The notes beneath the pieces are model-generated. The model was not told the origin of the DNA. It did not search any database and was given only the letters and a program-made list of their open reading frames with translations. A stretch of 64,000 bases of DNA from Escherichia phage JLBYU50, in the sequence record OK272470.1; one strand, given 5' to 3'. The translations under genes were made by a program, and so were the position numbers. Position 1 is the stretch's first letter, and the number at the start of each line of letters is the position of its first letter. This document shows, piece by piece, positions 1 to 64,000 of this stretch.

Positions 1-1
1 T

Positions 2-505
2 GTTAAAGACTTAGTTAAAGATTTAGGTACTACAGAAGGTAATATTCACGTAGACACAGAGAAAACTTTATCATCTGCAACAGCTATGTGTGGTAACACA
101 TCACATTACTTAGAAAGTATCTGTAAAGGTATTGATCATAATGTGTCAATACAAGATGGATCTGTTTACGTAACACCAAGATCACAAATGTCTAGTGCAA
201 GATGCGCATATATTAGTGCAGAAACAGGTTTAATTGGTAGTCCAGAACCTTTCCACAACGATATTAAACCGACACAAAAAGTAACTAAATCTTCCAAGAA
301 AGCTAAAAAGCCTACAGATGGTGTTAAGTTCAGATGTGAAATGAACGGTGCTATCTTACCAGAAAAAACTGTTTGGCTCAAGAGTCATAACTATGATGGT
401 GGTTTTAAGGTGGTGTCTGTTGTTCATACAGGAGATAGGGAAGGTAAAGACTGGACAACTGAAGTAGAGTCTGTATCTGTATCTGCAATTATTAAGAAGG
501 GATAG
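2..505 (+). CDS. 5'-truncated virion/baseplate-associated protein (ORF open to window start)
   Basis: Reading frame of ORF 86..505 has no stop back to position 2; first gene of co-oriented structural module. Confidence 0.45.
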   Translation, partial: VKDLVKDLGTTEGNIHVDTEKTLSSATAMCGNTSHYLESICKGIDHNVSIQDGSVYVTPRSQMSSARCAYISAETGLIGSPEPFHNDIKPTQKVTKSSKKAKKPTDGVKFRCEMNGAILPEKTVWLKSHNYDGGFKVVSVVHTGDREGKDWTTEVESVSVSAIIKKG

Positions 506-507
506 AA

Positions 508-1245
508 ATGGATGCTTTAAATTTTGTAACAGCAATCCGTGGATTAATCAACGAGCAAGTTGCGGAAGTACATACATCTTTACCTGTAAGGGTAATTGGT
601 GTAGATTATGGATCTAAGACAGTAACTTTAGAATCTATCGTAAAAAATACCAGATCTACTGAAGATGAAATAGATTACCCAACATTCCACGATGTTCCTT
701 TTATGGTAAATGGTGGTGGTACAGGTAGAATTTCATTTCCAATTAAAGCAGGAGATATTGGTGTTGTTGTCTTTTCAGAAAGAGATCCGTCGAATGCTTT
801 CCAGACAGATGGAGATACAGCCAGCAGCGGAACATTAATTCAACCTTGCGGTTTGTATCCAGCCTGTTTTATTCCTAAGATAGCAACAGCTACAGATTCT
901 TCAGAAGAAGTAGATTCTGAAAAAGTTGTTATCTCAAATAATAAGCAAACTTACGCTTCGTTTGATCCTAACGGTAATATATCTGTGTACAACACACAAG
1001 GTATGAAAATAGATATGACACCAAACAGTATCGTTCTTACTGATGCAGGAGGAGGAAAACTTACACTGCAAGGCGGGACTATGACATATAAAGGTGGCAC
1101 TGTAAATTTAAACGGTTTAACAATCACACCTGACGGTCGTATGAAAGATAGTGGTGGCATTGGTTTACACACACATACACACCCTGTACGCGGTGTTGAA
1201 ACTGGTGGTAGCACTGTTACTTCCGACAAACCAAATGGAGGTTAA
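508..1245 (+). CDS. baseplate central spike / puncturing-device candidate
   Basis: Gly-rich beta-rich C-terminal half ending in HTHTHP His cluster, as in iron-loaded spike tips; RBS aaggga upstream; structural neighbourhood. Confidence 0.5.
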   Translation: MDALNFVTAIRGLINEQVAEVHTSLPVRVIGVDYGSKTVTLESIVKNTRSTEDEIDYPTFHDVPFMVNGGGTGRISFPIKAGDIGVVVFSERDPSNAFQTDGDTASSGTLIQPCGLYPACFIPKIATATDSSEEVDSEKVVISNNKQTYASFDPNGNISVYNTQGMKIDMTPNSIVLTDAGGGKLTLQGGTMTYKGGTVNLNGLTITPDGRMKDSGGIGLHTHTHPVRGVETGGSTVTSDKPNGG

Positions 1246-1248
1246 CAG

Positions 1249-1884
1249 ATGGGAATACCATTTGATTTAAAACTTGATGGTTCTAACGATTTAGTAATGG
1301 TAGATGGTGATTTAACACTAACCACAACTAAAAGTGAAATTGCAGCACAGACGCTTGGAATAACACTTAGAACTTTCCGTGGAGAATGGTTCCTCAATTC
1401 TAATTTTGGGGTTCCATATCTGCAAGAGATTATTGGTGTTGCCAAGAAGAAAGAGATTGTTGATCGCATTTTCTTATCAACTATCGCAAGTAATGTTTAT
1501 ATAGATAATATTAATTCCTACACATCCTCTTATGATAGAGATGATAGGTATTACTCAATGAACGTTACTGTTACAGTTGGTGAACAAGTTGTTAGTGCTC
1601 TATTCAGTACACAGCCGTCTGAAGAATATATCTATCCAGAAGCTGGTGACGATAATGCAGCAATCACTTGTGAAGCATTTGAAATTGTTGAATCTGCAAA
1701 TAGACTCTATCGCTTTATTAACATTGTTGGTCTTCCTAAAGATACTTATTCTACTTGGTGGAATGAGTGGTCTAACGAGGCATTGCTTGAAAAATACCTT
1801 GTTAACGAAGCCAATAAAGGTCTTGCAACCAATTACAACTATGCTATAACAGCAACAATGGGAGCTACAAATAATAATGGCTGA
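1249..1884 (+). CDS. baseplate protein (gp25/W-like family candidate)
   Basis: N-terminal pattern DLKLDGSNDLVMVDGDLTL...RGEWFLNSNFGVPY typical of small baseplate wedge proteins; start abuts previous stop. Confidence 0.45.
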   Translation: MGIPFDLKLDGSNDLVMVDGDLTLTTTKSEIAAQTLGITLRTFRGEWFLNSNFGVPYLQEIIGVAKKKEIVDRIFLSTIASNVYIDNINSYTSSYDRDDRYYSMNVTVTVGEQVVSALFSTQPSEEYIYPEAGDDNAAITCEAFEIVESANRLYRFINIVGLPKDTYSTWWNEWSNEALLEKYLVNEANKGLATNYNYAITATMGATNNNG

Positions 1885-2350
1885 TTTAACTACAATCAAG
1901 GTGTCTGATCTACCTGTAACAACATCTGTTTCAGACACAGATTATTTTGTAACAGATCAATCAGGCATCACTAAGAAAACATCATTACGTGTTCTTCTTG
2001 CGGGTGCTGGTGTTACACGAAATCGTCTTTCTGCAAGGGGTACTGTTACAAATACCCTAGCTTTAGATATTAGCACGGCAGAGTATTTCTCTGCCACTTT
2101 ATCTAGTCCAACTTGCAGTATTTCATTTAGTAATGTTCCAGTTACAACTAACATTGTTCAAAACTTTACACTATCCCTACGTCAAGGCAGTGGAGCAAAT
2201 AAAGTAACGTGGCCTCAATCTGTTAAATGGAGTTTTGGTCGCGCTCCTGTTTTGAGTTATAAACAGGGAGCTACAGATATTTTTGAATTTGTTAGTTATG
2301 ATAATGGAGCTACCTGGATAGGTAGTTTAGTGATGGCAGGAGTGATTTAA
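1877..2350 (+). CDS. structural protein, unknown
   Basis: ATGA-type overlap with flanking genes, co-oriented in structural module. Confidence 0.5.
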   Translation: MADLTTIKVSDLPVTTSVSDTDYFVTDQSGITKKTSLRVLLAGAGVTRNRLSARGTVTNTLALDISTAEYFSATLSSPTCSISFSNVPVTTNIVQNFTLSLRQGSGANKVTWPQSVKWSFGRAPVLSYKQGATDIFEFVSYDNGATWIGSLVMAGVI

Positions 2351-5226
2351 TGTCAAGAATTAAGCACAGAATTGACAATGTTTTTCAACTGATCGATGGA
2401 CATATTCAGTTCTTAGATCGTAATACAGGTTTAACTGTAGATCCTACAGTGCAACACTATGTATTAAACCCACAAAACGTTCTAGCTAATAACAGACACT
2501 TTATAAACTGGACTGCTCAAGAAGGGCAACCAAACGGGGATGCTACAACAGAAGGTCAATCCGTGCTTATTCTTGGTTGCGCTTATGCATACCTGGCTTC
2601 CGGCGATACAAAGTATTTAGACTCTGCTAAAAAATATTGGCAAGCCTATATAGATTACTTCTTTGGTGGTCAACCTATCCCAGATCCGCCAGCAAAGTAT
2701 CGCCCTAACTGGATTATTAACGGTAAAGAACCACGTCTTGCACATTATCCTCTTACAGATGATGGCTACCCTACACACGGAGGTTTTAAGGGTAGCTTAA
2801 TGACGTGGACTAACGGTAGAACAGTTATTCCTCATGGTGCTCCACATTGGGGAGAATACCTTGACAAAGCATGGTTTGCTTTTAATGGTAATCTAGGATG
2901 GAACTCTGTAAACGCTACAGTATATGCTGTTAATGCAGATGGTACAACAGATTGGTCTAAGAAGGGAGATCAATGGGATGTTGATTGGATCATTGATCGT
3001 CTAGGACGTAAAGTTGATTGGGATGGAAATATCTTAGAAGAAGGTTTTCCAACATCTCAATACGGAACAGTTCAACTAAAAAATACTTCTGTAAATGGTA
3101 CATATAAATTTAACTACGCGACTTGTAACCCTGTTGAACACGGTGGTTATTTAATGGAGCGTAACACTATGTGGCATAACAGACCAGTTAACGTTCCGGT
3201 AGAAATGGGCTTTCAGGATAATGCGTCAGATGCCGAAACTTGGTGGTGTGATGCTAATTACCTGATGTACCAAATTACAGGGGAAAGAAAATATTGGCTA
3301 TGCTGGCAGTCTTCACTGTTAGTGTGTCAAGATTATTCAAACATTGATATGTTTGATAAATTCTTCCGTAAGTCTACATATGCAACTATTCCGTTTACAG
3401 ATGGCATCTCTTACGATTATTCGTATCCATCTACAGCAATACCTAAATATTCAAGAGATACTTTAGGTTATATTGTTATTAGACAAGATGTTGCTGCTCA
3501 AACAACATTAGAACAGCAAGCCATTTGGTTTAAAGTTGATCAGAACTCTAAGTTACGAGTCCAGTTTCAAGGTGTAGATGACGCAGGACAGGGTATTCTT
3601 TTCCGTCCAGAGTTGGAATTAAGTAAGACCAAAGATGAAAATAACACAGTAACTTACCGCTGTGGCTTACCACTAGGTACAGCTAATATGACAAGCATGG
3701 ATATTCCACTATCCAGCTTTATGAGAAGTACCCCTCCTAGTGGTGGAACATATATTATCGCAGATCCGCGAATTATTGTTGACTGGGGTGACAATACTGT
3801 GGTACAATATAAGTATGTAACAGGTATTGCTGGAACTAATAATGACCAGATTGTTACTGCATCAATGGATACGGATGGTGGTATCACTGTTGGTTTTTGG
3901 TTAACTCCTACATCAAAAGCTAATGTTAAGTCTATTACATATAGAACATATGAAGATGACTTTAACATGACTATCACGGATGCTCAAGGTTGGAGATGGT
4001 GGGTTATGCTTCCTAAAACACAAGGAGCATGGAGTACGAAGACTTTATCAGCTTCTGATTTTAAGTTAAGTGCTTACCAGCCTAATCATCCAGATACAGA
4101 TCCTAAACCTTCAGCAATAAATCTTACTGCGGTAGATCAGGTAAATTTAGTTCTTGATACGGCTCCTGTAAATGGTTTAACAGGAACAATAGATTTCTAT
4201 TGTATTAACGATGTACCTGAAAGATATTCGTCATCTTCTGGTGATGATTATACCATGTACTTCCGTATTACTGTACAGGCTTCAAGTCCTCATACTGCTA
4301 AATTAGGTGATTGTACTATTATTGACTATAAATTAAATAGTCTTAATTACACACCAGGAATAATTCCATTCTCTAATATCAGTGACCCAAACACTGCATT
4401 ATACGATGGATGGCGTGGTATTCCATACCCAGGATACCAGTATCCTTCCTTATACTGTTTCGCAGGTAGGGATATTGATTGGACACGTTTAAACAACAGT
4501 ATTGATTTCTTGTATGATGCTCAAATGTGGTTTTATAACACGTTTGATCCTGTGATGCCTGGGCCTATGGCACAAGCATATGTGTGGGATCGTTGGGATG
4601 CAAGAAAATACGGTGAACCTAATACGTTTACAATGAAACACTGGAATGAAAAAGCGTGGGATGGTTATGAAGCTCGTGCATTCTACTGTGCTTGTCATGC
4701 TGTATACGAACTTGTACAAAGAGGAGAAACACCTCCTGAAAAACTAGTAACTGTTTGTAAAAATTGGATCAACTACCTTAAATGGTTCCAAGACAATAAT
4801 GATGGAAGAACACCAACTATCTTTAACCCAGATGGTACAGTTCTTGCTCCTATAGATGACTTTACTAGTCATATGTCTGCACTGTTTATGGCGGGTTGTT
4901 CAATCATGGGCTTGGCAGGTTATGATTCACAAATTCCAAACATTGGTATTGTAGCAGACAGATGTTTTGATCTGATTCAGCAAAACTATATTGTGCTTTC
5001 CCCTAACCATCCGATGAATGGTTCCTGGAGTGTTGCACCACGCCCAGATTCAGATAACGGAATGTTCTTTGGTTTCCATGCTGGAGAACTATTACGTGGT
5101 TTTGGTTTATATGCCTTGTATCGTAAACTAAACCCTCAAAACGCTTTACCAATTTTGGATAATAGTAACATACCAACACTAACTGTTCTAACTATGAATG
5201 ATATTAGTGTTGATGTAACCAAATAA
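2350..5226 (+). CDS. large virion protein, putative tail fibre/baseplate-associated carbohydrate-active protein
   Basis: 958-aa ORF, Trp/Tyr/Asp-rich, translationally coupled to neighbours. Confidence 0.55.
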   Translation: MSRIKHRIDNVFQLIDGHIQFLDRNTGLTVDPTVQHYVLNPQNVLANNRHFINWTAQEGQPNGDATTEGQSVLILGCAYAYLASGDTKYLDSAKKYWQAYIDYFFGGQPIPDPPAKYRPNWIINGKEPRLAHYPLTDDGYPTHGGFKGSLMTWTNGRTVIPHGAPHWGEYLDKAWFAFNGNLGWNSVNATVYAVNADGTTDWSKKGDQWDVDWIIDRLGRKVDWDGNILEEGFPTSQYGTVQLKNTSVNGTYKFNYATCNPVEHGGYLMERNTMWHNRPVNVPVEMGFQDNASDAETWWCDANYLMYQITGERKYWLCWQSSLLVCQDYSNIDMFDKFFRKSTYATIPFTDGISYDYSYPSTAIPKYSRDTLGYIVIRQDVAAQTTLEQQAIWFKVDQNSKLRVQFQGVDDAGQGILFRPELELSKTKDENNTVTYRCGLPLGTANMTSMDIPLSSFMRSTPPSGGTYIIADPRIIVDWGDNTVVQYKYVTGIAGTNNDQIVTASMDTDGGITVGFWLTPTSKANVKSITYRTYEDDFNMTITDAQGWRWWVMLPKTQGAWSTKTLSASDFKLSAYQPNHPDTDPKPSAINLTAVDQVNLVLDTAPVNGLTGTIDFYCINDVPERYSSSSGDDYTMYFRITVQASSPHTAKLGDCTIIDYKLNSLNYTPGIIPFSNISDPNTALYDGWRGIPYPGYQYPSLYCFAGRDIDWTRLNNSIDFLYDAQMWFYNTFDPVMPGPMAQAYVWDRWDARKYGEPNTFTMKHWNEKAWDGYEARAFYCACHAVYELVQRGETPPEKLVTVCKNWINYLKWFQDNNDGRTPTIFNPDGTVLAPIDDFTSHMSALFMAGCSIMGLAGYDSQIPNIGIVADRCFDLIQQNYIVLSPNHPMNGSWSVAPRPDSDNGMFFGFHAGELLRGFGLYALYRKLNPQNALPILDNSNIPTLTVLTMNDISVDVTK

Positions 5227-5234
5227 GGAAAATA

Positions 5235-7394
5235 ATGAAACAGGCTATTTTTACTGTAACTCGAAATACGAGAGTAAATGCCAGTTCATTCAGCTATAAG
5301 ACCGTCGATGGAACGGCGGTCGCTGGTAGAGATTATGTAGCTAAACAGGGAACAGTAACGTTCCCTTCTGATGCAGATTCTGCTACTGTAGTGGTTGATG
5401 TATATGAACGTCCGGCAAACTCTTTAGATCTTTATTTTACTCTTGAGATTACTAGCATAAGTCAAAATAACATGATGATCAACGAAGAAATTCGTTGTGT
5501 TATTACGACTGATCAATCGAATACAACCCCACTAACTTGGCCTGTTGTGAAGTCTAGAATGTTTGATCCTAAGTTTTGGACAATAGATTCTCAAGCAACA
5601 GAGAGCTGTTCTATTATCTCTAATGGTGATTCTTTCACAGCAAGAATGGTTAATAGGACAGTGGCTGGTCTTGCTGGGATTATTTGGTCAACTTACGATA
5701 AATATGATCACAAAGGATTAGGCTACCAAGAACATTCTGACTTAAGTAAAGAGAAACTTTGGTTTAAAATGGAACTTAGTCAAGGTGTTCCTGGATTAAA
5801 AGAAGAAAAATTATTGCCATCCTTAACAGTGACACTGAAGGATGAAACAGTTCATTATGTATCTCTAAACTTTTATGCAGAAGAAGTTTCAGAGGACGGT
5901 AAAACAGCAACAATAAAATTAGATTTCTCAAATTTAAAATCTGGGCCAGAAAATGATATTGTTGTTGACACTACACAGATAGATAATATGTTCTTCTCCT
6001 TGATCTCCACAAGGTATCAAGAAATTGAAGATGTTATACCTGTAGACAATATGGATCTTTCCTTTAAGTTTACCATACTAGAGCCTGATACTGGTTACAG
6101 TATGATGAATATGGGTAATTTAAATGTTCCGGCGCACACCATAAGAATGTGTACATCTTATGATGATATGTATAACCTAACCCCAGAGCGAGTTATTTCT
6201 AACACCTATAGATTAGGTTATAGAGATATGATTAACCATTATAATGGTATGTCACACTATTATCAATTTAGTTGGGATGCTGGATCTAATAAATGGGCTT
6301 TGAACAGAACAGAATATTTAAACCCAGCAACAGAAGCCTGGTTTGACAATTTCCACGCTAATGCAAAAGCTATGGGCTACACAGTAATGAACTCCTTAAG
6401 TTTTGAACTTATGAGTACAGTGTGTCCTGTAGAATGGGTACAACATGCTTGGAATGATGATCTTGCTGCTACAGGTTATGAGCCACCAAGTTATGTTTTA
6501 TCTCCTTCAATTGATGAAGGGATGAATTATTTACAAGGTGTAATAAATAAGATAGCTTCTATATCCGCTGCCAATGATCTTCCTGTTATTATTCAGGTTG
6601 GTGAACCGTGGTGGTGGTATAACACAGCTACCAATCTACCGTGTATTTATGATTATACAACCAAAGTTGCATTTAATAATGAAACTGGATTATATGCACA
6701 AGATGTTGGTACAGTTAAGAATTATAAAACTGGTACACCATATGATGAATATTATGCATTCCTATCTAAAACATTAGGACTACGTGTTGCTAAGTTTGCA
6801 ACGGATACTAGATTAGCATATCCTGGAGCGAAAGTTACATTGTTACCATTTGTGCCATCCATTTTGGGTAATGGTATGATGGAGTTTGTTAACTTCCCTA
6901 AAGATTATTATATCCCAGAAAACTTTGACTTTTATTGTTCAGAATGTTATGACTGGTTGTTGGAAGGCAAGATGGAAAGATCTTTCGACGCTATCACAAT
7001 ACCTAATGAGCAACTAGGTTTTAGTTACGATAAGATACATTATCTTGCAGGGTTTGTTCCAGATGCAACTCTAGCACCATTATATGGCTTTGATCCTGAA
7101 TCAAACTATAGAACATATTTGTGGAAAATGATTATAGGCAATATTGTATTGAATGACCAGAAGTTTGTTGGTTTATATCAATACATATGGGCTTACCCAC
7201 AAATAATGCATGATTCAATAACTGTTCTTAATTCAAAATCCCAAGTGTTTTATATGGGTAATGTGCCTTTGAATTGCTACTTGCAAGATATCACTCTTAA
7301 ACAGGTAAATGTTGAGATTGCCACTATAAGTGGAATTACATTAGCCACTAAATCTGGAGAAGATTTAGTAACAACACAAAAATTTTATATATAG
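5235..7394 (+). CDS. virion protein with N-terminal Calx-beta-like domain
   Basis: Motif TVDGTAVAGRDYVAKQGTVTFPSDADSATV resembles Calx-beta; 719 aa. Confidence 0.5.
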   Translation: MKQAIFTVTRNTRVNASSFSYKTVDGTAVAGRDYVAKQGTVTFPSDADSATVVVDVYERPANSLDLYFTLEITSISQNNMMINEEIRCVITTDQSNTTPLTWPVVKSRMFDPKFWTIDSQATESCSIISNGDSFTARMVNRTVAGLAGIIWSTYDKYDHKGLGYQEHSDLSKEKLWFKMELSQGVPGLKEEKLLPSLTVTLKDETVHYVSLNFYAEEVSEDGKTATIKLDFSNLKSGPENDIVVDTTQIDNMFFSLISTRYQEIEDVIPVDNMDLSFKFTILEPDTGYSMMNMGNLNVPAHTIRMCTSYDDMYNLTPERVISNTYRLGYRDMINHYNGMSHYYQFSWDAGSNKWALNRTEYLNPATEAWFDNFHANAKAMGYTVMNSLSFELMSTVCPVEWVQHAWNDDLAATGYEPPSYVLSPSIDEGMNYLQGVINKIASISAANDLPVIIQVGEPWWWYNTATNLPCIYDYTTKVAFNNETGLYAQDVGTVKNYKTGTPYDEYYAFLSKTLGLRVAKFATDTRLAYPGAKVTLLPFVPSILGNGMMEFVNFPKDYYIPENFDFYCSECYDWLLEGKMERSFDAITIPNEQLGFSYDKIHYLAGFVPDATLAPLYGFDPESNYRTYLWKMIIGNIVLNDQKFVGLYQYIWAYPQIMHDSITVLNSKSQVFYMGNVPLNCYLQDITLKQVNVEIATISGITLATKSGEDLVTTQKFYI

Positions 7395-7402
7395 GAGTAA
7401 AA

Positions 7403-9976
7403 ATGTCAACTACAATTACTAATTTACCCGAAACATCAAAAGTTAATGGTTCTGATTACCTGGTTTTAGACCAACCTGATAAGACTGTTAAAAGCACAGT
7501 TTCCAACTTTCTTGCTGACACTGGGGTGGTTTTAGCCACCCAGTTGAAAGATACAGATGGAGCAGATTTAATACAATCCTCAAATGGTAATACTGTTCAG
7601 GAAGAGTTGAATAACAATCTTCTTAATGATCGTGAACAGTGGCATCGTAGTCTTGCTGAGGCAGGGTTAACCCTTGTCAACGGTAGCTTTGAAGAAGGGG
7701 CTACAGTAAACAATAAGACGGATGCTGTTTGGCATATTGCTGGTGGGCAGTGCTATACGTGGGGTGGTGAATTTCCTAAAACAGTAGCTGCTGGTTCAAC
7801 TCCAGAAACATCTGGTGGCATTGGTCTTGGTGCATGGGTTAGTGTTGTGGATATGTCATTAAGGGATAATCTTTCAAACTCCAGTAATGATAATTACGGT
7901 GATGCGCTGGTAGCAGTTAAGCAGCCGTATACTACCGCAATAAGTAGAACGCAGCATGATAAAAATGCTGATGTACTTGATATTTCGGATTTTGGTGTAG
8001 ACATAACTGGTGCTTCTGATGAGGGTAGTAAGTTACAACAGATATTTAATGAGTTGGCCGCAGCAGGCAAGACTATTCGTATGCGCGGTTCTGTAAAGAC
8101 TACTATTAACCTAGATATAAGGTGTAACGTGCTGTTTGAGCAGGGTTTCAAACTAACTGGCGTGAAACTAGAAACTGGACCTCAGACTTACATTAATATT
8201 TTTAATCGTAATGTAGATGTAAGCCATATTATCCTAGATGGTATTGTTATGTGTTTCTACCCCGTAAGTTCCACTACTACTGTTAGAAACAAAAGATGTA
8301 TTACGTTTACATCCAACACGTTAGAAGATTCATGTGTTCAGGTGGGCGGTAATAACCTATCTGTACGTAACGTGTTAATTTCTAACAATACTTTTAAGAA
8401 CTCTGGGTCACGTATTCCAACAGCAATTCGCCTAACTAATGTCTCAAATATTGAGGTGAGTTTTAACCTTATCCATGAGTATGGTAGACCTATTTACCAA
8501 ACAGCAACCCGCTCTTTCTCCAACTACAATGTCAATATACACCACAATAATATGGTTTGTGAGTATGGTATAACTCTTGCGGGTACTACTGCTTTTAGGG
8601 TTAGTAAGTTCACAATTGCTGACAATGACATTGTTTGCGAGGTAAGAAATACAGCAACAGGTGGTCGGGATGGTATTGATGTAGTTTATGGTACTAGTGG
8701 TTTGATTACTAACAATAACATAAGGACAAACGGAAGAAGCCTTAGACTGTCTAATACTAAGGTAGATGTACTGTTTAACGATATGATATCCAGCGCAACC
8801 AGTGCATTCTCAGTATTAATGGCGAGTTGTTATGAGTCATCATTTGTTGGTAACACTGTTTTCAATAACTCAACTGCTGAAATTATTGTTGTACATGTGC
8901 AGGATGAAGCTGGTGGGCTTTACCGGAGTAATAACATTCGTGTGGAATCTAATACAATCAAGGGATTTGGTAGGCTGATTCGGGTATTAGATACAAAGGA
9001 TTATGTTGTCATCAATAACAGATTAATCAGAACATCAAACAATGGTAATGCAGTTATTATTGCGGATGGGACTAGTGACAGAGGCCAGGTGCATAGCAAT
9101 GTGGTAGTTGGTCCTGCTGGAGTGGTAGTATCTGATATAGGCGGAACCAACAATGCAACAACCCCTGCTGATACACTGCTGAGTGTTGCAGCTAACAGCA
9201 AGACCATAACAGCCGTGGCGAATGGATTAGTTGATCCAGACTTGAATAATTCGAAGGCATTCATCTTCAATGTTCAGGTGTCTGATGTTCAACTATTACG
9301 TGCGGTATCTTCTACAGGCTCAGGAAATGCTAAAACCGTATCTCAGTTCATGTCGGGTATAACTGGGGCAACTCTGGCATGGAATGGTACTGCCTTCCTA
9401 TCAGAGATGTCTGGACCACCAGATATATTTGTGAATGGTGTACTTCAAGATTCCTATGGTGCAGAAGACTATGTGTTCTACAGATCAGGGATGCTTATTG
9501 ATTCCCAGAATAAACTCAGTGTTAGAGACTTCCAGTGTATTGGGGATGGGGATACCATAAACGATGGGACTGGTAATATGACCCTTCGTAATATGGCAGC
9601 AGCACAATCGGCTGAGGGCGCTATTCACAGTGCTTTCTTCCGTGCTCCTCTTGTTATGAATGGCTCAGTGTATGACCCTACAGTAACAGGTATTGCATCT
9701 TCAGATTTGTTTAGCACAGCTCTAGATCCAAGAATGGCTATAGGACAAAAAGCTGATGGAACCTACGTTATTATTTGTGTTAATGGCAGAAACGCAGATG
9801 GGGTAAGTCCAGGCTGCACTATGCAGCAGCTAGCTTCTAAGTTTGTAGCCCTTGGTTGTATCAACGCAATGAATTTGGATGGCGGCGGTTCAGCTACTCT
9901 TTGGTATAACGGTGCTATCATTAATGACCCGGCGGATGGAAGTGAACGCCCTGTTTACCATTGTATGTATGTGTAA
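7403..9976 (+). CDS. tailspike: N-terminal anchor, right-handed beta-helix, C-terminal phosphodiester glycosidase (NAGPA)-like domain
   Basis: N-terminus MSTTITNLPETSKVNGSDYLVLDQ typical of tail fibre anchors; Asn/Gly/Thr-rich beta-helix repeats; C-terminal NAMNLDGGGSATLWYNG motif. Confidence 0.6.
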   Translation: MSTTITNLPETSKVNGSDYLVLDQPDKTVKSTVSNFLADTGVVLATQLKDTDGADLIQSSNGNTVQEELNNNLLNDREQWHRSLAEAGLTLVNGSFEEGATVNNKTDAVWHIAGGQCYTWGGEFPKTVAAGSTPETSGGIGLGAWVSVVDMSLRDNLSNSSNDNYGDALVAVKQPYTTAISRTQHDKNADVLDISDFGVDITGASDEGSKLQQIFNELAAAGKTIRMRGSVKTTINLDIRCNVLFEQGFKLTGVKLETGPQTYINIFNRNVDVSHIILDGIVMCFYPVSSTTTVRNKRCITFTSNTLEDSCVQVGGNNLSVRNVLISNNTFKNSGSRIPTAIRLTNVSNIEVSFNLIHEYGRPIYQTATRSFSNYNVNIHHNNMVCEYGITLAGTTAFRVSKFTIADNDIVCEVRNTATGGRDGIDVVYGTSGLITNNNIRTNGRSLRLSNTKVDVLFNDMISSATSAFSVLMASCYESSFVGNTVFNNSTAEIIVVHVQDEAGGLYRSNNIRVESNTIKGFGRLIRVLDTKDYVVINNRLIRTSNNGNAVIIADGTSDRGQVHSNVVVGPAGVVVSDIGGTNNATTPADTLLSVAANSKTITAVANGLVDPDLNNSKAFIFNVQVSDVQLLRAVSSTGSGNAKTVSQFMSGITGATLAWNGTAFLSEMSGPPDIFVNGVLQDSYGAEDYVFYRSGMLIDSQNKLSVRDFQCIGDGDTINDGTGNMTLRNMAAAQSAEGAIHSAFFRAPLVMNGSVYDPTVTGIASSDLFSTALDPRMAIGQKADGTYVIICVNGRNADGVSPGCTMQQLASKFVALGCINAMNLDGGGSATLWYNGAIINDPADGSERPVYHCMYV

Positions 9977-10016
9977 TTATCTGGTGGGACTATGCTAATG
10001 GCGTAGATTTCATAGC

Positions 10017-10048
10017 AAAAAAAAACCCCGCTTCGGCGGGGTAATCAT
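10017..10048. terminator. stem-loop ccccgc-ttcg-gcgggg flanked by A9 run
   Basis: Perfect GC hairpin after tailspike gene; T-tract would be on the opposite strand, so orientation is ambiguous. Confidence 0.45.
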
Positions 10049-10166
10049 TGAGAATAACAATAGGAGTACATATGGAATCTCAACTCAGTCAACCTAAGCA
10101 GGTTATCAACGTCAAAGTGAACAAGCAGAGTATCGCTCATGATTTAAAAAGTAATGAGAACGCACT

Positions 10167-10412
10167 ATGAGAAAATTTTTAATAGGTATGTTCTGTACAT
10201 ATCCTGATAATAAAGTCAGTTCTACTAAAGTTTGGAATGCTATTGGTATGATTGTTATGTCCAGTATGTTTATTTATTTGGGAATTGATAAAGAAATTCC
10301 TGAATGGATGGGCTGGGCTTTTGTTTTTATGATCACACCATCCAGACTAATGAAGAATTTAATAGATTTACGTTGGGGCAGATCACCTGCTCCTGATAAG
10401 GAGGATAACTAA
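10167..10412 (+). CDS. small membrane protein
   Basis: 81 aa with hydrophobic segments; stop overlaps start of baseplate J-like gene. Confidence 0.45.
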   Translation: MRKFLIGMFCTYPDNKVSSTKVWNAIGMIVMSSMFIYLGIDKEIPEWMGWAFVFMITPSRLMKNLIDLRWGRSPAPDKEDN

Positions 10413-11899
10413 TGGCAGATTATGGTTTAACAGATGCTGGTTTTGTAATTCCAACGTTTGATGATATTTTAAATAATTATATGACAGCATTGAAAAACAC
10501 TTTCGGTGCAGATACAGCTACATCTGAAGATACTGTCTTTGGTCAACTGTTTCGTATTATTGCATATACAGATTACACCCTTTGGGAAGGTATGCAAGGT
10601 GTTTACAATACCCAAACCTTAGATGGTGCAGAAGGTATTTACCTTGATGAAATCTTCTCTAAAAGAGGTTTTTATCGTAAAGCTGCTTCTGCTGGTAGTG
10701 GTTATGCTTATGTTAAATCTAACAATAAGGCAGCTTGGACTTATGAACTAAGCACAGATGTTTATTTTAATGCTGATAACGATTTAACATATTATGTCAG
10801 TGCACCGACAATGTTGAATGCTAAGATTGGAGCATATACCATTTCTAAAGCAAACGCAACAGCTTCTGGTGAAACTTCCATTACTTTCTACATTCAAAGT
10901 GCCATTGATGGTGGGCTTAACAGTAAAACACTAAGTCCTAGCAATACAAACTTTATTGTAGACCTCACGAATTTCATTAAAGCTAACGTATCAACAACAG
11001 ATCGTGCTTTAGTATGGAATGATGCTAGTAATGTTTACATGGGTTATAATCCAGAAGATAATGTTAACCCAGTAGGTCTAGTAACACCAGTGAAATTTTA
11101 CGCATCTATTGCAATAGGTACAAAATGGAGTGAAATTCCAGTTACGTGTTCAGACGTTGGTTATAATCCAGTAGGTACAGAAAGTATTACAGGTATTTCT
11201 TCAACGTTTACAGGCTTTTTAGATACAGGTAACTTCTATCCGTTCTCTCCAGGTACAGATGTTGAAACAGATGCAGAATTCCGTTCTCGTTTCAATGATA
11301 ATATGGATGAAGCTAATGCTGCTACTCGTGCTGCTATTGTTAAAGCTCTATTACTGACAGATGGTGTGACAAAGGTTAAGATTTATGATAACCCTACACT
11401 ACACGATCAGGAACATGCTCCAGCTATGACATTCCAGACTATTGTGTATGGTGGTACAGCAGAAGAAGTTGCACAGGTTATTTATAATACTAAGCCTATT
11501 AACACCTTAACTTATGGTACGACAGCAATTACTATCATAACAGAAGATGGTGGTCAAGAAGTAATTCGTTTTTCTCCTGGGGATAATGCGGAATACTCGC
11601 TTAAACTGGTGTATCAAACTGGCAATGGTAGTGTGTTAAGTACAACAGAAAGGGAAAATATTGTTTCTGCTCTTGCAAACTTACAGGCTTATTTTGAATT
11701 AGGGTCAACAGTAACTAACGACCAGATAAAAGGTGTAATTTATTCTGCACTTGCGTTCGGACGCTTGACTTCTCTCCGTGTTTATGTTAAACTTAATACT
11801 GAGGATGACAGTAAATATAATGAGGGAGATATCACTCCAGCGTACAATGTTGTACCATCCTTTGACCTTGATAATATTTCCTACGAGTACGGAGTCTAA
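10412..11899 (+). CDS. baseplate J-like protein
   Basis: 495 aa; N-terminal MADYGLTDAGFVIPTFDDIL pattern characteristic of baseplate J family. Confidence 0.6.
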   Translation: MADYGLTDAGFVIPTFDDILNNYMTALKNTFGADTATSEDTVFGQLFRIIAYTDYTLWEGMQGVYNTQTLDGAEGIYLDEIFSKRGFYRKAASAGSGYAYVKSNNKAAWTYELSTDVYFNADNDLTYYVSAPTMLNAKIGAYTISKANATASGETSITFYIQSAIDGGLNSKTLSPSNTNFIVDLTNFIKANVSTTDRALVWNDASNVYMGYNPEDNVNPVGLVTPVKFYASIAIGTKWSEIPVTCSDVGYNPVGTESITGISSTFTGFLDTGNFYPFSPGTDVETDAEFRSRFNDNMDEANAATRAAIVKALLLTDGVTKVKIYDNPTLHDQEHAPAMTFQTIVYGGTAEEVAQVIYNTKPINTLTYGTTAITIITEDGGQEVIRFSPGDNAEYSLKLVYQTGNGSVLSTTERENIVSALANLQAYFELGSTVTNDQIKGVIYSALAFGRLTSLRVYVKLNTEDDSKYNEGDITPAYNVVPSFDLDNISYEYGV

Positions 11900-11901
11900 A
11901 A

Positions 11902-12531
11902 ATGGCAGTGAGTGTTGACCATGTGACAACGTGGGATAGTATCAATGAAGATGTTAAAGACCTACTGATTGAAGATTTTAAATCTTCTCCGAACATTGTC
12001 AAACTACTCTATATCATTTCTAGCGAAAAACAAAAGATAGATCAGGCAATGATCTATCTTGCCAAACACCGCTTAATCTCTACTGCAACTGGTAAGTATT
12101 TAGATCTTATTGGTGAAGAAATGGGGATGGAAAGAAATGGTGCTACAGATGAAGAGTATCGTACAATATTAAAAATCAGGGCTTATCGTGTTGCGTCTTC
12201 TGGTACGCGAGATGATATCATTGATATGTTCGCTCGTTTTACAGGAACAGAAAAAGAAACGATTAATACATACGTTGGATTAAATAAAACATTCGACGTA
12301 TTCTTTTATAATTTGTGTCTACAATCCGATCAGGCAGTAGCACAGTTACTTAACGTTTTCCCGATCCTAAGTAGTTATCGCTTAGGTGCGAAAGCGGGTT
12401 CAGCCTTTGGTTTCACTTCCTATTATGCCACAAAGCCACCTCATGGTATAGGTGGTTTAGGTTCTCTTTACACAGAGGCTGAAGGAGATGATACAGGGCG
12501 AATGACTATGCTGATAGCTCAAATAGAATAA
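11902..12531 (+). CDS. baseplate/tail protein (gpI-like position)
   Basis: Follows baseplate J gene with 2-nt gap; 209 aa. Confidence 0.45.
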   Translation: MAVSVDHVTTWDSINEDVKDLLIEDFKSSPNIVKLLYIISSEKQKIDQAMIYLAKHRLISTATGKYLDLIGEEMGMERNGATDEEYRTILKIRAYRVASSGTRDDIIDMFARFTGTEKETINTYVGLNKTFDVFFYNLCLQSDQAVAQLLNVFPILSSYRLGAKAGSAFGFTSYYATKPPHGIGGLGSLYTEAEGDDTGRMTMLIAQIE

Positions 12532-12544
12532 GGAGTTACCCTTA

Positions 12545-13528
12545 ATGGCAAAGCCACAATACTACCCTGACTGGGCGACACAAACAGTAACCCTCCCAGG
12601 AACGGGAAACACAAACAAGATTAGACCAAAAGAAACCATCCGTAATGTTGGTATGGACTTTGGTCAGATTATGACTTGTGAAGAAATGAACTGGATCTTA
12701 AACAATATTGGGTCTTGGATTCGCTATATGCAAGATGAATTCTTCCCAACATTGCCTACGACATATCTTCCTATAGTCGGTACTAAAATTACAATGGCAG
12801 GTGATGCTACAGGTGAAGTTACATGGAATGGTAATGCTGCTGTAACATTGTCTATTCAAGTAGTAGATAACAGCCATAATCACTTATCAGCTAACATTAC
12901 AGACGCAACATCAAACCAAGTTGTAGGGAATGTCCTTGTTAAGCGTGATAATGGTGGTGCTATCTATGCAGGTGATATTTACACTTGTGGTACAGGTGCT
13001 ACAGATCCTGCAACATTATTTTTTAGAAACTACAACGGACAAACAGTAGGTAATATGTCCTCTGAACCAGGTGCAGGTGGTCAACTCTATATTTATAGAA
13101 TAAATCCATCTACTGGAGGAACATCTTGTGGAGTCCGTTTGTATGATGCAGGTTATGTTTTAATAGACAATCCTCGTTCTAATTCTGGTCAAGATACTGG
13201 TAATGGTAATGCTCTTGTAAGATTAGATTATCTTAACTCAAGACTAAACTCATTGCAAAGCACACTGCAAAATAATATTAACAACGTTAATAGCAACTTG
13301 CAAGGCCAAATTAATAACATTAACAATAGAGTTTCTTCTGTTGTGTCTGGTATTCGTCTAGGAGCACGTATCCAAGCTGGTGTGTCTGAGTCTCGTTTCT
13401 ATGCTGGTCACGTGATCACAGGTTGGGGCTTTGGTGATAAGAAAGAACTTCGTGGTGCTTGGTATTGGTCAGCCCCGCTACAATATTATATTAATGGTAG
13501 CTGGATAACAGTAACCAACGTTTCATAA
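12545..13528 (+). CDS. tail fibre protein (short)
   Basis: Asn/Gln-rich heptad region NNINNVNSNLQGQINNINNR; RBS aaggag. Confidence 0.5.
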   Translation: MAKPQYYPDWATQTVTLPGTGNTNKIRPKETIRNVGMDFGQIMTCEEMNWILNNIGSWIRYMQDEFFPTLPTTYLPIVGTKITMAGDATGEVTWNGNAAVTLSIQVVDNSHNHLSANITDATSNQVVGNVLVKRDNGGAIYAGDIYTCGTGATDPATLFFRNYNGQTVGNMSSEPGAGGQLYIYRINPSTGGTSCGVRLYDAGYVLIDNPRSNSGQDTGNGNALVRLDYLNSRLNSLQSTLQNNINNVNSNLQGQINNINNRVSSVVSGIRLGARIQAGVSESRFYAGHVITGWGFGDKKELRGAWYWSAPLQYYINGSWITVTNVS

Positions 13529-13537
13529 GGAGAGTCT

Positions 13538-14089
13538 ATGAAAAAAGATGTTATTTTTACAGGTTTTGAATTGTACGAACCGGAATTAACAGAGGAAAAC
13601 ATTCTTTATCTTTCTGTTGGCGGTGGTTTTTTGCAAGACAAGGATGGTAATGATTGGTATCAACTTCAAAAAACCTTGATGGCTGAATATCCCGACGCTT
13701 ATTTTATTACCTTAGATGATAATAATATTGTACGTGGTGCTACTAAAGATGTTACTACCTATTTCCCTGCCGGACAATCTATTTTAGTTACATATAATGC
13801 ACCAGATAAAATAGAAGATGAAAGTAATATTGGCTCTTGGCAATATGTTAAAGGTAAATTTGTTCCTCACAATAGTCTTGCTATTGAAGATGCTACTCTT
13901 AAGTTAGAAAAGGAGTTAACTTGGGCTACGAATCAAGTGTCTGCGATTCAAGATTTAGAGGAATTACAAGGTTTATCTGAAGAACAAAAAGATTGGTTAG
14001 GAAAAGTTAAACTCTATCGTGCAACATTAATTCAAATTAACGTTGAAGATGCACCTAATATAACTTGGCCTACAAGACCTAAGAAATAG
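13538..14089 (+). CDS. hypothetical protein (possible tail fibre assembly factor)
   Basis: RBS aaggagag; position downstream of fibre gene. Confidence 0.4.
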   Translation: MKKDVIFTGFELYEPELTEENILYLSVGGGFLQDKDGNDWYQLQKTLMAEYPDAYFITLDDNNIVRGATKDVTTYFPAGQSILVTYNAPDKIEDESNIGSWQYVKGKFVPHNSLAIEDATLKLEKELTWATNQVSAIQDLEELQGLSEEQKDWLGKVKLYRATLIQINVEDAPNITWPTRPKK

Positions 14090-14098
14090 GGGCAATGT

Positions 14099-14440
14099 AT
14101 GGAGCTAACAGAAGTATGGGATATCGCTAAAGAGGCGATTATCCCTCTTATTGGCGTAATCTGGGTGGTCTTCAAACAGAAGATAGATGATATGGCAAGT
14201 GATTTGGATAAAATGGAAGACAAATACCGCGAACTAGAAAAGAAGTTGGTGTTTGTTGAATCCACTTATGCTACCAAAGCGGAACTTGCTCAAATGCTTA
14301 ACCAGATCAACTCTACATTAATGGCAAATAACACTGCCTTAGAACAGAAGATTGAAAAAATAATGGATTTAAAAAATGCTCCTGTTCAATTAATGTTAGA
14401 GGAGATTACGAAGCGCACACAAAGTAAGGACAAAAATTAA
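14099..14440 (+). CDS. membrane-anchored coiled-coil protein
   Basis: N-terminal hydrophobic helix IIPLIGVIWVVF followed by charged coiled-coil. Confidence 0.45.
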   Translation: MELTEVWDIAKEAIIPLIGVIWVVFKQKIDDMASDLDKMEDKYRELEKKLVFVESTYATKAELAQMLNQINSTLMANNTALEQKIEKIMDLKNAPVQLMLEEITKRTQSKDKN

Positions 14441-16854
14441 TGGCGAATTTTCCAACATATCCTGCTACGACACTAGAACAAGGTGTTGATCTGGTTATAT
14501 TCTCGTCTAACCAGATGCATGATGTTATTAATGGGGATGCTACAGCAACTGTAGAAACCGAAACAGGTTTAATACCTACACTGCGTAAAGCACTTGTTGA
14601 TAACTTCTTCTTTAAGAGTCCTGTTGCTTGGTCAGCAGGATCAACTGAAACTGTATTTAACCAGTTACGTTATTTTGAAAACGGTATCTTGAGTGGGTAC
14701 TATTATGCCCCATCTGCCACTACTGCGAACCCTGTACCTATGCAGGGAACACCTGTAGGAGACAGTAACTGGACTCTGTACGCTCTTAAAACTGAACAGT
14801 TAGCTTCAGATGTGTATCCTTGGTATTTTAAAGGTGCTACAGGATATGAAACAGAAATCAGTCCTCCTTATATCTTTGATAATGCTATTGTCACCATTAA
14901 CGGTGTAATTCAGATTCAAGGTGAAGCATTTACTATCAAAGATAGTAAAATTATTCTGGCAGAACCATTAGGTTTAGATCCGTCTACTGGTCTACCTAAC
15001 AAATTGTTTGCTTTTATTGGTAAAACAACAGCCTCTACTTCTTACGTAGAGAAAAACCTTTTGTCATCCACCACTGGTGCAGCAATGGTTGGTCTTCCAT
15101 CTGGAGGCAACCTGTTACAAGCTCAATACTTTGTAACGCCTGAGCAGTTTGGTGCAATTGGTGATGGAGTTACCGATGATACTCAAGCAATTTTAAAAAC
15201 CATTACTTTCGCTAACACGAATAACATTCAAGTACGTGCAGATAAGAATTATAGATTCACAAGCTCAATTGCTATGTCTGGTATTCGTTGGTATGGTGGT
15301 ACATTCACTGGTAACGGTGGAACAATGATTTCTACTGTGTCCTGTTGGATGGAAAACGTTCGCTTTGAAAAATGTTATGTTAAGATGTTAGGTGGTGATT
15401 GCCGATTCTATCGTAATATCTTCTCCAATGCAACATCTACAGCAGCATTCTTAATGCAAGCAATGACAAGTGAAGGTACGTTGGACTTCAGTTACAACGA
15501 AATGTATGGTTGTAAATATGCGATCCTGCAACAAGGTACTGGAGAAGTAATGACCTACGGGCGTTACTCTAACAACTATATTCACGATATTAAAGGTGAT
15601 GCTATTGAACTTAACGTAGTTCAAAAACACTACACTGAAGGTTTGATTATCGAGAATAACCACATTGCTAACGTAGATGCTTCTGGACAAGGGGCAAACT
15701 GGGGTATTGGTATTGGTGTAGCAGGTAGTGGCCCATATGGTGTTGATGTTCCTGATTCACAATATGTACGTAATTTCAGTATCGTTGGGAATAGGGTTTA
15801 CAATTGCCGTCAATGTTTACACGTTGAAATGGGTAAAAACTTCACAATACGTGATAATGAAGTTTATCCTAACACAGCAGTTTCAACAGGTACAGGTTTA
15901 ACTACTTGTGGTGTTGCATTATACGGATGCCAAGATTTTGAAGTTGATGGTTTAACTGGTTATCTGCTTAATGATCCATCTGTTTCAACACGCATGGTCT
16001 TTATTGACTGGGGTGTTAACAGTGGAAGATATGCGGGGCCACCAATTAACTTTACAATTAAGAATTTGGATATTCCAGAATCTTCAATTGAGATTGCAAC
16101 ATCTGGATCAGATGACTGGGAAAACTCTACAATTGTTAGTAATATCAATTGTAATGTTTTTAAATGGCGTGGGCTACCATCTAGCTCTACCTTTAATAAT
16201 ATTCGTTGCCGTAGTATTGACTTTATTGGTCAACACGGAAGCGGAGAAGGAAGTGGTGGCGGTTTCTATACTCGCAGCCAATTCACGTATATGAAGTGGG
16301 TAGGATGTACAGCACTTAGCGGAGATGAAACAACAGTTTCTTTTGCTAAAATCTACACTGATCGTTGCGATCAGGTTGGAAATAACTTTGGTGTTCCAAC
16401 TGCTGTTGATGGTACAGGTCATCGTGGGCCAGTTTTAACTACTATTTCTGAACAATATTTTACAGCTTATGATGAATTCCCAGGTGGGCGTGAATTCCCT
16501 ACTGGAACAGTTATTCATTGTGCAAGCGGTAAAAAACATGTTGTTACAGTAGGTGGTGCTTTCTTTAGTGCCAACGAGAAAATAAAAGCAACTGTTACAG
16601 GTCAAACCTATCTACAGTCTAATGCTTTAAACTGGGCTAGTAATGGCTACGCTAAAGCAGCAGGTACTAAGATTGTTATTCCAGGTGCAGGTGCAAATGG
16701 CGGCGATCTTGTGACAACTATAGCACGTGCTACATATGTGACAAATAGTTTGTACACAATAGATATTGCAGATCCAATTGTAACACCTACAGCAGAGAAT
16801 ACACAAATTAAAGCTCTGAACCCTGTTACTTTTGTTACTGTCAATAATGCTTAA
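14440..16854 (+). CDS. tailspike with pectate-lyase-like right-handed beta-helix
   Basis: 804 aa; repeated N/G/T-rich beta-helix rungs; terminator downstream. Confidence 0.6.
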   Translation: MANFPTYPATTLEQGVDLVIFSSNQMHDVINGDATATVETETGLIPTLRKALVDNFFFKSPVAWSAGSTETVFNQLRYFENGILSGYYYAPSATTANPVPMQGTPVGDSNWTLYALKTEQLASDVYPWYFKGATGYETEISPPYIFDNAIVTINGVIQIQGEAFTIKDSKIILAEPLGLDPSTGLPNKLFAFIGKTTASTSYVEKNLLSSTTGAAMVGLPSGGNLLQAQYFVTPEQFGAIGDGVTDDTQAILKTITFANTNNIQVRADKNYRFTSSIAMSGIRWYGGTFTGNGGTMISTVSCWMENVRFEKCYVKMLGGDCRFYRNIFSNATSTAAFLMQAMTSEGTLDFSYNEMYGCKYAILQQGTGEVMTYGRYSNNYIHDIKGDAIELNVVQKHYTEGLIIENNHIANVDASGQGANWGIGIGVAGSGPYGVDVPDSQYVRNFSIVGNRVYNCRQCLHVEMGKNFTIRDNEVYPNTAVSTGTGLTTCGVALYGCQDFEVDGLTGYLLNDPSVSTRMVFIDWGVNSGRYAGPPINFTIKNLDIPESSIEIATSGSDDWENSTIVSNINCNVFKWRGLPSSSTFNNIRCRSIDFIGQHGSGEGSGGGFYTRSQFTYMKWVGCTALSGDETTVSFAKIYTDRCDQVGNNFGVPTAVDGTGHRGPVLTTISEQYFTAYDEFPGGREFPTGTVIHCASGKKHVVTVGGAFFSANEKIKATVTGQTYLQSNALNWASNGYAKAAGTKIVIPGAGANGGDLVTTIARATYVTNSLYTIDIADPIVTPTAENTQIKALNPVTFVTVNNA

Positions 16855-16856
16855 TT

Positions 16857-16880
16857 AAAAAGGGGCGAAAGCCCCTTTAT
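16857..16880 (+). terminator. rho-independent terminator
   Basis: aggggc-gaaa-gcccct hairpin followed by TTTAT. Confidence 0.65.
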
Positions 16881-16895
16881 AAAAGGAGTAGTAAA

Positions 16896-18857
16896 GTGAT
16901 TTTAACACGTCCAAATAGTGCCATTGCAGACATGGTAGAGTCTCGCTATAGAAAGCGTAGAAGTTTTGCAAGTGGTTTTACCTTAAGAGATGCTCGTGAA
17001 GCATTGCTCTTTGAAGCTGACGGTAACTACTATCAGTGGAAAGGTTCTCTACCTAAAGTTGTACCTGCTAACTCTACTCCTACATCTACTGGAGGGATTT
17101 CAGATACAGCTTGGAAAAATGTGGGTAATGCAGATGACATTGCTCAAATAGAATCAGAATTAGATGCTATTGAAGCTGAAATTGAAGATCTTAGAGAATC
17201 CATTCCAGAAGCTGGTAAATCAGCTTACCAGATTGCCGTAGACAATGGTTTCCAAGGTACTGAGACAGACTGGTTGGCTTCTTTAAAAGGTGATCCAGGT
17301 GCTCCATTAAAGCTGCTAGGGACGCTATCTAATACCAACCAATTACCTACAACTGGAAACAATGCAGGAGATGCATGGATTGTAGGCGAGAATATGTATG
17401 CTTGGGATGGTACTGCTTGGAGAAAAGTAAACTCACAGGGGCCAGAAGGTAAATCAGCTTATCAAGTTTGGCTTGCAGCAGGAAACCAAGGTACAGAACT
17501 AGATTATCTTGCTTCAATTAAAGGTGATAAAGGGGAACCTGGCCCAGAGGGGCCACAAGGTGTGCCAGGTAACAATGCTAATGGTTTTGATTACCAAGGT
17601 GCAGCTAATTCCGTTTCAGATCTTCCTTCTGCATCTCCTGGAAACACATCTCAAGCATGGAGTATTGGTACATATCTATACGTGTCAAACGGTGTAGAAT
17701 GGATCAATATGGGCGCTATAGTGGGGCCAAAAGGAGATAAAGGCGACAAAGGAGATAAGGGTAACACTGGTGATTCTGCTTATCAAGTCTGGTTAAATGC
17801 TGGTAACGTTGGTACTATTGACGAATATATTGCCTCTCTGAAAGGAGAAAAAGGTGATAAGGGAGACAAGGGTGATCAAGGTGAGCAGGGTATACAAGGC
17901 TTGACGGGGCCAACTGGTGCAGGGTTGACAATTATTGATATTCTGACTGACACTTCTGAACTACCACAAACTGGAGAAGATGGTGATGGTTATCTGATCA
18001 ATAATGAACTTTGGGTTTGGTTGCAAGGAGCCACACAGTGGACAAATGTTGGTCGTTTAGCTGGTACTCCAATCACTGCAAAAGGACACGTTGCGTCTGC
18101 AAGTGCACTTCCTCCTACAGCCAATTACGGTGATGCTTATCTGACGGAAGATACAGGTCATCTTTACATTTACACCTATGATGAACAAACTCAAACTGCT
18201 GAATATGTAGATATGGGTAGTTTGAAAGGTGATAAGGGTGAAAAAGGTGACGCTGGTACTAACGGTACAGACGGTGCAACTTGGATTGTTAAAACAACAG
18301 ATCCAATCTCTAGTGATGGTAAACAAGGTGATTATGCCTTTAATATCTCCACTGGCGAGGTGTTCTTAAAAACATCTGCAACTGCCTGGACTTCTCAAGG
18401 TACACTGCCTAGCATCACAGATGCACCTAGTGACGGTAAAATTTATGCTCGTAAAGATGGAGCATGGGAAGAACTCACTAGTTCTGTAGATGGTCAAGAT
18501 ATAGTTCCAACAAAAGTAACAGCTAATTTTATAGAGGTTACAGCATACACCAACAACTCTGTTACAGGTGACTGGACACCTCCAGGAACACATAACATGA
18601 ATGTGTTGAATCTTACTGGTAACGCTACTATAAAAGCATGGCCTGGTGTCGAAGATAGCACAAAACCTAAACCATTCTCTGCAATAGTTTATCTTATCCA
18701 AGATGCCACTGGGGGTCATACTGTTACTTTAGATCCATCTTACAAAGTAATTGGTTCTAGTGATATTAATACAGATCCTAACGGAGTAACAATACTACAA
18801 CTAACATATTGTGGTATTGGCGATTACGTGGATGCTATTGTTGCTAAACGCACATAA
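16896..18857 (+). CDS. collagen-like repeat tail fibre (GTG start)
   Basis: Gly-X-Y tracts GDKGEPGPEGPQGVPG and GPKGDKGDKGDKGNTG; RBS aaggag 7 nt before GTG. Confidence 0.65.
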   Translation: MILTRPNSAIADMVESRYRKRRSFASGFTLRDAREALLFEADGNYYQWKGSLPKVVPANSTPTSTGGISDTAWKNVGNADDIAQIESELDAIEAEIEDLRESIPEAGKSAYQIAVDNGFQGTETDWLASLKGDPGAPLKLLGTLSNTNQLPTTGNNAGDAWIVGENMYAWDGTAWRKVNSQGPEGKSAYQVWLAAGNQGTELDYLASIKGDKGEPGPEGPQGVPGNNANGFDYQGAANSVSDLPSASPGNTSQAWSIGTYLYVSNGVEWINMGAIVGPKGDKGDKGDKGNTGDSAYQVWLNAGNVGTIDEYIASLKGEKGDKGDKGDQGEQGIQGLTGPTGAGLTIIDILTDTSELPQTGEDGDGYLINNELWVWLQGATQWTNVGRLAGTPITAKGHVASASALPPTANYGDAYLTEDTGHLYIYTYDEQTQTAEYVDMGSLKGDKGEKGDAGTNGTDGATWIVKTTDPISSDGKQGDYAFNISTGEVFLKTSATAWTSQGTLPSITDAPSDGKIYARKDGAWEELTSSVDGQDIVPTKVTANFIEVTAYTNNSVTGDWTPPGTHNMNVLNLTGNATIKAWPGVEDSTKPKPFSAIVYLIQDATGGHTVTLDPSYKVIGSSDINTDPNGVTILQLTYCGIGDYVDAIVAKRT

Positions 18858-18858
18858 T

Positions 18859-18885
18859 CAAAGCCCCTTCGGGGGCTTATTGTTT
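18859..18885 (+). terminator. rho-independent terminator
   Basis: aagcccc-ttcg-ggggctt hairpin then ATTGTTT. Confidence 0.65.
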
Positions 18886-18896
18886 AAGGAGATTAA

Positions 18897-21716
18897 ATGT
18901 ATCCTATTCCTTTATTTATGTCAACAACATCAGCTTCAGTAGTAACAGCTACATCTATAACCACTTCCTCTATTGGTATTGCAATAGTTGGTAGTAAAAA
19001 GCAACTGACATACACAGTTTCACCGGAAGATGGTGCGTTATTTGATATAGCTTTTTCATCTTCAGATAATACCAAAATGGTTATAGATAATAGTGGTATG
19101 ATGGAGTTTGTTGCCGAAGGTGGTTTTGATGCAATAATGACAGCTAAAAATAATTTAGGTGCTGTCTTAACTGATCAATCTGGTGGTTATGCTTCAGAAT
19201 TAAGCGTGTACACTGAAAGTCTATCAGCTATGGATGTAGGCACTACTCAACAGTTGGTTGCTACAATCAGTCCAGAAGGTGCTAAAGATCTTCCAGACAT
19301 GGTAATTACGTACACCACAACAGATCCAGAAGTAGCTACTGTAAGCCCTACAGGATTAATAACTGCTCTTAAAGATGGTAATTGCCGTATAGGTTGTACT
19401 GCAACTTATCAAGGAACAGTGGTGGCCTCTGATAGTTCTTATTTAGGTGTTAATGCTATTCCTGTTATTTCTAATGTAACAGCCGTGGCAAACAGCTATG
19501 GAGACGTTCGTGTTGCTTGGGATGTAGCTGATCCGCTAGATGGTGATACTTATACTGTAGAAGTATTAGATTTAAGTAATAATAGTGTTCAGTGGACTAC
19601 AACAACCACGAATACTTACGCTTACTTTGATATCTCTGACTCTATTCCTCTTTATGGGTTTGCTCCAACATACCTTAAAATTAGCGTTAAGAGCACCAAA
19701 GCAGCAGCCGTTATCTTTAATAACTCAATAGCTACAGATGATTCGTTCATTAAAGAAGTTATTGTTTTTGCTGGACAAGATAACGTAAATGCACACTTTA
19801 CAGAACTATCTGGTGCAAATAAAGCAGCAATGAGTAGCACAACAGCCCGTAATGCATATGCTACGCAACGTGGTTTAGCAAATGCTGAAGTTCTTCCGTT
19901 AAATACAGCTTCTGGATCATCAGCAGCAGATAAATATGCTGACGATAAAGCTGGAACAGGTACACCAGACAACTACTGGTATGATCTGGATAACACAGCA
20001 GATGGGCCATGCTTAACTAACTTTATCACTAAAGTCACACCTTATGCAAGTAAGGTTAAAGCCATTATTTGGGGACAAGGTGAAAATGATGCTGTATCAT
20101 CATCTTCAACTGTTGCAGGTAGATACAGTAACACTACACGTTACCATGATGCTACGATAGCTATCTTTGATAAGATGCGTACAATAGTTCCTGCTTCTCA
20201 AGCAAAAATTGTTTGGCAGATCCTGGGACGTTCTTATTTATATGGTGTAGAAGTTAATGGTGTGGATTGGCAGAAGTACAGAAATGTACAAAGAACCATC
20301 TCTACAGCACGTGATGATGTTATCATTGGTTCTTGGGTAGATGGTGCTGAACGTTACAGTGGTTATGTTTATGAAGAAGGTATTGATGGTCGTATCCATT
20401 ATATTTCTTCTGTATACCAAACAGCAGCTACAAAACTTGCTAAATCAGCAGCAGACGGTACAGACCTAACATCAACGTCACCTGTTTGGGTTGATATGGC
20501 TGTTCCAACTGGAGCAACAGCTACTTCCCAATCTAATCAAGATACAATTTTAGTATGGGATGCTCAAGGCTATAGTAAACACTACTTCCGTAATATTAAC
20601 GTCTTAACAGCATCTGTATTAACTGAACAAACGCTTAATACGAACAGCTATACGTTTACCTATGCAGATCAAGTAGAACAATATGGTTTTGCAGCAGGAA
20701 CTACTATATTTGATGTTGCATATTATGATGAAGCAAATGATGTGTTATCTCCTTTAGTACGTTTTAATGTTAACGTTACAGCAGGAACCGTAGAAGATAA
20801 ACCTGTAGTGATGGATTATGATTTAACACAAGAAACTCTTCCATCAGATGTTAAGGTTAATGGTGGGAACTCTTTTGCTCGTGCTTCTGGAGATACACTT
20901 GTAGCCACTAACACCTTGGTTGCTCCGTTGGAGTATGTTGGCACTACCCCTGTAGGTAGACGTGTAACAGCTAACACAGCTACACAAATTTTTGTCAACA
21001 ACGCCTTAACAAGCGCAAGCCCGTGGGTAAAGACCAACTTAACTGTTTCAACTTCATCTGATAAATCTCCGGCTGGAACTACTGCCAATGTATTCAAATT
21101 AACTCCGACTACAACATCTGGTAGTCATATCTTAACTGCAACATATACTAACGCGTACAACATATATGCCGGACGTAACTGGTCTGCCTCTGTTTTCTTG
21201 AAAGCGAACGGGATTACTAAGGCCAAACTAAGATTAAAAGCAGGAACTGAAGTTAATGAGGGTACTTTTGATTTAGCAGCAGGTACATTTACAGGAAGTG
21301 AAGCTAATATTATATCTATGGGTAACGGTTGGTATCGTGCTATTCTGCATAAAACAGGGATAGCCAAACAGTCCTCCATAAGTTTTGAAATAATTGCCTT
21401 GGATGCAACTGGTGCGGAGATTTTCGCTGGGGATGGTACTAGTAACCTTGCAGTTTGGTTGCCACAGCTTGAAGGTGCTCCTACAGGAGAAACATCAAAA
21501 GCTGGAGCGCCTTATGTCTGCACATATCCTGGAAGTTTAGGAGGAGTATCCTTCACTATACCAAGGAACGGACATACTGGTGTGGATGTTTACTATTCCA
21601 ACGGGGACGTTGTTCGTGACGTATTCTCTGGTACGGCATCTACTTGGACAATAAACTACTCCAGCTTGTACGATTGGGGATCAGTCTTTATTACAGGTTT
21701 GAAATATTACGACTAA
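18897..21716 (+). CDS. tailspike with Ig-like domain and SGNH/SASA-type carbohydrate esterase-like domain
   Basis: Ig-like segment (ATVSPTGLITALKDGNCRIGCTATYQG); FAGQDN and WGQGEND motifs resembling sialate-O-acetylesterase GQSN / WxQGESD. Confidence 0.55.
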   Translation: MYPIPLFMSTTSASVVTATSITTSSIGIAIVGSKKQLTYTVSPEDGALFDIAFSSSDNTKMVIDNSGMMEFVAEGGFDAIMTAKNNLGAVLTDQSGGYASELSVYTESLSAMDVGTTQQLVATISPEGAKDLPDMVITYTTTDPEVATVSPTGLITALKDGNCRIGCTATYQGTVVASDSSYLGVNAIPVISNVTAVANSYGDVRVAWDVADPLDGDTYTVEVLDLSNNSVQWTTTTTNTYAYFDISDSIPLYGFAPTYLKISVKSTKAAAVIFNNSIATDDSFIKEVIVFAGQDNVNAHFTELSGANKAAMSSTTARNAYATQRGLANAEVLPLNTASGSSAADKYADDKAGTGTPDNYWYDLDNTADGPCLTNFITKVTPYASKVKAIIWGQGENDAVSSSSTVAGRYSNTTRYHDATIAIFDKMRTIVPASQAKIVWQILGRSYLYGVEVNGVDWQKYRNVQRTISTARDDVIIGSWVDGAERYSGYVYEEGIDGRIHYISSVYQTAATKLAKSAADGTDLTSTSPVWVDMAVPTGATATSQSNQDTILVWDAQGYSKHYFRNINVLTASVLTEQTLNTNSYTFTYADQVEQYGFAAGTTIFDVAYYDEANDVLSPLVRFNVNVTAGTVEDKPVVMDYDLTQETLPSDVKVNGGNSFARASGDTLVATNTLVAPLEYVGTTPVGRRVTANTATQIFVNNALTSASPWVKTNLTVSTSSDKSPAGTTANVFKLTPTTTSGSHILTATYTNAYNIYAGRNWSASVFLKANGITKAKLRLKAGTEVNEGTFDLAAGTFTGSEANIISMGNGWYRAILHKTGIAKQSSISFEIIALDATGAEIFAGDGTSNLAVWLPQLEGAPTGETSKAGAPYVCTYPGSLGGVSFTIPRNGHTGVDVYYSNGDVVRDVFSGTASTWTINYSSLYDWGSVFITGLKYYD

Positions 21717-21748
21717 TAAAAAAGGAGCCTAATGGCTCCTTTTCTTTT
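21715..21748. terminator. bidirectional terminator between convergent structural (+) and replication (-) blocks
   Basis: ggagcc-taat-ggctcc hairpin flanked by A6 upstream and TTTTCTTTT downstream. Confidence 0.7.
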
Positions 21749-21751
21749 ATC

Positions 21752-22183
21752 TTAATCAGTGAAAATTACGCTTACATCTTCTTTAGAAAAGAGTTTATGA
21801 TCTTCACCTTTTGTCTCAAGAGTTTCATACAGGTTAAGAAGTTCTGAAACATCTTTCTCTACCAGTTTCTTCAATGTTGCAATTTTCTGTTTGCGATTCT
21901 TAATACGTTCAGCTACAACCTTACGTTGGTATCCAGCAGTACGATAACCTGAGAAAGTTACACCAGTGAGACTTGCAGTTACAGGATCGTAATGACGTTC
22001 AATCTGAAATTTATTAAAAGGTACAGCGTCATCACGAATAATCTTCCCGCCATTACTTACTTGACGAAGACCAGTAACTTGTTCTAGTCGTGCCATAGAA
22101 ATCTTTGGAGACAGACCAGAGTCTAGGTTCATACCATTGTTAATCAGTGCTTTCAGGGTGATTTTGCTGTTCAGTGTACTCAT
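21752..22183 (-). CDS. hypothetical protein
   Basis: RBS ggagga before ATG at 22183; 5' end overlaps 3' end of methyltransferase gene by 44 nt. Confidence 0.5.
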   Translation of the reverse strand: MSTLNSKITLKALINNGMNLDSGLSPKISMARLEQVTGLRQVSNGGKIIRDDAVPFNKFQIERHYDPVTASLTGVTFSGYRTAGYQRKVVAERIKNRKQKIATLKKLVEKDVSELLNLYETLETKGEDHKLFSKEDVSVIFTD

Positions 22184-22871
22184 TTAGTCGTTCCTCCGCT
22201 TGCTTAAAAATATTTACATCGGCTTCACAGCCTAAGTATTCTCTACCTGTTAAAAGTGCCGCAACTTGTGTTGTTGCACTTCCAGAGAAGAAGTCTAAGA
22301 CTACATCTCCTTCGTTGGTGTGTATATTAATAAGGTCACAAAACAAAGTCAAGTGTTTTTGTGTTGGATGAAAACGATCTGCTCCTTGATAGATAGGATA
22401 CTCAAACACACCCTTATGGTAGGAAGCATTGAAGGTTGGCTTAGAACCTTTAACACAAACAATAGCCATTTCTTTAGCGTTACTAAGGTAGTTAACACCA
22501 CTGTTGATGGGTACAGGGTTTGTTTTAATCCATTCAATAGTACGGAACATACGAAAACCAAGCGGTTCAAGGATTTCACGTAGCTCCTGGATCTTCCAGA
22601 TATCATACCAAACTATGCAAGTACCACCTTTTCTAAGCACCCTGTAGGCTTCTTTGAATACTTCTTTAAAGTAAGGAATATCTACAACATCCCAATCACC
22701 AAAGTTGTAAGATACACGGAATCTATCCGTATCTTTTCCAGTAGGCTCTCCAGATTGAAAATTTGTGTCACGAGAAATAGCATATGGTGGGTCAGTAAGA
22801 ATCAAATCTACACTATTGCTTTCGAGGGTTTGCAGGTAGTTTAATGCGGTGTTGTTTACAAATTCGCTCAT
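22140..22871 (-). CDS. DNA N6-adenine methyltransferase (beta-class, orphan)
   Basis: N-terminal DPPY catalytic motif and later VLDFFSGSATT SAM-binding motif; no adjacent restriction endonuclease. Confidence 0.75.
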   Translation of the reverse strand: MSEFVNNTALNYLQTLESNSVDLILTDPPYAISRDTNFQSGEPTGKDTDRFRVSYNFGDWDVVDIPYFKEVFKEAYRVLRKGGTCIVWYDIWKIQELREILEPLGFRMFRTIEWIKTNPVPINSGVNYLSNAKEMAIVCVKGSKPTFNASYHKGVFEYPIYQGADRFHPTQKHLTLFCDLINIHTNEGDVVLDFFSGSATTQVAALLTGREYLGCEADVNIFKQAEERLNEYTEQQNHPESTD

Positions 22872-22884
22872 TATATCTCCTTCA

Positions 22885-22910
22885 AAGAAAAGGAGCCGTT
22901 AGGCTCCTTA
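22885..22910 (-). terminator. rho-independent terminator downstream of SSB-like gene
   Basis: ggagcc-taac-ggctcc hairpin followed on - strand by TTTTCTTTG. Confidence 0.6.
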
Positions 22911-22931
22911 TATTCACACAATATTTAACTA

Positions 22932-23879
22932 TTAGAAACAGTGCAGGAAGTTTCGACCATACTGCAAACCAATAGGAGCAAATGGGATATCATCATCGAA
23001 ATCTTGAACAACAGGTTCTGGTTCTTTCGGTGCTGGCTCTTTCTTCTCTACTTTTTTAGTTTCTTTCTTAACTTCTTGTACTGGGGTAGACATTCCACGG
23101 ATAGCAGCAGCTACTTTATCAGACAAAGCAAGAACTTCACGAGCAGCTTCAATAATCTCTTCTGCCGTTACAGTTTTACCTGTATGATCACGACAAGCGT
23201 TAAGAATTGCGTGTCCAACTGAAGCACCAAGATCATAATCAGTCACATCAACGCCACGATCTTTAGCAATTTCTGCTTTCAGAGTAACAGTTGCAGATTG
23301 TACCACACCAGCCAAGTCGAAAGCATCACCTTTCACACCAGCACGTAGAAGCTCCAGAGCGCCGTTTACAGCGTGTCCTGTTTCAATCCCTACGGTATCA
23401 CGTTTTTTGTAGTTAGGCTTGCTACCTTCGTTATTAGATGGCTTATTTCCACCTTTTGAAGAAGATTGTGCTTGCTGAACACCTTCTGTTGAAAGAATAG
23501 TGATTTTACCTTTAGAGGAATTGTAGTATGTTTTGCCATTCCATTCAGAAGGTTTAACATCCATAGTTAGTTCTACACCTTTTTCGATAGTAACCCACTT
23601 GTCACCATCTTTAACTTGCAGGTTTTCATGTTCTGGATGCAGTTTAACTTCACCTAGGCTAACCCAAACACCTTTATCATCAGCACTAGCACCTTTCTCT
23701 TTAATAAGCAGAGATGCTTTGTGAGTTGATTCAATTTTCTTATCTGGCTGACCTGCAACCTTAATATAAGAGACTTTCATTTCATCAAACTTATCCAGTT
23801 TGACATATTCAACGATACCTTCAGCCCAGAATGCTTCTTTTTTAGTACGACGGTCGATTTCAGAATTAATTACTGGCAT
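22932..23879 (-). CDS. ssb: single-stranded DNA-binding protein-like
   Basis: Gly/Ser/Asn-rich linker then acidic DFDDDIPF motif (bacterial SSB C-terminal tip), here followed by 15 more residues. Confidence 0.6.
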   Translation of the reverse strand: MPVINSEIDRRTKKEAFWAEGIVEYVKLDKFDEMKVSYIKVAGQPDKKIESTHKASLLIKEKGASADDKGVWVSLGEVKLHPEHENLQVKDGDKWVTIEKGVELTMDVKPSEWNGKTYYNSSKGKITILSTEGVQQAQSSSKGGNKPSNNEGSKPNYKKRDTVGIETGHAVNGALELLRAGVKGDAFDLAGVVQSATVTLKAEIAKDRGVDVTDYDLGASVGHAILNACRDHTGKTVTAEEIIEAAREVLALSDKVAAAIRGMSTPVQEVKKETKKVEKKEPAPKEPEPVVQDFDDDIPFAPIGLQYGRNFLHCF

Positions 23880-23895
23880 AAATTCTCCTCTATAA

Positions 23896-24294
23896 TTACA
23901 TTACTTTAACACAAAACTCTCGTAAAAGAGTAGCGTCAGTTTCTTCCAACAGGTATTTACCAAGACCAATACCAAATCCTATTTCACCACTTTCAAAATG
24001 GAGGATTTGTATCTTTTCTCCACCAAGATTAATTACTTTTGCTTTTCCAGGATTATCCAAAACATCTCGTATTGTATCCTGTAGTAGCATAAGCTCACGT
24101 TTTGTGATAGTGGTTTCAGATATCTCTTTGTTTTCTACTCTCACTGTTAAACGATTGTATCCACCAAAGAGACATAGTATTTGAATAAAAAAGGTATTAT
24201 CTTGAGGTTCAACATCTTTTTTGGTTAGCTCAAGACGATTAGTTTCTCTACTGTAGAACGTCTCGACTAAGATTTTAGAACGATTATCTGTCAT
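23896..24294 (-). CDS. hypothetical protein
   Basis: 132-aa ORF, co-oriented, tightly packed. Confidence 0.45.
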   Translation of the reverse strand: MTDNRSKILVETFYSRETNRLELTKKDVEPQDNTFFIQILCLFGGYNRLTVRVENKEISETTITKRELMLLQDTIRDVLDNPGKAKVINLGGEKIQILHFESGEIGFGIGLGKYLLEETDATLLREFCVKVM

Positions 24295-24337
24295 TCAAGT
24301 CCTCATAATAACACATAATTATAATGTTTGTCAACAC

Positions 24338-24931
24338 TTAAATCTTAAATTCTTCGTTGTTAAATGAATCTAGTGTACGTACTTCTGGCTCTTTGGGAAT
24401 GAAAACGTCTTTTACAAAGCGGAACATAGGGAAACGTTCTGCCATTTTACGGACGTGTGCTTCTTTACCTGTGTATCGGTGATTAATAGTACAAATATTA
24501 GTTTTCAGTGCAAATTCAAAATCTGGATGATATACATAATTTTGACCATCCCAGTAACACAAGCAAATAGCTACATCAAAGTTCCATACGATTTCACTGC
24601 GTACACCTTCTTCCATGATCATAAAGTTAAACTTAAGATCTTTATAGTATGCTTCAAATACCCATTTCAAATGTGGTAGTTCGGCATAAGTGTGTTCTGT
24701 TTGCTTAGTAAGTTGTTTAACATTACGTGCACCAACACCCAACATCAAAAATTTCTCTACTAGTACGATTGTATTGTGGTTAGGCATACGCAAGTAAATA
24801 TCAATATCTTGCGCAGGTTTCTCTAATCGCCAATCACGTACAGCGCCGCCAGCTACAATTGCAAACGGATCTACCAGTTGGCACATACGTAACACTTCTA
24901 AAGCTCGTACTTTTTGATCTTCAATATTCAT
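24338..24931 (-). CDS. minimal nucleotidyltransferase (CCA-adding/poly(A) polymerase head-domain-like)
   Basis: AGGAVRD ... DIDIY motifs matching the GGxVRD / DxD catalytic core of class II tRNA nucleotidyltransferases; only 197 aa. Confidence 0.55.
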   Translation of the reverse strand: MNIEDQKVRALEVLRMCQLVDPFAIVAGGAVRDWRLEKPAQDIDIYLRMPNHNTIVLVEKFLMLGVGARNVKQLTKQTEHTYAELPHLKWVFEAYYKDLKFNFMIMEEGVRSEIVWNFDVAICLCYWDGQNYVYHPDFEFALKTNICTINHRYTGKEAHVRKMAERFPMFRFVKDVFIPKEPEVRTLDSFNNEEFKI

Positions 24932-24965
24932 ATTTTCTCCTATCTCTTATGGTCTTTGCGTTATT

Positions 24966-24985
24966 CTAGATGTTCAAACATCTAA
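24966..24985. promoter_or_regulatory. perfect palindrome tagatgtt-caa-aacatcta upstream of nucleotidyltransferase gene
   Basis: 8-bp inverted repeat with 3-nt spacer in the 5' region of the gene starting at 24931. Confidence 0.3.
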
Positions 24986-25003
24986 TTATGAAATGGTTTA
25001 AAA

Positions 25004-25048
25004 GTGTGGAACAACCTTGGCAATAATAGGTTGTCCCACATAAAAACT
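25004..25048 (-). terminator. rho-independent terminator downstream of DNA polymerase gene
   Basis: 11-bp stem (one mismatch) gtggaacaacc/ggttgtcccac followed on - strand by TTTTAAA. Confidence 0.55.
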
Positions 25049-25068
25049 CCTTTAAAATCAAAGAGATG

Positions 25069-27648
25069 TCAGTGACAACTAGCCCATGAGTTACCAACAT
25101 CGTAACCAGCAGTGAGAGGTACATTAAGATTGTAATACTCACCAGCTTTATTAACAGCAATAGATGCTAATTCTCCAGCACGACTGTAGGCTGTAAACCA
25201 ACCACCTTTCGGAGATTCATGTACGTTAGCCCAAATCTTGCCAGTACGTTTCTCTTCCTCTTCTTTCCAGGTATTAACTTTATCCAAACATTCTTTATCA
25301 ATTTTCTTTTGTTCTTCTGGATCATCAACTTGAGTCCAACCTAAAGATTCTTTAGAGAACCATTTAAAATGCACCAGATCACGAGTTACTTCAAGCTGTG
25401 CTTCATCGTGGTATGCAATCATTTGTTGAACGAATGACTTATTTTTCCAGTCATCAACAAAAAAGTCAACAGCTAATCCTTCTTCTTCGATAAGATCATC
25501 GTAGATAACCATTGCTCTTTTTGCACAAATAACACCACCACTCTGGAACAGAGAGTTAAGTATTGCGTGTGCAGATCGTGTAGGTACTTTCCTTCCATCA
25601 ATACCAAGAATGTATTTCTTACCTGTTTTAACCCAAAAATCATGCAGACGTTCTTTAAGAAGAGCAAGAGGTTTTGCAGCTTCCCAGAAAGCATCGTATA
25701 CAAGCTGTCCTGTATACATATCACTACCAATGGTTTTTGCTACTTTTGCAGCTTGAGCACCATAAGTAATACCATACTTAACAGATTTAGCAGGGCTTCG
25801 TTCAAACTTACGACCAATAGTATCAGAAATACGTCGAGCCATCATTGTATGAACATCATTAGGTTTTTCCAACAATAGAGCATTACAATATTCGTGTGGT
25901 TCCTGCTCGTACCGCCAACAGTAGTGTGATTCTATTTTTGCCTCAAGAGAATCAAAGTCATAACCAATTTGGAAGTATTTTGGAACTTCTACACCAAATA
26001 AGTTACGCATTTCATATCCGTACAGAGATGTTACACGTGGGATATTTGCTACTAACCTATGTTTCATACGAGATGTAGCTGCATCACACGTTGCAGCAGG
26101 AGTTGGTATACGACCATCAGCCCTTACTGCTGCCAGATAACCTTTATCGTAATCCTCTTCATCTTCTTCCCAATCAGCACCACCCCCTAAAATAGAGTTC
26201 CTACGGTGTTTATACGTAAGATACTGCACAATCTGCGTAGCATAAGGAAACTTTTCACCTAGTGCTTCCAAGTTAGGACAAATATCTTTCTCTTGCCCTT
26301 TTGTAAAGGAAGGGTTAGTAAGCACTTTAACACCACGACCTTTAGCTTTAGCAATACGATCTCTTAGTTTCCATTCCAAAGTTTCTGGTGTGCACTCCAG
26401 ATGATCACATCTGTCCTGGCAGAAGTTAGATGCTAATGTTTGATCAACGTAGTCACGAATAGCTTTCTCCATTTGTGCTTCATCTTTCTTAATCTTAGTG
26501 CCAGATTTAAGAGTGATATCTTTATCTTTATATTCAGATGGACTCCAACCTAAACCAACTAACCAGTTTTTAATATGTGTAGTGTCATCTAAAGTAGCAG
26601 GTACTGTAGGATCACAAATAGGTTCTTCTGCTGGAATAGGGAGTTTAAACTCTTTACCTAATGCAAATAACCACCAACCATCTTCTTTTTGTACAAGTTC
26701 ACCAGAATGTTTCTCTGCAAACTTTATCATGTTACTTGAAGGTTCACCATTCTTTTTAAACTGTAGTTTAGGTGGAATGAATGATTTCAAATAACCTTTA
26801 GTAGCAGGTTTGGGAGGTAGTACAGGTTCTGCCTCTAAACGACATGCTTCCATTCGAGCATCCAGATCACGAATATTATCTTCTGCTTGTTTCATATTGA
26901 AAGCAAAGCCACGGTGCTCTTGACGTGTAATAATATCAGCTACACGTTGTTCTAAGTTAAATGGTTCAGACCACTTATTATAATCACCCCACTCTTCCAT
27001 CAAATAACGGAACACTGCGGTGTTAGCTTTGTTATCGTAAATACAGTAATACAGCATATCTGCTGCAAATGTTTTAAATCTTTCAGTTTCAGGAATGTTT
27101 TTTCTAAAATCAATTTTAACATCCCCTCCAGCTTTCTTAGATAACTCTGCCAGACTATGACCACCGAAGCGATCAGGGTTTAGTGTCTTACTTAAGATCA
27201 TAGTATCACAAATTTCAATGTTACTATTACCCCAAGTATTGTACTTAATACTATAGTTGAGTTTAAAAAATAATTTAATTGCCAGTAAGTCGAAGTTAAT
27301 GATGTTGTGTCCAACTACTTTGGTAATTTTATAGTTTGAATTACCTTTAAATTTACCTGTTCCATTTACAAAATCAGGAAAATCTTTAAGAGGGAAATGG
27401 GTATATTCTAAATGCTCATATTCCTCCAGTCGGTATTCATACTTTCCGTCAGTCTCAATATACGGACGACCATCGAAAAGATATTTATCACCATCATGGA
27501 AAGCAATAATCTCTCCAGTATCATGACTTTCGCACACAATACAGTGCATTGCAAAACTATCTTTTAAACGATATGGACTTGCCAAGTAATCTACACTTTC
27601 GTCATTAAGCAAGTTGTTACTTTCAATGTCGAAAGTAAAAGCTCCCAT
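25069..27648 (-). CDS. DNA polymerase, family A, with 3'-5' exonuclease domain
   Basis: Exo I FDIESNN; motif A-like GYDFDSLEAKIE; motif B-like KSVKYGITYGAQ; motif C MIAYHDEAQLEV. Confidence 0.8.
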   Translation of the reverse strand: MGAFTFDIESNNLLNDESVDYLASPYRLKDSFAMHCIVCESHDTGEIIAFHDGDKYLFDGRPYIETDGKYEYRLEEYEHLEYTHFPLKDFPDFVNGTGKFKGNSNYKITKVVGHNIINFDLLAIKLFFKLNYSIKYNTWGNSNIEICDTMILSKTLNPDRFGGHSLAELSKKAGGDVKIDFRKNIPETERFKTFAADMLYYCIYDNKANTAVFRYLMEEWGDYNKWSEPFNLEQRVADIITRQEHRGFAFNMKQAEDNIRDLDARMEACRLEAEPVLPPKPATKGYLKSFIPPKLQFKKNGEPSSNMIKFAEKHSGELVQKEDGWWLFALGKEFKLPIPAEEPICDPTVPATLDDTTHIKNWLVGLGWSPSEYKDKDITLKSGTKIKKDEAQMEKAIRDYVDQTLASNFCQDRCDHLECTPETLEWKLRDRIAKAKGRGVKVLTNPSFTKGQEKDICPNLEALGEKFPYATQIVQYLTYKHRRNSILGGGADWEEDEEDYDKGYLAAVRADGRIPTPAATCDAATSRMKHRLVANIPRVTSLYGYEMRNLFGVEVPKYFQIGYDFDSLEAKIESHYCWRYEQEPHEYCNALLLEKPNDVHTMMARRISDTIGRKFERSPAKSVKYGITYGAQAAKVAKTIGSDMYTGQLVYDAFWEAAKPLALLKERLHDFWVKTGKKYILGIDGRKVPTRSAHAILNSLFQSGGVICAKRAMVIYDDLIEEEGLAVDFFVDDWKNKSFVQQMIAYHDEAQLEVTRDLVHFKWFSKESLGWTQVDDPEEQKKIDKECLDKVNTWKEEEEKRTGKIWANVHESPKGGWFTAYSRAGELASIAVNKAGEYYNLNVPLTAGYDVGNSWASCH

Positions 27649-27713
27649 TCTCCCTCCTTAAAATATTTCTAAAGTCTTAATTTGTTAATACTGTACCATA
27701 AATTAATTGTTTT

Positions 27714-27736
27714 GTAAAGGGGCTTTCGCCCCTTCT
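27714..27736 (-). terminator. stem-loop downstream of ORF 27739..28134
   Basis: aagggg-ctttc-gcccctt hairpin; weak U-tract. Confidence 0.45.
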
Positions 27737-27738
27737 TG

Positions 27739-28134
27739 TTATTTATTGTCAGCACTTAATTGTACTTTAATAAGGCAATTAGGGACACCATTGGTATTTC
27801 TCAAGCCTACACGTTCAATTTTAACTGTCCCTGTTAAGCCACTAAAAGTGGAAACAATGTTATTAATGTTTTCATCCTTACTAGCGATATCAAGAACAAC
27901 TTTATCACTAACATTTTTCAACATACGATCTACAAGCTCTCCCACAAAACCACTGGTAGTTTGAATGAGAAGGTATAGACAACCATCCTCAAACCACAAA
28001 TGTTCACCATAAGCATAACCGTATGGTTCTAACTCCGATCCATCTTGAAATTTAAACTTAGCAATAGTTTTCGTATAATCATACCCTAACGCAGAAGGGG
28101 ATACCCCATAGAGGATATTTTCGTTGTCTTTCAT
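27739..28134 (-). CDS. hypothetical protein between polymerase and primase-helicase
   Basis: Start reassigned to ATG at 28134 (RBS aaggagag); longer track ORF would overlap helicase gene. Confidence 0.5.
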   Translation of the reverse strand: MKDNENILYGVSPSALGYDYTKTIAKFKFQDGSELEPYGYAYGEHLWFEDGCLYLLIQTTSGFVGELVDRMLKNVSDKVVLDIASKDENINNIVSTFSGLTGTVKIERVGLRNTNGVPNCLIKVQLSADNK

Positions 28135-28144
28135 ATTTCTCTCC

Positions 28145-29917
28145 TTAATAAGAACCATCAGGAATATTCTCTGGGTTACTTGTGTATTGATCGTAATCGT
28201 GAAGTGTAGCTGTTTTAATCTCATAGAAGAAACTACCTGCTGCACCAGTCTCTGAGAACTCACGGTTCTTTAGAATGTAGCAATATGTGCGGTTACGTTC
28301 CATAGGATCTTCAGCTTGTTTATCACGCTCCAGCGCAATTGTGATACCAGCACCTTTAGCAAGGAAGCTACTACCCATTGCATCATCTTCTACAATATGT
28401 TCATTACTATTGTTAGAAGACTTTTTAACGTGTGAAATTACAACAATGGTAATTGCGTACTCTTTCATAATGCGTTTGAGCCACGTCGCAAGTTCCTCTT
28501 GTTGTGACACGTCCATACCAGAAAGCAAGTCAGAATAAGGGTCGATAACAAGAATGGTTACTCCGAAATAAATAATCATTTCCAGAACCTTCTCTTTAAT
28601 CACATCTACGTTAGCTCCACGATCATCACAAACATAGAAACGTGGTGTTCCATCTTCTCGTTCGTAAAAATCACGAATCTTTTCTTCATTATCTTTTAAA
28701 ATCTTTTCCTTCTCTTCTTTCGTTTTACGGTGAAGAGGGATATGCAAGAATGAAGACAGTAAGTTACGAGAATACTTCTTATACGTTGCCTCCAAAGATA
28801 AAATACCAAGAGTATGTTCTGGGTGTGCAAGAATAATGTGCTTCGTAATCTCGTTAACCAACAGTGTTTTACCGATACTTGTTTTTGCAAGTATAACAGT
28901 AATTTCTTCTTCTACCAAGCCTCCACCTAACATATTAGAAGCAACACGCATGAATGGAGGAAGGGTGATCATTTTAGCTTCCAGGCATTCCAAGGCTGCT
29001 TCATACAGTACGTTAGAAGCGTAAACACCAGCAGGTGTGTACAGTTTAGCTTTGAAAAAGCGATCAATAAAATGATCAATTTTTCCTTCTACTAGTGCCT
29101 GGTTAGGATCTTTAACATCAGTTAGTTCCATCACGTAAACTTTATTACGTGGTAAGATTTTAACACATTTCTCAACTGCTGCACGTCCAGCGTCATCATT
29201 GTCCATACATAGAACAATCTTTTTAAATTGGTCTAAGAATTTATAACGATGTTGAAGCTGCTTATGCAGAGATGTTTCGCCACAAGTACCAGATACTACA
29301 GCAGGAACAGGATATTTACCACCCTTGTTATAATCTTTTAGCATCTGTGTTGCAGCCAGCATATCGTGTTCACCACCAACGATTAGAATAGTACCGCTGT
29401 GGTTACGATATTTAAACTCCCCAAAAAGATCACAATCCTTTCCTGTTTCACCGATAGGATGTGAGAAATCTTTTGGATCGATACGTTGTTTATACCCCGC
29501 AATATTGTAATCTTTAGTTGTAGGGTATAGTGTTGAAATTACTTCGCCAGTAGCTTCATCGTACATATAACGTACACCGAAAGGCTTAGAGATATCTTCA
29601 CGAATACCGCGATAACCTTTTGGATTAGTTCCAGTGCTGGCTTTTAGTTTATCATGTACTTCTGGATTAAACTCACTACCCAAGATATCCTCCTCTTCAA
29701 TTTCTTCGCCGTGTGCATTTAACCATTTTTGATCAGGGATAGTAAAGCCACAAGAAAAACAATGTGCGCCTCGATGGTCTTCATCGGCATCTAAGCCATA
29801 TACCATCAAATTGTTTTGTGATCGATCACGCCCTCCTTTCATACAACGAGGACACCCAGTATGTCCTTCTTGACTTAGATCAATGTTATACCCATATTTA
29901 TTTACAACATAAGACAC
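28145..29917 (-). CDS. bifunctional DNA primase-helicase (T7 gp4-like)
   Basis: N-terminal zinc ribbon CPRCx17CFSCG; TOPRIM-like IVGGEHDML and LCMDNDDAG; P-loop ILAKTSIGKT in C-terminal helicase half. Confidence 0.8.
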   Translation of the reverse strand: MSYVVNKYGYNIDLSQEGHTGCPRCMKGGRDRSQNNLMVYGLDADEDHRGAHCFSCGFTIPDQKWLNAHGEEIEEEDILGSEFNPEVHDKLKASTGTNPKGYRGIREDISKPFGVRYMYDEATGEVISTLYPTTKDYNIAGYKQRIDPKDFSHPIGETGKDCDLFGEFKYRNHSGTILIVGGEHDMLAATQMLKDYNKGGKYPVPAVVSGTCGETSLHKQLQHRYKFLDQFKKIVLCMDNDDAGRAAVEKCVKILPRNKVYVMELTDVKDPNQALVEGKIDHFIDRFFKAKLYTPAGVYASNVLYEAALECLEAKMITLPPFMRVASNMLGGGLVEEEITVILAKTSIGKTLLVNEITKHIILAHPEHTLGILSLEATYKKYSRNLLSSFLHIPLHRKTKEEKEKILKDNEEKIRDFYEREDGTPRFYVCDDRGANVDVIKEKVLEMIIYFGVTILVIDPYSDLLSGMDVSQQEELATWLKRIMKEYAITIVVISHVKKSSNNSNEHIVEDDAMGSSFLAKGAGITIALERDKQAEDPMERNRTYCYILKNREFSETGAAGSFFYEIKTATLHDYDQYTSNPENIPDGSY

Positions 29918-29929
29918 ATGATTCTCCTA

Positions 29930-30199
29930 CTAAAATGATTCGTTTGTCTCCATAATATATTGCATTTCCAAATCTTCCATATGTTTCTTAAATTGGTAAA
30001 CAATTTCCGATGGGGAAATATCTATATCAAAAAGTTCTTTTGTACCAGAATAAAATCTAATACCATCAACAATAAGACCACCATAATAATCCCAATCACT
30101 TTCTCGTGAGAAAGGGTTAGGTTCTTCATAATAGTAATCTACTTCAACAATAATAGGTTCTTTATTATCTTGTTTATACTCAAAATCAAAAGTGTTCAT
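29930..30199 (-). CDS. hypothetical protein
   Basis: 89-aa ORF; start overlaps stop of upstream gene. Confidence 0.45.
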   Translation of the reverse strand: MNTFDFEYKQDNKEPIIVEVDYYYEEPNPFSRESDWDYYGGLIVDGIRFYSGTKELFDIDISPSEIVYQFKKHMEDLEMQYIMETNESF

Positions 30200-31143
30200 T
30201 ATAAATCCTCGATAAGCAGTCTGCGGGTTTCATTTAAATCATCAATATTGTAGTTATCTCTTACATACTTAGCAAGAGCCAATCCTTTCTCAATACAAAC
30301 ATCAGGGGATTCGATTAAGTATTCTACAATATCTTTCCACTCTTTAACTGAATCAGCAAAGAAGATTAGATCTTTAAATTCTTCAGTATAGTAGTTCTCT
30401 CGTGGTGAACAAACGAGTGGCAAACCTTTAGCACCAGCTTCAAGAATTTTTAAATTACTTTTGGCATTATTAAAATGATTATTTACTAACGGAGCTATGG
30501 AGATTTGATGACCATCGTATGCTTCCATATAGCACTCATAAGGACGAATACCTTCATAAACACAATTTGGTTGAATATCTTCTTTAATTTGCAACCATTG
30601 AGCACTACTTAACTCTTCGTGATCTCTACGAAATCCACATAAAGTTAAATCTTTACCAAAACTAGGAAGAATAGCTAAATCATGTTTATGTGTTTCACTT
30701 CCCGCCCAAACCAGTGGACTTTTAGAATAACGATCTTTAGTAAGAACAAACTGTCCTTCATCAAAAGGTAGTCCGTTAGGCACAATATGTACATTATCAT
30801 TGTATTGGCTTAATTCAACCTTTAATGCTGGAGTTGTTGTAGTTACAAGATCGCTTCTTTCAAGGAACCATTTTAGGTCATCTCGGATTTGATTTTCAAA
30901 TAATCCTTCCAGCATATGCCCTTCAGGAATAATTAAAGAATCATCCAGATCCATTACCAATTTAAACCCAAGTTGTTTAAGAGCCAGGAAACCTGGCTTT
31001 CCACGGGTTGGTACTCCATTGAACACAAAAATATTATGCTTAGGATTAATGGTCAGTTTGCGTTTATATGGCAAAATGATTCTGTGAAAATCACATACAC
31101 TATACTTTTCATTTCCGCGTGTGTCAAGAATAATATTAGGCAT
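30199..31143 (-). CDS. glycosyltransferase (GT-B fold candidate), paralog 1
   Basis: C-terminal SNLKILEAGAKGLPLV (GT-B type EAxAxGxP motif); paralogous to next gene (VWAGSETHKHDL vs VWAGGASHEPDL). Confidence 0.55.
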   Translation of the reverse strand: MPNIILDTRGNEKYSVCDFHRIILPYKRKLTINPKHNIFVFNGVPTRGKPGFLALKQLGFKLVMDLDDSLIIPEGHMLEGLFENQIRDDLKWFLERSDLVTTTTPALKVELSQYNDNVHIVPNGLPFDEGQFVLTKDRYSKSPLVWAGSETHKHDLAILPSFGKDLTLCGFRRDHEELSSAQWLQIKEDIQPNCVYEGIRPYECYMEAYDGHQISIAPLVNNHFNNAKSNLKILEAGAKGLPLVCSPRENYYTEEFKDLIFFADSVKEWKDIVEYLIESPDVCIEKGLALAKYVRDNYNIDDLNETRRLLIEDL

Positions 31144-31154
31144 ATCGCTCCTTA

Positions 31155-32168
31155 TTAAAGACTTTCAATAACTTGACGACGCAGTTCATTGGCATCTGCA
31201 AGATTATAATTAAGACGAACGTGTTCTGCAAGCATCATACCACGATCTTCTGTGTATCTAGGGTTCCTCATTAGCTTGACAACTTCATAATGCCAAGATG
31301 CTTTAGAGTCTGCATAGATAACAGCCTTTGCATCTACCGGATTGAAGTACGGCAGCACAGGAGAACAGATAATAGGAAGACCCTTTGCACCTGCTTCCAA
31401 AATCTTCAAATTGCTTTTACAGTTGTTGAAGTCATTATCTACCAGAGGAGCAATTGCAATACTGTGACCGTCATACACAGACATATACTCACCTAAATTT
31501 TTAATAGCTGGTTTATACTGTGCATTTGGAATTTTACGTTTTACTTTAACCCACTCCGCAGTAGTTAGATACTGACTATTATTTCCAACAGGTGCAGAAG
31601 GATACACTTCATACCCTGCAATTGTCAATAGTGTATCATCAAATGTATTAGCTACAAGAGATAAATCAGGCTCATGGCTTGCTCCTCCAGCCCAAACAAT
31701 AGGCGTGTCAGAATAACGGTCTTTTGTTAAAGTAAATTGACCTTCGTCGTAAGGCAGTGCGTTTCTAATAACGACAACATTACGATTTAAATGACGAATT
31801 TTGTAAGCTAGGTATTCTGTTGTTACTGTAACAACATCTGCTAACTTAACCATCTCTACAATAGTCTTTGAGTGATTAGTAAATACGCCAGCCATATAAT
31901 GTTCAGGATTAAGCGAATAAAAATCATCTAAATCAACAATAATCTTAACACCTTGTGCCTTCAGGCGTTTAACTTCGTCTGATCCACGAGAATACACTCT
32001 ATTAAAAACTAAAACGTCTTTCTTAGGCTTAAACGTATTTCCCGCAAATGGCATTACAATACGATGGTAATCACAACCACTGCCTAACTTATTATCACAC
32101 TTAAGTACAGGAGTATTAGGATTTACCATATTTTTGAGCCTCCTCATAAGAGATAAAAGTTTTACCAT
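31155..32168 (-). CDS. glycosyltransferase (GT-B fold candidate), paralog 2
   Basis: SNLKILEAGAKGLPIICSP; alternative start ATG at 32129 with RBS gaggagg would reduce overlap with upstream gene. Confidence 0.55.
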   Translation of the reverse strand: MVKLLSLMRRLKNMVNPNTPVLKCDNKLGSGCDYHRIVMPFAGNTFKPKKDVLVFNRVYSRGSDEVKRLKAQGVKIIVDLDDFYSLNPEHYMAGVFTNHSKTIVEMVKLADVVTVTTEYLAYKIRHLNRNVVVIRNALPYDEGQFTLTKDRYSDTPIVWAGGASHEPDLSLVANTFDDTLLTIAGYEVYPSAPVGNNSQYLTTAEWVKVKRKIPNAQYKPAIKNLGEYMSVYDGHSIAIAPLVDNDFNNCKSNLKILEAGAKGLPIICSPVLPYFNPVDAKAVIYADSKASWHYEVVKLMRNPRYTEDRGMMLAEHVRLNYNLADANELRRQVIESL

Positions 32169-32802
32169 TGCGAAGATCCTCCAGTGATTGTTTATATTGT
32201 TCCCAGTTTACACCAATCCCCTGTTCTTTCTCTTCTTTTGACAGATTCGCAAAAGGTAAAGGATTATCTCCAAACACATCGTCAGGATGGATAAACGCCA
32301 TAATTCGAATAGGACATGGTACGCCGTGAATACCTCGATTCAAACCTGCCAGTGGAACACGCTGAATCCACTCTGCATCCTCATATCCATAACCGTGAGT
32401 GTATGAGCGGAAATAGCCAGCTTTCTCAATAACTGCACGGGAATACATACCAAACTGGCACATGCCTAGCTCCCAAATAACCACTTCTCCTTCAATACCT
32501 TTTACTTTATCTTTAAAATATTCAGGCATACCAAAGAAATCCCAACCGTTTTCCTTCGCCTGTTTTACAAAGTATGTTTCCCAACCTGGTACAACCGGAT
32601 AGCAATCATCATCAAAAATAAACCAGTAGTCATACCCTTCATCATAAAACTTTTTCATCAGTTCATTACGGGCATATGCAACACCTTTTCGTTCACGATC
32701 ATACTGTACAACAAAAGTAGCATTAGGATCAGTTACAAGATAATCTTTAAGAGGACGCTTACCTACAGTAATAACACCAACACCAATTTTTGTATTTTCC
32801 AA
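32116..32802 (-). CDS. glycosyltransferase (GT-A fold candidate)
   Basis: DxD-like FIFDDDCYP and GYGYEDAEW motifs. Confidence 0.45.
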   Translation of the reverse strand: MENTKIGVGVITVGKRPLKDYLVTDPNATFVVQYDRERKGVAYARNELMKKFYDEGYDYWFIFDDDCYPVVPGWETYFVKQAKENGWDFFGMPEYFKDKVKGIEGEVVIWELGMCQFGMYSRAVIEKAGYFRSYTHGYGYEDAEWIQRVPLAGLNRGIHGVPCPIRIMAFIHPDDVFGDNPLPFANLSKEEKEQGIGVNWEQYKQSLEDLRNGKTFISYEEAQKYGKS

Positions 32803-32811
32803 AATAACTCC

Positions 32812-33375
32812 TTAAATAATTTTATTCATGTCTTGACAATGTAAAAGGTGTGAAACAGCTTTTCTAGGATCATCATTACCTAAACGGTATGTGTGAAATA
32901 AATATAACCCACGTAGTAAACCTAGCCTTTTATTGTTAGCGTGCAATGCTTTAGAGAAAATTATATCAAACTGTATTGATCTTTCCTCAAAAGGAATTTC
33001 ATTCCACAGACTCTTACGAAAGAGAAGAAAGAATCCTGCTAAGATAGCATCTGTAGGTACTTCCTCTATTGAGTTTCCCCATTCTAGATGTGCTCTTTTT
33101 GCAATCTCAATGTGGTGTAATATATTCGGATCTTCACTTCTTTCATTATTAAATAATTGATATGTTGATCCCAATCTGTTACAAGATGCACCAAGAACAT
33201 CAAAATCAGGATTTGAACGGACTATTGATTCCAGCCAAGCAGGTTGTTCTGGAAGAAGAAACATTGTATCAATGTCTCTTAGGCAAATCCAACTATCTTC
33301 TGGTAAGACACTTATTGTGTCATTGATACCTTTTCCAATATCTCCAGAAAGATAGGGAGTTATGTGAAATATCAT
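32812..33375 (-). CDS. hypothetical protein (possible glycosyltransferase-like)
   Basis: 187 aa, co-transcribed with the three glycosyltransferase candidates; DID acidic motif. Confidence 0.4.
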   Translation of the reverse strand: MIFHITPYLSGDIGKGINDTISVLPEDSWICLRDIDTMFLLPEQPAWLESIVRSNPDFDVLGASCNRLGSTYQLFNNERSEDPNILHHIEIAKRAHLEWGNSIEEVPTDAILAGFFLLFRKSLWNEIPFEERSIQFDIIFSKALHANNKRLGLLRGLYLFHTYRLGNDDPRKAVSHLLHCQDMNKII

Positions 33376-33432
33376 ACTCCCTCCGTATTATTACTTTAGC
33401 ATTTTTAGACTAAAAAGTCCAAATGGTTTTAC

Positions 33433-33627
33433 CTATTGATTACGTTTTGCGAGTTCCATTTGGATAGCTAAACTGTGATCTCGTGCTTCCATATACTCTT
33501 TATATGTTTCATTAAGATGATCACGACAAACATCACGCAGTTTAATCAGTTTATCTGTAGGGATACCACTAAGATCATCCCAAGATTTTACAACTTCACC
33601 AGTATCATTGATCCCAATGGTTTTCAT
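33433..33627 (-). CDS. hypothetical small protein
   Basis: 64-aa ORF. Confidence 0.4.
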   Translation of the reverse strand: MKTIGINDTGEVVKSWDDLSGIPTDKLIKLRDVCRDHLNETYKEYMEARDHSLAIQMELAKRNQ

Positions 33628-33883
33628 CTACAACCTCCTTAATTGCTACAGCACAGTTTTTGCAGATACACTGCCCTTTACCTTTAGAAATCTGGATGTA
33701 AGGTTCATTTTCATTTTCGCCCTTACGTGAGTCATATATTACAGAATTGAAGCACACAACGCAAATATTTTTTAATATTGTATACTTATCAACTTTCTTT
33801 TTTGTTTTAAAGTTAACTTCAATAACATCAGCCATCAGTGTAACACTCCCAGTATGTTGCTTTGTGACATAACCATAGAACAT
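33605..33883 (-). CDS. hypothetical Cys-rich small protein
   Basis: CVVCFN ... CICKNC pairs suggest a zinc ribbon. Confidence 0.4.
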   Translation of the reverse strand: MFYGYVTKQHTGSVTLMADVIEVNFKTKKKVDKYTILKNICVVCFNSVIYDSRKGENENEPYIQISKGKGQCICKNCAVAIKEVVDENHWDQ

Positions 33884-34113
33884 TCAACATTATCGTGACT
33901 ACGTGAAAAACGTTCCCAAACATCTTCATCGACTCGTAAAGCTATACAAGGATAGACGTTATCATTGATCATTTCAATTGAATAAACATCTACATTGTCT
34001 TCGTCTTCGATGAACATCATTGCAAACTGTTCTAAATGTTTCCTAATGTAATGTACATCCTCTTCTGTAAGACCAATAACAAGATAACTTGCAACGATAA
34101 CGCCCTCTTTCAT
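33835..34113 (-). CDS. hypothetical protein
   Basis: 92-aa ORF. Confidence 0.4.
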   Translation of the reverse strand: MKEGVIVASYLVIGLTEEDVHYIRKHLEQFAMMFIEDEDNVDVYSIEMINDNVYPCIALRVDEDVWERFSRSHDNVECSMVMSQSNILGVLH

Positions 34114-34123
34114 CTATATCTCC

Positions 34124-34633
34124 TTAGCGATAGAATTGATGTTCTTTGTAGCGGTACACTAGAACCATATCTTTTTCCCAGTGTGCTCTTATTGTAGATT
34201 TTTTAAAGTATAATGCTCCTTTTGTAATATCTAATGCAATTCGTAATTCTGGAAAATGCGTATCGAGATAAAGTAGACGTTCTGCTATAGCCTTAGCTTC
34301 CTTCCACTTATCACGTTCCATAACGTTGAATGTCTTTGTGTAAGAGAATTGTCCTTTTTGAAACAAAACTTCTTTTATAGTATCAGGGAAATATGAATCT
34401 CTAGCCCTATTCAATACTACATTACCAACAGCAGACATACCGCGCTTTCCTTGATTACGACTTTCTGCATAGATTGCACAAGCTAATAGATTTTCTTTAC
34501 TATCACGCTTTGTACACTTGTGAACTACTTTAGCAGTTTTTACGTTTGCAGCTTCGGCTTGCGCCACAACAGGTGTAAATGTAAAAGCAGTTAAGGATAG
34601 TAACGCAATTGCGACAAAGGTTTTTATTGACAA
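34124..34633 (-). CDS. secreted SleB-like cell wall hydrolase (candidate endolysin)
   Basis: Signal peptide MSIKTFVAIALLSLTAFTFTPVVAQA; core AIYAESRNQGKRGMSAVGNVVLNRARDSYFPDTIKEVLFQKGQFSY matches SleB-type hydrolase signature. Confidence 0.7.
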   Translation of the reverse strand: MSIKTFVAIALLSLTAFTFTPVVAQAEAANVKTAKVVHKCTKRDSKENLLACAIYAESRNQGKRGMSAVGNVVLNRARDSYFPDTIKEVLFQKGQFSYTKTFNVMERDKWKEAKAIAERLLYLDTHFPELRIALDITKGALYFKKSTIRAHWEKDMVLVYRYKEHQFYR

Positions 34634-34695
34634 ACTTGCCTCCTATTTTGTTAAACGAACTTTTATTGTAACACAGAAGAGGCTGTTTTGCAAGT

Positions 34696-34718
34696 GGAGG
34701 GGGATTATCCCCCTCTTA
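34696..34718 (-). terminator. stem-loop (gaggggga-tta-tccccctc) downstream of ORF 34726..35328
   Basis: 8-bp GC-rich perfect stem; U-tract weak. Confidence 0.4.
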
Positions 34719-34725
34719 GACTCTG

Positions 34726-35328
34726 TTAGATATTGTAAACCTTTGTATGAGTTACTACACCATCTTCTACAAAATCAACACGTTCTTGATCCGTAACTAG
34801 TGCAGACAATACTTTAAATTTAATTTTTACACGTTCAAAAGCTGGTTGACCATCTTTAAGATAATTATGTTCAGTTGTCACTGTCTTGTTTACAAAATCA
34901 ACTTTTGCTTTACCGTTTTCGCGTAAATGGAATGTTTTTCCTGCTTTATACACAATTTCAACATTGCCTTCGAGAGTAATTCCTTCAAAAAGTTCACCCT
35001 CTTCTTCATTTTCTTCACTTTTGAACAGACGACGAAACTCTTCCATATCAAGATAAACAACATCTTCAGAATAACTATCAGTAAGGTATGTCTTACCATC
35101 CATTAACCCGAAATATTGCCAGATCGCAGAATAAACATCACTGGTTGATCCAAGGGTTTCTCTGAGTTTAGTTCCACGGATTACTTCATAAACTTCAAAA
35201 TTGAAACCAGACTGCAAAGCATTAAACAGTACATCACTAACTTCTAAAGCATAATCTTCATTGTTGTCAATATCCACAAGAAAATTACCGCTACGAATAA
35301 GTTTTTGACCTTCTAAAGTAATACCCAT
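34726..35328 (-). CDS. hypothetical protein
   Basis: 200-aa ORF between TerD-like gene and lysin. Confidence 0.5.
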   Translation of the reverse strand: MGITLEGQKLIRSGNFLVDIDNNEDYALEVSDVLFNALQSGFNFEVYEVIRGTKLRETLGSTSDVYSAIWQYFGLMDGKTYLTDSYSEDVVYLDMEEFRRLFKSEENEEEGELFEGITLEGNVEIVYKAGKTFHLRENGKAKVDFVNKTVTTEHNYLKDGQPAFERVKIKFKVLSALVTDQERVDFVEDGVVTHTKVYNI

Positions 35329-35349
35329 TGTTTTCTCCTCTTTTATTTA

Positions 35350-35375
35350 AAATATGCGCCCCGAAGGGCGCTATG
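35350..35375 (-). terminator. rho-independent terminator downstream of TerD-like gene
   Basis: gcgccc-cgaa-gggcgc hairpin followed on - strand by ATATTTTAAAT. Confidence 0.6.
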
Positions 35376-35380
35376 ATTTA

Positions 35381-35977
35381 TTACTCGAACCAATCGTCGC
35401 CAGCGCCAAACGCTTTAACTACATCGTAAATGTCAAGCCCAGCTTTACCTACACCATATGCTTTCAGTTTCCATTCGTTATCTTCTCGCACCAGGGAGGC
35501 AACGTGGCAAATGGTATTACCTGCAAGTTCTGGAGCCAAGAAGTCAAAATCCAGCAGTTCAACGTTACGTTCATCATCGAAGATTTTAAGGAAACCTTCG
35601 GTAGCGTGACCAAGGCGTTTCTTACCCGTTTCGTCATCAATAGTAATTACGAATGCAATTTCCTGTGCTTCAGCAGAGATATTATCCAGTGTAACATCAA
35701 TCTGCTCCATTTGTCCTACACCATCACGAACATCTTCACCTGCAAAAGTAGAACGTTCAGGATCAAATTTCTGCGCGTAGCACACCAGGTGACGAGGAGA
35801 CAACAGTTCCGGCAGACCAGATGCATTGTGTCGGCAAATCAGAGCACTAACATCCAGATCCAGTTTTTCGTTAGATTTCCAAGAGAATTCCAGACGAATG
35901 CGTTTCAGTGCTGGTGCAATCTTTTTCAGAGAAACTTTTTCGCTAGAACCTTTTTTCAGGGAAATTTTCTGAGTCAT
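35381..35977 (-). CDS. TerD-domain stress protein
   Basis: N-terminal repeated ISLKK...VSLKK; central FAGEDVRDGVGQMEQIDVTL resembling TerD Ca-binding GDN..G.GDDE..I motif. Confidence 0.65.
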   Translation of the reverse strand: MTQKISLKKGSSEKVSLKKIAPALKRIRLEFSWKSNEKLDLDVSALICRHNASGLPELLSPRHLVCYAQKFDPERSTFAGEDVRDGVGQMEQIDVTLDNISAEAQEIAFVITIDDETGKKRLGHATEGFLKIFDDERNVELLDFDFLAPELAGNTICHVASLVREDNEWKLKAYGVGKAGLDIYDVVKAFGAGDDWFE

Positions 35978-36049
35978 AATTTATTATCTCCTTTGTTGTT
36001 AATTTACGTTGTCTATTTTACTAATCTTTTCTACAAAGTCAAGCGTTTT

Positions 36050-36844
36050 TTACGCTTTTGCTCCAAATTTTTTAACCCACTCACCAAACTCTTCGGATAA
36101 CAGTTTATCGTAAAGTTCTTCATCAGACAAGGACAAATCTGCAATACCGATAAAATCAACATTATCGTATTCTTTTGCCAAGTCTTTCAGGAATTTAAAG
36201 TTTGCATTACCTACACCAACCATAAACCAGTAAACAGGTGTATTGCGGTGTTTGTTCAGTAAGCTACGTACTGCTGAAGTATCCATGTTCTCCCCGTCAG
36301 TTTGGAAGAAAATCATTGCAGGAGTACGATCAACTTGTGCATCAGTATCTACAACCTGTTCTACAACAGTACGTGTTACTTCTACAAGTTCTTTTTTACC
36401 AGTTAGTTTAGCAAGGAAACCTTTAGCTGGAACTTCTTCATACTCAACGACTTCGCGTGTAATATTTTTCATAGGTACACTACCGAAGTATGTATCATAA
36501 ATGTCTTGCATTACTGGAGCATAAGCTGTACCACCATTGATGCAAACATTAGACATACAAGAGCCGACATAATCATCATATACATCAGCCGTTGCAGGAG
36601 GCAGTTCAAAAGAAGAACTATTGAAAGCCCACATGTCAATCTGCGCATTATCATCAAACTTCATACCAAACGGCAGCAGCTTACCTACAAAATCACTAAC
36701 AGTGCCATCACGATATAGCTCACACATACTACCCGAAATATCTAAGGCGCTACCGACACGAAGAACAACATCGTTAATCTTTTTCTTACGCAGAGATACA
36801 GTAAGAGTTTCTTGACGTTTTTTAAGACTGATTTTATTGGACAT
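36050..36844 (-). CDS. von Willebrand factor A domain protein (TerY-like)
   Basis: MIDAS motif DISGSM near N-terminus; N-terminal ISLKK...SLRKKK resembling TerD leader. Confidence 0.6.
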   Translation of the reverse strand: MSNKISLKKRQETLTVSLRKKKINDVVLRVGSALDISGSMCELYRDGTVSDFVGKLLPFGMKFDDNAQIDMWAFNSSSFELPPATADVYDDYVGSCMSNVCINGGTAYAPVMQDIYDTYFGSVPMKNITREVVEYEEVPAKGFLAKLTGKKELVEVTRTVVEQVVDTDAQVDRTPAMIFFQTDGENMDTSAVRSLLNKHRNTPVYWFMVGVGNANFKFLKDLAKEYDNVDFIGIADLSLSDEELYDKLLSEEFGEWVKKFGAKA

Positions 36845-36845
36845 A

Positions 36846-37115
36846 TTATTTCTCCTTTCTGACTGTAATGTTAGTAACTTCTAAATCCACTTCTACCACT
36901 TCTGTATCATATAAAATACAGTTAAGTTGACCTCTTTGTGAACCGTTCAGACACATTGCTTGGTTTGTATTAACCTTAATAAACACTAAGTTTATGAACG
37001 TATCTAAACCAGAATCTTGATAGGCAACATAATATACAAATGTATCACCTGTGTCAAGTTCTCCAAAACATTTAGGTTCATCTGATTTGTCGTCTTTGAT
37101 ATTAAATTTAAGCAC
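36846..37115 (-). CDS. hypothetical protein
   Basis: 89-aa ORF, overlapping stop/start with neighbours. Confidence 0.4.
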   Translation of the reverse strand: MLKFNIKDDKSDEPKCFGELDTGDTFVYYVAYQDSGLDTFINLVFIKVNTNQAMCLNGSQRGQLNCILYDTEVVEVDLEVTNITVRKEK

Positions 37116-37671
37116 TGTCTTCTCCTTTACCTGCTCTCAAGCCTAAATAGAAAGCCTCTCTGGTGATTTTTTGCAACTCGTTTAAAGAGATAGTTACAAC
37201 TAAATCATCTTCAATTTCTAGCTTTGAGTCTTCTTCTGTCTCAATGCAAGTATTATGCACTTTGTGGTAAGGATTGTCAACACGTTTAAATTTATTATTT
37301 TCAGTGCTGAAGAAGCAATCTGGATCTTCTTCTCCATCACCCCAACCCTGGTTAGGGTCTTCTTCAGATCTTTCTGTTGGGATCTCACCTGTAAAGTGCT
37401 CTTCTAATACCAGAGCAATCCCATCTCCAAGATCGGAAGAGAACATCAAATTACAAACTTCTTCCCAAGGCATAGACCACTTAAATCTTTTACGATTGCC
37501 ATGTTTATCTTCTTCGTTAGAGAAAACACTACCATAGCTATCATAATTGCCATACATCTCTTCAACAACTTTACCACCTTTCAAAAGAAATAGGTAGCAA
37601 GGAGAGCCATCGAAAGAGGTAGAAAGAGCAGCATTACCAGACTCTTTGCACAAGAAACTAAAACACCCCAT
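37108..37671 (-). CDS. hypothetical acidic protein
   Basis: 187-aa ORF. Confidence 0.45.
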   Translation of the reverse strand: MGCFSFLCKESGNAALSTSFDGSPCYLFLLKGGKVVEEMYGNYDSYGSVFSNEEDKHGNRKRFKWSMPWEEVCNLMFSSDLGDGIALVLEEHFTGEIPTERSEEDPNQGWGDGEEDPDCFFSTENNKFKRVDNPYHKVHNTCIETEEDSKLEIEDDLVVTISLNELQKITREAFYLGLRAGKGEDSA

Positions 37672-37871
37672 TATACACCAACCTTAAGATCAATTATAGC
37701 CAAAGTGGTTTCAGAGTGTGTTTGCTCGTCTACAGGTGCAGTCATGTGATAATACAAAAAATCTTCGGCATCATACCAATCTGACTCTTGACCTTGTTTC
37801 CAACCATCAATGAAAGCATCTTCCATAATTGTTTGTAACTCTTCACGAGTTAAGTGAATATCTTTACTCAT
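37671..37871 (-). CDS. hypothetical small protein
   Basis: 66 aa, start/stop overlaps. Confidence 0.4.
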   Translation of the reverse strand: MSKDIHLTREELQTIMEDAFIDGWKQGQESDWYDAEDFLYYHMTAPVDEQTHSETTLAIIDLKVGV

Positions 37872-38104
37872 TACACATTCTCCTCTTTTACCAATTCCAT
37901 CGTTGAACTATCAAAACCATCTTTAGAAGAATAGGTATAGACAGAACGTAGTTCTCGCAGGACAGTGAATACATTGGGATCATCTAACCAAGCATCCTGG
38001 AGGAGAACATAACGATCTTCATTGTCGTACTGGACAGCAATCATAGAACCAGACAGTTTGTAAATTTTAATATTCATAATATATTTCTCCTTAAAGTAGA
38101 CCAC
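37871..38104 (-). CDS. hypothetical small protein
   Basis: 77 aa. Confidence 0.4.
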   Translation of the reverse strand: MVYFKEKYIMNIKIYKLSGSMIAVQYDNEDRYVLLQDAWLDDPNVFTVLRELRSVYTYSSKDGFDSSTMELVKEENV

Positions 38105-39194
38105 GTTTAACAGTTTGAATCATACCATCTTCAAGAGATTGCACTTCTTGAATGTAATCAATACGCGCAGCACGGGCTTCAGTGTTGATTCGGTTAGTTT
38201 CTTCCAACATTTTAACTAAGTTTTCTTGATCGCGACGTAATGTCTCAATATCCAATACTTGACGATTAGCAAGTTGTGTAGCTTCAATTTGGTTTTGTGC
38301 CGCCAGATCACTACCCATTGCAATAGCAGCATTAAATTCATTCAGCACATTGTTCTGTGTATCGGCTGCTTTCTTCTGGCGTAGACTTTCAATATACATA
38401 GAAAAGTTTGCAGAGTAAGCAGGGATAACATTATTCACAATATTACGGGCTGATCGCATCAAACTTGCAGATACTTTCTGCATACTTTGTACACGTGGCC
38501 CCATCTGAACACACAGTAAGCGTAGGGCTTTCAGGTCTGCAATACGAATTTCAAGCAGATCCATAGTATCACGAGTACGTTGACGCTCTTCTACCTCATT
38601 TTCAGGCAGTGTATTAAGGCGAACTTCTTCTTTTTCATACGTAGCTGTTAGAAGCTCTATATCTCTGTTTAAGCTAAGAGCATATTTGGCAATAGCCTCT
38701 TCTAAACGTTGCAGATATCGTAAAGAATCTTCTTCTTTTTTCAAGTCTGTTTGGAGTGTCTTTACCAAACCTTCAATACGATTATTGATGGTGTCAAATT
38801 CTCCAAACAAATCTTCTTTCATACCTAATACTTTCTTAACTAGTTTACCTAAGCCTTTAGATTGCTTAATAGAGTTAGGATCAAGTTGCTTTGCTTGCTT
38901 AATAAGTGCAGTTAAACGTTCACTCATTTCATCCCCCTGAGATGAACGCTGGTGTTTAAGCACTTCAGCATTAAGGTTACGAAGAGTAAGTCCTGCATCA
39001 GCACCAACTTGTTCAATCTCTTCACGAGACATTGGAGGCAGCATTTGTACAGGTCGTGCAACAGCAGGGGCATATACAGGGCTTGCATCCATAGCACTTG
39101 GAGCAAATAAAGACTTACTTTTTTCTGTTGTTGCCGTGAATACACTCATTTCAGACGGTTTGCTTTTTACGGCACTGATAAAAGGACTGGACAT
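38091..39194 (-). CDS. TelA-like (toxic anion resistance family) coiled-coil protein
   Basis: 367-aa all-helical protein; assignment rests on overall pattern and genomic linkage with TerD/TerC/vWA genes. Confidence 0.45.
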   Translation of the reverse strand: MSSPFISAVKSKPSEMSVFTATTEKSKSLFAPSAMDASPVYAPAVARPVQMLPPMSREEIEQVGADAGLTLRNLNAEVLKHQRSSQGDEMSERLTALIKQAKQLDPNSIKQSKGLGKLVKKVLGMKEDLFGEFDTINNRIEGLVKTLQTDLKKEEDSLRYLQRLEEAIAKYALSLNRDIELLTATYEKEEVRLNTLPENEVEERQRTRDTMDLLEIRIADLKALRLLCVQMGPRVQSMQKVSASLMRSARNIVNNVIPAYSANFSMYIESLRQKKAADTQNNVLNEFNAAIAMGSDLAAQNQIEATQLANRQVLDIETLRRDQENLVKMLEETNRINTEARAARIDYIQEVQSLEDGMIQTVKRGLL

Positions 39195-39262
39195 TCAATT
39201 TCCTCCATATTCTTTAGTAGATGGTGATACCTCTGTACCACCATCATAACACAAATTAAGTA

Positions 39263-40114
39263 TTAAACAAACATATCTAAATAATTTGTAGTAATAAACG
39301 CCCCATCTGCTTCCAGATTAACATAACCAGTAGCATTAGTGGTTAAGAAATCCAGATCGAAGGACTCTTTAACACCCCGTACCTCAACACGAGAGATATC
39401 GAATACAGGTAGTGTAACAGCCTCTTCGTGCAATACCGTACCTTTGTAGGTTGCCTTAATGATAAACTTGATATTACCCGTTCCAGCATCATACAAAACA
39501 CTTTCAAACCCTTTGAGAGTATATTTATCACCAGAAGTGAAGTGCAAAGTTGCTTTGTTTACAGTACGTTTTTTACGAGGAGTTCCTTTCACACGTTTAT
39601 GATCACTACGTTTTTTGTACTTAGGAATGAATACAAACGATACATTCTGAAGAAAGGTATCAACATCAAGGATTTTAATATCCTCTGTTGCAGCAAATTT
39701 TGAAGTCGTTGCATCAAAATGCTTTTCCCTGCGATCATACATAAAGATATCAAACCGATCTTCTAAATCAAACAAATTATGTATTTTAATTTCAGAATGC
39801 TTGCGCATTGCAGCAACCTTGAACTCTTCAAAACGTGGGTGTTCTACAAGTTCTTCAAGTTTTACACCAAAGACAGTATATTGCTTCGGAGTTTTTTCTG
39901 GTGTTGGCATTACAGAAGCATAATCCCCGATTGCGCTCTTAAAGCAAAATTGTTCTTGACCTGTATTTTTACCAACGAATTTACAGTATTCATCATTGTG
40001 CATACTTTCCTTAGTAGTACCAACAAACTCAAAACCATCTTTATTCTTCTCAAGAATTTCTTGATTAAAGATCCAACCTTCCAGGCGATACACTTTACCA
40101 ACTTCTAGTTTCAT
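39263..40114 (-). CDS. hypothetical protein
   Basis: 283-aa ORF. Confidence 0.5.
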   Translation of the reverse strand: MKLEVGKVYRLEGWIFNQEILEKNKDGFEFVGTTKESMHNDEYCKFVGKNTGQEQFCFKSAIGDYASVMPTPEKTPKQYTVFGVKLEELVEHPRFEEFKVAAMRKHSEIKIHNLFDLEDRFDIFMYDRREKHFDATTSKFAATEDIKILDVDTFLQNVSFVFIPKYKKRSDHKRVKGTPRKKRTVNKATLHFTSGDKYTLKGFESVLYDAGTGNIKFIIKATYKGTVLHEEAVTLPVFDISRVEVRGVKESFDLDFLTTNATGYVNLEADGAFITTNYLDMFV

Positions 40115-40149
40115 CTGTTTCTCCTTCTTATTTAATCTGTATTAAATTA

Positions 40150-40740
40150 TTAACGACGACGTGAGCTACTAAAACTACGTTTCGACGAAGAATAACTTTT
40201 CGAAGACTTACTATAAGAGCTAATAGGACTTGAGTAAGACTTACGAGCAGAGTAATCACTATTCACTTTTGTTGTTGATGGGCGTGAATACGTTTGTACA
40301 CTTTGCTGCTTAATTGTGTTTTGTTTAGTGGTTGTATATGTATTTCCTTGTTTATCATAAAAACTATGCTTTTGTGTTGTATATGCTTTGCTATTAGTTG
40401 TAGGAGCAGCGTTGTTATTGATAATTGTTGTATTGCTACCGCCATCTCTATAACCACCACCGCCACTATTACCACTCAACATATGACCAAGAAGCATACC
40501 TGTAGCAAACTCACCTACACCAGAAGAACCACTGCCGCCTCCTTGCACAACAACTGTTGAAGGTTGTGCAGGTGCTGCTTGAACAACTTGAGGTGCAGGT
40601 TGATTTACATATTGTTCATCTACCATCTGATTTGGTGTTTGTTGGTAACGTTGATTTTGTACATTTTCAGAATCATCACAACCTACCAGCAATACACTAC
40701 CTAAAACAACTGCAACAATAAAAGATTTAATGTTTTTCAT
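40150..40740 (-). CDS. outer-membrane lipoprotein with Gly-zipper-like and Ser/Tyr-rich regions
   Basis: Start reassigned to ATG at 40740; signal peptide with lipobox LLVGC; GGGSGSSGVGEFATGMLLGHMLSGNSGGGG. Confidence 0.5.
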   Translation of the reverse strand: MKNIKSFIVAVVLGSVLLVGCDDSENVQNQRYQQTPNQMVDEQYVNQPAPQVVQAAPAQPSTVVVQGGGSGSSGVGEFATGMLLGHMLSGNSGGGGYRDGGSNTTIINNNAAPTTNSKAYTTQKHSFYDKQGNTYTTTKQNTIKQQSVQTYSRPSTTKVNSDYSARKSYSSPISSYSKSSKSYSSSKRSFSSSRRR

Positions 40741-40933
40741 TTGTAACCCTCTCATTTAAAGTCTCAACACAATTTTTAAAATCCCTAGAGAAACAATACA
40801 TCTGTTCTCCGTTCCTGTTGATAGTAATTGTATGGTTATCAATATATGTTGTCAAGATAAAAATCAAACAAAACAACCCTAGAGCAAAACAAATATTTTC
40901 AAACAGAATCCAAAGAACACGTAAAACCACCAT
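40727..40933 (-). CDS. small membrane protein
   Basis: 68 aa with hydrophobic LGLFCLIFILTTYI segment. Confidence 0.35.
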   Translation of the reverse strand: MVVLRVLWILFENICFALGLFCLIFILTTYIDNHTITINRNGEQMYCFSRDFKNCVETLNERVTNEKH

Positions 40934-40946
40934 CAGATCACCTCAA

Positions 40947-40968
40947 TAAAGCCCCCGAAGGGGCTTAA
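40947..40968 (-). terminator. stem-loop downstream of TerC-family gene
   Basis: aagcccc-cgaa-ggggctt hairpin. Confidence 0.55.
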
Positions 40969-40972
40969 TGAA

Positions 40973-41950
40973 TTAAGCAACAGCCTGGTCTTCTTTTTCA
41001 GGGAAGATTAAACTTGCAATAACACCCAACCCAAGAGTACCTAACACAATATACATACTGATCGTCGGATCAATGTGTGCTGGTAGGAAACTCACTTTTG
41101 CGTGCAGAGTTTCTGCAAACGGGTGATACATCAGTTTTACACCCACAAATACCAGGACTACGATAACTGCTTTCTCCAGATGAACCAAATACTTCAGTGC
41201 AACACTAAGAACAAAGAACAGAGCGCGTAAACCTAAGATTGCACAGAGCATCGAAGAGAACACCAGCAGAGGTTCTTGTGTCACTGCAATTACTGCTGGA
41301 ACAGAGTCTACTGCAAAGATTACGTCAACCATTTCCATTACAAACACACAAACCAGAGCCGGAGTTGCTACACGAACACCATTTTTGATTGTGAAGAACT
41401 TCTCACCATCCATCTGATCAGATACAGGGAACAGCTTACGAACAATGCGAGTAGCCCAGTGTTTAGAGTAATCAACTTCTGCATCATTATCTCCAGCGAA
41501 TACCATTTTAGCCGCACAGAAAAGGATGACAGCACCGAAGAAGATATTAACATACCAGCCCAAACTCAACAAGTAAGTACCTACTGCTACAAACACACCT
41601 CGGAAGACAATCGCACCTGCAATACCCCAAAGTAGAATCTTGTGTTGCAAGTGTGTGCTTTTAATACCAAAACTTGCGAATACTGCCACAAATACTACTA
41701 AGTTATCTACAGAAAGAGATTTCTCCAACACATACCCACTCAAGAACAAACTCGCAAAATCAGCACCGTGTTGGAAGTATACAAAACCATAGTAGGCTAA
41801 TGATACCCCAATCCAGAAAATTGACCAACCAACTGCCGATTTAAATGAAATCTCTTTGTTTTCTCTGTGTCCAAAGAAATCAATACAAATCGACAACACT
41901 AAAATACCCACTAAAACAACCACATCAATAATTGGGAAACCCAGTTGCAT
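40973..41950 (-). CDS. TerC-family integral membrane protein
   Basis: Multi-TM 325-aa protein with duplicated signature LEKSLSVDNLVVFVAVF and FAVDSVPAVIAVT. Confidence 0.75.
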   Translation of the reverse strand: MQLGFPIIDVVVLVGILVLSICIDFFGHRENKEISFKSAVGWSIFWIGVSLAYYGFVYFQHGADFASLFLSGYVLEKSLSVDNLVVFVAVFASFGIKSTHLQHKILLWGIAGAIVFRGVFVAVGTYLLSLGWYVNIFFGAVILFCAAKMVFAGDNDAEVDYSKHWATRIVRKLFPVSDQMDGEKFFTIKNGVRVATPALVCVFVMEMVDVIFAVDSVPAVIAVTQEPLLVFSSMLCAILGLRALFFVLSVALKYLVHLEKAVIVVLVFVGVKLMYHPFAETLHAKVSFLPAHIDPTISMYIVLGTLGLGVIASLIFPEKEDQAVA

Positions 41951-41968
41951 TCTTTTCTCCTCTTTAAT

Positions 41969-41987
41969 GCGGAGGACAATCCTCCGC
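41969..41987 (-). promoter_or_regulatory. hairpin in 5' leader of TerC-family gene
   Basis: gcggagg-acaat-cctccgc stem-loop immediately upstream of the RBS gaggag. Confidence 0.35.
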
Positions 41988-42027
41988 TCTATGTCTTATA
42001 CTATAAACTGTTTTTAAAGAAAGTCAA

Positions 42028-42327
42028 CTAGTTCAGTTCTGTAATTTTAAGTTTATCTTCTTTGTTAATGATAGGGAAAGCTACAGCATCACCTACGTCA
42101 TCAATAAAGCAAATAGCAAGGCCACCTTCCACTTTGCTAATCTGACCATTAAAGGCGTGATACGGGGCAGGAACTTGATCTCCATCTTCAAGGAGAATAG
42201 CCTCGTAAACCTTGCCGATAGTACAATCACGAGTGTTTCTAAATTTTTCAAGCACTTCAACATTTACTTTACGCATATAAAATCCTCTCTTATTTGTTAG
42301 ATTGAAAGATACCACGGAGTACCGCAA
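42028..42327 (-). CDS. hypothetical protein
   Basis: 99-aa ORF. Confidence 0.45.
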   Translation of the reverse strand: MRYSVVSFNLTNKRGFYMRKVNVEVLEKFRNTRDCTIGKVYEAILLEDGDQVPAPYHAFNGQISKVEGGLAICFIDDVGDAVAFPIINKEDKLKITELN

Positions 42328-42496
42328 GAATGAACGTCACACAGACTACACTCCAAAACGTTACAGGAACATGATGCCAGTCTAAGCCGATAATGTCAAT
42401 CATATAATTGTATGCTAAAAGCAGTAGCCAACTAGGGATTAACACAATCAAGAACACAACAATAAAACAACCTAATACTGCTAAAACACCTGCCAT
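42290..42496 (-). CDS. small two-helix membrane protein
   Basis: 68 aa, two hydrophobic helices. Confidence 0.4.
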   Translation of the reverse strand: MAGVLAVLGCFIVVFLIVLIPSWLLLLAYNYMIDIIGLDWHHVPVTFWSVVCVTFILAVLRGIFQSNK

Positions 42497-42505
42497 ACTT
42501 TCTCC

Positions 42506-42883
42506 TTATTTCAGTTTGTAAACAATTACATTTAAACCTTTGTTTACTAGAGTTTCTTCGATCATAAGTTTTACAATATTCCAAGAACCTCCAGCCAAAC
42601 CACAACCAAGCATTGGTAAACCTACAATTTTACCGCCTGAAGATACAACATCGTCTCCCATACTATCTAGCGCATTGTAGATAGCTTCATAATTCAGGTC
42701 ACGCTTACCTTCCTCACGACGACTATAACCATATTGTCCATATAAATTATAAATTGTCAAATTGTTTTCTGTATATTTGGTAAACGTACCTAATTTTTTA
42801 TAATCACCACGTTTAGTGGCACAATCTGCTTTAAACGCACCAGGCCACTTGCTTTTAATTTTTGGTGCAATACCACTACCCAT
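42506..42883 (-). CDS. macro-domain-like protein (N-terminally truncated relative to canonical macro)
   Basis: MGSGIAPKIKSKWPG resembles macro Gly-rich phosphate loop; C-terminal KIVGLPMLGCGLAGGSWNIV resembles second macro signature; start overlaps stop of AAA+ gene. Confidence 0.4.
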   Translation of the reverse strand: MGSGIAPKIKSKWPGAFKADCATKRGDYKKLGTFTKYTENNLTIYNLYGQYGYSRREEGKRDLNYEAIYNALDSMGDDVVSSGGKIVGLPMLGCGLAGGSWNIVKLMIEETLVNKGLNVIVYKLK

Positions 42884-43829
42884 AGTGCAAAAACAGTTGA
42901 AGATGCTCTTCTCCTGACTTATGGTCTACAGCTACAACATAACGATTACCGCTAAACAAACCTTGTGCTGTCATACCGTCAATATCGGTATCTGCCGAAA
43001 CATCTCCTGTACGATCTACACCGTTAACTTTCAGGAGTTTAACTTCTTTTGCAGCATAGCGGTGTTCAGTAATACTGATACCCATTAATGCAAGTGCATC
43101 AGAGAATTTGTCATTAGGGTAACGGTTAAGTTCTTCTACTAGTGACTGAACAATATCAAAGTTCAAGTCCACGGAAAGATTATAAAGCGTTTCAAAATCT
43201 GGTAAAAAGGCTTTGTTCTCCAGATTTTTAGCCAGATAGTCATCCATAGTAGCTTTAGGTAGTTTCTTATAGCTAAAGCTGTAGAAAATACGGCTAGGAC
43301 GATTACGCAAAAATTCTGATACATAACCATCATTTTTAGTCAATACAAACAGCTTGTCATAGCCACCAACACCATCCAGCAGGGTAAGCAAACCATCCTG
43401 TGCATCTTTTTCAGCATACAGTTTATCAAATTCATCGATCATAATCATCACAGGTTGTGTGATTTTAGACATAAAATTGATAAAGCCTTCACCATTAAAA
43501 GCACTACCGATAGAAATAGTAGGAATACCCATTTCACGAAGAGCAGAAGATAGCATTTTAGCTTGCAAAGTTTTACCGCTACCCTTCGTACCCTCAAGGA
43601 GAACACCTGTGTTTTTACCTTTGCGGCTAAGGAACGTCTTGATAATACGTTCTGATTTATCATCAGTATCACCGTATGTTACTGAAGGGACTTCCATATC
43701 GTTTTTAGGATACAGGAAGAACTCACCACTTTGAGTAACACCTACACCAAAAGTTCCTGCTGGAATTTCTTCAATATCTGTACCAGACTTCTGACGCAGG
43801 AAGATTTGATTGCCGAATACTGTAAACAT
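42876..43829 (-). CDS. AAA+ ATPase (paralog A)
   Basis: Walker A GTKGSGKT; Walker B IMIDEFDK; sensor-1 FVLTKN; Arg-finger NRPSRIFY. Confidence 0.65.
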   Translation of the reverse strand: MFTVFGNQIFLRQKSGTDIEEIPAGTFGVGVTQSGEFFLYPKNDMEVPSVTYGDTDDKSERIIKTFLSRKGKNTGVLLEGTKGSGKTLQAKMLSSALREMGIPTISIGSAFNGEGFINFMSKITQPVMIMIDEFDKLYAEKDAQDGLLTLLDGVGGYDKLFVLTKNDGYVSEFLRNRPSRIFYSFSYKKLPKATMDDYLAKNLENKAFLPDFETLYNLSVDLNFDIVQSLVEELNRYPNDKFSDALALMGISITEHRYAAKEVKLLKVNGVDRTGDVSADTDIDGMTAQGLFSGNRYVVAVDHKSGEEHLQLFLHYG

Positions 43830-43849
43830 AGTTTTCTCCTCTATTTAAT

Positions 43850-44320
43850 TTAGTCAGATTCCCAAATGTTGTCTTTCTTAACCCACATTCGTTGATTATC
43901 TGAACCTCTATAACGTTTCGTTGTTGGTTGATTCATATCATACTTACCATCTATCACTATGTCAACCAGTTTTTTAATTTTTTCTGGAATTTCTTCAAAA
44001 AGATATCCTGTATATAAGACAATATCTTTTTTGTTTCCAAAACAATCTCTTACCTTTTCAAGAACATACTCTACAGTATCAATGTTCTCTTTGTCAAGAG
44101 GTTCACCACCTAAAACTGTTAATCCTTTAATGAAAGGTCGAGATAAATCTTTCAAGATAAGATCTAATGTTTCAGTAGTGAACTCTTGTCCGTAGTTATA
44201 CGACCAGGCTTTCTGGTTAAAGCAGCCACGGCAACCGTGGCTACAACCGCTCACCCACAAAGAGCATCTTACACCGTCACCGTTGAGCATGTCAACAGGT
44301 TCATATCCGGCGTAATTCAA
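43850..44320 (-). CDS. nrdG: anaerobic ribonucleotide reductase activating protein (radical SAM)
   Basis: CSHGCRGCFN radical-SAM cysteine cluster; 156 aa; start overlaps nrdD stop. Confidence 0.8.
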   Translation of the reverse strand: MNYAGYEPVDMLNGDGVRCSLWVSGCSHGCRGCFNQKAWSYNYGQEFTTETLDLILKDLSRPFIKGLTVLGGEPLDKENIDTVEYVLEKVRDCFGNKKDIVLYTGYLFEEIPEKIKKLVDIVIDGKYDMNQPTTKRYRGSDNQRMWVKKDNIWESD

Positions 44321-46116
44321 AAATGTTTCTCCCTTTCTAATACTTCTTGCATTTTACCTTTATTATAAGGGCGAGAGTTAGGGGCAGAAAGGTATCCTGA
44401 CACTCTTCTGATCACAGATATGGATTCTTCTTCATGATTACCGCAACTTGGACACTCGAAGCCTTTAGCCGTTGCTTTAAATTCACCATGAAAACCACAT
44501 TTGAAACACTGATCTACAGGTTGGTTCACGCCAAAATAAGGAATTTTATTGTAGGCATAATCTACAAGAGTTTCCAGTGCTTGCAAGTTATTTTTAAGGT
44601 TTGGTGTTTCTACATAACCTATGTTCCCACCATTACTAATTTGTGCAAAACCTTCCTCATAATCCCACTTTTGGAACGGGGTAGTGTGCATCCACACAGG
44701 TTGATGGAAAGAGTTTGTCAAGTAGTCACGATCAATAGAACCAGGATAGCGATCATTTAATGCTTTGGCAAATTTATAGCACAAGGATTCTGCTGGTGTT
44801 CCATACAAACTAAAAGCTAAACCAGAACGTTCTTTAAATGTGCCACAGATATCCTTCATATATTGAAGGATGTTTTTACCCATTGCTTTTGGATTGGTGT
44901 TACCTGGGTATAAAATCTCCATAGCTTCTGCTAAACCTACGTAACCGATACTAATAGAGGCATAACCACCTTCGAATAGTTTACCAATCTCTTCATTAGC
45001 TTCTAGTCGAGCTAAAGCCCCTTCCATAAACAATGTAGGGTTTTGAGATGCTTTGGTATGTCTAATACGGTTAACACGTAGCATATGTGCCTTATACGCC
45101 ATCTCCATATGTTGTTCCAACAGTTCAGTAAATAAGATGCCCTTTTCACGGGACTCTGCTGCAATGATAGGTAAGTTTAAAGAAACTACGCCTAAGTTGA
45201 AACGACCATCATATTTTTCACCTTGCTCTGTTGCATAGTATGACAAGAAGCTACGGCAACCCATGCTTGTGACGCGACCATCTGAAGATCCTGTAACCTC
45301 TTTGTTTAAAGGTACAGAGATAAAATCAGGATAAATGCGTTCAGCACAACACTCCATTGCCAGTTGCTTCAAATCATAGTTTGGATCGCCAGCTTTCATG
45401 TTAACACCATCTTCCAAGAAGAAGATAACTTTAGGAAACACAGGAGTTACTCTATCTTTTCCCAACCCTTGTTTGTGCACCATTAGGTAGTTTTTAGTGA
45501 TCATTCTACCAAAAGCAGAGGTATCCAAGCCTAAACTAATTGTTATAAAAGGTGACTGACCATTTACACTCATTAGAGTGTTCACCTGGTAGATTAAAGT
45601 TTGCATTGCATCATAGACCTGTTTATCTACCATACGCATAGCAATATCATAATCACCAACATCAGCATATATTTTATTAAAACTTGCTTTAACGTATTGA
45701 CTAAGCCCAGTATCAACATGTGCACAAGTTTGTCCACCATATTGGCTAGAAGCTACTGCTTGAATAATTTGAGTTAGGACAGTAGTCGCTACACCGATAG
45801 ATTTTGGTTTTTCAATATGTGCATTACCAATACGGAAACCGTTCTCAAGCATATCTTGGTAATTTACCAGGCAACAATTAGTTAAAGGTGAGAGTAAATA
45901 ATCTAAATCGTGGATGTGACCATACCCACTTTTATGCCATTCTGCTAAATCTTCAGGTAAAATATGGGTCATTGCCATGTGCTTGCTTAGGATACCTGCT
46001 AGTAAATCTCGGTGAGTATTAACAATCATTGCAGGTTTGTTTGCATTTTCACGAGTAAATTCTTCGGATGTTTGTTCGAGGAATCCGATTACATCCTCAT
46101 ATAGTTTTTGGGTCAT
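44317..46116 (-). CDS. nrdD: anaerobic ribonucleoside-triphosphate reductase
   Basis: 599 aa; C-terminal Zn ribbon CFKCG...CPSCGNHEE and glycyl-radical motif RRVSGYL. Confidence 0.85.
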   Translation of the reverse strand: MTQKLYEDVIGFLEQTSEEFTRENANKPAMIVNTHRDLLAGILSKHMAMTHILPEDLAEWHKSGYGHIHDLDYLLSPLTNCCLVNYQDMLENGFRIGNAHIEKPKSIGVATTVLTQIIQAVASSQYGGQTCAHVDTGLSQYVKASFNKIYADVGDYDIAMRMVDKQVYDAMQTLIYQVNTLMSVNGQSPFITISLGLDTSAFGRMITKNYLMVHKQGLGKDRVTPVFPKVIFFLEDGVNMKAGDPNYDLKQLAMECCAERIYPDFISVPLNKEVTGSSDGRVTSMGCRSFLSYYATEQGEKYDGRFNLGVVSLNLPIIAAESREKGILFTELLEQHMEMAYKAHMLRVNRIRHTKASQNPTLFMEGALARLEANEEIGKLFEGGYASISIGYVGLAEAMEILYPGNTNPKAMGKNILQYMKDICGTFKERSGLAFSLYGTPAESLCYKFAKALNDRYPGSIDRDYLTNSFHQPVWMHTTPFQKWDYEEGFAQISNGGNIGYVETPNLKNNLQALETLVDYAYNKIPYFGVNQPVDQCFKCGFHGEFKATAKGFECPSCGNHEEESISVIRRVSGYLSAPNSRPYNKGKMQEVLEREKHF

Positions 46117-46135
46117 TAATCCTCCGTGGAAAATA

Positions 46136-46160
46136 AAAGCCAGCTTAATGCTGGCTTTAG
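46136..46160 (-). terminator. rho-independent terminator
   Basis: aagccagc-ttaat-gctggctt hairpin followed on - strand by TTATTTTCC. Confidence 0.65.
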
Positions 46161-46205
46161 GGTGGATCTTTATTTTAAATCTTTTTCGTAAGATTGTCCT
46201 TGATC

Positions 46206-47156
46206 TTAGTCAAGGTTTTTGGTAATACGTGTACAACCGTCAGAAGTCAAACCGTCAACTTGAGTTTCCCAAGTACCATGAATATTTCGGAACAATGTTG
46301 TTACACCTTTTGGTTCATTAATAATGATTGCCATAACAAGTTTAGGATCGATAACAGACATAATCTTTTCCTCAATACCCTCTGTAATAACATTATTGCG
46401 CACAATATTAATTGCATCTTCTTGTACAGTAAGAGCACTTACGTTCTTAAGAGTATATACCTGCTGCGTAGTGTAAATGATACGAACATAGCTTACAGAA
46501 CGAGTAGGCACAGGTTTACGCGGTCGGCGAAAACGTGGTTTTGGTGAAGATTCAGTCTTACTTTCATTTTTTGAATAATACTCCTCAAACAGTTTAGTAA
46601 ATGTTTTTACATCAACTACAAATCGATCTTTCCTATATGGAGAATTCTTATGTGCACCATTAATACCACTGTTTTCATCGAAGAAAGTAATGTTTTCTTC
46701 AGTTGAATACATTAGATAATGATCTGCATTTTTCCAATGTGGTTGTGGACAATGAGGATTACAAACGGAAAGCAAGTAATTAATATTTTCTTCCGTGGCC
46801 TCAGTATCCAGGAAACACGTATTATGCACAGTCAGTTGTACTTTTTCAGCCATATCTTTTTCTTTATCCTCTTTAGCAAGATATTCAGTACGAATAATCT
46901 CCAGAAAACCTTCAGGTGTTACTTCCATAAATTTATATTCAGGATGAAGCTCCATATATTCAAATCCACAACCATCTAATTGCTGTAGAAAGTTAGGGTA
47001 GAAGAACAAGTCATTAACACTATGAATCAGATCATTGATTTCTGCTTCAGATGTGTAACCAAAACTTTTGTGAATTGCTTCGTTAAGAATATGCAGGATA
47101 CCCATCTCTTCTGCTGCTTTTTTAACTTCCAGTTTATTAGCGTAAAATGCAATCAT
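46206..47156 (-). CDS. hypothetical protein
   Basis: 316-aa ORF. Confidence 0.5.
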   Translation of the reverse strand: MIAFYANKLEVKKAAEEMGILHILNEAIHKSFGYTSEAEINDLIHSVNDLFFYPNFLQQLDGCGFEYMELHPEYKFMEVTPEGFLEIIRTEYLAKEDKEKDMAEKVQLTVHNTCFLDTEATEENINYLLSVCNPHCPQPHWKNADHYLMYSTEENITFFDENSGINGAHKNSPYRKDRFVVDVKTFTKLFEEYYSKNESKTESSPKPRFRRPRKPVPTRSVSYVRIIYTTQQVYTLKNVSALTVQEDAINIVRNNVITEGIEEKIMSVIDPKLVMAIIINEPKGVTTLFRNIHGTWETQVDGLTSDGCTRITKNLD

Positions 47157-47173
47157 TATGTTCTCCTTCTAAA

Positions 47174-47608
47174 TTAGTTTAAAATTTCTTTTGCAATGGT
47201 AGAAGCAAGTTTTCCATCATATTGATTCGGATACTCTGCTTTAAGGTGTTTCATCATATCTGGCATTTTCTTGCCTGTCAAGGCAAATTCTTCAGCAATA
47301 GCTCGAAGATCATCTTCAGATAGCATTTCTGGCAAATATTTTTCCAGAGTGGTGATATCACGCATAGCTCGCTCACATTTGCTAATGGAGGCATTAACTT
47401 TCTTAAGCGAGTCTAGTTCCTCTTTAGCGTGTGCAATACCAATCTTAACAATGTTAATCATAATATCGTCTTCTGATTTATTCAGATTTACCTTTTGAGT
47501 ACGAGCAAGGTCAAACTCACCAATAATATTAGTTAACAAAGCAAAAGCACCCTTATCGGTTGTACGTGCTAAGATACGATCTGCTTTCATTTGTGTCACA
47601 ATAGACAT
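47174..47608 (-). CDS. YqeY/GatB C-terminal-like domain protein
   Basis: KYLPEMLSEDDLRAIAEEFALTGKKMPDMMKHLKAEYPNQYDGKLASTIAKEIL matches YqeY signature (YLPxQLSEEE..., GRADGKLVS). Confidence 0.6.
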   Translation of the reverse strand: MSIVTQMKADRILARTTDKGAFALLTNIIGEFDLARTQKVNLNKSEDDIMINIVKIGIAHAKEELDSLKKVNASISKCERAMRDITTLEKYLPEMLSEDDLRAIAEEFALTGKKMPDMMKHLKAEYPNQYDGKLASTIAKEILN

Positions 47609-47620
47609 TCTATTCTCCTC

Positions 47621-48193
47621 TTATTCGCTAATGCTTTGAATCTTATTTACAACACGGTTTATTGCCAGTGAAGCCCTAGGCTCCGCAATACCTGTTGCAT
47701 AGATATAAGGATGACCTTTTGGAGACTCCCTCATACCGAATGAACCTAATTCTAAACCATATTCATCCTCTACGTCAACCCCCATATTAGTGGGTACTAA
47801 ATATGTTTTAACTCCATAATAAGTAGAGAAGAAACAGCGCATAGCGTTAGCATACTCTTCAATTGTAGCATCAGGGTAGAACTCAATCAACTCCAATTTC
47901 AAGAAAATATTAAAATGAGTATCATCTAAATTTTCTTCTGTGCGGTAACATGGTGTTAGTGCCATATACGGATTACCTACTGCAAATTCAAAACCATCCT
48001 TCTCCATTTGCAGGAAAGATTGTTCTGCACTAGCTACATAGTATTTACCGTTAGGATGCCCTAATGGGCGATCCTCTTTATTTTCTGGTAGTGTATACGC
48101 CAGTATATCAGCATCCACGAGATATGGAACTTCTAACATTTGTGCAAATCGACCATAGTAATCAATAGCTTGAGCTATTACTGCAACATTCAT
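47621..48193 (-). CDS. hypothetical protein (possible class II aminoacyl-tRNA synthetase-like core)
   Basis: CYRTEENLDDTHFNIFLKLELIEF resembles class II motif 2 (fRxE...H..EF..E); weak motif-3-like GIAEPRASLAI. Confidence 0.3.
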   Translation of the reverse strand: MNVAVIAQAIDYYGRFAQMLEVPYLVDADILAYTLPENKEDRPLGHPNGKYYVASAEQSFLQMEKDGFEFAVGNPYMALTPCYRTEENLDDTHFNIFLKLELIEFYPDATIEEYANAMRCFFSTYYGVKTYLVPTNMGVDVEDEYGLELGSFGMRESPKGHPYIYATGIAEPRASLAINRVVNKIQSISE

Positions 48194-48441
48194 GATCGAC
48201 CTCCATTGCGGAATGCACGTTTAGTAATGTTTGACATAGTGATCAAATCTTGAAGCGTCATACCAGGAAAATGCTGTTCAAGAACACCTTCAACAGCGCC
48301 TACAATATCTGACAACTCAATAAGTTGCATCAGCTTGCAATCTTGATCAATAGCATCTTGAAGTTCATAAAGCTCTTCTTGAATCTTAGCAACAGAACCA
48401 TACTCCTCTTTGCTAATCTCCTTCAAATGATACCCTGCCAC
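48190..48441 (-). CDS. hypothetical protein (possible MazG-like all-alpha NTP pyrophosphatase)
   Basis: EELYELQDAI ... ELSDIVGAVEGVLEQ acidic helix pattern; weak. Confidence 0.3.
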   Translation of the reverse strand: MAGYHLKEISKEEYGSVAKIQEELYELQDAIDQDCKLMQLIELSDIVGAVEGVLEQHFPGMTLQDLITMSNITKRAFRNGGRS

Positions 48442-48451
48442 TTTAACCCCC

Positions 48452-50188
48452 TTAGTTTACCAGTTTATTTATGTCTGGTAAAAGATTTATTTCACCTAAG
48501 AAATCACCTTCACCTTCCTCTAGCCAACTCTCATATGCTTGTGCATGATTATAGTTACCATCAAAAGAATCTGCAACAAATTTTTCTACAGTTTTTCGAG
48601 ATGTGCCAGCGCCAAATACACCAAGTTTAATACCATTGATCGGTAAAGTGGTGCTTGTTGGTACTTTCTCTGTTGCAACACGGTTGATATCTATAATCTC
48701 CTGTACGGTTGTGTTCCATTGTAAGCATTTAACACAACGGGTATGCGCTACATACAGTAGGTTTCGCTCTGCCTCTTCCAGTCCTACCCATTCACCAGTC
48801 TTTTTATCATAGTTGGAAGGAAAATCATTAGCAACAATAACCTGATCCCACTCCAAACCTTTAGACTTGTGTGCTGTAGTCAGTGTGACTTTTGCTGTAG
48901 GAGAATTTCTATGCGTTCTAAGTGTATGTGCTATGGTGTTCGCCTTACCAGAAACTACGATGTTTAACAAGCGTTTAGCATCTGGATCAGCCTCTGCACA
49001 CTCAACAAATTCATCCCAGTCTGCGTAAGGTAATACAGTTTCATGTTTTACTTTCTCAATATCTCCTCTACGAAGAGCATTAACACTATCTACCATAGAG
49101 ATAAAATCCCTGGTATCTACGTTAATAATAATTTCTTCCCCATCTGCAATACGATCCATTGCCTCCATAAGCAAGGTTAAATTCTTGCGAAAGATGATAG
49201 TGTAAGGTTTTGTATAGTCTACAACATCTGATTTGTAGCTACCTACTACAGTATCAAAGCCTTTACCAACCAAAGGATGACGCAAAGGTTCTTTATCGCT
49301 TAAAATCATATTGGCAATGTTTGCCACTTTGGGGCCAAAACGGAAGCAAGCAGTTAATGGAAGCTCTGCCCCATATGTAGATGTTTCCTTCATCATATTT
49401 TGGCTTCCACGGAACTGGTAGATGCTCTGATATTCGTCACCCACCACTACTACTTGTTTTGCAGATTTAGCATTTCGCAGAATAGACAAGAATGCAGGGT
49501 TAACATCCTGGAATTCATCACCAAAAATAATATCATAACCAAGATCAGCACCAGACAATTCAAACAATTTTACATAGGTGTCATGCGTCATCAAAGTATC
49601 TGTGTTAGGATCGATGCGCTCTCGCCACAATTGTTTTGCATACTTAACTACTTCTGTAATTAGTTTGTGTTCGTTAATACCTTTTCTTTTAATATCTGCA
49701 AGATGTACACCAGGAAAATGTTTACGGCTAATAAAAGGATCATCCGAAAATTCAAACTTACCTACGGTTTGCTTGATCATTAAACCAATCATAGCACGAG
49801 TTAAAAGTGTTTTCCCTCGTTTATCAATAAGATTATTAATCTTAAATTTCTTTGCTATCTCGCTACCTGTACCTGCAACGTTAACATACTGTCCTTCTGG
49901 TCGTGACAGTTTTGCACGTAAACGATGATCCAGGAATTGATAGCAAATAGAATGCAATGTACGGCATTCTACATTTAGTGGCATCTTACGTCGTGCTTCT
50001 TCTGCCATGCTTTTATTGAAAGCTAAGTAAAGAATGCGATCTTCTGTACTGTTAGCCAGCAAATAAAGTGTTGACGTTTTGCCTGATCCAGATTTAGCTT
50101 GGATAGTTAAAAAACGATGGTCTGGAAAAGCCTCCTTAATAGCTGTTTGCTCTTCTGTTGGAGTAAAACTCAACTCTTTCTTAGCCAT
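48452..50188 (-). CDS. superfamily 1 DNA helicase (UvrD/Dda-like)
   Basis: Walker A AKSGSGKTST; motif II FGDEFQD; start reassigned to ATG at 50188 (RBS agagagg). Confidence 0.7.
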   Translation of the reverse strand: MAKKELSFTPTEEQTAIKEAFPDHRFLTIQAKSGSGKTSTLYLLANSTEDRILYLAFNKSMAEEARRKMPLNVECRTLHSICYQFLDHRLRAKLSRPEGQYVNVAGTGSEIAKKFKINNLIDKRGKTLLTRAMIGLMIKQTVGKFEFSDDPFISRKHFPGVHLADIKRKGINEHKLITEVVKYAKQLWRERIDPNTDTLMTHDTYVKLFELSGADLGYDIIFGDEFQDVNPAFLSILRNAKSAKQVVVVGDEYQSIYQFRGSQNMMKETSTYGAELPLTACFRFGPKVANIANMILSDKEPLRHPLVGKGFDTVVGSYKSDVVDYTKPYTIIFRKNLTLLMEAMDRIADGEEIIINVDTRDFISMVDSVNALRRGDIEKVKHETVLPYADWDEFVECAEADPDAKRLLNIVVSGKANTIAHTLRTHRNSPTAKVTLTTAHKSKGLEWDQVIVANDFPSNYDKKTGEWVGLEEAERNLLYVAHTRCVKCLQWNTTVQEIIDINRVATEKVPTSTTLPINGIKLGVFGAGTSRKTVEKFVADSFDGNYNHAQAYESWLEEGEGDFLGEINLLPDINKLVN

Positions 50189-50189
50189 T

Positions 50190-50666
50190 TCAACCTCTCT
50201 TAATTTGTTTAACAAGCATAGGAACAAAATCTCGTTTTAAAATTTGTTCAATAATATGATCAGGTAGCTGTTGGAAATTATAATTAAAAGCTACTGTCTC
50301 ACCTTTAGGTGTTTCTACCCGCACATATAACATGTTACGAAGTTTATCCACTTGTGCTGTGTATTCTAAACCATGTAATTGATGTAATGCAAACATCAAA
50401 TCATCAGTTTCAGTTTGGAATCTATCCCTTCCCTGCATCAAGGACAAGGAAAAAGGTAGATTTTCCCTAAGAGCCACCTTCTTAGGCACTAGTGAAGGGA
50501 AATACTCCCCAATAACTTCCTGTGTAAGCTGAATACACTCTTTTTCAAGCTGGTTTTGTTCCTTGAGTTCACAAACACTCTTTTGTAAAGTATTAACCTC
50601 TTTTTGCAAAGCTGCTAGTTGAGCACTTAACTTTCTTTTTTGATTACGACCAAAACGTTTAGACAT
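50190..50666 (-). CDS. hypothetical coiled-coil protein
   Basis: 158 aa, N-terminal heptad region. Confidence 0.45.
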   Translation of the reverse strand: MSKRFGRNQKRKLSAQLAALQKEVNTLQKSVCELKEQNQLEKECIQLTQEVIGEYFPSLVPKKVALRENLPFSLSLMQGRDRFQTETDDLMFALHQLHGLEYTAQVDKLRNMLYVRVETPKGETVAFNYNFQQLPDHIIEQILKRDFVPMLVKQIKRG

Positions 50667-50780
50667 ATTTCCCCCTAGTAAAACCCCTTAACAATTTGTA
50701 TTAACTCGGCACAACGGTTGACCAACTTTTCCTCACACAGTACACGTTGTGGCATATGTTGTATAATATACTCCATTTGC

Positions 50781-51191
50781 TCATGCCATGTCCACTTTTC
50801 TTTTTTTGTCCGGGATAACATCACTAGCACGAGAATTATCTTTTAATGTTTGTATAATCCAATTGCTTGGAAAGTGCTCTCCACCTTTCTTAAATGGTTT
50901 ATAGTGGCCTAGAGTGAATTGAGAATCCCCTGTTAGAGCACCCAATTTATTTAGATGGATAATCAAACTACGAAACACATAGTATTCATAGATGTTATCC
51001 ACCGTATAGCAAGCATAATATTTCAAGATGCCCTTATCTCGCGGATACTTACCAACATCCAGATTGCACCAGTTGACATTTTCTGGATCATAGTGGTGTT
51101 CCTTAAGCCATATTTCTCTTTCATCAAAGTCTGGATATATTACCGCTCTGCTTACAGAGTCAACAAGTGGAGATTGAGCATCAAAAAACAT
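50781..51191 (-). CDS. hypothetical protein
   Basis: 136-aa ORF. Confidence 0.45.
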   Translation of the reverse strand: MFFDAQSPLVDSVSRAVIYPDFDEREIWLKEHHYDPENVNWCNLDVGKYPRDKGILKYYACYTVDNIYEYYVFRSLIIHLNKLGALTGDSQFTLGHYKPFKKGGEHFPSNWIIQTLKDNSRASDVIPDKKRKVDMA

Positions 51192-51212
51192 TATATTTTC
51201 CTTATTGGTTTG

Positions 51213-51578
51213 TTAAACGTTTTCTAAATCTTTTAAGGCATTACCCAACGTTAGAACAATAACATCGTTTGCTGCCTCTTCCCCATTGATATTGGTGAAA
51301 TTTGGTGTTACAAAAGTAACCATATAAAACTCGTCCACCTGGAAGATAGCAATAACACCATCCATCTTAACATCTTGACGAAAGGAAAAACCAATCATCT
51401 TCTCTTGCAAAGGCATATCCCCTTCCTTCATTACCGCTAGGGAGTTTTCAGGAATGTTATATTTATCTGCTCCAATGTAGATGTACGTAATGTTATCTTT
51501 ATCGTGATGATACAGGGTTGCTTTTTCCATATCTAAACCTGACAGATCAAATACGTTAATTTCTTGTGTAGTCTTCAT
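51213..51578 (-). CDS. hypothetical protein
   Basis: Start reassigned to ATG at 51578 with RBS gggagga. Confidence 0.45.
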   Translation of the reverse strand: MKTTQEINVFDLSGLDMEKATLYHHDKDNITYIYIGADKYNIPENSLAVMKEGDMPLQEKMIGFSFRQDVKMDGVIAIFQVDEFYMVTFVTPNFTNINGEEAANDVIVLTLGNALKDLENV

Positions 51579-51966
51579 AAATATCCTCCCAAATCCAATA
51601 ATCATCTGTGTAAGTAGGATGCCTTTTATCCCACTCTGTTCTAGCCCAAGCAACCGCTGCTACCAACACATCACCATGACAAGGTTGAGGTGAGCAGAAG
51701 CAAACTAAGTCTTTCCCTTCTAATTCTAACAAATCCTCAAGAGTGATTTTACCACAACGAATTTGTTCCCACAACCACTCTTTATATCTTTGTATAGTTG
51801 ACCCTCGTGGTTCATCATCCTTTAACTTAAAAGGATTTGCAAACTTTGAGGCTTTTAACCCCATATGAGGCATAGCTCTGCCAATGTAAACTGCACCTTC
51901 AGGTATTACTTTACCTAAGTGGTAGAAATTCAATACTCTCATATTAACCCAAACACATTTGTGCAA
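51556..51966 (-). CDS. DUF4326-like protein
   Basis: VYIGRAMPHMGLKASKFANPF ... YKEWLWEQI ... GKDLVCFCSPQPCHGDVL matches DUF4326 pattern. Confidence 0.55.
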   Translation of the reverse strand: MHKCVWVNMRVLNFYHLGKVIPEGAVYIGRAMPHMGLKASKFANPFKLKDDEPRGSTIQRYKEWLWEQIRCGKITLEDLLELEGKDLVCFCSPQPCHGDVLVAAVAWARTEWDKRHPTYTDDYWIWEDIYEDYTRN

Positions 51967-52294
51967 TCAAGCCCTGTATAAATTTATTAGCTTCTTTACT
52001 GTCGTAGTCAGTTTCTTCTGGATATCCATCTTCATCGTACACAACTGTACCTTCAATATACCCTGCCTCAATTAAGGCGCGGATCATATCAAATTGCCAG
52101 CATGAGTTACCAAATGGACGTTTACCATTAAAACACTCTTCTTCTTTCCATAACGTAGAGAGTAGTTGTCGGAAATATTCCCGTACAGTGACAGTACCAA
52201 GATCTGAATCCTCAAACATAACATCCAGGGCATCAGGATTGCTTTTCTCTACATAAGGGATATATTTAACACCATTAATAGTTACATCAAGCAC
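51944..52294 (-). CDS. hypothetical protein
   Basis: 116-aa ORF. Confidence 0.45.
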   Translation of the reverse strand: MLDVTINGVKYIPYVEKSNPDALDVMFEDSDLGTVTVREYFRQLLSTLWKEEECFNGKRPFGNSCWQFDMIRALIEAGYIEGTVVYDEDGYPEETDYDSKEANKFIQGLIAQMCLG

Positions 52295-52657
52295 TTATTT
52301 CTCCTTATCATCATATTCTAGGAACATATCTGCACGATATGCTTTACGCTCTTCAAACTTAGCAGGATCTACAACAATAAGCAATACAAGGTTAACATCT
52401 AAATACTTCTTAACAAATAGAAATAAATCTTTTCCACAGTTAAAACCTATACCAGTATAGGCATCCCCATATTGATCTACTGATTTGATCTTCTTACTAA
52501 CCGTACACTCTATGCTATTCTTTTCTTCTTGGTATAAGGCTTTCCCACCCCAATATGTAAAGAATTTAGTACCGTCAGCACCAAGTTTAAAACCCTCTGT
52601 TGCATGTCCCGCAAATGAAAGTAAGCATAACCAAGTGATCATCAGGTACTTTAGCAT
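52295..52657 (-). CDS. secreted periplasmic protein
   Basis: Start reassigned to ATG at 52657; signal peptide MLKYLMITWLCLLSFAGHA. Confidence 0.45.
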   Translation of the reverse strand: MLKYLMITWLCLLSFAGHATEGFKLGADGTKFFTYWGGKALYQEEKNSIECTVSKKIKSVDQYGDAYTGIGFNCGKDLFLFVKKYLDVNLVLLIVVDPAKFEERKAYRADMFLEYDDKEK

Positions 52658-52658
52658 T

Positions 52659-53141
52659 TTAACCACCCAATTGCAAATGTTTAGAAAGAACAATATCCCA
52701 CTGATCACCACAACCGTTATCTATGCGGAACATAATGTACGTATCATCTTCTTCTACGACATATAATACTTCATAGGAATTACAACAGCCTTCCCAATTT
52801 TTAACAGCCTCTGGTGTATCATGTGTAAAAATTTCATTACCATCATATGACCAAAACAAAGGGGTAAGGTTTTCGAAGGTCAGTGAAGTAGGGTTTACTT
52901 CATCTTTAACTGCTTCCTCATATTCTTTATGCGTTTGTACTGCTTTAGTTAGTGTACTCATGTCTATCTCCTTTTCTCCTTCTTGACTATGGAGGATAGC
53001 AAACTCTCTAAACTCCACTTCACGCCACGTTTTTAGGTAGTGCTTTATAATTTTATCAACATCTGCCTGTTCAACATTACTTTTCAAGCAATAGTAATCA
53101 TGGTCTTCGCCCATTCTACCCCATATGCTATACATTGTCAT
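52659..53141 (-). CDS. hypothetical protein
   Basis: 160-aa ORF. Confidence 0.45.
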   Translation of the reverse strand: MTMYSIWGRMGEDHDYYCLKSNVEQADVDKIIKHYLKTWREVEFREFAILHSQEGEKEIDMSTLTKAVQTHKEYEEAVKDEVNPTSLTFENLTPLFWSYDGNEIFTHDTPEAVKNWEGCCNSYEVLYVVEEDDTYIMFRIDNGCGDQWDIVLSKHLQLGG

Positions 53142-53409
53142 CTGATTGATCCTTTACATTGTTCTTGGCATACACAGGAATAACATCATTATGATCTTTA
53201 TTACTTTCATCTGTTAAAGCCCAAAACAACTTACCTGCTGGATGTTTAAAGATGTAAGCAATAGGTTCCTCTTCCTGGGCTTCTTTGCTACGGATACCAT
53301 CCCGCCAGGCAAGCCAAGTGTAGATCATCACTTCTTGACGTTCTTCTTCGTTAGGCCACATATGTGATGGAAAGTTTTTATCAAACCATTGCTTAAATTC
53401 TTCAGTCAT
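53128..53409 (-). CDS. hypothetical protein
   Basis: RBS aaggag 6 nt before ATG at 53409. Confidence 0.5.
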   Translation of the reverse strand: MTEEFKQWFDKNFPSHMWPNEEERQEVMIYTWLAWRDGIRSKEAQEEEPIAYIFKHPAGKLFWALTDESNKDHNDVIPVYAKNNVKDQSDDNV

Positions 53410-53419
53410 AGTCTACTCC

Positions 53420-53584
53420 TTAGCGTACAAAGTTAACTTCTGCTTCTTTCAGCTTTGACACTTCTACATAACCACCATGATCATCTTTAATCCATTCTTT
53501 TCCTTTACGGATGATAACAGGATATGTAGAGTGAGTAAGTTTAGGTACAGATCTTTTTGTTTTAGTGATAGAAATGTTTTGCAT
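53420..53584 (-). CDS. hypothetical small protein (54 aa, not in ORF track)
   Basis: ATG at 53584 preceded by RBS aaggag; stop TAA directly precedes RBS of next gene. Confidence 0.4.
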   Translation of the reverse strand: MQNISITKTKRSVPKLTHSTYPVIIRKGKEWIKDDHGGYVEVSKLKEAEVNFVR

Positions 53585-53644
53585 AGTAGTCTCCTTAGTA
53601 AATTTTACATAGAGTCTAGATTATTTAGTAGATAGAGTCAATAA

Positions 53645-53911
53645 CTAATTACTGTTAGATCTGTATTCTGTCTTCCATTCACAATGGTAAACTTCAACAG
53701 GTTCTAACTTCCAATGTTCAGGAACTAATTCAGGGCAATATCTACAAAAGAGAAATAGATAGATAACTAAGACAGGTATTAAATAGTAAAATGGTATACG
53801 ATCATAACCATACTTACGAGATAACATGTAGACATATAGATAGGGTATAACAATTAATCCTATAACTATAAGTAAGAAGAGAAGTATAAACCTTAGTGTA
53901 GTAACATCCAT
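53645..53911 (-). CDS. small membrane protein
   Basis: Two hydrophobic helices (LRFILLFLLIVIGLIVIPYLYV; LIPVLVIYLFLF). Confidence 0.45.
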   Translation of the reverse strand: MDVTTLRFILLFLLIVIGLIVIPYLYVYMLSRKYGYDRIPFYYLIPVLVIYLFLFCRYCPELVPEHWKLEPVEVYHCEWKTEYRSNSN

Positions 53912-54074
53912 AGTATTCTCCTATACAGTAATATACTCTGTTCCTGCCCCTCCATGAGTGACAGGAACAATATCTATAGAGAATACTAACTCGCTTCGCT
54001 CGTCACCTTTCAGGTTTAGGGTAGCATGTTTTTCTGAAAAAGTCAATACTCTCCACAAAACTTTACAAAATACT

Positions 54075-54347
54075 TTACATAGGTACAACAGAGTCTGTTT
54101 TGAAGTCGTACATATGATTTACACCTGTGATTTTTGACATAGAGATTGCACGTTTAGCACCTGCAATTACCTGGTCTGTCTTCTTAATCTCTTCACGGAA
54201 CTTACGTACAGTTAAAGAGAAGAAACGATGATCCATCCATTGACGATTCACACGATCACGCTTGAAGTGACGGAAATCTTCAATCTGTTTATTGCGCAAT
54301 CGGCGCAGTACATGCAATAGTTGATAGTAAGGGTGTTTATTTTTCAT
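54075..54347 (-). CDS. hypothetical basic protein
   Basis: 90-aa Arg/Lys-rich ORF. Confidence 0.45.
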   Translation of the reverse strand: MKNKHPYYQLLHVLRRLRNKQIEDFRHFKRDRVNRQWMDHRFFSLTVRKFREEIKKTDQVIAGAKRAISMSKITGVNHMYDFKTDSVVPM

Positions 54348-54350
54348 AAA

Positions 54351-54779
54351 TTATTCTCCAAATCGAAAATCGTCAATATCATCAAACCATACACAATGGC
54401 GAGTCCTTTCTTTTTCTGTTGCAGACATTGTTTCAACAGCTTTAGGACTAAGCACAACAGGAATGTAACGAACAGGTCGTTCATAATAGTAGCCATACTT
54501 TTCTGTATTAGCTGCCTCAAAGACTTTACGGCGTTCTTCAAGATCTTCTATGGTGAATCCTACCATATAACCATCATGTTTGCTACCCCATCCTTCCTCA
54601 CTTTCAACAATCGGGATATAAAAGCCGTTACGCGTCCCTGACACTGGTTTTTCTTGAGCCTGAAGGCAAGCCTCCCATCCTGCTTTAAAGACGTTATAGA
54701 GCGATTTACGCACGTTATGAGTGCCGCTTTCGCTTGCTGGATAGAGTTCATTAAATTTGTCTTGAATTTGTTGTGTCAT
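54351..54779 (-). CDS. hypothetical protein
   Basis: 142-aa ORF. Confidence 0.45.
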   Translation of the reverse strand: MTQQIQDKFNELYPASESGTHNVRKSLYNVFKAGWEACLQAQEKPVSGTRNGFYIPIVESEEGWGSKHDGYMVGFTIEDLEERRKVFEAANTEKYGYYYERPVRYIPVVLSPKAVETMSATEKERTRHCVWFDDIDDFRFGE

Positions 54780-54993
54780 ACTCGCCCCTTAGTGATTATT
54801 TGACCAGCTAAACAAATAGCTTGTAGTACAATAAAGAAGTAGCCTAATTTTACACTACCCGATACCCAGAATGCAATGTTTGCAAACAAACAAAAAGCAA
54901 TATTAAGTCTAAAGAATAACATTTAATCCCCTTCATATTTAGGTAAAGGCATATATGCCACAATAGGAGGGTAATCAAAGTGAAAATGATGGT

Positions 54994-55122
54994 TCACCAC
55001 GATAATCTTACCCGACATACTTTTATGCACTTCACAATACCCTTTTCACCATCTTCCATTACCACCACATACTCACCTAGTGGAATATCGTATGGATCTT
55101 CTACTTTTACCCATTCTGTCAT
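54994..55122 (-). CDS. hypothetical small protein (42 aa), possibly 5' part of a frameshifted gene
   Basis: ATGA overlap with upstream small ORF; a second frame continues for 31 more codons from 55018 to 54923. Confidence 0.3.
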   Translation of the reverse strand: MTEWVKVEDPYDIPLGEYVVVMEDGEKGIVKCIKVCRVRLSW

Positions 55123-55274
55123 TTTGTAAACTCCTCATAGTAAGGTAAAGCCTTGATCAGTTGTTCTGAAGTGCCATTTTGTACCCACGTAACACCATTG
55201 TCAACAGAAACATACCCTTTTTTGTCAATAAATTTACGCAGACAGCCCGTGAACTTATTTTTGTAGATAACCAT
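55119..55274 (-). CDS. hypothetical small protein (51 aa, not in ORF track)
   Basis: RBS aaggag 5 nt before ATG at 55274; stop overlaps next start. Confidence 0.4.
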   Translation of the reverse strand: MVIYKNKFTGCLRKFIDKKGYVSVDNGVTWVQNGTSEQLIKALPYYEEFTK

Positions 55275-55286
55275 GTTTACTCCTTG

Positions 55287-55643
55287 TTACATCCACAGGT
55301 TATGAAAATACTTAGCAAACAAAATGCGACCTTCTAAACGATCTTGCCGCTGTTTTTCATTAACTTCTTCTGGTGGAGTTGAGTCCTTAAAAGAAGACTC
55401 CATTTTTTCAAGAATTTCTAACCAGTGTTCTGCTGCTCGTTCTTCCATATAAGGTAGATAGTCACCTTTAGCGTGTGGGTACATCCGACGAAGTAACCCG
55501 CTAGGAATTTTAACATTGTTTGTGGCTATCACTTTTGCACGATATGCAGAAAGTGCATTGTAGATCAGTTTACTTAGTGTCACATCTAGATCAAGAAGAT
55601 CACTCTCTTCAAATTGAATTTCATCGTGTACAATTTTCATCAT
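55287..55643 (-). CDS. hypothetical protein
   Basis: 118-aa ORF. Confidence 0.45.
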   Translation of the reverse strand: MMKIVHDEIQFEESDLLDLDVTLSKLIYNALSAYRAKVIATNNVKIPSGLLRRMYPHAKGDYLPYMEERAAEHWLEILEKMESSFKDSTPPEEVNEKQRQDRLEGRILFAKYFHNLWM

Positions 55644-55924
55644 GCTTTCTCCCGATCTGCCTCTAATTTCAATAAGAAAGCTGTATACTCTTCCGAGCCT
55701 TGGTGTAAAAACATGCGATAAGAGCTTACTAGTTTCTTCGTTGTCGTATAACGTTCCATTTCCCCAACAACACCTCCACCCAAGGTGTAGAGCACAACAC
55801 CCTCAAACCCAACATGAGTTACTACTTCAATCAAATCTGTGTTATCCCAATGGTAGTTAGGTGACACAATAAGATCGCCAACTGCCAATTTAATGTTTGC
55901 TGCTTCGTTTTGTGAATAATACAT
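55640..55924 (-). CDS. hypothetical protein
   Basis: 94-aa ORF, ATGA overlap. Confidence 0.45.
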   Translation of the reverse strand: MYYSQNEAANIKLAVGDLIVSPNYHWDNTDLIEVVTHVGFEGVVLYTLGGGVVGEMERYTTTKKLVSSYRMFLHQGSEEYTAFLLKLEADREKA

Positions 55925-55936
55925 TTGGTTCTCCTC

Positions 55937-56227
55937 TCACATTAAAACACGTTTTGCATTGCTTGGTGCATTGTCGAACATGTTTATCACTTTGTCAAGT
56001 TTGTGTATTAACTCGTTCGTAATGTTCCACTCTTTGTATGATCTCCATTGTTTCTTATTCTCACCTACCTGGTGTAAAACTTTGATGGGTGCATTCAAAC
56101 GTACATTGCGTTCTTTGTCCTCTTCAAAAGAGGCTAACCATTTTTCGTTATGTCCATGAACAGCAATAATAATGCCAAAACCATCAAAAGTTTCTGTAAT
56201 ATTCTTAGTTGCTAGTGTGATGTTCAT
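55937..56227 (-). CDS. hypothetical protein (first gene of - strand block)
   Basis: 96-aa ORF adjacent to divergent promoter region. Confidence 0.45.
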   Translation of the reverse strand: MNITLATKNITETFDGFGIIIAVHGHNEKWLASFEEDKERNVRLNAPIKVLHQVGENKKQWRSYKEWNITNELIHKLDKVINMFDNAPSNAKRVLM

Positions 56228-56286
56228 ATCTAACCTCTTTTGTTACGATACACACAGAGTACCAGAAATTAATTTCAGATCAAGTA

Positions 56287-56315
56287 TTGACATACTGTTT
56301 TATTGTGCTAATCTT
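56287..56315 (+). promoter_or_regulatory. sigma70-like promoter in divergent intergenic region
   Basis: TTGACA at 56287-56292, about 16-17 nt spacer, TAATCT -10-like element. Confidence 0.45.
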
Positions 56316-56346
56316 AATGCATACACAAATGAGAGGAGATAAACGA

Positions 56347-56898
56347 ATGCAAAACATCGATCTTACTTGGATAGAAGCCAAAGAAGCAATGTTAAAAGGC
56401 AAACGCGTTAAACATAAATACTTTTGCGAAGGAGAATGGTTTGAAATGCGTAACCGATCCATTGTAGATGAAAAAGGGAATGACATGCAACAATGGTTCA
56501 AAAATGAAATTTGGCAGGGAACAGGTTGGTCTGTAGTTGAAGAGCAGCCTAGCTCAATCGCACTGTTTAGCCCTATTATGTATCGCGTTATCGGTGCTTT
56601 AGTTGTTGATCACGGGATTGCAGTGGAAAAAGAATACTGGGAAGAGGTATCTTTTTTCAACCTGGCTTCTTATGCAAAAAGCCATATGCACTTGTTTGAA
56701 GAAGGGGATGAATTTGTTCTTCGTATGCGATATGGCAAAGAATTCAGATTACCACTTGATAACGATGTAGACACTGTTGTAAAATGGTTAGCAGAGCATT
56801 ATGCTTACGATGCAATTTGTGGTCGCAGCTTCGGCAACGAACGCTGGGACATGATTTGTGAAAAATATGATTTTGAGCCGGAATACGGAGTTTTATAA
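56347..56898 (+). CDS. protein with DUF2829-like N-terminal domain (Tad2-like candidate)
   Basis: Start reassigned to ATG at 56347 (RBS gagaggag); N-terminus LTWIEAKEAMLKGKRVKHKYF resembles DUF2829 opening FGEALEALKxGKKVxRxGW. Confidence 0.4.
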   Translation: MQNIDLTWIEAKEAMLKGKRVKHKYFCEGEWFEMRNRSIVDEKGNDMQQWFKNEIWQGTGWSVVEEQPSSIALFSPIMYRVIGALVVDHGIAVEKEYWEEVSFFNLASYAKSHMHLFEEGDEFVLRMRYGKEFRLPLDNDVDTVVKWLAEHYAYDAICGRSFGNERWDMICEKYDFEPEYGVL

Positions 56899-57149
56899 TG
56901 TTAAGTATCAAACCTAAAATGATAACAGCAGATGAAGCAGACTTTATTTTCAAATGTGGACATGTATGGAGAGAATTCACAAAAGGGAATGAAGTGGTGG
57001 TTGTTGTCGAACACAAGATATCTATCCAGGATCTGTTTGGACAATATGTTGATGTTATTAAATTAGGTATTGACAAGGGTTTAGTTGAGGTGTTAACATT
57101 AGATCAAGTTGAAGCAGAGCACCTCGATAAAGTAGTGGTTGAATTTTAA
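56898..57149 (+). CDS. hypothetical protein
   Basis: 83-aa ORF, TAATG overlap with upstream gene. Confidence 0.45.
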   Translation: MLSIKPKMITADEADFIFKCGHVWREFTKGNEVVVVVEHKISIQDLFGQYVDVIKLGIDKGLVEVLTLDQVEAEHLDKVVVEF

Positions 57150-57169
57150 AATACAGACGGGAGAAAGGT

Positions 57170-57343
57170 ATGAGTTTCTTTGTTACAGTATTTATGGCTA
57201 TCTGGATTGTAGTCTCACTCGTTCTTTTCCTGGTGGGTTGTCTGGAAGAGATTAAGAAAGCGGTTATTTGCGGTTTCTTTGGCTTTATTATCTCTCCTGC
57301 CTGGATGTGGTTCTTCATTATGATTGGTTTCCTTAAAAGGTAA
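57170..57343 (+). CDS. small hydrophobic membrane protein (57 aa, not in ORF track)
   Basis: RBS gggagaaagg before ATG at 57170; two predicted TM helices. Confidence 0.4.
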   Translation: MSFFVTVFMAIWIVVSLVLFLVGCLEEIKKAVICGFFGFIISPAWMWFFIMIGFLKR

Positions 57344-57357
57344 GTGAGGAATAAAGA

Positions 57358-57795
57358 ATGAGTAAAACAAACGCAATCGCAGATAAAGCAACTGATGTAC
57401 TTCTGAACATGGTTAACGTCACTATTCAAACAATGAGTGATGTTGTGGAGTTTGGAAAACAACAAATTCCAGAAGTAATCCATCAATTATTAGTGTGGAA
57501 AGCAGTATCCGCAGGTTTATGGCAACTTTTTGGTATTTGCTTTATGTTTATTACTTTTATTGCTGTGCGGAACCTCGTAAAAGCAATTAAAGATAAAGAA
57601 TGCCTGTGGTCACGAGATCGCTATGGTGAAGTATCTGCTTTACCTATTGTTGGTCTTGTTGTCTGTGCTTTCTTTTTCTTTTTAGGATTTGTTATTTTCT
57701 TTTCGAATTTTGATTGGCTAAAAATCATTATTGCACCAAAAGTGTATCTGATTGAATTTGCTGCTGATTTAATTCGTTCATCTCAACAAAAATAA
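57358..57795 (+). CDS. membrane protein
   Basis: 145 aa with two long hydrophobic helices. Confidence 0.5.
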   Translation: MSKTNAIADKATDVLLNMVNVTIQTMSDVVEFGKQQIPEVIHQLLVWKAVSAGLWQLFGICFMFITFIAVRNLVKAIKDKECLWSRDRYGEVSALPIVGLVVCAFFFFLGFVIFFSNFDWLKIIIAPKVYLIEFAADLIRSSQQK

Positions 57796-57806
57796 AAGGG
57801 GTTAAA

Positions 57807-58934
57807 ATGAAATACACGATTTATGGTGATATTGTAAGTGTAAATAAAGATATGGGCGTGGAATCTAACTATCTTCCACCTGGATTCTATACTGTTAGTC
57901 GTGATCCCCTTGGCAATTATTTTTTAAGCCGTGGTAATCTGACAGGTGTACCGGATGTTTTGTATGGTGAAACAGAAAAACGAGCAAATCACGTTATCCG
58001 TACATTCCATCGCCGGAGTGCACAAGGTAAAAACACAGGCTTGCTTCTGACAGGAACTAAGGGCAGTGGTAAAACTATGTTAGCCAAACTCATTAGTCGT
58101 GACCTTGTAGAAGAAGGTATTCCAACTATTATGGTTACTCAAGCCTACAGTGATGCTAATTTCATTGAACTTATTAGCAAGATCACCGACAAAGCAGTGA
58201 TTATTTTTGACGAGTTTGATAAAGTGTATGAGAAGAAACAAGATCAAGAAGCACTTCTCACTTTGTTAGATGGTACTGGCAGTGGTAATAAACTGTTTAT
58301 TCTGACTAAAAACAGTGGTTTTATTTCTGAATTCTTTTTAAATCGTCCTAGTCGTGTGTTTTATAATTTTAATTATGATAAAATCTCACTAGAAACTATG
58401 ATTGACTATTTAGATAAAAACCTAGATAACAAAGCACACTTTGATAATTTCCAAAGACTTTGGGATGTAAGTTTAGAGTTGTCCTTTGATGTGATCCAAG
58501 GTATAGTAGAAGAACTTAATTTCTACCCTGATTTATCCTTTAAAGAATGCATCTCTATGATGGGCGTTTCTTTAGGTGGTGGTAATAAATGGGATATCAG
58601 CAGTGTTGTTATTAATGGGAAACTTCAGAAAGTTAGCTGGGTATCTAGTTGGCATAACTTTACACCTGCAATCTTTTTAGGTGGCTCGTGCACACTAGAC
58701 GTGTACTTGTCATCTCCAAGTGATGCAGACTCTAAAGAAGCCCTTGCTAATAGCTCTTACGTGGTTTTTGATGATGAAGGAGATGCTCGAATTCCATTGA
58801 ATGCGACAAAAATGAAAGCAGATCTTATTACAGGCGGTAAAATCGTTGTGTTTAGTGATGATCCAGAAGATTCTTTCCGTATTGTTCTGGAGCCAACTAT
58901 CACCAATGGTGCAACTTTGGCAAGTGTGTTTTAA
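57807..58934 (+). CDS. AAA+ ATPase (paralog B)
   Basis: Walker A GTKGSGKT; Walker B IIFDEFDK; sensor-1 FILTKN; Arg-finger NRPSRVFY; collinear with paralog A across about 300 aa. Confidence 0.65.
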   Translation: MKYTIYGDIVSVNKDMGVESNYLPPGFYTVSRDPLGNYFLSRGNLTGVPDVLYGETEKRANHVIRTFHRRSAQGKNTGLLLTGTKGSGKTMLAKLISRDLVEEGIPTIMVTQAYSDANFIELISKITDKAVIIFDEFDKVYEKKQDQEALLTLLDGTGSGNKLFILTKNSGFISEFFLNRPSRVFYNFNYDKISLETMIDYLDKNLDNKAHFDNFQRLWDVSLELSFDVIQGIVEELNFYPDLSFKECISMMGVSLGGGNKWDISSVVINGKLQKVSWVSSWHNFTPAIFLGGSCTLDVYLSSPSDADSKEALANSSYVVFDDEGDARIPLNATKMKADLITGGKIVVFSDDPEDSFRIVLEPTITNGATLASVF

Positions 58935-58949
58935 GTAAGCCAGCAAATA

Positions 58950-58975
58950 AAAACCCGCTTCGGCGGGTTTTCTTG
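58950..58975 (+). terminator. rho-independent terminator
   Basis: acccgc-ttcg-gcgggt hairpin followed by TTTTCTTG. Confidence 0.75.
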
Positions 58976-59008
58976 TATTAATACCAGATTTAATAAAAGG
59001 AGTAGTAG

Positions 59009-60001
59009 ATGGGAACACCAAAATCATGGGAACAATATAAAGAAGAATTAACACCTCTTGCTAAAAATCGCAATATTCAAATCCTGGGTTATGTTGGTGA
59101 ATGGAAAGGGAATAAAACAAAACTTGATTTGTTGTGTCATTGTGGGTATAGATGGCAAAGTACAGCTATTACGGACTTTAAACGTGGTGGTGGTTGCCCC
59201 AGTTGTAATTTAGATAGCTTACGCAAACGTATAATCATCCCTGACGATCAACACATACAAGATTTCATGAATACTGGCGCTTTCCAACCAGGAACCATCT
59301 TCATCAATACAGGGGAACGTACTGGAAATAGTGACAGTATTTGGTGTATAAAATGTCCTATTTGCTCATACGACGAATATGTACAAGCTGGAGTATGTGA
59401 TGGTAAGTTTTATTCTACAAAGAGTAGTCTTAAAAACGGGAGTCTCGCTTGTCGTTGTTCTACACGTTATGTGTTTAGCGATCAGCAGTTAACATACCGC
59501 ATGAGAAAGGAGTTGCAGAAAAAAGATTTGATTTTTATTGAATGGGTAGGCAAACCTTCTGTAAGATTAGGTAAGTTTAAATATCTTTGTCTTGTACATG
59601 GGGAGCAGATAGGGAGTGCTAGTAACTTATTAAGCCACGGTCGAGGTTGTCCTATGTGTGCTGGTCATAGTCAGCAGCAGTTATATATTAATATTGTTAA
59701 GGATGATAATATTATAGTTGCTCTTAAGTTTGGTATAGCTAAAGATAGTGATAGGCGATTAAACATTCAAAATAGCCGTAATCTGTTTTTTATGGAACGT
59801 ATTTGTTTATATGATTTTAGCACAGTGAAACAGTGTAAGGCTGCTGAAAGAGCTATAAAGAAAAAATTAAAAACTGGTATTTTAACAGCAAGAGAGTTGA
59901 AAGACGGTCATACAGAAACAGTAAGTGTTTCTGATTTGGAAAATCTTCAAAAAATTATTACACAATATGGTGGCAAATTAGTATATAGTAAGGAGGTGTA
60001 A
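59009..60001 (+). CDS. zinc-ribbon repeat protein with C-terminal T5orf172 (GIY-YIG-like) domain
   Basis: Three Cys modules (CHCGYRWQ...GCPSCN; CPICSYDEY...CRCSTRY; CLVHGEQ...GCPMCAG); C-terminal VALKFGIAKDSDRRLNIQNSRNLFF resembles T5orf172. Confidence 0.5.
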   Translation: MGTPKSWEQYKEELTPLAKNRNIQILGYVGEWKGNKTKLDLLCHCGYRWQSTAITDFKRGGGCPSCNLDSLRKRIIIPDDQHIQDFMNTGAFQPGTIFINTGERTGNSDSIWCIKCPICSYDEYVQAGVCDGKFYSTKSSLKNGSLACRCSTRYVFSDQQLTYRMRKELQKKDLIFIEWVGKPSVRLGKFKYLCLVHGEQIGSASNLLSHGRGCPMCAGHSQQQLYINIVKDDNIIVALKFGIAKDSDRRLNIQNSRNLFFMERICLYDFSTVKQCKAAERAIKKKLKTGILTARELKDGHTETVSVSDLENLQKIITQYGGKLVYSKEV

Positions 60002-60553
60002 ATGCGGATTACTGATAAGTATGTGTTCTTCTTTTCAGCAAAAGATGAATTTAGCAACTGGTATCTATCATCTTTTATTGAACCTTTAGCTCCCAAGTAT
60101 AATAATTCTATTACAAGTTCTGTTGAATTTACTTGTGTGGAACAATATATGATGTGGAGAAAAGCATGTTTATTTTATGATTACAACATTGCATCTTCTA
60201 TTTTAACCGGAGATCTAAGATATACAGGAGAAAAAGAACAAGCATATTATAAGCGACTAGGCAGATTAGTTAAAGATTATGATGAAGATACCTGGACTTC
60301 TTTACGGGAGAAGATTGTCAAACGTGGTTTGTATCTTAAATACACACAAAATGAAGATCTCAAAAATAAACTTATAGCCTACGCAGATAAGGAGTTCGTA
60401 GAGGCAAGCCCTTATGATTCTATTTATGGTATCAAAATGGGGATGTGGGATCGGGACGTGGAAAATAAGGATTGTTGGAAAGGACAAAATCTTTTAGGAA
60501 AATGGCATACAGACCTTGCTGTTTATCTAAAAGCACAATCTGATATTTCCTGA
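60002..60553 (+). CDS. NADAR (YbiA-like) domain protein
   Basis: Collinear with E. coli YbiA: FSNWY, VEQYMMWRKA, RGLYLKYTQNEDLKNKLIAY, FVEASPYDSIYG, GQNLLGKWH; ATG overlaps upstream stop. Confidence 0.75.
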   Translation: MRITDKYVFFFSAKDEFSNWYLSSFIEPLAPKYNNSITSSVEFTCVEQYMMWRKACLFYDYNIASSILTGDLRYTGEKEQAYYKRLGRLVKDYDEDTWTSLREKIVKRGLYLKYTQNEDLKNKLIAYADKEFVEASPYDSIYGIKMGMWDRDVENKDCWKGQNLLGKWHTDLAVYLKAQSDIS

Positions 60554-60772
60554 TATTTTGAAAATTTTTATTTTTATAAAAAGGGGTGTGGGTTTCATGT
60601 ACGGAAATTCACCCTCTGCACAGTATATCCAGAGTAAGTAGTATTCTATACCCTGTTAATAAAGTATTTAATTTGTTTGTTGGACTATGGTATCTGATCT
60701 TTAAAAGGCATACTATCTCTTAACTACTACTTATAACAGAACAGTAAAATCATTTTTATAAAAAGTACAAAA

Positions 60773-60969
60773 TTATTTAAAGTTTTTACAGATTTTTGGG
60801 TACAAATTTTGAAAATGAAAAGTTCAAGTTTGGTCAAAATTATTTAAAGTTTTTGTACGTATTTCTATTCAGATTTTGAAAATGAAAACTTCAATTTTTT
60901 AAAAATTCCCCAGTTTATTTAAAGTTTTTTTGCCTTTTTCCGTAGAAAAATCAAAAATGAAAAGTTCAA
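60773..60969. repeat. three tandem copies of a composite element (ttatttaaagttttt - 21 nt - TTGAAaatgaaaagTTCAA)
   Basis: Unit A at 60773, 60840, 60915; palindromic unit B at 60809, 60876, 60951; A-to-B spacing 36 nt in each copy. Confidence 0.7.
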
Positions 60970-60992
60970 TTTCGTGTTTTTATAGGTGTGTT

Positions 60993-61050
60993 AATGAGAA
61001 TCATTTTCGTTTGTAAATGAGAATCATTAGCAAATGAGAATTTTCTCATT
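60993..61050. repeat. three copies of palindromic site AATGA-gaa-TCATT
   Basis: aatgagaatcatt at 60993-61005 and 61016-61028; extended palindrome aatgagaattttctcatt at 61033-61050. Confidence 0.65.
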
Positions 61051-61286
61051 TAGAGAATAACGCGCAGGGGTGGTGTTTGTCTCGCGCTCCCGTGTCCCCT
61101 CGCCATACAATAAGAATAGCATAACCAACAACAAAAGCAAGCGATTATTTTTATCTTTACATTTCTTTACAAATTTATTTTGGACGAGCTACCGGCGATC
61201 AACCTTCCAACCAGTGCCCCCTGGTATGTTAGCCCCGCCTTTACGCCGTGGGGGTGGCGTTTCCTCTTCTGTATGTAAAACAGTAT

Positions 61287-61320
61287 AAGCCCGATCCCTG
61301 GGCTTGTCAATATTATTTTT
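61287..61320. terminator. stem-loop aagccc-gatccct-gggctt with T-run on + strand
   Basis: Hairpin followed by gtcaatattattttttgtttt on + strand; overlaps 3' end of - strand ORF 61313..61579. Confidence 0.35.
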
Positions 61321-61579
61321 TGTTTTCTTGCCAGGATAGGACACCTAACCAAAAATACATGTCGCCCCGCGCCCCTGGCGGGATCTTGCTTTCCCCGCCG
61401 CCACTGCAAGCCCATAGATAACCATTTACGAACGTATCAAAGTGATCTATCTCTTCCACCTTATGATCGCCCAGGTTGAGAACGGTTTCAACCTTTAAGC
61501 CCGTTGCGCTTGCTACCTGGTGCACCGTGCCGCCTTGCCAGCCCAATGAGTGCATGAGATGTAAAGGAGTATTTGTCAT
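61313..61579 (-). CDS. hypothetical protein encoded in GC-rich islet
   Basis: 88-aa ORF, RBS aaaggg; own sigma70-like promoter; GC content visibly higher than phage average. Confidence 0.45.
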   Translation of the reverse strand: MTNTPLHLMHSLGWQGGTVHQVASATGLKVETVLNLGDHKVEEIDHFDTFVNGYLWACSGGGESKIPPGARGDMYFWLGVLSWQENKK

Positions 61580-61626
61580 GGTATCGCCCTTTCTTTGATG
61601 TGCGCCCTGGTTGGCGCGGTAGAAAG

Positions 61627-61655
61627 ATAATAGCCGTTTCCTTTATAGATAGCAA
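61627..61655 (-). promoter_or_regulatory. sigma70-like promoter for ORF 61313..61579
   Basis: On - strand TTGCTA, 17-nt spacer, TATTAT. Confidence 0.45.
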
Positions 61656-61691
61656 GCAAAAAAGAAATGAAAAAAAGATTAAAAAAAATGG

Positions 61692-61720
61692 TTGACGTTC
61701 CTCACCTGGTAGCGTAGTAT
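61692..61720 (+). promoter_or_regulatory. sigma70-like early promoter
   Basis: TTGACG, 17-nt spacer, TAGTAT, upstream A-tract. Confidence 0.55.
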
Positions 61721-61773
61721 TCATCTTGTCGAGGGGGCAATAGTGCCGCTCATAACAGAAGAGAGAAATAATC

Positions 61774-62046
61774 ATGGCATCATATAGCGCATCAATGATC
61801 GTAACGGGTATCACTGGTAAACCTATGCGCGGTGGCGGATCTTTCGCTAACATCAACATTGACGGGCGTTTATCCCTGGACGCAGCGATCACAGTGGCAC
61901 GGGAAACATTTAAAAAAGAATGTAATTTCAATAAACAAGATTATCTCGGTTTCGCTATTGAAAAAACCGCGCGCTTTGTGGATTATAAAAGCCCGAAAAT
62001 GATCGACACTACACTAAAAGCGCAAGATGTAGCGTTTTTGCTTTAA
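61774..62046 (+). CDS. early protein, unknown
   Basis: 90-aa ORF with RBS gagaga; downstream of promoter. Confidence 0.45.
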   Translation: MASYSASMIVTGITGKPMRGGGSFANINIDGRLSLDAAITVARETFKKECNFNKQDYLGFAIEKTARFVDYKSPKMIDTTLKAQDVAFLL

Positions 62047-62049
62047 GGT

Positions 62050-62077
62050 TTGACACTGAAAAATAATTGGGTAATAT
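62050..62077 (+). promoter_or_regulatory. sigma70-like early promoter
   Basis: TTGACA, 16-nt spacer, TAATAT. Confidence 0.55.
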
Positions 62078-62132
62078 ATACGACATAAGGCGGGGAAATG
62101 GTTTCCCGCCAAATCAAAGAAAGGGTAATGCA

Positions 62133-62495
62133 ATGAGCAAGCAAATCAATACTATCATGTTTAATCTGGTATCTTTCCGCGATGACGTGAAAAACCTTTC
62201 GCGTGATGCAGTGGATGCACGGATCGAAAGCTATCGCACACAGATCGCAACGTTACCGCTGAAACGTGATCAACATGCCGCTAATATGATGCTGGATGCT
62301 ATGATTAAAAAGATGATTCAGTGTGATATTACCCTGGCTTATGAATATGCTGGCGATCTCTTTGTAACATATAGCAAGCCCGTTCCAGGTATGAGCACCA
62401 CGGAAGAATTGCATGCCTTAAATCTGCGACAAGATGCATGGGATAACATGCGCCGTGTTATGGTATGGGTAGAAAGCGGTAAAATTTACGAATAA
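62133..62495 (+). CDS. early protein, unknown
   Basis: Start reassigned to ATG at 62133 (RBS aaaggg); upstream track extension lies inside promoter. Confidence 0.45.
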   Translation: MSKQINTIMFNLVSFRDDVKNLSRDAVDARIESYRTQIATLPLKRDQHAANMMLDAMIKKMIQCDITLAYEYAGDLFVTYSKPVPGMSTTEELHALNLRQDAWDNMRRVMVWVESGKIYE

Positions 62496-62501
62496 AAACG
62501 G

Positions 62502-62530
62502 TTGACATTGCACTAAAACCTGATAAGCTA
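62502..62530 (+). promoter_or_regulatory. sigma70-like early promoter
   Basis: TTGACA at 62502-62507, TGaTAAGCT extended -10-like element. Confidence 0.5.
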
Positions 62531-62573
62531 TCTTAAAGCGGGAACTATTCCCGCTTACATAGGATAAAACTTT

Positions 62574-62720
62574 ATGAAACAATATGTAATGAGTATTCAT
62601 ACCAAAAACGGCGCTACTGTTACGACTCCGGCACGGTTTGCACTTGTAAACCGTTGCAAGAGACTAAAACGAGAGCTAAAAAATAACCGTGCAACGGGCT
62701 TTAAACGCTGGGGAGGATAA
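62574..62720 (+). CDS. small basic protein (48 aa, not in ORF track)
   Basis: ATG at 62574 after aggat RBS; Arg/Lys-rich. Confidence 0.35.
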   Translation: MKQYVMSIHTKNGATVTTPARFALVNRCKRLKRELKNNRATGFKRWGG

Positions 62721-62722
62721 TC

Positions 62723-62983
62723 TTGTTTTTTCTAAAAGTTTTTGATAATGTGATCGCTTTTGAACATGCTACAACGTTCGACCTGGCGAGATACGCTATC
62801 AGGTTTAAAGATAATGTTTATCCCCGTGCTGGCGGCGGTTACACTATTTTTAATCATCGCAACGCGCAACTGACTGATGTAACTAATCCAGATCCTGGAG
62901 TGTATCGCATAGGCTGGCTACCGTCAAAAGACGCTGCAAGCATGTTTAAGGTGTGTAAACTACTAACAGAAGAGGCGAACTAG
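62723..62983 (+). CDS. early protein, unknown (TTG start)
   Basis: RBS ggagga before TTG at 62723. Confidence 0.4.
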   Translation: MFFLKVFDNVIAFEHATTFDLARYAIRFKDNVYPRAGGGYTIFNHRNAQLTDVTNPDPGVYRIGWLPSKDAASMFKVCKLLTEEAN

Positions 62984-62984
62984 C

Positions 62985-63539
62985 ATGGGGCGTGAATATG
63001 TGATCCAGTCCTGGGTAAAGCATGATGCTAATGATCCGCGCATAATACCAGATGACATGATCGATCACATGGTAGGGTATAGCGGGGAGCAGATAGGAAA
63101 TCGAGCGGCAAAGAGCAACGGCAACACCAGGACGCGATCCGTTCGTCCTGGATGGCTGGCGAATGGTAACGCTGACATTGCAAGCGCCGCAGATCCAAGC
63201 GATGACGCTAAAAATAATCCCTTGTACAGCATTGATCCGGCTTTTAAGGTGTTGGAAGAGTATCCCGCTAAATTAGCCGCACTAGATAAGGCATACGAAG
63301 AAAAGCGCATGGCCTGGACTGTATACAACACCGCTAAAATGGTGCTAGATGCAAAACTAATTAAAGCCCAGGAGAAGATCAATAAACTTGTTACCATAGC
63401 GCAAGAGGAAGACCAGGGCGACCAGGAGGAAGAGGAAGAAATCATGCCTACCCTGGAAGAGGAAGAGATCCAGCCATACATGCCGACGGAAGAGGAAAAA
63501 AGACAAGCCTTAAAAAATTATGAAAATTGCATTGTGTAA
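62985..63539 (+). CDS. early protein with acidic C-terminal tail
   Basis: 184 aa; C-terminus QEEDQGDQEEEEEIMPTLEEEEIQ. Confidence 0.5.
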   Translation: MGREYVIQSWVKHDANDPRIIPDDMIDHMVGYSGEQIGNRAAKSNGNTRTRSVRPGWLANGNADIASAADPSDDAKNNPLYSIDPAFKVLEEYPAKLAALDKAYEEKRMAWTVYNTAKMVLDAKLIKAQEKINKLVTIAQEEDQGDQEEEEEIMPTLEEEEIQPYMPTEEEKRQALKNYENCIV

Positions 63540-63542
63540 GGG

Positions 63543-63571
63543 TTGACATATGCAAACAAGCCCCGTAATAT
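63543..63571 (+). promoter_or_regulatory. sigma70-like early promoter
   Basis: TTGACA, 17-nt spacer, TAATAT. Confidence 0.55.
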
Positions 63572-63619
63572 GTACCACATAGAGCGGGGCAACTTCTCAA
63601 AGGTGAAATAAAAAATCAG

Positions 63620-63647
63620 TTGACACCTGAAATCAGTAAGCTATAAT
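63620..63647 (+). promoter_or_regulatory. sigma70 consensus-like early promoter
   Basis: TTGACA, 16-nt spacer, TATAAT. Confidence 0.6.
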
Positions 63648-63684
63648 GCTTATATAGATTGAAACATTACTAAGGAATAAAAGC

Positions 63685-63864
63685 ATGGCTATTATTGCGA
63701 AGACTGAGATCGTAGGTTTAAATTCTATCCTCCTGGCATATGAGGAAGCTATAGAAATGTATGTGGTTTCCTATGGTGATTATATCCGTGAATATAATTC
63801 TATTGATCTAGCTTTTGAATGCTATATTCGCCAGGTAAATAAAGCATACGATGATTATCGTTAA
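63685..63864 (+). CDS. small early protein (59 aa, not in ORF track)
   Basis: RBS aaggaa before ATG at 63685; downstream of tandem promoters. Confidence 0.4.
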   Translation: MAIIAKTEIVGLNSILLAYEEAIEMYVVSYGDYIREYNSIDLAFECYIRQVNKAYDDYR

Positions 63865-63884
63865 AAGTTTTAGTCTTGTGCTAT

Positions 63885-63912
63885 TGACAACGAACGATAG
63901 TACAAGCATAAT
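63885..63912 (+). promoter_or_regulatory. sigma70-like early promoter
   Basis: TTGACA, 16-nt spacer, CATAAT. Confidence 0.5.
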
Positions 63913-63959
63913 AACTTTTATCGGGAACACTCCTAACTAATCAAAAGAGATTAAAGATT

Positions 63960-64000
63960 ATGGCTAAAAATATTAATGTTTCTGCTTATGCTACCCTGGC
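63960..64000 (+). CDS. 3'-truncated early ORF (runs off window)
   Basis: ATG at 63960 downstream of promoter. Confidence 0.3.
   Translation, partial: MAKNINVSAYATL

Follow-up and report, generated by a model that had tools for sequence, protein, structure and literature searches.

The window analysed here, a stretch of 64,000 nucleotides from Escherichia phage JLBYU50 (OK272470.1), belongs to a phi92-like (Justusliebigvirus) coliphage, and its segment 61055–61650 raises a simple question: what does this GC-rich patch hold, and is it foreign? The initial annotation had marked it as an islet of raised GC content, and the comparison along the window bears this out. The window averages 37.9% GC (sd 2.8 among 596-bp windows), whereas 61055–61650 reaches 48.7% (z = 3.9); a value this high occurs in just 0.08% of such windows, and the composition is not uniform. 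Directly before the patch, 60554–61054 has 25% GC, while the right edge is not sharp, with 43.8% GC still found over 61774–63539. The peak of 62.5% at 61183–61262 coincides with the core of a structured RNA, and the high GC of that segment is due to the RNA helices located there. The plus-strand GC skew in the region is about -0.2, so that the minus strand is G-rich. We conclude that the patch consists of the protein gene gp224 and, very probably, an unannotated small non-coding RNA gene on the minus strand, and that it contains no foreign DNA and nothing host-derived.

The protein gene and its surroundings comprise the following features:

61313–61579, minus strand: gp224 (phi92), ATG-start ORF of 88 aa, phrog_19316, in a variable gene slot
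61655–61627, minus strand: gp224 promoter-like site, TTGCTA-17-TATTAT, match 9/12
about 61617–61602, minus strand: 5'-leader hairpin of gp224, GCGCC-AACCAG-GGCGC
61692–61720, plus strand: predicted divergent early promoter, TTGACG-17-TAGTAT, which would drive the gene at 61774–62046

Thus, the earlier claims of an 88-aa minus-strand ORF with a sigma70-like promoter and a leader hairpin (GCGCC-N6-GGCGC), and of divergent promoters, are well founded. The plus-strand gene at 61774–62046 is a homologue of phi92 gp226 (phrog_8099), and the sequence of its predicted promoter is identical in phAPEC8. The gp224 protein is 76% identical and 90% similar to its UPEC06 homologue, and has its N-terminal 45 aa in common with phrog_33408 of SSBI34; searches of Pfam, PDB and PADLOC gave no match for it. 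In related phages the slot is occupied by DUF7170, by phrog_33408 or by an unclassified ORF, or it is empty. The gene gp224 is real and, judged by its sequence context, moron-like, with its own predicted promoter, a terminator-like hairpin after the stop codon and a variable presence. As to a host origin, E. coli genomes contain no match to gp224, and only phage families match it.

The entire islet had been suspected to be a horizontally acquired moron, its GC content reflecting a foreign origin. That the patch lies 10 points of GC over the genome mean, that gp224 is flanked by a promoter and a terminator-like hairpin of its own, and that its slot carries unrelated genes in related phages would all agree with this, and for the small ORF alone the description as moron-like stands. 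For the rest of the islet it does not: no match was found in 5,426 E. coli genomes or in E. coli prophages, the non-coding half is kept across two subfamilies as well as in Aeromonas phages and is among the most conserved DNA of the phage group, and the GC of 61183–61262 is accounted for by the RNA helices. Acquisition is largely refuted for the non-coding part, and as an explanation of the whole islet it has hardly any probability left.

The non-coding part carries what is very probably a real structured RNA gene on the minus strand, which we call element B, with the following layout:

61310–61282, minus strand: sigma-70 promoter P1(-), TTGACA-17-TATACT (-35 at 61310–61305, -10 at 61287–61282), match 11/12
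61176–61279, minus strand: small RNA core, element B, identified by covariance model match, covariation, a G.U/A.C strand test and non-coding signs
61259–61256 with 61247–61244, minus strand: hairpin P1 of 4 bp, CGCC with GGCG, loop ACCCCCAC
between hairpin P1 and GGGG, minus strand: A-rich linker UAAAGGC
about 61253–61250 with 61236–61233, minus strand: pseudoknot S2 of the H-type, C-run of the loop with GGGG
about 61229–61208, minus strand: second hairpin, hairpin H, variable
61206–61189, minus strand: tail AAGGUUGAUCGCCGGUAG, invariant 18 nt, AAGGUKRAUCGCCGGUAG

The order of the fold on the transcript is hairpin P1, H-type pseudoknot, hairpin H and tail. The evidence begins with conservation, as a segment of 291 bp, without an annotated gene in most records, is matched in 236 phage records from two subfamilies. 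A covariance model search found 43 copies, one per phage, with scores of 39–118 bits and on the promoter strand in every case; in the window the model matched the minus strand alone, with 117 bits (E 1e-32). These 43 copies of promoter and RNA come from Stephanstirmvirinae, Vequintavirinae, metagenomic phages and Aeromonas Plateaulakevirus. Compensatory changes on both sides were observed in 12 of the 19 base pairs. Paired cells amounted to 87.5% vs 76.5% in shuffles and the covariation score was 0.254 vs 0.082, a value reached by 0/500 shuffles and far from the slid controls (at most 0.057); the alignment behind most of the pair counts was fitted to the model structure, which inflates the pairing of P1 and H, and with a MAFFT-only alignment the pairing values were weaker and still significant. 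Hairpin P1 occurs as CGCC/GGCG in most copies, as GGAC/GUCU in 2L372D and as AGCC/GGCU in phiA047, and three of its four pairs change on both sides. The pseudoknot, whose pairs were absent from the search model, exists in four covarying versions (CCCC/GGGG, CCAA/UUGG, CCAG/CUGG and CCAU/AUGG), with CG 28 times and AU 8 times at columns 31–108, and AU 7 times, GC once and UA once at columns 32–107. A stem and a pairing of its loop with downstream sequence, each with compensatory change, are what characterizes an H-type pseudoknot, and on this comparative ground the predicted fold is assigned to that type. A long-range closing helix around the hairpin domain (GCUA/UAGC) is compatible with the sequences and shows no covariation.

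The folding energy of the single sequence was no better than that of shuffles on either strand (z = -0.28, +0.31 and +0.42), and as it lends no support on either strand, the evidence for the RNA is comparative, not thermodynamic. The strand itself is indicated by the minus-strand reading, which gives 14 G.U pairs vs 3 A.C. Coding capacity was not apparent: hairpin length differs by 1, 2 and 4 nt among copies and the indels do not come in threes, the tail falls in different reading frames in different phage groups, and AUG is confined to one pseudoknot variant. As no reading frame is conserved, element B is read as non-coding. The initial annotation had already proposed a small structured RNA, and this part of the proposal holds on the strength of conservation, covariation and a conserved promoter; its assignment to the plus strand fails, the RNA lying on the minus strand.

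P1(-) is the best promoter match in the region. The transcript start deduced from it lies at about 61275 on the minus strand and would be followed by a purine-rich leader. In 32/32 homologues examined, a sigma-70 promoter matching 9–12/12 with a spacer of 17–18 lies 15–22 nt upstream of hairpin P1, and the spacer sequences are wholly different among homologues while the position and quality of the promoter are kept; the Aeromonas phages have the promoter too. In the window the spacer is itself a GC hairpin (AAGCCC-N7-GGGCTT, 61287–61305), which doubles as the terminator-like hairpin of gp224. The unit of promoter and RNA is always oriented against the neighbouring early genes. In Aeromonas phage 2L372D it stands alone between two genes of the opposite strand, with the promoter TTGCTT-17-TATAAT and a hairpin downstream; this hairpin terminator is, in the Aeromonas phages, shared with a convergent gene. 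No proteins were found to be common to the Aeromonas and the coliphage neighbourhoods. Promoter and RNA are inherited as one unit in rV5/phi92-like and Aeromonas Plateaulakevirus phages. In the window, no clear intrinsic terminator was found after the RNA, element A (see below) followed by UUAUUCU being a weak candidate.

The explanation that we consider best overall, with a probability of roughly 0.5, is a small RNA gene that is expressed early and acts in trans. Host RNA polymerase would recognise the near-consensus sigma-70 promoter at 61310–61282 immediately after infection and start a transcript at about 61275. Some 15 nt on, this transcript would adopt a compact fold, in which the C-rich loop of the 4-bp hairpin and the G-run located 7 nt downstream pair to form the H-type pseudoknot with its A-rich linker; the variable hairpin and then the invariant tail AAGGUKRAUCGCCGGUAG would follow. 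We envisage a stand-alone RNA of about 100–220 nt, whose pseudoknot and hairpin would serve as a scaffold and whose tail would be the surface that a partner contacts; this partner, a protein or an RNA, would be common to hosts as far apart as Escherichia and Aeromonas. The trans-acting mechanism taken by itself is proposed tentatively, at a little less than even odds. Should a conserved host factor prove to be bound by the tail, lytic phages would have a new means of manipulating the host cell.

Targets of the tail were sought in several ways. The complement of the tail does not recur elsewhere in the window. A duplex between the tail and the 3' end of 16S rRNA (8 bp with one bulge), attractive by eye, was rejected, since 0.2–0.5 of shuffles pair equally well, and so was one between the RNA and the mRNA leader of gp224 (6 + 8 bp in the window phage), which is neither significant nor conserved. 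Apart from these targets, 15- and 18-nt patterns were run against metagenome and bacterial-genome collections; nearly all matches were due to chance, the 15-nt pattern being too short.

Around the RNA, the conserved non-coding region has further features, namely another promoter on the minus strand, GTAAAGA boxes, palindromes resembling Fur boxes and three AT-rich repeats of about 70 bp:

61154–61161 and 61164–61171, minus strand: tandem pair of GTAAAGA boxes (plus strand TCTTTACA), located upstream of P2(-) and in helical phase
61140–61135 and 61118–61113, minus strand: weak promoter P2(-), -35 TTGCTT and -10 TATTCT with a 16-nt spacer, match 7/12
61060–61106, minus strand: element A, GC-rich, core AGACAAACACC-N5-UGC with flanking complementary arms, conserved in the alignment
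60990–61051, unstranded: three Fur-box-like palindromes, AATGAGAATCATT at 60993 and 61016, and AAATGAGAA-TT-TTCTCATTT at 61032–61051
60752–60972, unstranded: three AT-rich direct repeats with AT palindromes, start-to-start distances of 67 and 75 bp

In the window P2(-) was inferred by alignment with relatives, where its counterparts match 8–10/12 (TTGCAA, TTGATC or TTGACC, 16–17 nt, and TATATT, TATTAT or GATAAT). Relative to the transcripts, element A would mark either the beginning of the one from P2(-) or the 3' end of the one from P1(-); its arms vary between lineages by eye, and RNAalifold gave no consistent consensus for it on either strand. In the Aeromonas phages, one GTAAAGA box immediately precedes the -35 of the RNA promoter. 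The idea that TCTTTACA might be a promoter motif used throughout the phage was rejected, as it is not enriched (6 matches vs 4.2 expected).

This setting brings in the main rival of the early trans-acting RNA, which remains the most likely reading, namely an RNA associated with a replication origin. In rV5-like phages the RNA points into an origin-like region, and a cis role fits there equally well: the tandem minus-strand promoters would fire into the Fur-like boxes and AT-rich repeats, and the transcript would activate or prime replication as an R-loop or primer. P1(-) and P2(-) do aim at the 25% GC region with its three repeats, the minus strand is G-rich, and the order of repeats, palindromes, element A with P2(-) and element B with P1(-) is kept in all rV5-like loci. 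Position and number of the repeats are maintained: PVP-SE1, CR3 and a Klebsiella Mydovirus likewise have three at this place, spaced 63–78 bp apart and of a different sequence. Between subfamilies their sequence changes, as that of initiator-binding sites does. However, the Aeromonas phages have promoter and RNA without palindromes, element A or the repeats, none of which were found there, and a terminator-like hairpin follows; moreover, the pseudoknot and the invariant 18-nt tail would be unnecessary for a primer or an R-loop. We therefore regard an origin role as doubtful. If the RNA does prime replication, the origin of this phage group would be located. The skew analysis in the rV5 paper was uninformative on the origin, and the map in that paper shows only a 'non-coding' box (PMC3606486).

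Several known systems invite comparison with this arrangement. The primary origin of T7 consists of tandem promoters and an AT-rich stretch, and T4 oriF and oriG of a promoter and an unwinding element. As in these and in ColE1 RNA II/RNA I, the promoter or promoters would fire a structured, G-rich transcript at AT-rich repeats, possibly with a convergent plus-strand promoter. The differences from these origins are that the Aeromonas copies come without AT-rich repeats and that in the window the partner promoter on the plus strand is weak or missing. The OOP RNA of phage lambda is a simple hairpin-terminated RNA of 77 nt which acts by overlapping cII. Like OOP and other sigma-70-driven phage RNAs, element B is short, has its own host-type promoter, is oriented against its neighbours and adjoins a putative origin or control region; in contrast to OOP it combines a pseudoknot with a covarying hairpin and an invariant tail, overlaps no gene and shows no sequence similarity.

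A different RNA had been placed here originally, namely one on the plus strand that ends at the hairpin and T-run at 61287–61320. Such an RNA might start from a Fur-controlled promoter that overlaps the palindromes (TTGAAT-18-CAGAAT in relatives) and would be antisense to the minus-strand RNA. Both the hairpin (61285–61307) and the T-run exist, and relatives carry a -10-like TGTGTATAAT as well as TTGAAT-18-CAGAAT with a Fur-like palindrome as its spacer. The T-run, however, does not adjoin the hairpin but lies about 8 nt past the stem, and the hairpin is really the spacer of P1(-) and the terminator-like hairpin of gp224. The promoter elements in the window are poor (AAGAAT; GCAAAT-17-GAGAAT), the TATAAT-like block is equally good as the -10 of the better-conserved minus-strand P2, and on the plus strand the A.C mismatches exceed the G.U pairs. 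A plus-strand RNA thus has a very small chance of being right. The plus-strand ORF described at 61070–61288 does exist, with a GTG start and 72 aa.

The minus-strand transcript could also act in cis without any origin, its 5' structure modifying its own polymerase in the manner of put, or the leftward promoters could serve as an insulator that blocks or opposes, by antisense, rightward read-through of the upstream operon into the early genes. The put antitermination RNAs of phage HK022, which consist of two stem-loops, modify the polymerase that makes them. In every phage the element lies 10–20 nt from the transcript start and against the flanking genes, and in the window no strong terminator follows it, all of which would suit such a role. 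On the other hand, no minus-strand gene downstream needs antitermination, the conserved pseudoknot and tail are superfluous for promoter interference, and put RNAs have no pseudoknot. This makes a cis-acting RNA or insulator quite improbable.

The sequence might even work as DNA, as a protein-binding site, a homing-endonuclease target or a ssDNA hairpin signal, with the promoter being incidental. The 18-nt tail is invariant, the helices are mainly Watson-Crick and could form on either strand, and phage Ro1 carries the gene of an HNH homing endonuclease precisely within the tail. This gene lies directly behind a truncated copy of the RNA, has its own ribosome-binding site and is thus downstream of the promoter of the truncated copy; Ro1 still has another copy of the RNA, intact and with a promoter of its own. 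However, compensatory changes in pseudoknot and hairpin are unexpected for a double-stranded DNA binding site, the 14 vs 3 ratio of G.U to A.C favours the promoter strand, and the position and quality of the promoter are kept in every copy. A function as DNA is accordingly very improbable.

Returning to the structured minus-strand RNA, its fold resembles known ones. The preQ1-I riboswitch, the pistol ribozyme and the leader pseudoknot of T4 gene 32 are H-type pseudoknots with an A-rich linker. As in these, the hairpin loop of element B pairs just downstream across an A-rich linker, and pistol also has a further hairpin; unlike them, element B has no Rfam match at E up to 10, no downstream ORF and other conserved nucleotides. 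Its architecture resembles pistol ribozymes and preQ1 aptamers without matching them. The unit of about 85 nt formed by pseudoknot, hairpin and tail may be compactly folded in three dimensions and active by itself, as a new small self-cleaving ribozyme or a ligand- or protein-binding aptamer; such an aptamer could, for example, be a decoy neutralising a conserved host defence or RNA-processing protein. We consider this unlikely; if true, it would define a new functional RNA class of large virulent Gammaproteobacteria phages.

The covariance-model scan for ncRNA that the initial annotation had suggested returned nothing relevant: at gathering thresholds the Rfam 15 models had zero matches in the 64 kb window, and at E up to 10 only chance matches of eukaryotic miRNA/snoRNA models to the AT palindromes appeared in 60500–61800. 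A riboswitch, preQ1-I or other, was rejected, there being no Rfam match and no minus-strand ORF downstream except the HNH gene in Ro1. ARAGORN found no tRNA or tmRNA in the window and no tRNA in five related loci, one of which carries GenBank-annotated tRNA-Met and tRNA-Ile. In the literature searched, nothing turned up on a non-coding RNA, a replication origin or the transcriptome of these phages.

The rV5-like Pectobacterium phage phiTE encodes Pseudo-ToxI, a 36-nt tandem repeat mimicking a type III antitoxin (PMC3475682). Like Pseudo-ToxI, element B is a non-coding, pseudoknot-forming RNA from a phage of the same group; unlike it, element B is single-copy and occupies another locus, beside a phiTE_079-like gene in SSBI34, while in phage CB7 Pseudo-ToxI adjoins tRNA-Tyr between homologues of phiTE_202 and phiTE_203. 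An identity of the two was rejected, as there is no tandem repeat in 61055–61312 and the ToxI-like repeats are at another locus and of a different sequence kind. Element B stands out as a probable, previously unannotated and strongly conserved phage RNA gene with a covariation-backed pseudoknot and a host-type promoter, common to distant Aeromonas phages, in a group (rV5/phi92) whose virulent members are popular therapy and biocontrol candidates. Among the GenBank annotations over the region, the CDS on the plus strand of phAPEC8 and the two tRNAs given for a Klebsiella phage are probably spurious.

The palindromes next to the RNA deserve a separate remark. The E. coli Fur box reads GATAATGATAATCATTATC, or TGATAATnATTATCA in the 7-1-7 form. 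With the 19-bp E. coli Fur consensus and at most 3 mismatches, the sole match in the 64 kb is 60990–61008 (16/19), where 0.03 would be expected. This segment shows both the 19-bp consensus and the 7-1-7 dyad and is, by these signs, a candidate Fur box. The dyad TGAKAAT-N-ATTMTCA occurs at the homologous place in all rV5-like loci, the relatives reading TGA(T/G)AAT-C-ATT(C/A)TCA. Unlike usual Fur sites, the palindromes of the window lie in the non-coding region of a virulent phage and not in an iron-uptake promoter, and a phage-encoded protein is equally possible as their binder. Their position next to the RNA raises the idea that the control region may sense the iron status of the host.

The GC-rich islet at 61055-61650 described in the initial annotation does stand out in composition, with 48.7% GC against 37.9% for the window (z = 3.9; only 0.08% of equal-sized windows are as high). 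It directly follows a stretch of 25% GC and its right border is soft, 43.8% GC still being found in 61774-63539. The 88-aa minus-strand ORF reported there is present at 61313-61579 and is phi92 gp224, and its promoter-like site (TTGCTA-17-TATTAT) and leader hairpin, the divergent plus-strand promoter (TTGACG-17-TAGTAT) and the plus-strand ORF with a GTG start (72 aa) were all found as well. The finding is real, and it is of greater interest than a compositional islet. Over 60500-62100 the window is 96-98% identical to phi92-like coliphages (genus Justusliebigvirus, subfamily Stephanstirmvirinae), among them PHB05 and phi92. The host label of the 'Campylobacter phage A145/A110a' records is doubtful, as their sequence in this region shows 96.5% identity to coliphages of the phi92 type.

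The non-coding stretch 61040-61330 has matches in 236 phage records, though it is without annotation in most of them. Identity is about 91% in Phapecoctavirus, about 72-75% in Seunavirus (PVP-SE1, GAP31) and, over the core (window 61154-61279), 82-85% in Certrevirus (CR3, POP15) and Mydovirus (Klebsiella and Raoultella phages), with further matches in Erwinia, Serratia and Enterobacter phages. There were 0 matches in 5,426 complete E. coli genomes, the non-coding RNA model scan that had been proposed gave no Rfam family, and a tRNA search of the region found none. Taken with the wide conservation among phages, these results leave a foreign, host-derived origin unsupported for the non-coding part, and for the islet as a foreign moron the probability is very low.

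We consider the conserved element to be a minus-strand structured RNA gene (probability about 0.85). The proposed RNA model starts at the 5' end with 10-20 nt of purine-rich leader and continues with hairpin P1, an A-rich linker, S2, CUARC, hairpin H and the tail.

Features of the putative RNA gene and its surroundings (window positions)
61310-61305 and 61287-61282, minus strand: RNA promoter, TTGACA-17 nt-TATACT, 11/12
61259-61244, minus strand: predicted hairpin P1, 4 bp, loop 7-8 nt
about 61253-61250 paired with 61236-61233, minus strand: predicted pseudoknot S2
about 61229-61208, minus strand: predicted hairpin H, 5-9 bp, differing greatly between copies, some of which have GNRA-like loops
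61206-61189, minus strand: tail, AAGGUKRAUCGCCGGUAG, 18 nt, variable only at K and R
61171-61154: two GTAAAGA boxes in helical phase, downstream of the RNA along the minus strand
61113-61140, minus strand: P2(-), second conserved sigma-70 promoter after the GTAAAGA boxes, 8-10/12 in relatives, only 7/12 in the window
61060-61106: element A, GC-rich, conserved core AGACAAACACC-N5-UGC, lineage-specific complementary arms
60990-61051: palindromes, one to four among rV5-like phages
60752-60972: three AT-rich direct repeats spaced 63-78 bp (L004 1230-1438; L005 1087-1267; L006 1093-1297 in homologous loci)

The RNA promoter is the top promoter match of the region. When the homologous stretch was taken from 32 phages, a sigma-70 promoter was present in all 32 (9-12/12, spacer 17-18 nt), its end lay 15-22 nt upstream of the conserved CGCC in each, and the spacers were GC-rich hairpins that are mutually unrelated. 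Hexamers, spacing and position are kept while the spacer is replaced, which argues that the promoter is under selection. The plus-strand hairpin noticed earlier is present (61285-61307) but is explained as this spacer, which on the minus strand lies 3' of the gp224 stop codon and is terminator-like. Written as minus-strand RNA, the helices hold 14 G.U pairs and 3 A.C mismatches, and these numbers are reversed on the plus strand. On sequence grounds, we assign the transcript of the conserved element to the minus strand; the plus-strand RNA of the initial annotation is quite unlikely, as is a signal acting at the level of DNA.

Single-sequence folding energy was no better than that of shuffled controls on both strands, so the window by itself is no proof of an RNA. 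When 30 distinct minus-strand sequences were aligned with MAFFT, 91% of cells in the proposed structure were paired (85.5% in shuffles) and the covariation score was 0.140, reached by 0 of 500 shuffles, against 0.056. A covariance model built from this alignment matched exactly one copy per phage, and two in Raoultella phage Ro1, on the promoter strand every time. Distant members, recovered by using the 18-nt tail as search pattern and also matched by the model, come from a 147-kb metagenomic phage, two further metagenomic contigs and Aeromonas Plateaulakevirus phages (2L372D, 2L372X, 4L372D, 4L372XY, phiA047, PhAER-4, PAc). With 43 sequences aligned, 87.5% of cells were paired (76.5% in shuffles), both sides had changed in 12 of the 19 pairs, and the covariation score was 0.254 against 0.082 (0/500 shuffles reach it), partner columns slid by 1-3 giving at most 0.057. 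Both hairpins belong to the model to which these sequences were aligned, which inflates their pairing, while the pseudoknot lies outside it. Though absent from the model, the pseudoknot occurs in four compensatory versions: CCCC/GGGG in most phages, CCAA/UUGG in Erwinia, NDO71, metagenomic and some Aeromonas phages, CCAG/CUGG in locus L165 and CCAU/AUGG in 2L372D. Compensatory changes in P1 turn CGCC/GGCG into GGAC/GUCU or AGCC/GGCU. Hairpin lengths differ among copies by 1, 2 or 4 nt, the reading frame of the tail differs among phages and an AUG occurs only in one pseudoknot variant, all of which argues that the element is non-coding. Judged from the aligned sequences, a conserved promoter and a covarying RNA fold lie on one strand and are inherited as a unit. 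The small structured RNA suggested earlier is thus supported by conservation, covariation and a conserved promoter, but on the minus strand and not on the plus strand.

The arrangement in Ro1 (L027 749-1660, minus strand) offers independent support for a minus-strand transcript. Here an inserted gene for an HNH homing endonuclease separates two copies of the RNA gene. Copy 1, the main allele, breaks off within the invariant tail; next come a ribosome-binding site and the HNH ORF, which is positioned behind the promoter of this truncated copy; copy 2, after the HNH gene, is intact, of a different allele (NDO71-type) and has its own promoter. The insertion looks like a homing event aimed at the conserved tail.

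In the Aeromonas phages, promoter and RNA form a unit isolated between two opposite-strand genes, with a single GTAAAGA box immediately upstream of the -35 and a hairpin terminator about 150 nt downstream; these loci have no repeats, no palindromes and no neighbouring proteins in common with the coliphage loci. Since the unit persists there without rV5-type surroundings, and since an intact copy stands beside a damaged one in Ro1, the RNA may have a function of its own. Our preferred mechanism, held tentatively, is a stand-alone, early, trans-acting RNA, which would be made at once after infection because the promoter is of the host type. Even between phages of such distant hosts as Aeromonas and Escherichia the 18-nt tail does not differ, and it would probably contact an equally conserved partner, or else be part of a tertiary fold. 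The tail pairs with the 16S rRNA 3' end no better than expected by chance, the window holds no further copies of its complement, and TCTTTACA is not a motif that occurs generally in this genome. A 12-nt near-repeat, GTGCCCCCTGGT (61214-61225) and GTGCGCCCTGGT (61600-61611), is shared by hairpin H and the gp224 leader hairpin; the pairing of the RNA with that leader which it implies was not significant and not conserved.

The RNA gene of rV5-like phages lies within about 1.2 kb of conserved non-coding DNA. The number and position of the AT-rich repeats are kept across subfamilies while their sequences differ (in Vequintavirinae GGGTCTCGATCG..., with GATC sites), and they are candidates for initiator-binding or origin repeats. 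An origin-associated RNA is the main rival, although an unlikely one: a G-rich transcript sent by two tandem promoters into AT-rich repeats would fit the rV5-like layout, but the Aeromonas copies do not fit, and pseudoknot and tail are left without explanation. The T7 primary origin, T4 oriF/oriG and ColE1 RNA II resemble this arrangement. A cis-acting antitermination or insulator role is less likely still. The P2(-) transcript would start at element A, for which no consistent consensus fold was obtained; this may be where a second small RNA is made, or where the first one terminates. At 16/19 positions the palindromes agree with the E. coli Fur box, the sole such match in 64 kb (0.03 expected), and the dyad TGAKAAT-N-ATTMTCA recurs at the homologous place in every rV5-like locus; in relatives the palindrome lies between the two hexamers of a possible plus-strand promoter (TTGAAT-18-CAGAAT). 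These sites raise the possibility that a virulent phage has a control region responsive to iron. In Klebsiella phage K45PH128C2 (L006 1362-1515), GenBank has tRNA-Met and tRNA-Ile where the palindromes and element A lie, and ARAGORN detects no tRNA there; in phAPEC8 (L020 1535-1876) the plus-strand CDS phAPEC8_00257 spans the RNA gene; these annotations are probably spurious. A MAG contig labelled 'Proteobacteria bacterium' (JAEZZU010000352.1) is DNA of a phAPEC8-like phage.

In kind the RNA belongs with the small non-coding RNAs that phages are known to encode, yet its family matches none known. This family is unannotated and absent from Rfam 15 and from the literature searched, and at least three groups of large virulent phages carry it. 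The same literature yielded no transcriptomes or small RNAs of these phages. The rV5 genome paper shows no more than a 'non-coding' box and could not locate an origin by skew (PMC3606486), and a host-factor screen with an rV5-like phage returned LPS genes only (PMC7229145). In this phage group, the non-coding RNA already known is phiTE pseudo-ToxI, a 36-nt tandem repeat (PMC3475682) that lies at another locus, beside tRNA-Tyr. ToxI-like 36-nt sequences (type III antitoxin mimics) occur in about 200 phage records, mostly of Klebsiella phages, far exceeding the single phiTE case described in 2012.

On the opposite side of the RNA gene from the repeats lies a variable gene slot. It holds gp224 (phrog_19316) in this phage and in UPEC06, whose 76% identity marks it as a real gene, a relative sharing the N-terminus alone in SSBI34, DUF7170 proteins in PVP-SE1, Ro1 and Klebsiella phages, and a different small ORF in KP13-16; it is empty in CR3 and POP15. 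gp224 had no match in Pfam, PDB or defence-system models. In phi92, gp224 and gp226 are separated by an additional small gene, gp225 (L001 4519-4800), which is absent in the window, a further sign of a hot spot of gene gain and loss around the divergent promoters. An endonuclease-like ORF at 59009-60001 (CapR homology and T5orf172 domains, phrog_681) abuts a NADAR-domain gene at 60002-60553, whose product matches the PADLOC candidate defence-system model PDC-M42C (E 2e-34).

Follow-up and report, generated by a model that had tools for sequence, protein, structure and literature searches.

The described elements that appear closest to those reported here are the promoter-early stem-loop (PeSL) cassettes of T4-like phages, known from RB49/phi1, T4/PST, and KVP40/nt-1 (Arbiol 2010, PMC2839356; Comeau 2014, PMC4122927), although geometry and sequence differ. 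The PeSL stem-loop lies most commonly between the -35 and -10 elements or over the -10 element, with a minor subclass downstream of the -10 element (PMC2839356). PeSLs have been described with terminator activity and excised mini-circles. At the genome ends of SPO1, T5, and T7, the host-takeover or pre-early modules consist of many small genes under strong host-polymerase promoters. The T5 pre-early genes are treated in PMC13250531. For rV5 (PMC3606486; DQ832317) and the Certrevirus phages CB7 and CR3 (PMC7344957), the promoter and stem-loop passages report clustered sigma70 promoters in small-gene regions; these passages cover promoters and terminators only and mention neither a conserved leader hairpin nor a role in recombination. 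Finally, 5'-terminal stem-loops stabilize Escherichia coli mRNAs such as ompA and papA, and protection by a 5' stem-loop has been reviewed as a general principle (PMC3997798).

A small-gene array at the end of a phi92-like genome

The DNA analyzed here, a 64,000-nt stretch of Escherichia phage JLBYU50 (OK272470.1; hereafter the window), belongs to Justusliebigvirus (phi92-like), with many isolates 96 to 98% identical. Its positions 61650-64000 make up the first, promoter-proximal 2.3 kb of an array in which small ORFan genes follow one another over ~10 kb; the array has ~22 promoters and extends ~8 kb past the window end. In the relative BME3, whose termini were determined, the array takes up the final ~11 kb of virion DNA; each end of the BME3 record bears a 342-bp direct terminal repeat, and the array spans 1.5 to 11.2 kb of that record. 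Like the SPO1, T5, and T7 modules, the array sits where a linear, terminally repeated genome physically ends, but it is outside the 342-bp repeat and is transcribed toward the genome end, unlike in T7.

Beyond the window, we used a 134-kb composite (~90% of the genome); the ~14 kb of structural genes missing from it (L004, L005, L007, and L125) was covered by a pattern search over loci. Rfam gave only sub-threshold chance matches, both in the 58- to 64-kb part of the window (E-value threshold, 1) and in 14 kb of a relative (threshold, 0.1), and a tRNA search found none. A candidate small RNA 3' of a minus-strand promoter at 61310 was rejected, its folding energy being ordinary (z, 0.02).

Promoters of the array

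The first-pass annotation had proposed at least six near-consensus sigma70 promoters, each preceding a short ORF. We find six intergenic sites of the TTGAC(A/G)-N16/17-TAnnnT type on the plus strand of 61650-64000, all co-oriented with the genes. Promoter 1 (61692-61720) reads TTGACG-17-TAGTAT and follows an A-rich tract (aaaaaagattaaaaaaaatgg); such tracts also lie directly upstream of 62502 and 63620. Promoter 2 (62050-62077) is TTGACA-16-TAATAT, and promoter 3 (62502-62529) is TTGACA-16-TAAGCT, with a weak -10 element. Promoter 4 (63543-63571; TTGACA-17-TAATAT) belongs to an orphan cassette in which the next promoter comes before any ORF. That next promoter, promoter 5 (63620-63647; TTGACA-16-TATAAT), matches at 12/12 and has a leader without a hairpin, and promoter 6 (63884-63912; TTGACA-17-CATAAT) is followed by a vestigial hairpin (CGGGAAcacTCC). 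The idea of one promoter per gene has to be given up: the 86-aa and 184-aa genes are packed behind the 48-aa gene, all three (C, D, and E) being served by promoter 3, and no ORF belongs to the 63543 promoter.

A divergent partner promoter on the minus strand (61627-61655; TTGCTA-17-TATTAT) marks where the array begins on the left; it is followed by a leader hairpin (GCGCC..GGCGC, 61617-61602), a ribosome-binding site, and an 88-aa ORF (61579-61313). The leader and ribosome-site region of this ORF repeats the gene B leader in reverse complement (repeat I1).

We compared the plus strand of 61650-64000 with 2,000 dinucleotide shuffles. Sites scoring at least 10/12 (4 observed versus 0.32 expected), sites of at least 9/12 with a -35 element of at least 5/6 (7 versus 1.13), and TTGAC(A/G) hexamers (7 versus 1.06) all exceeded expectation, and none of the 2,000 shuffles equaled any of these counts. 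Promoter density is 1.7 per kb here and 0.31 per kb elsewhere in the window, a 5- to 6-fold difference that bears out the expectation of promoters above background, and the region belongs to the densest promoter cluster of the composite (19 plus-strand sites in 12 kb). Chance matches in AT-rich DNA would fit a looser scan (at least 9/12, both strands), which showed no enrichment (8 versus 6.3 ± 2.3 expected), but the promoter signal resides in strong, strand-consistent sites, and these are intergenic, co-oriented with the genes, and conserved in their hexamers while their spacers diverge. In comparison with a Phapecoctavirus, identity is 97% in the -35 elements, 78% in the -10 elements, 55% in the spacers, and 84% in the coding sequences. 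Alignment with phage nieznany shows both hexamers of promoter 1 identical with a different spacer, and the promoter 2 orthologue there keeps the hexamers with only 6/16 spacer bases matching. Equivalent sites are annotated as promoters in the rV5 record (DQ832317). Chance is therefore an extremely improbable account, refuted by the shuffle test and by the hexamer/spacer conservation, and the promoters are real in a statistical and evolutionary sense.

That small phage genes are preceded by sigma70 promoters is ordinary and has already been reported for relatives. The array shares with the Vequintavirinae, as described in the promoter passages for rV5 and CB7, host-type promoters of consensus sequence among short hypothetical ORFs, with A-rich elements upstream of some of them; it differs in that the window phage belongs to another subfamily. 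The dense cluster of host-type promoters before small genes, which the first-pass annotation took as the mark of a host-takeover region, is indeed there; early timing and host takeover are inferences. The position of the array at the virion DNA end in BME3 is circumstantial support for the early reading, and "likely early" is also what the authors inferred, in those same passages, for rV5 (PMC3606486) and CB7 (PMC7344957). Our search of the literature on Stephanstirmvirinae and Vequintavirinae phages found neither RNA-seq nor transcript timing.

A conserved hairpin family in the leaders

Downstream of the -10 element, ~15 of the ~22 array promoters carry hairpins of one family, and about one-third lack it. 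These hairpins begin 6 to 14 nt after the -10 element, within the predicted transcript. Their GCGG/CCGC base is invariant and their apical pairs covary. Pairs were tabulated from the invariant base outward because a MAFFT alignment of the leaders paired the two stem arms inconsistently. Among 22 distinct hairpins, pair 5 is GC in 14, CG in 4, AT in 1, and TA in 1, and pair 6 is AT in 14 and GC in 7. A strand test for selection at the RNA level counted 11 G.T versus 7 A.C pairs, or 2 versus 2 in a stricter count, and gave no clear strand preference. The 5' flank, CA(T/C)(A/G)TAG, is often conserved.

The six cassettes of the window include two intact copies and two or three degenerate ones. The intact hairpins are GGCGGGGAAatggTTTCCCGCC (62089-62110, plus strand), 11 nt after the -10 element with a ΔG of -15.6 and no T-run, and AAGCGGGAActaTTCCCGCTT (62536-62556, plus strand), 6 nt after the -10 element with a ΔG of -16.3 and a z score of -6.2. 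A damaged hairpin, GGGGGCAATAGTGCCGCTC (61733-61751, plus strand), folds with a ΔG of -10.6 (z, -1.5). At 63583-63590 (plus strand) only the left half (AGCGGGGC) of a lost hairpin is left, with no stable fold in the window copy; relatives have GGGGCaacGCCCC at this position (L001 14202, L002 3347). Folding showed no unusual stability for the leaders after 63620 and 63884. The earlier observation of stable hairpins in several leaders thus stands for the two intact copies, the others being damaged, remnant, or unremarkable. That annotation had overlooked that the hairpins are one repeated, conserved element and that the promoter-hairpin units are recombination joints.

A descriptor search found three hairpins in the window (6 hits over both strands versus 0.53 expected) and 14 in the array, 12 of which have a detected -10 element 8 to 13 nt upstream. 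The promoter-plus-GCGG pattern occurs in three copies in the window (0.01 expected) and in 13, 13, and 12 copies in three relatives, and EC.P2 has no copy anywhere outside the array. The window has one further same-family cassette outside the array, on the minus strand at 41948-42027, in which TTGACT-16-TATAGT is followed after 12 nt by GCGGAGGAttgTCCTCCGC and then by a ribosome-binding site and an ATG codon. When GC-rich hairpins were surveyed, this family turned up only in the array, in every case 7 to 14 nt after a -10 element, and ordinary terminators (AAAGGGGC..GCCCCTTT) stood apart as a separate class. Phage rV5 has two copies of the same leader hairpin with the same GCGG/CCGC base; the position is kept, and the sequence from the -10 element to the hairpin is different. 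A scan of IMG/VR for GGCGGGAANNNTTCCCGCC returned 115 loci, most of them unrelated hairpins, with an adjacent promoter only in rV5-like contigs, and 5,426 E. coli genomes yielded no copy, within what a 37-nt blastn query can detect. The hairpins form a single conserved family, linked to the promoters of the array.

Cassettes at the joints between relatives

Alignment shows that the relatives alia and nieznany have 260 to 290 bp extra at the 61733-51 site, and both ends of the deletion are in the hairpin. The first cassette of the window is a recombinant of two ancestral cassettes, with its hairpin damaged at the joint. Blocks of similarity to alia and nieznany terminate at cassettes, gene order differs across genera, gene B is relocated in nieznany, and gene F has exchanged its leader, which bears a hairpin in nieznany and none here. 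The cassettes are joints of gene deletion, replacement, and reordering among relatives.

In these respects the cassettes are much like PeSLs, which are also repeated ~100-bp intergenic units with an AT-rich tract, a sigma70 promoter, a GC stem-loop, and a ribosome-binding site, are concentrated in ORFan-rich variable regions, and lie at the deletion or replacement boundaries of close relatives, with crossovers in or beside the stem-loop. They differ in geometry, since the RB49 stem-loop, which we read directly (TTGACAggggatcacgtatccccTATACT), sits in the promoter spacer whereas the array hairpins are downstream of the -10 element; only the minus-strand promoter at 61310 has PeSL-like geometry. 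The array hairpins are also unrelated in sequence, with a GCGG..CCGC base and no T-run, and the leader-type pattern has no match in 50 kb of RB49. The phages themselves are distinct: the one studied here belongs to Stephanstirmvirinae and the PeSL phages to Straboviridae.

Possible roles of the hairpin

Our favored reading, which we consider probable, is that repeated promoter-hairpin cassettes in an early array provide a 5'-protective stem-loop and recombination homology. The ~100-bp cassette comprises an A-rich tract, a sigma70-type promoter (TTGACA-N16/17-TAnnnT), the GC hairpin, typically 8 to 14 nt past the promoter, and, ~15 to 20 nt beyond the hairpin, a ribosome-binding site and ATG. 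Unmodified host RNA polymerase would transcribe the array from many points right after DNA entry, and the terminator-free stretch of several kilobases would yield overlapping transcripts. A few nucleotides from the mRNA 5' end, the hairpin would act mainly as a stem-loop protecting against RppH and RNase E, and in read-through transcripts it would block exonucleases between genes. The repeats would supply recombination homology such that shuffled genes keep their own expression signals, an idea already put forward for PeSLs.

Like the stem-loops of ompA and papA, the array hairpins are predicted to be stable and close to the mRNA 5' end, leaving the ribosome-binding site free, but they are a repeated, sequence-conserved element common to many genes. 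If +1 lies ~7 nt after the -10 element, the predicted single-stranded 5' tail is 0 to 7 nt, which is borderline for protection, a stabilizing stem-loop being one with about 0 to 4 unpaired nt before it. Two observations do not sit easily with 5' protection: some genes can do without the hairpin (gene F; one-third of the promoters), and the promoterless copy found in EC.P2, directly after a stop codon, would be internal to an mRNA. Transcription toward the genome end, unlike in T7, also weighs against the favored reading.

That same EC.P2 copy fits another reading, in which the hairpins are terminators or attenuators of upstream transcription, as in the original PeSL proposal, such that expression from each gene's own promoter dominates. 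The hairpins are GC rich and intergenic, and the RB49 PeSL stem-loop cut lacZ expression like the rrnB T1 terminator (PMC2839356). However, every copy lacks a T-run and the next 8 nt are A-rich, which led us to reject the family as intrinsic (Rho-independent) terminators; 61650-64000 contains 0 terminator-like sites versus 2.1 expected; the array already has canonical terminators (composite positions 66137, 70529, and 71702); and such a hairpin would attenuate its own promoter's transcripts too. We regard this role as improbable. RNase III processing sites were rejected because the stems are merely 6 to 10 bp long.

The invariant GCGG/CCGC base exceeds the needs of stability and hints at specific recognition. 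In an unlikely alternative, a factor encoded by the phage (or the host) may recognize the hairpin, either as an RNA operator in every early leader, serving timed repression, cleavage, antitermination, or translational control, or as a palindromic operator in the DNA, at about +5 to +26, for the joint shut-off of early promoters. The 4-bp base is constant in the 22 distinct copies and recurs in rV5, a member of another subfamily; the 5' flank is often kept, the position downstream of promoters is fixed, the element is limited to one co-regulated gene set, and the E. coli genomes showed no host counterpart at the query sensitivity given above. But we identified no candidate binding protein, a third of the array promoters do without the element, and the apical stem and loop vary through compensatory changes, which favors structure over sequence readout and disfavors a DNA half-site operator. 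More doubtful still is the specific proposal that the GCGG/CCGC leader hairpin of phi92-like and rV5-like coliphages is an early-transcript tag read by a dedicated phage factor; its reader may be an endoribonuclease, an RNA-binding repressor, or an N-like antiterminator. If such a tag exists, it would be a previously unrecognized post-transcriptional switch of early genes, beyond a passive stabilizer or a recombination scar.

The promoters might also be real and the module nevertheless be dispensable accessory or anti-defense cargo instead of a host-takeover region, with a promoter for each gene owing to its acquisition as a mobile cassette and with the hairpin persisting mainly by hitchhiking in a recombination repeat. 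Variation of gene content and order among close relatives, the occurrence of genes B and F in unrelated rV5-like and jumbo phages, and the decay of hairpins while the gene stays (three degenerate copies in the window) are what cargo would predict. Against this, most array genes are conserved across Justusliebigvirus and Phapecoctavirus, and pairing is maintained by compensatory changes in the 22 distinct copies, which points to selection on the hairpin; we think it unlikely.

Therapy cocktails and the BASEL collection make wide use of phi92- and rV5-type coliphages. If the reading as protective, recombining cassettes is right, the most variable genes of these phages are arranged in plug-and-play fashion, each unit bringing a promoter, a ribosome site, and a 5' RNA element that is conserved. 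Mobile regulatory cassettes, the idea behind PeSLs, would then reach beyond T4-like phages. The arrangement would account for small ORFan genes that move between unrelated coliphages yet stay expressed, and would offer a compact natural set of strong promoter and 5'-untranslated-region parts. The cassette signature could delimit the probable early accessory gene set, the likeliest place for host-takeover and anti-defense genes, in more than 130 sequenced genomes.

Genes and their products

As the first-pass annotation had described, the ORFs are small and of unknown function and include strongly basic and acidic products. Six are complete, with 90, 120, 48, 86, 184, and 59 aa, and a seventh runs past the window end; the basic product is the one of 48 aa and the acidic one that of 184 aa, and the PHROG families of the products are all of unknown function. 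All lie on the plus strand. Gene A (61774-62046) encodes 90 aa with a pI of 9.2 (phrog_8099, unknown function), and gene B (62133-62495; 120 aa; phrog_7352) has homologues in rV5-like phages and in jumbo phage 121Q. Gene C (62574-62720; 48 aa; phrog_8393) has a pI of 11.7 and a charge of +10.6. Genes D (62723-62983; 86 aa; phrog_17947), with a TTG start and the same 261-nt coding sequence annotated in EC.P2, and E (62985-63539; 184 aa; phrog_16605), with a pI of 4.6, a charge of -14, and an acidic C-terminal tail, lack promoters of their own. Gene F (63685-63864; 59 aa; pI 4.3; phrog_9374) is, together with its flanks, 73 to 74% identical to jumbo coliphages, and gene G starts at 63960 and is cut by the window end at 64000 (121 aa in relatives).

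Searches of the products against Pfam, NCBIfam, and PDB sequences gave no significant match, and so lend no support to the first-pass proposal that they inhibit host processes. They are probably accessory early proteins, for host modulation or anti-defense. The AlphaFold2 model of protein B has a pLDDT of 92, and Foldseek found no fold neighbor for it in the PDB (best E value, 0.87). The model of protein E (pLDDT, 68; pTM, 0.36) is confident only in a helical hairpin at residues 86 to 144.

Gene content and genomic position of the array

Over 61600-64000, the window is 96 to 98% identical to many genomes of Justusliebigvirus (Stephanstirmvirinae, phi92-like, ∼147 kb). In the annotations of alia, EC.P2, and J-01, small hypothetical genes run on the plus strand for ∼8 kb past the window end, and 61650-64000 is the opening 2.3 kb of that array. 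The seven array products examined all fall in PHROG families of unknown function, and none of the seven had a significant match in Pfam, NCBIfam, or PDB. Sizes and charges of the ORFs agree with the first-pass annotation, including one strongly basic product (48 aa, pI 11.7) and one strongly acidic product (184 aa, pI 4.6). Homologues of genes B and F occur in rV5-like and jumbo coliphages. Protein B (62133-62495) is labeled a membrane protein in several records; its AlphaFold2 model (pLDDT, 92) is a compact fold of a helical bundle and a small sheet, for which Foldseek found no neighbor in PDB. About 20 “Campylobacter phage” records (MG065645, MG065689, MG065639, MG065656, and others) are 98% identical over the query, and “Enterococcus phage heks” (MT119359, 39.7 kb) contains gene B and one cassette; these records are likely mislabeled or contaminated.

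For the Justusliebigvirus BME3, direct terminal repeats of 342 bp are reported from a PhageTerm determination (PMC12210895). Our alignment (A5) found the same 342 bp at the start and end of the BME3 record, in which the array occupies positions 1.5 to 11.2 kb and is transcribed toward position 1; thus, the array forms the terminal ∼11 kb of packaged DNA. The early modules of SPO1, T5, and T7 are likewise terminal.

Strong, co-oriented promoters

Six sigma70 consensus sites with 16- to 17-nt spacers (61692, 62050, 62502, 63543, 63620 [12/12], and 63884) lie on the plus strand between genes, in agreement with the first-pass annotation. Its view that each small gene has its own promoter stands only in part, since genes D and E lack one and the promoter at 63543 lacks its own gene. 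Against 2,000 dinucleotide-preserving shuffles of 61650-64000, we observed four sites scoring at least 10/12 (0.32 expected), seven scoring at least 9/12 with a good −35 element (1.13 expected), and seven TTGAC[AG] hexamers (1.06 expected), counts that no shuffle reached. Promoter density is 1.7 per kb in 61650-64000 and 0.31 per kb in the remainder of the window. A looser generic promoter scan of both strands was not enriched (8 versus 6.3 expected); the signal therefore resides in strong, co-oriented sites. In a 134-kb composite of the window and the rest of EC.P2, the array has 19 strong plus-strand sites in 12 kb, compared with 0 to 3 per 4 kb elsewhere.

We then compared six orthologous promoters of the window and EC.P2 with those of the Phapecoctavirus nieznany, which is ∼80% identical in array genes. 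Identity was 97% in the −35 hexamer, 78% in the −10 hexamer, 55% in the spacer, and 84% in the first 90 nt of coding sequence. Hexamers kept while spacers drift are, at the level of sequence comparison, the pattern expected of functional promoters. The footprint and the shuffle test together dispose of the possibility that these sites score no better than background, and we conclude that they are real sigma70-type promoters. Unmodified host polymerase would then transcribe the array early; the proposed role of the module in host takeover is plausible and only partly supported. A search for transcriptomes of this subfamily retrieved none.

Earlier publications describe clustered sigma70 promoters in small-gene regions of related phages: such promoters are annotated in rV5 (PMC3606486), and those of Certrevirus are said to concentrate in a “likely early gene region” (PMC7344957). 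Our addition is the recognition of a cassette resembling the promoter-early stem-loop (PeSL) cassettes of T4-like phages, with a distinct, conserved leader hairpin.

A conserved leader hairpin

Inspection of all array promoters in EC.P2 revealed a stereotyped leader, with ∼50 to 55 nt from the −10 element to the ATG and a hairpin starting 9 to 14 nt past the −10. Its most frequent form is GGCGGGAAAtggTTTCCCGCC, with GGGCGGCAatagTGCCGCTC and AGCGGGAAtagTTCCCGCT among the variants. In a census of the 134-kb composite, GC-rich hairpins fell into two classes, scattered ordinary terminators flanked by A/T (those inside the array are at composite 66137, 70529, and 71702) and a GCGG/CCGC leader family restricted to composite 62.0 to 70.1 kb, each member just past a −10. 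The leader hairpins might act as attenuators; throughout the census, no T-run followed a member of this family. These observations define one conserved hairpin family, at a fixed distance from array promoters and without a terminator signature.

A descriptor search (GCGG, 1 to 5 pairs, a loop of 3 to 6, CCGC) found three hairpins in the window (6 matches over both strands versus 0.53 expected), each 8 to 12 nt past a −10 and oriented with the downstream gene. Of 14 hairpins in the array, two had no detected promoter: one follows a weaker promoter (TTGCAA-16-TAAACT), and the other comes directly after a stop codon. The promoter-plus-GCGG pattern occurs 13 times in alia, 13 in EC.P2, 12 in nieznany, and twice in rV5, with no copies in the other three EC.P2 loci. 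The rV5 hairpins lie 10 nt past the −10, a position kept despite unrelated intervening sequence. No copy of the leader hairpin was found in 5,426 Escherichia coli genomes within the sensitivity of a 37-nt blastn query; a further family copy lies on the minus strand of the window (42027-41948).

Stable hairpins had been reported in several window leaders. Two are intact (62089-62110, dG −15.6; 62536-62556, dG −16.3), but the others are damaged (61733-51), deprived of the right arm (63583-90), vestigial (after promoter 63884), or absent (leader of promoter 63620).

Among 22 distinct hairpins from four phages, the four basal GCGG/CCGC pairs are invariant but for one exception, and the loops vary freely. 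Pair 5 is GC in 14, CG in 4, AT in 1, and TA in 1, and pair 6 is AT in 14 and GC in 7; these pairs vary yet stay paired. Compensatory change therefore maintains pairing, whereas the stem base is constrained in sequence. A count aimed at selection on the sense-strand RNA gave 11 G·T and 7 A·C pairs. A constrained stem base may alternatively mark a site bound by a factor. Our preferred reading is a protective stem-loop, which would stand at or near each mRNA 5′ end, following a reviewed principle (PMC3997798); within read-through transcripts, the same hairpin could serve as an intergenic barrier.

Cassettes as recombination joints

In alignment A2, the window and EC.P2 lack 260 to 290 bp that are present between the first two cassettes of alia and nieznany. 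Both ends of this deletion lie inside the two hairpins, so the first window cassette is a chimera: it joins the promoter of cassette 1 to the right half of the hairpin and the ribosome site of cassette 2, with a damaged stem. At composite 69108-69265, a second difference from alia again links one cassette's promoter to the hairpin of the following cassette. Similarity blocks shared with nieznany terminate at 61752, 62109, 62510, 65025, and 65596, all five within cassettes. Cassettes cover ∼14% of the array. Gene order is A, B, C, D, E, F, G in the window and x, A, D, E, y, B, F, G in nieznany, and the leader of gene F bears a hairpin in nieznany and is unrelated in the window. As read from the alignments, these joints demonstrate recombination at cassettes. 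Cassette homology would drive modular shuffling. The hairpin may alternatively be a hitch-hiking repeat.

At joints between relatives, the array cassettes behave as PeSLs of T4-like phages do (PMC2839356, PMC4122927). They differ from three directly compared RB49 PeSLs in geometry and sequence, and the leader-type pattern had no matches in 50 kb of RB49. Thus, the concept is common to both groups, but geometry and sequence are not. A literature search on PeSLs with “stem-loop” and “phage” returned nothing on this phage group.

Flanking noncoding DNA

Fur-box-like repeats flank the array on both sides in noncoding DNA, at window 60986-61050 and at 11740-12890 of L002, the EC.P2 locus past the window end. 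The window stretch holds three tandem (T/A)AATGAGAATCATT units, and its repeat GTTAATGAGAATCATTTTC matches the E. coli Fur box, GATAATGATAATCATTATC, at 16 of 19 bases. EC.P2 carries two copies inside the equivalent of the BME3 terminal repeat, one of them a near-perfect ATGCAAATGATAATCATTATC. A role of these repeats in packaging or replication is equally possible. Past the array, a 1.7-kb gap (L002 11500-13240) is AT-rich with many short repeats, includes the terminal repeat and the physical end of the genome, and has no tRNA genes; beyond it begins another block of small genes, tightly packed and with few promoters.

Upstream of the array, three ORF-free direct repeats of 67 to 75 nt (TTATTTAAAGTTTTT ... 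TTTTGAAAATGAAAAGTTCAA; 60752-60972) are annotated as a repeat_region in alia and are not conserved in nieznany. The largely noncoding 60989-61699 is 89.5% identical to nieznany, versus 72 to 82% for neighboring protein genes, and includes a GC-rich ORF-less segment (61050-61310). A minus-strand promoter, TTGACA-17-TATACT (61282-61310), whose spacer contains the hairpin AAGCCCAGGGATCGGGCTT, as in RB49 PeSLs, faces ∼230 nt without an ORF; a small RNA from this promoter is unsupported by folding energy alone (predicted RNA z, 0.02). Divergent from the array, an 88-aa minus-strand ORF (61313-61579; phrog_19316) has its own promoter and leader hairpin, and its ribosome-site region matches the gene B leader in reverse complement.
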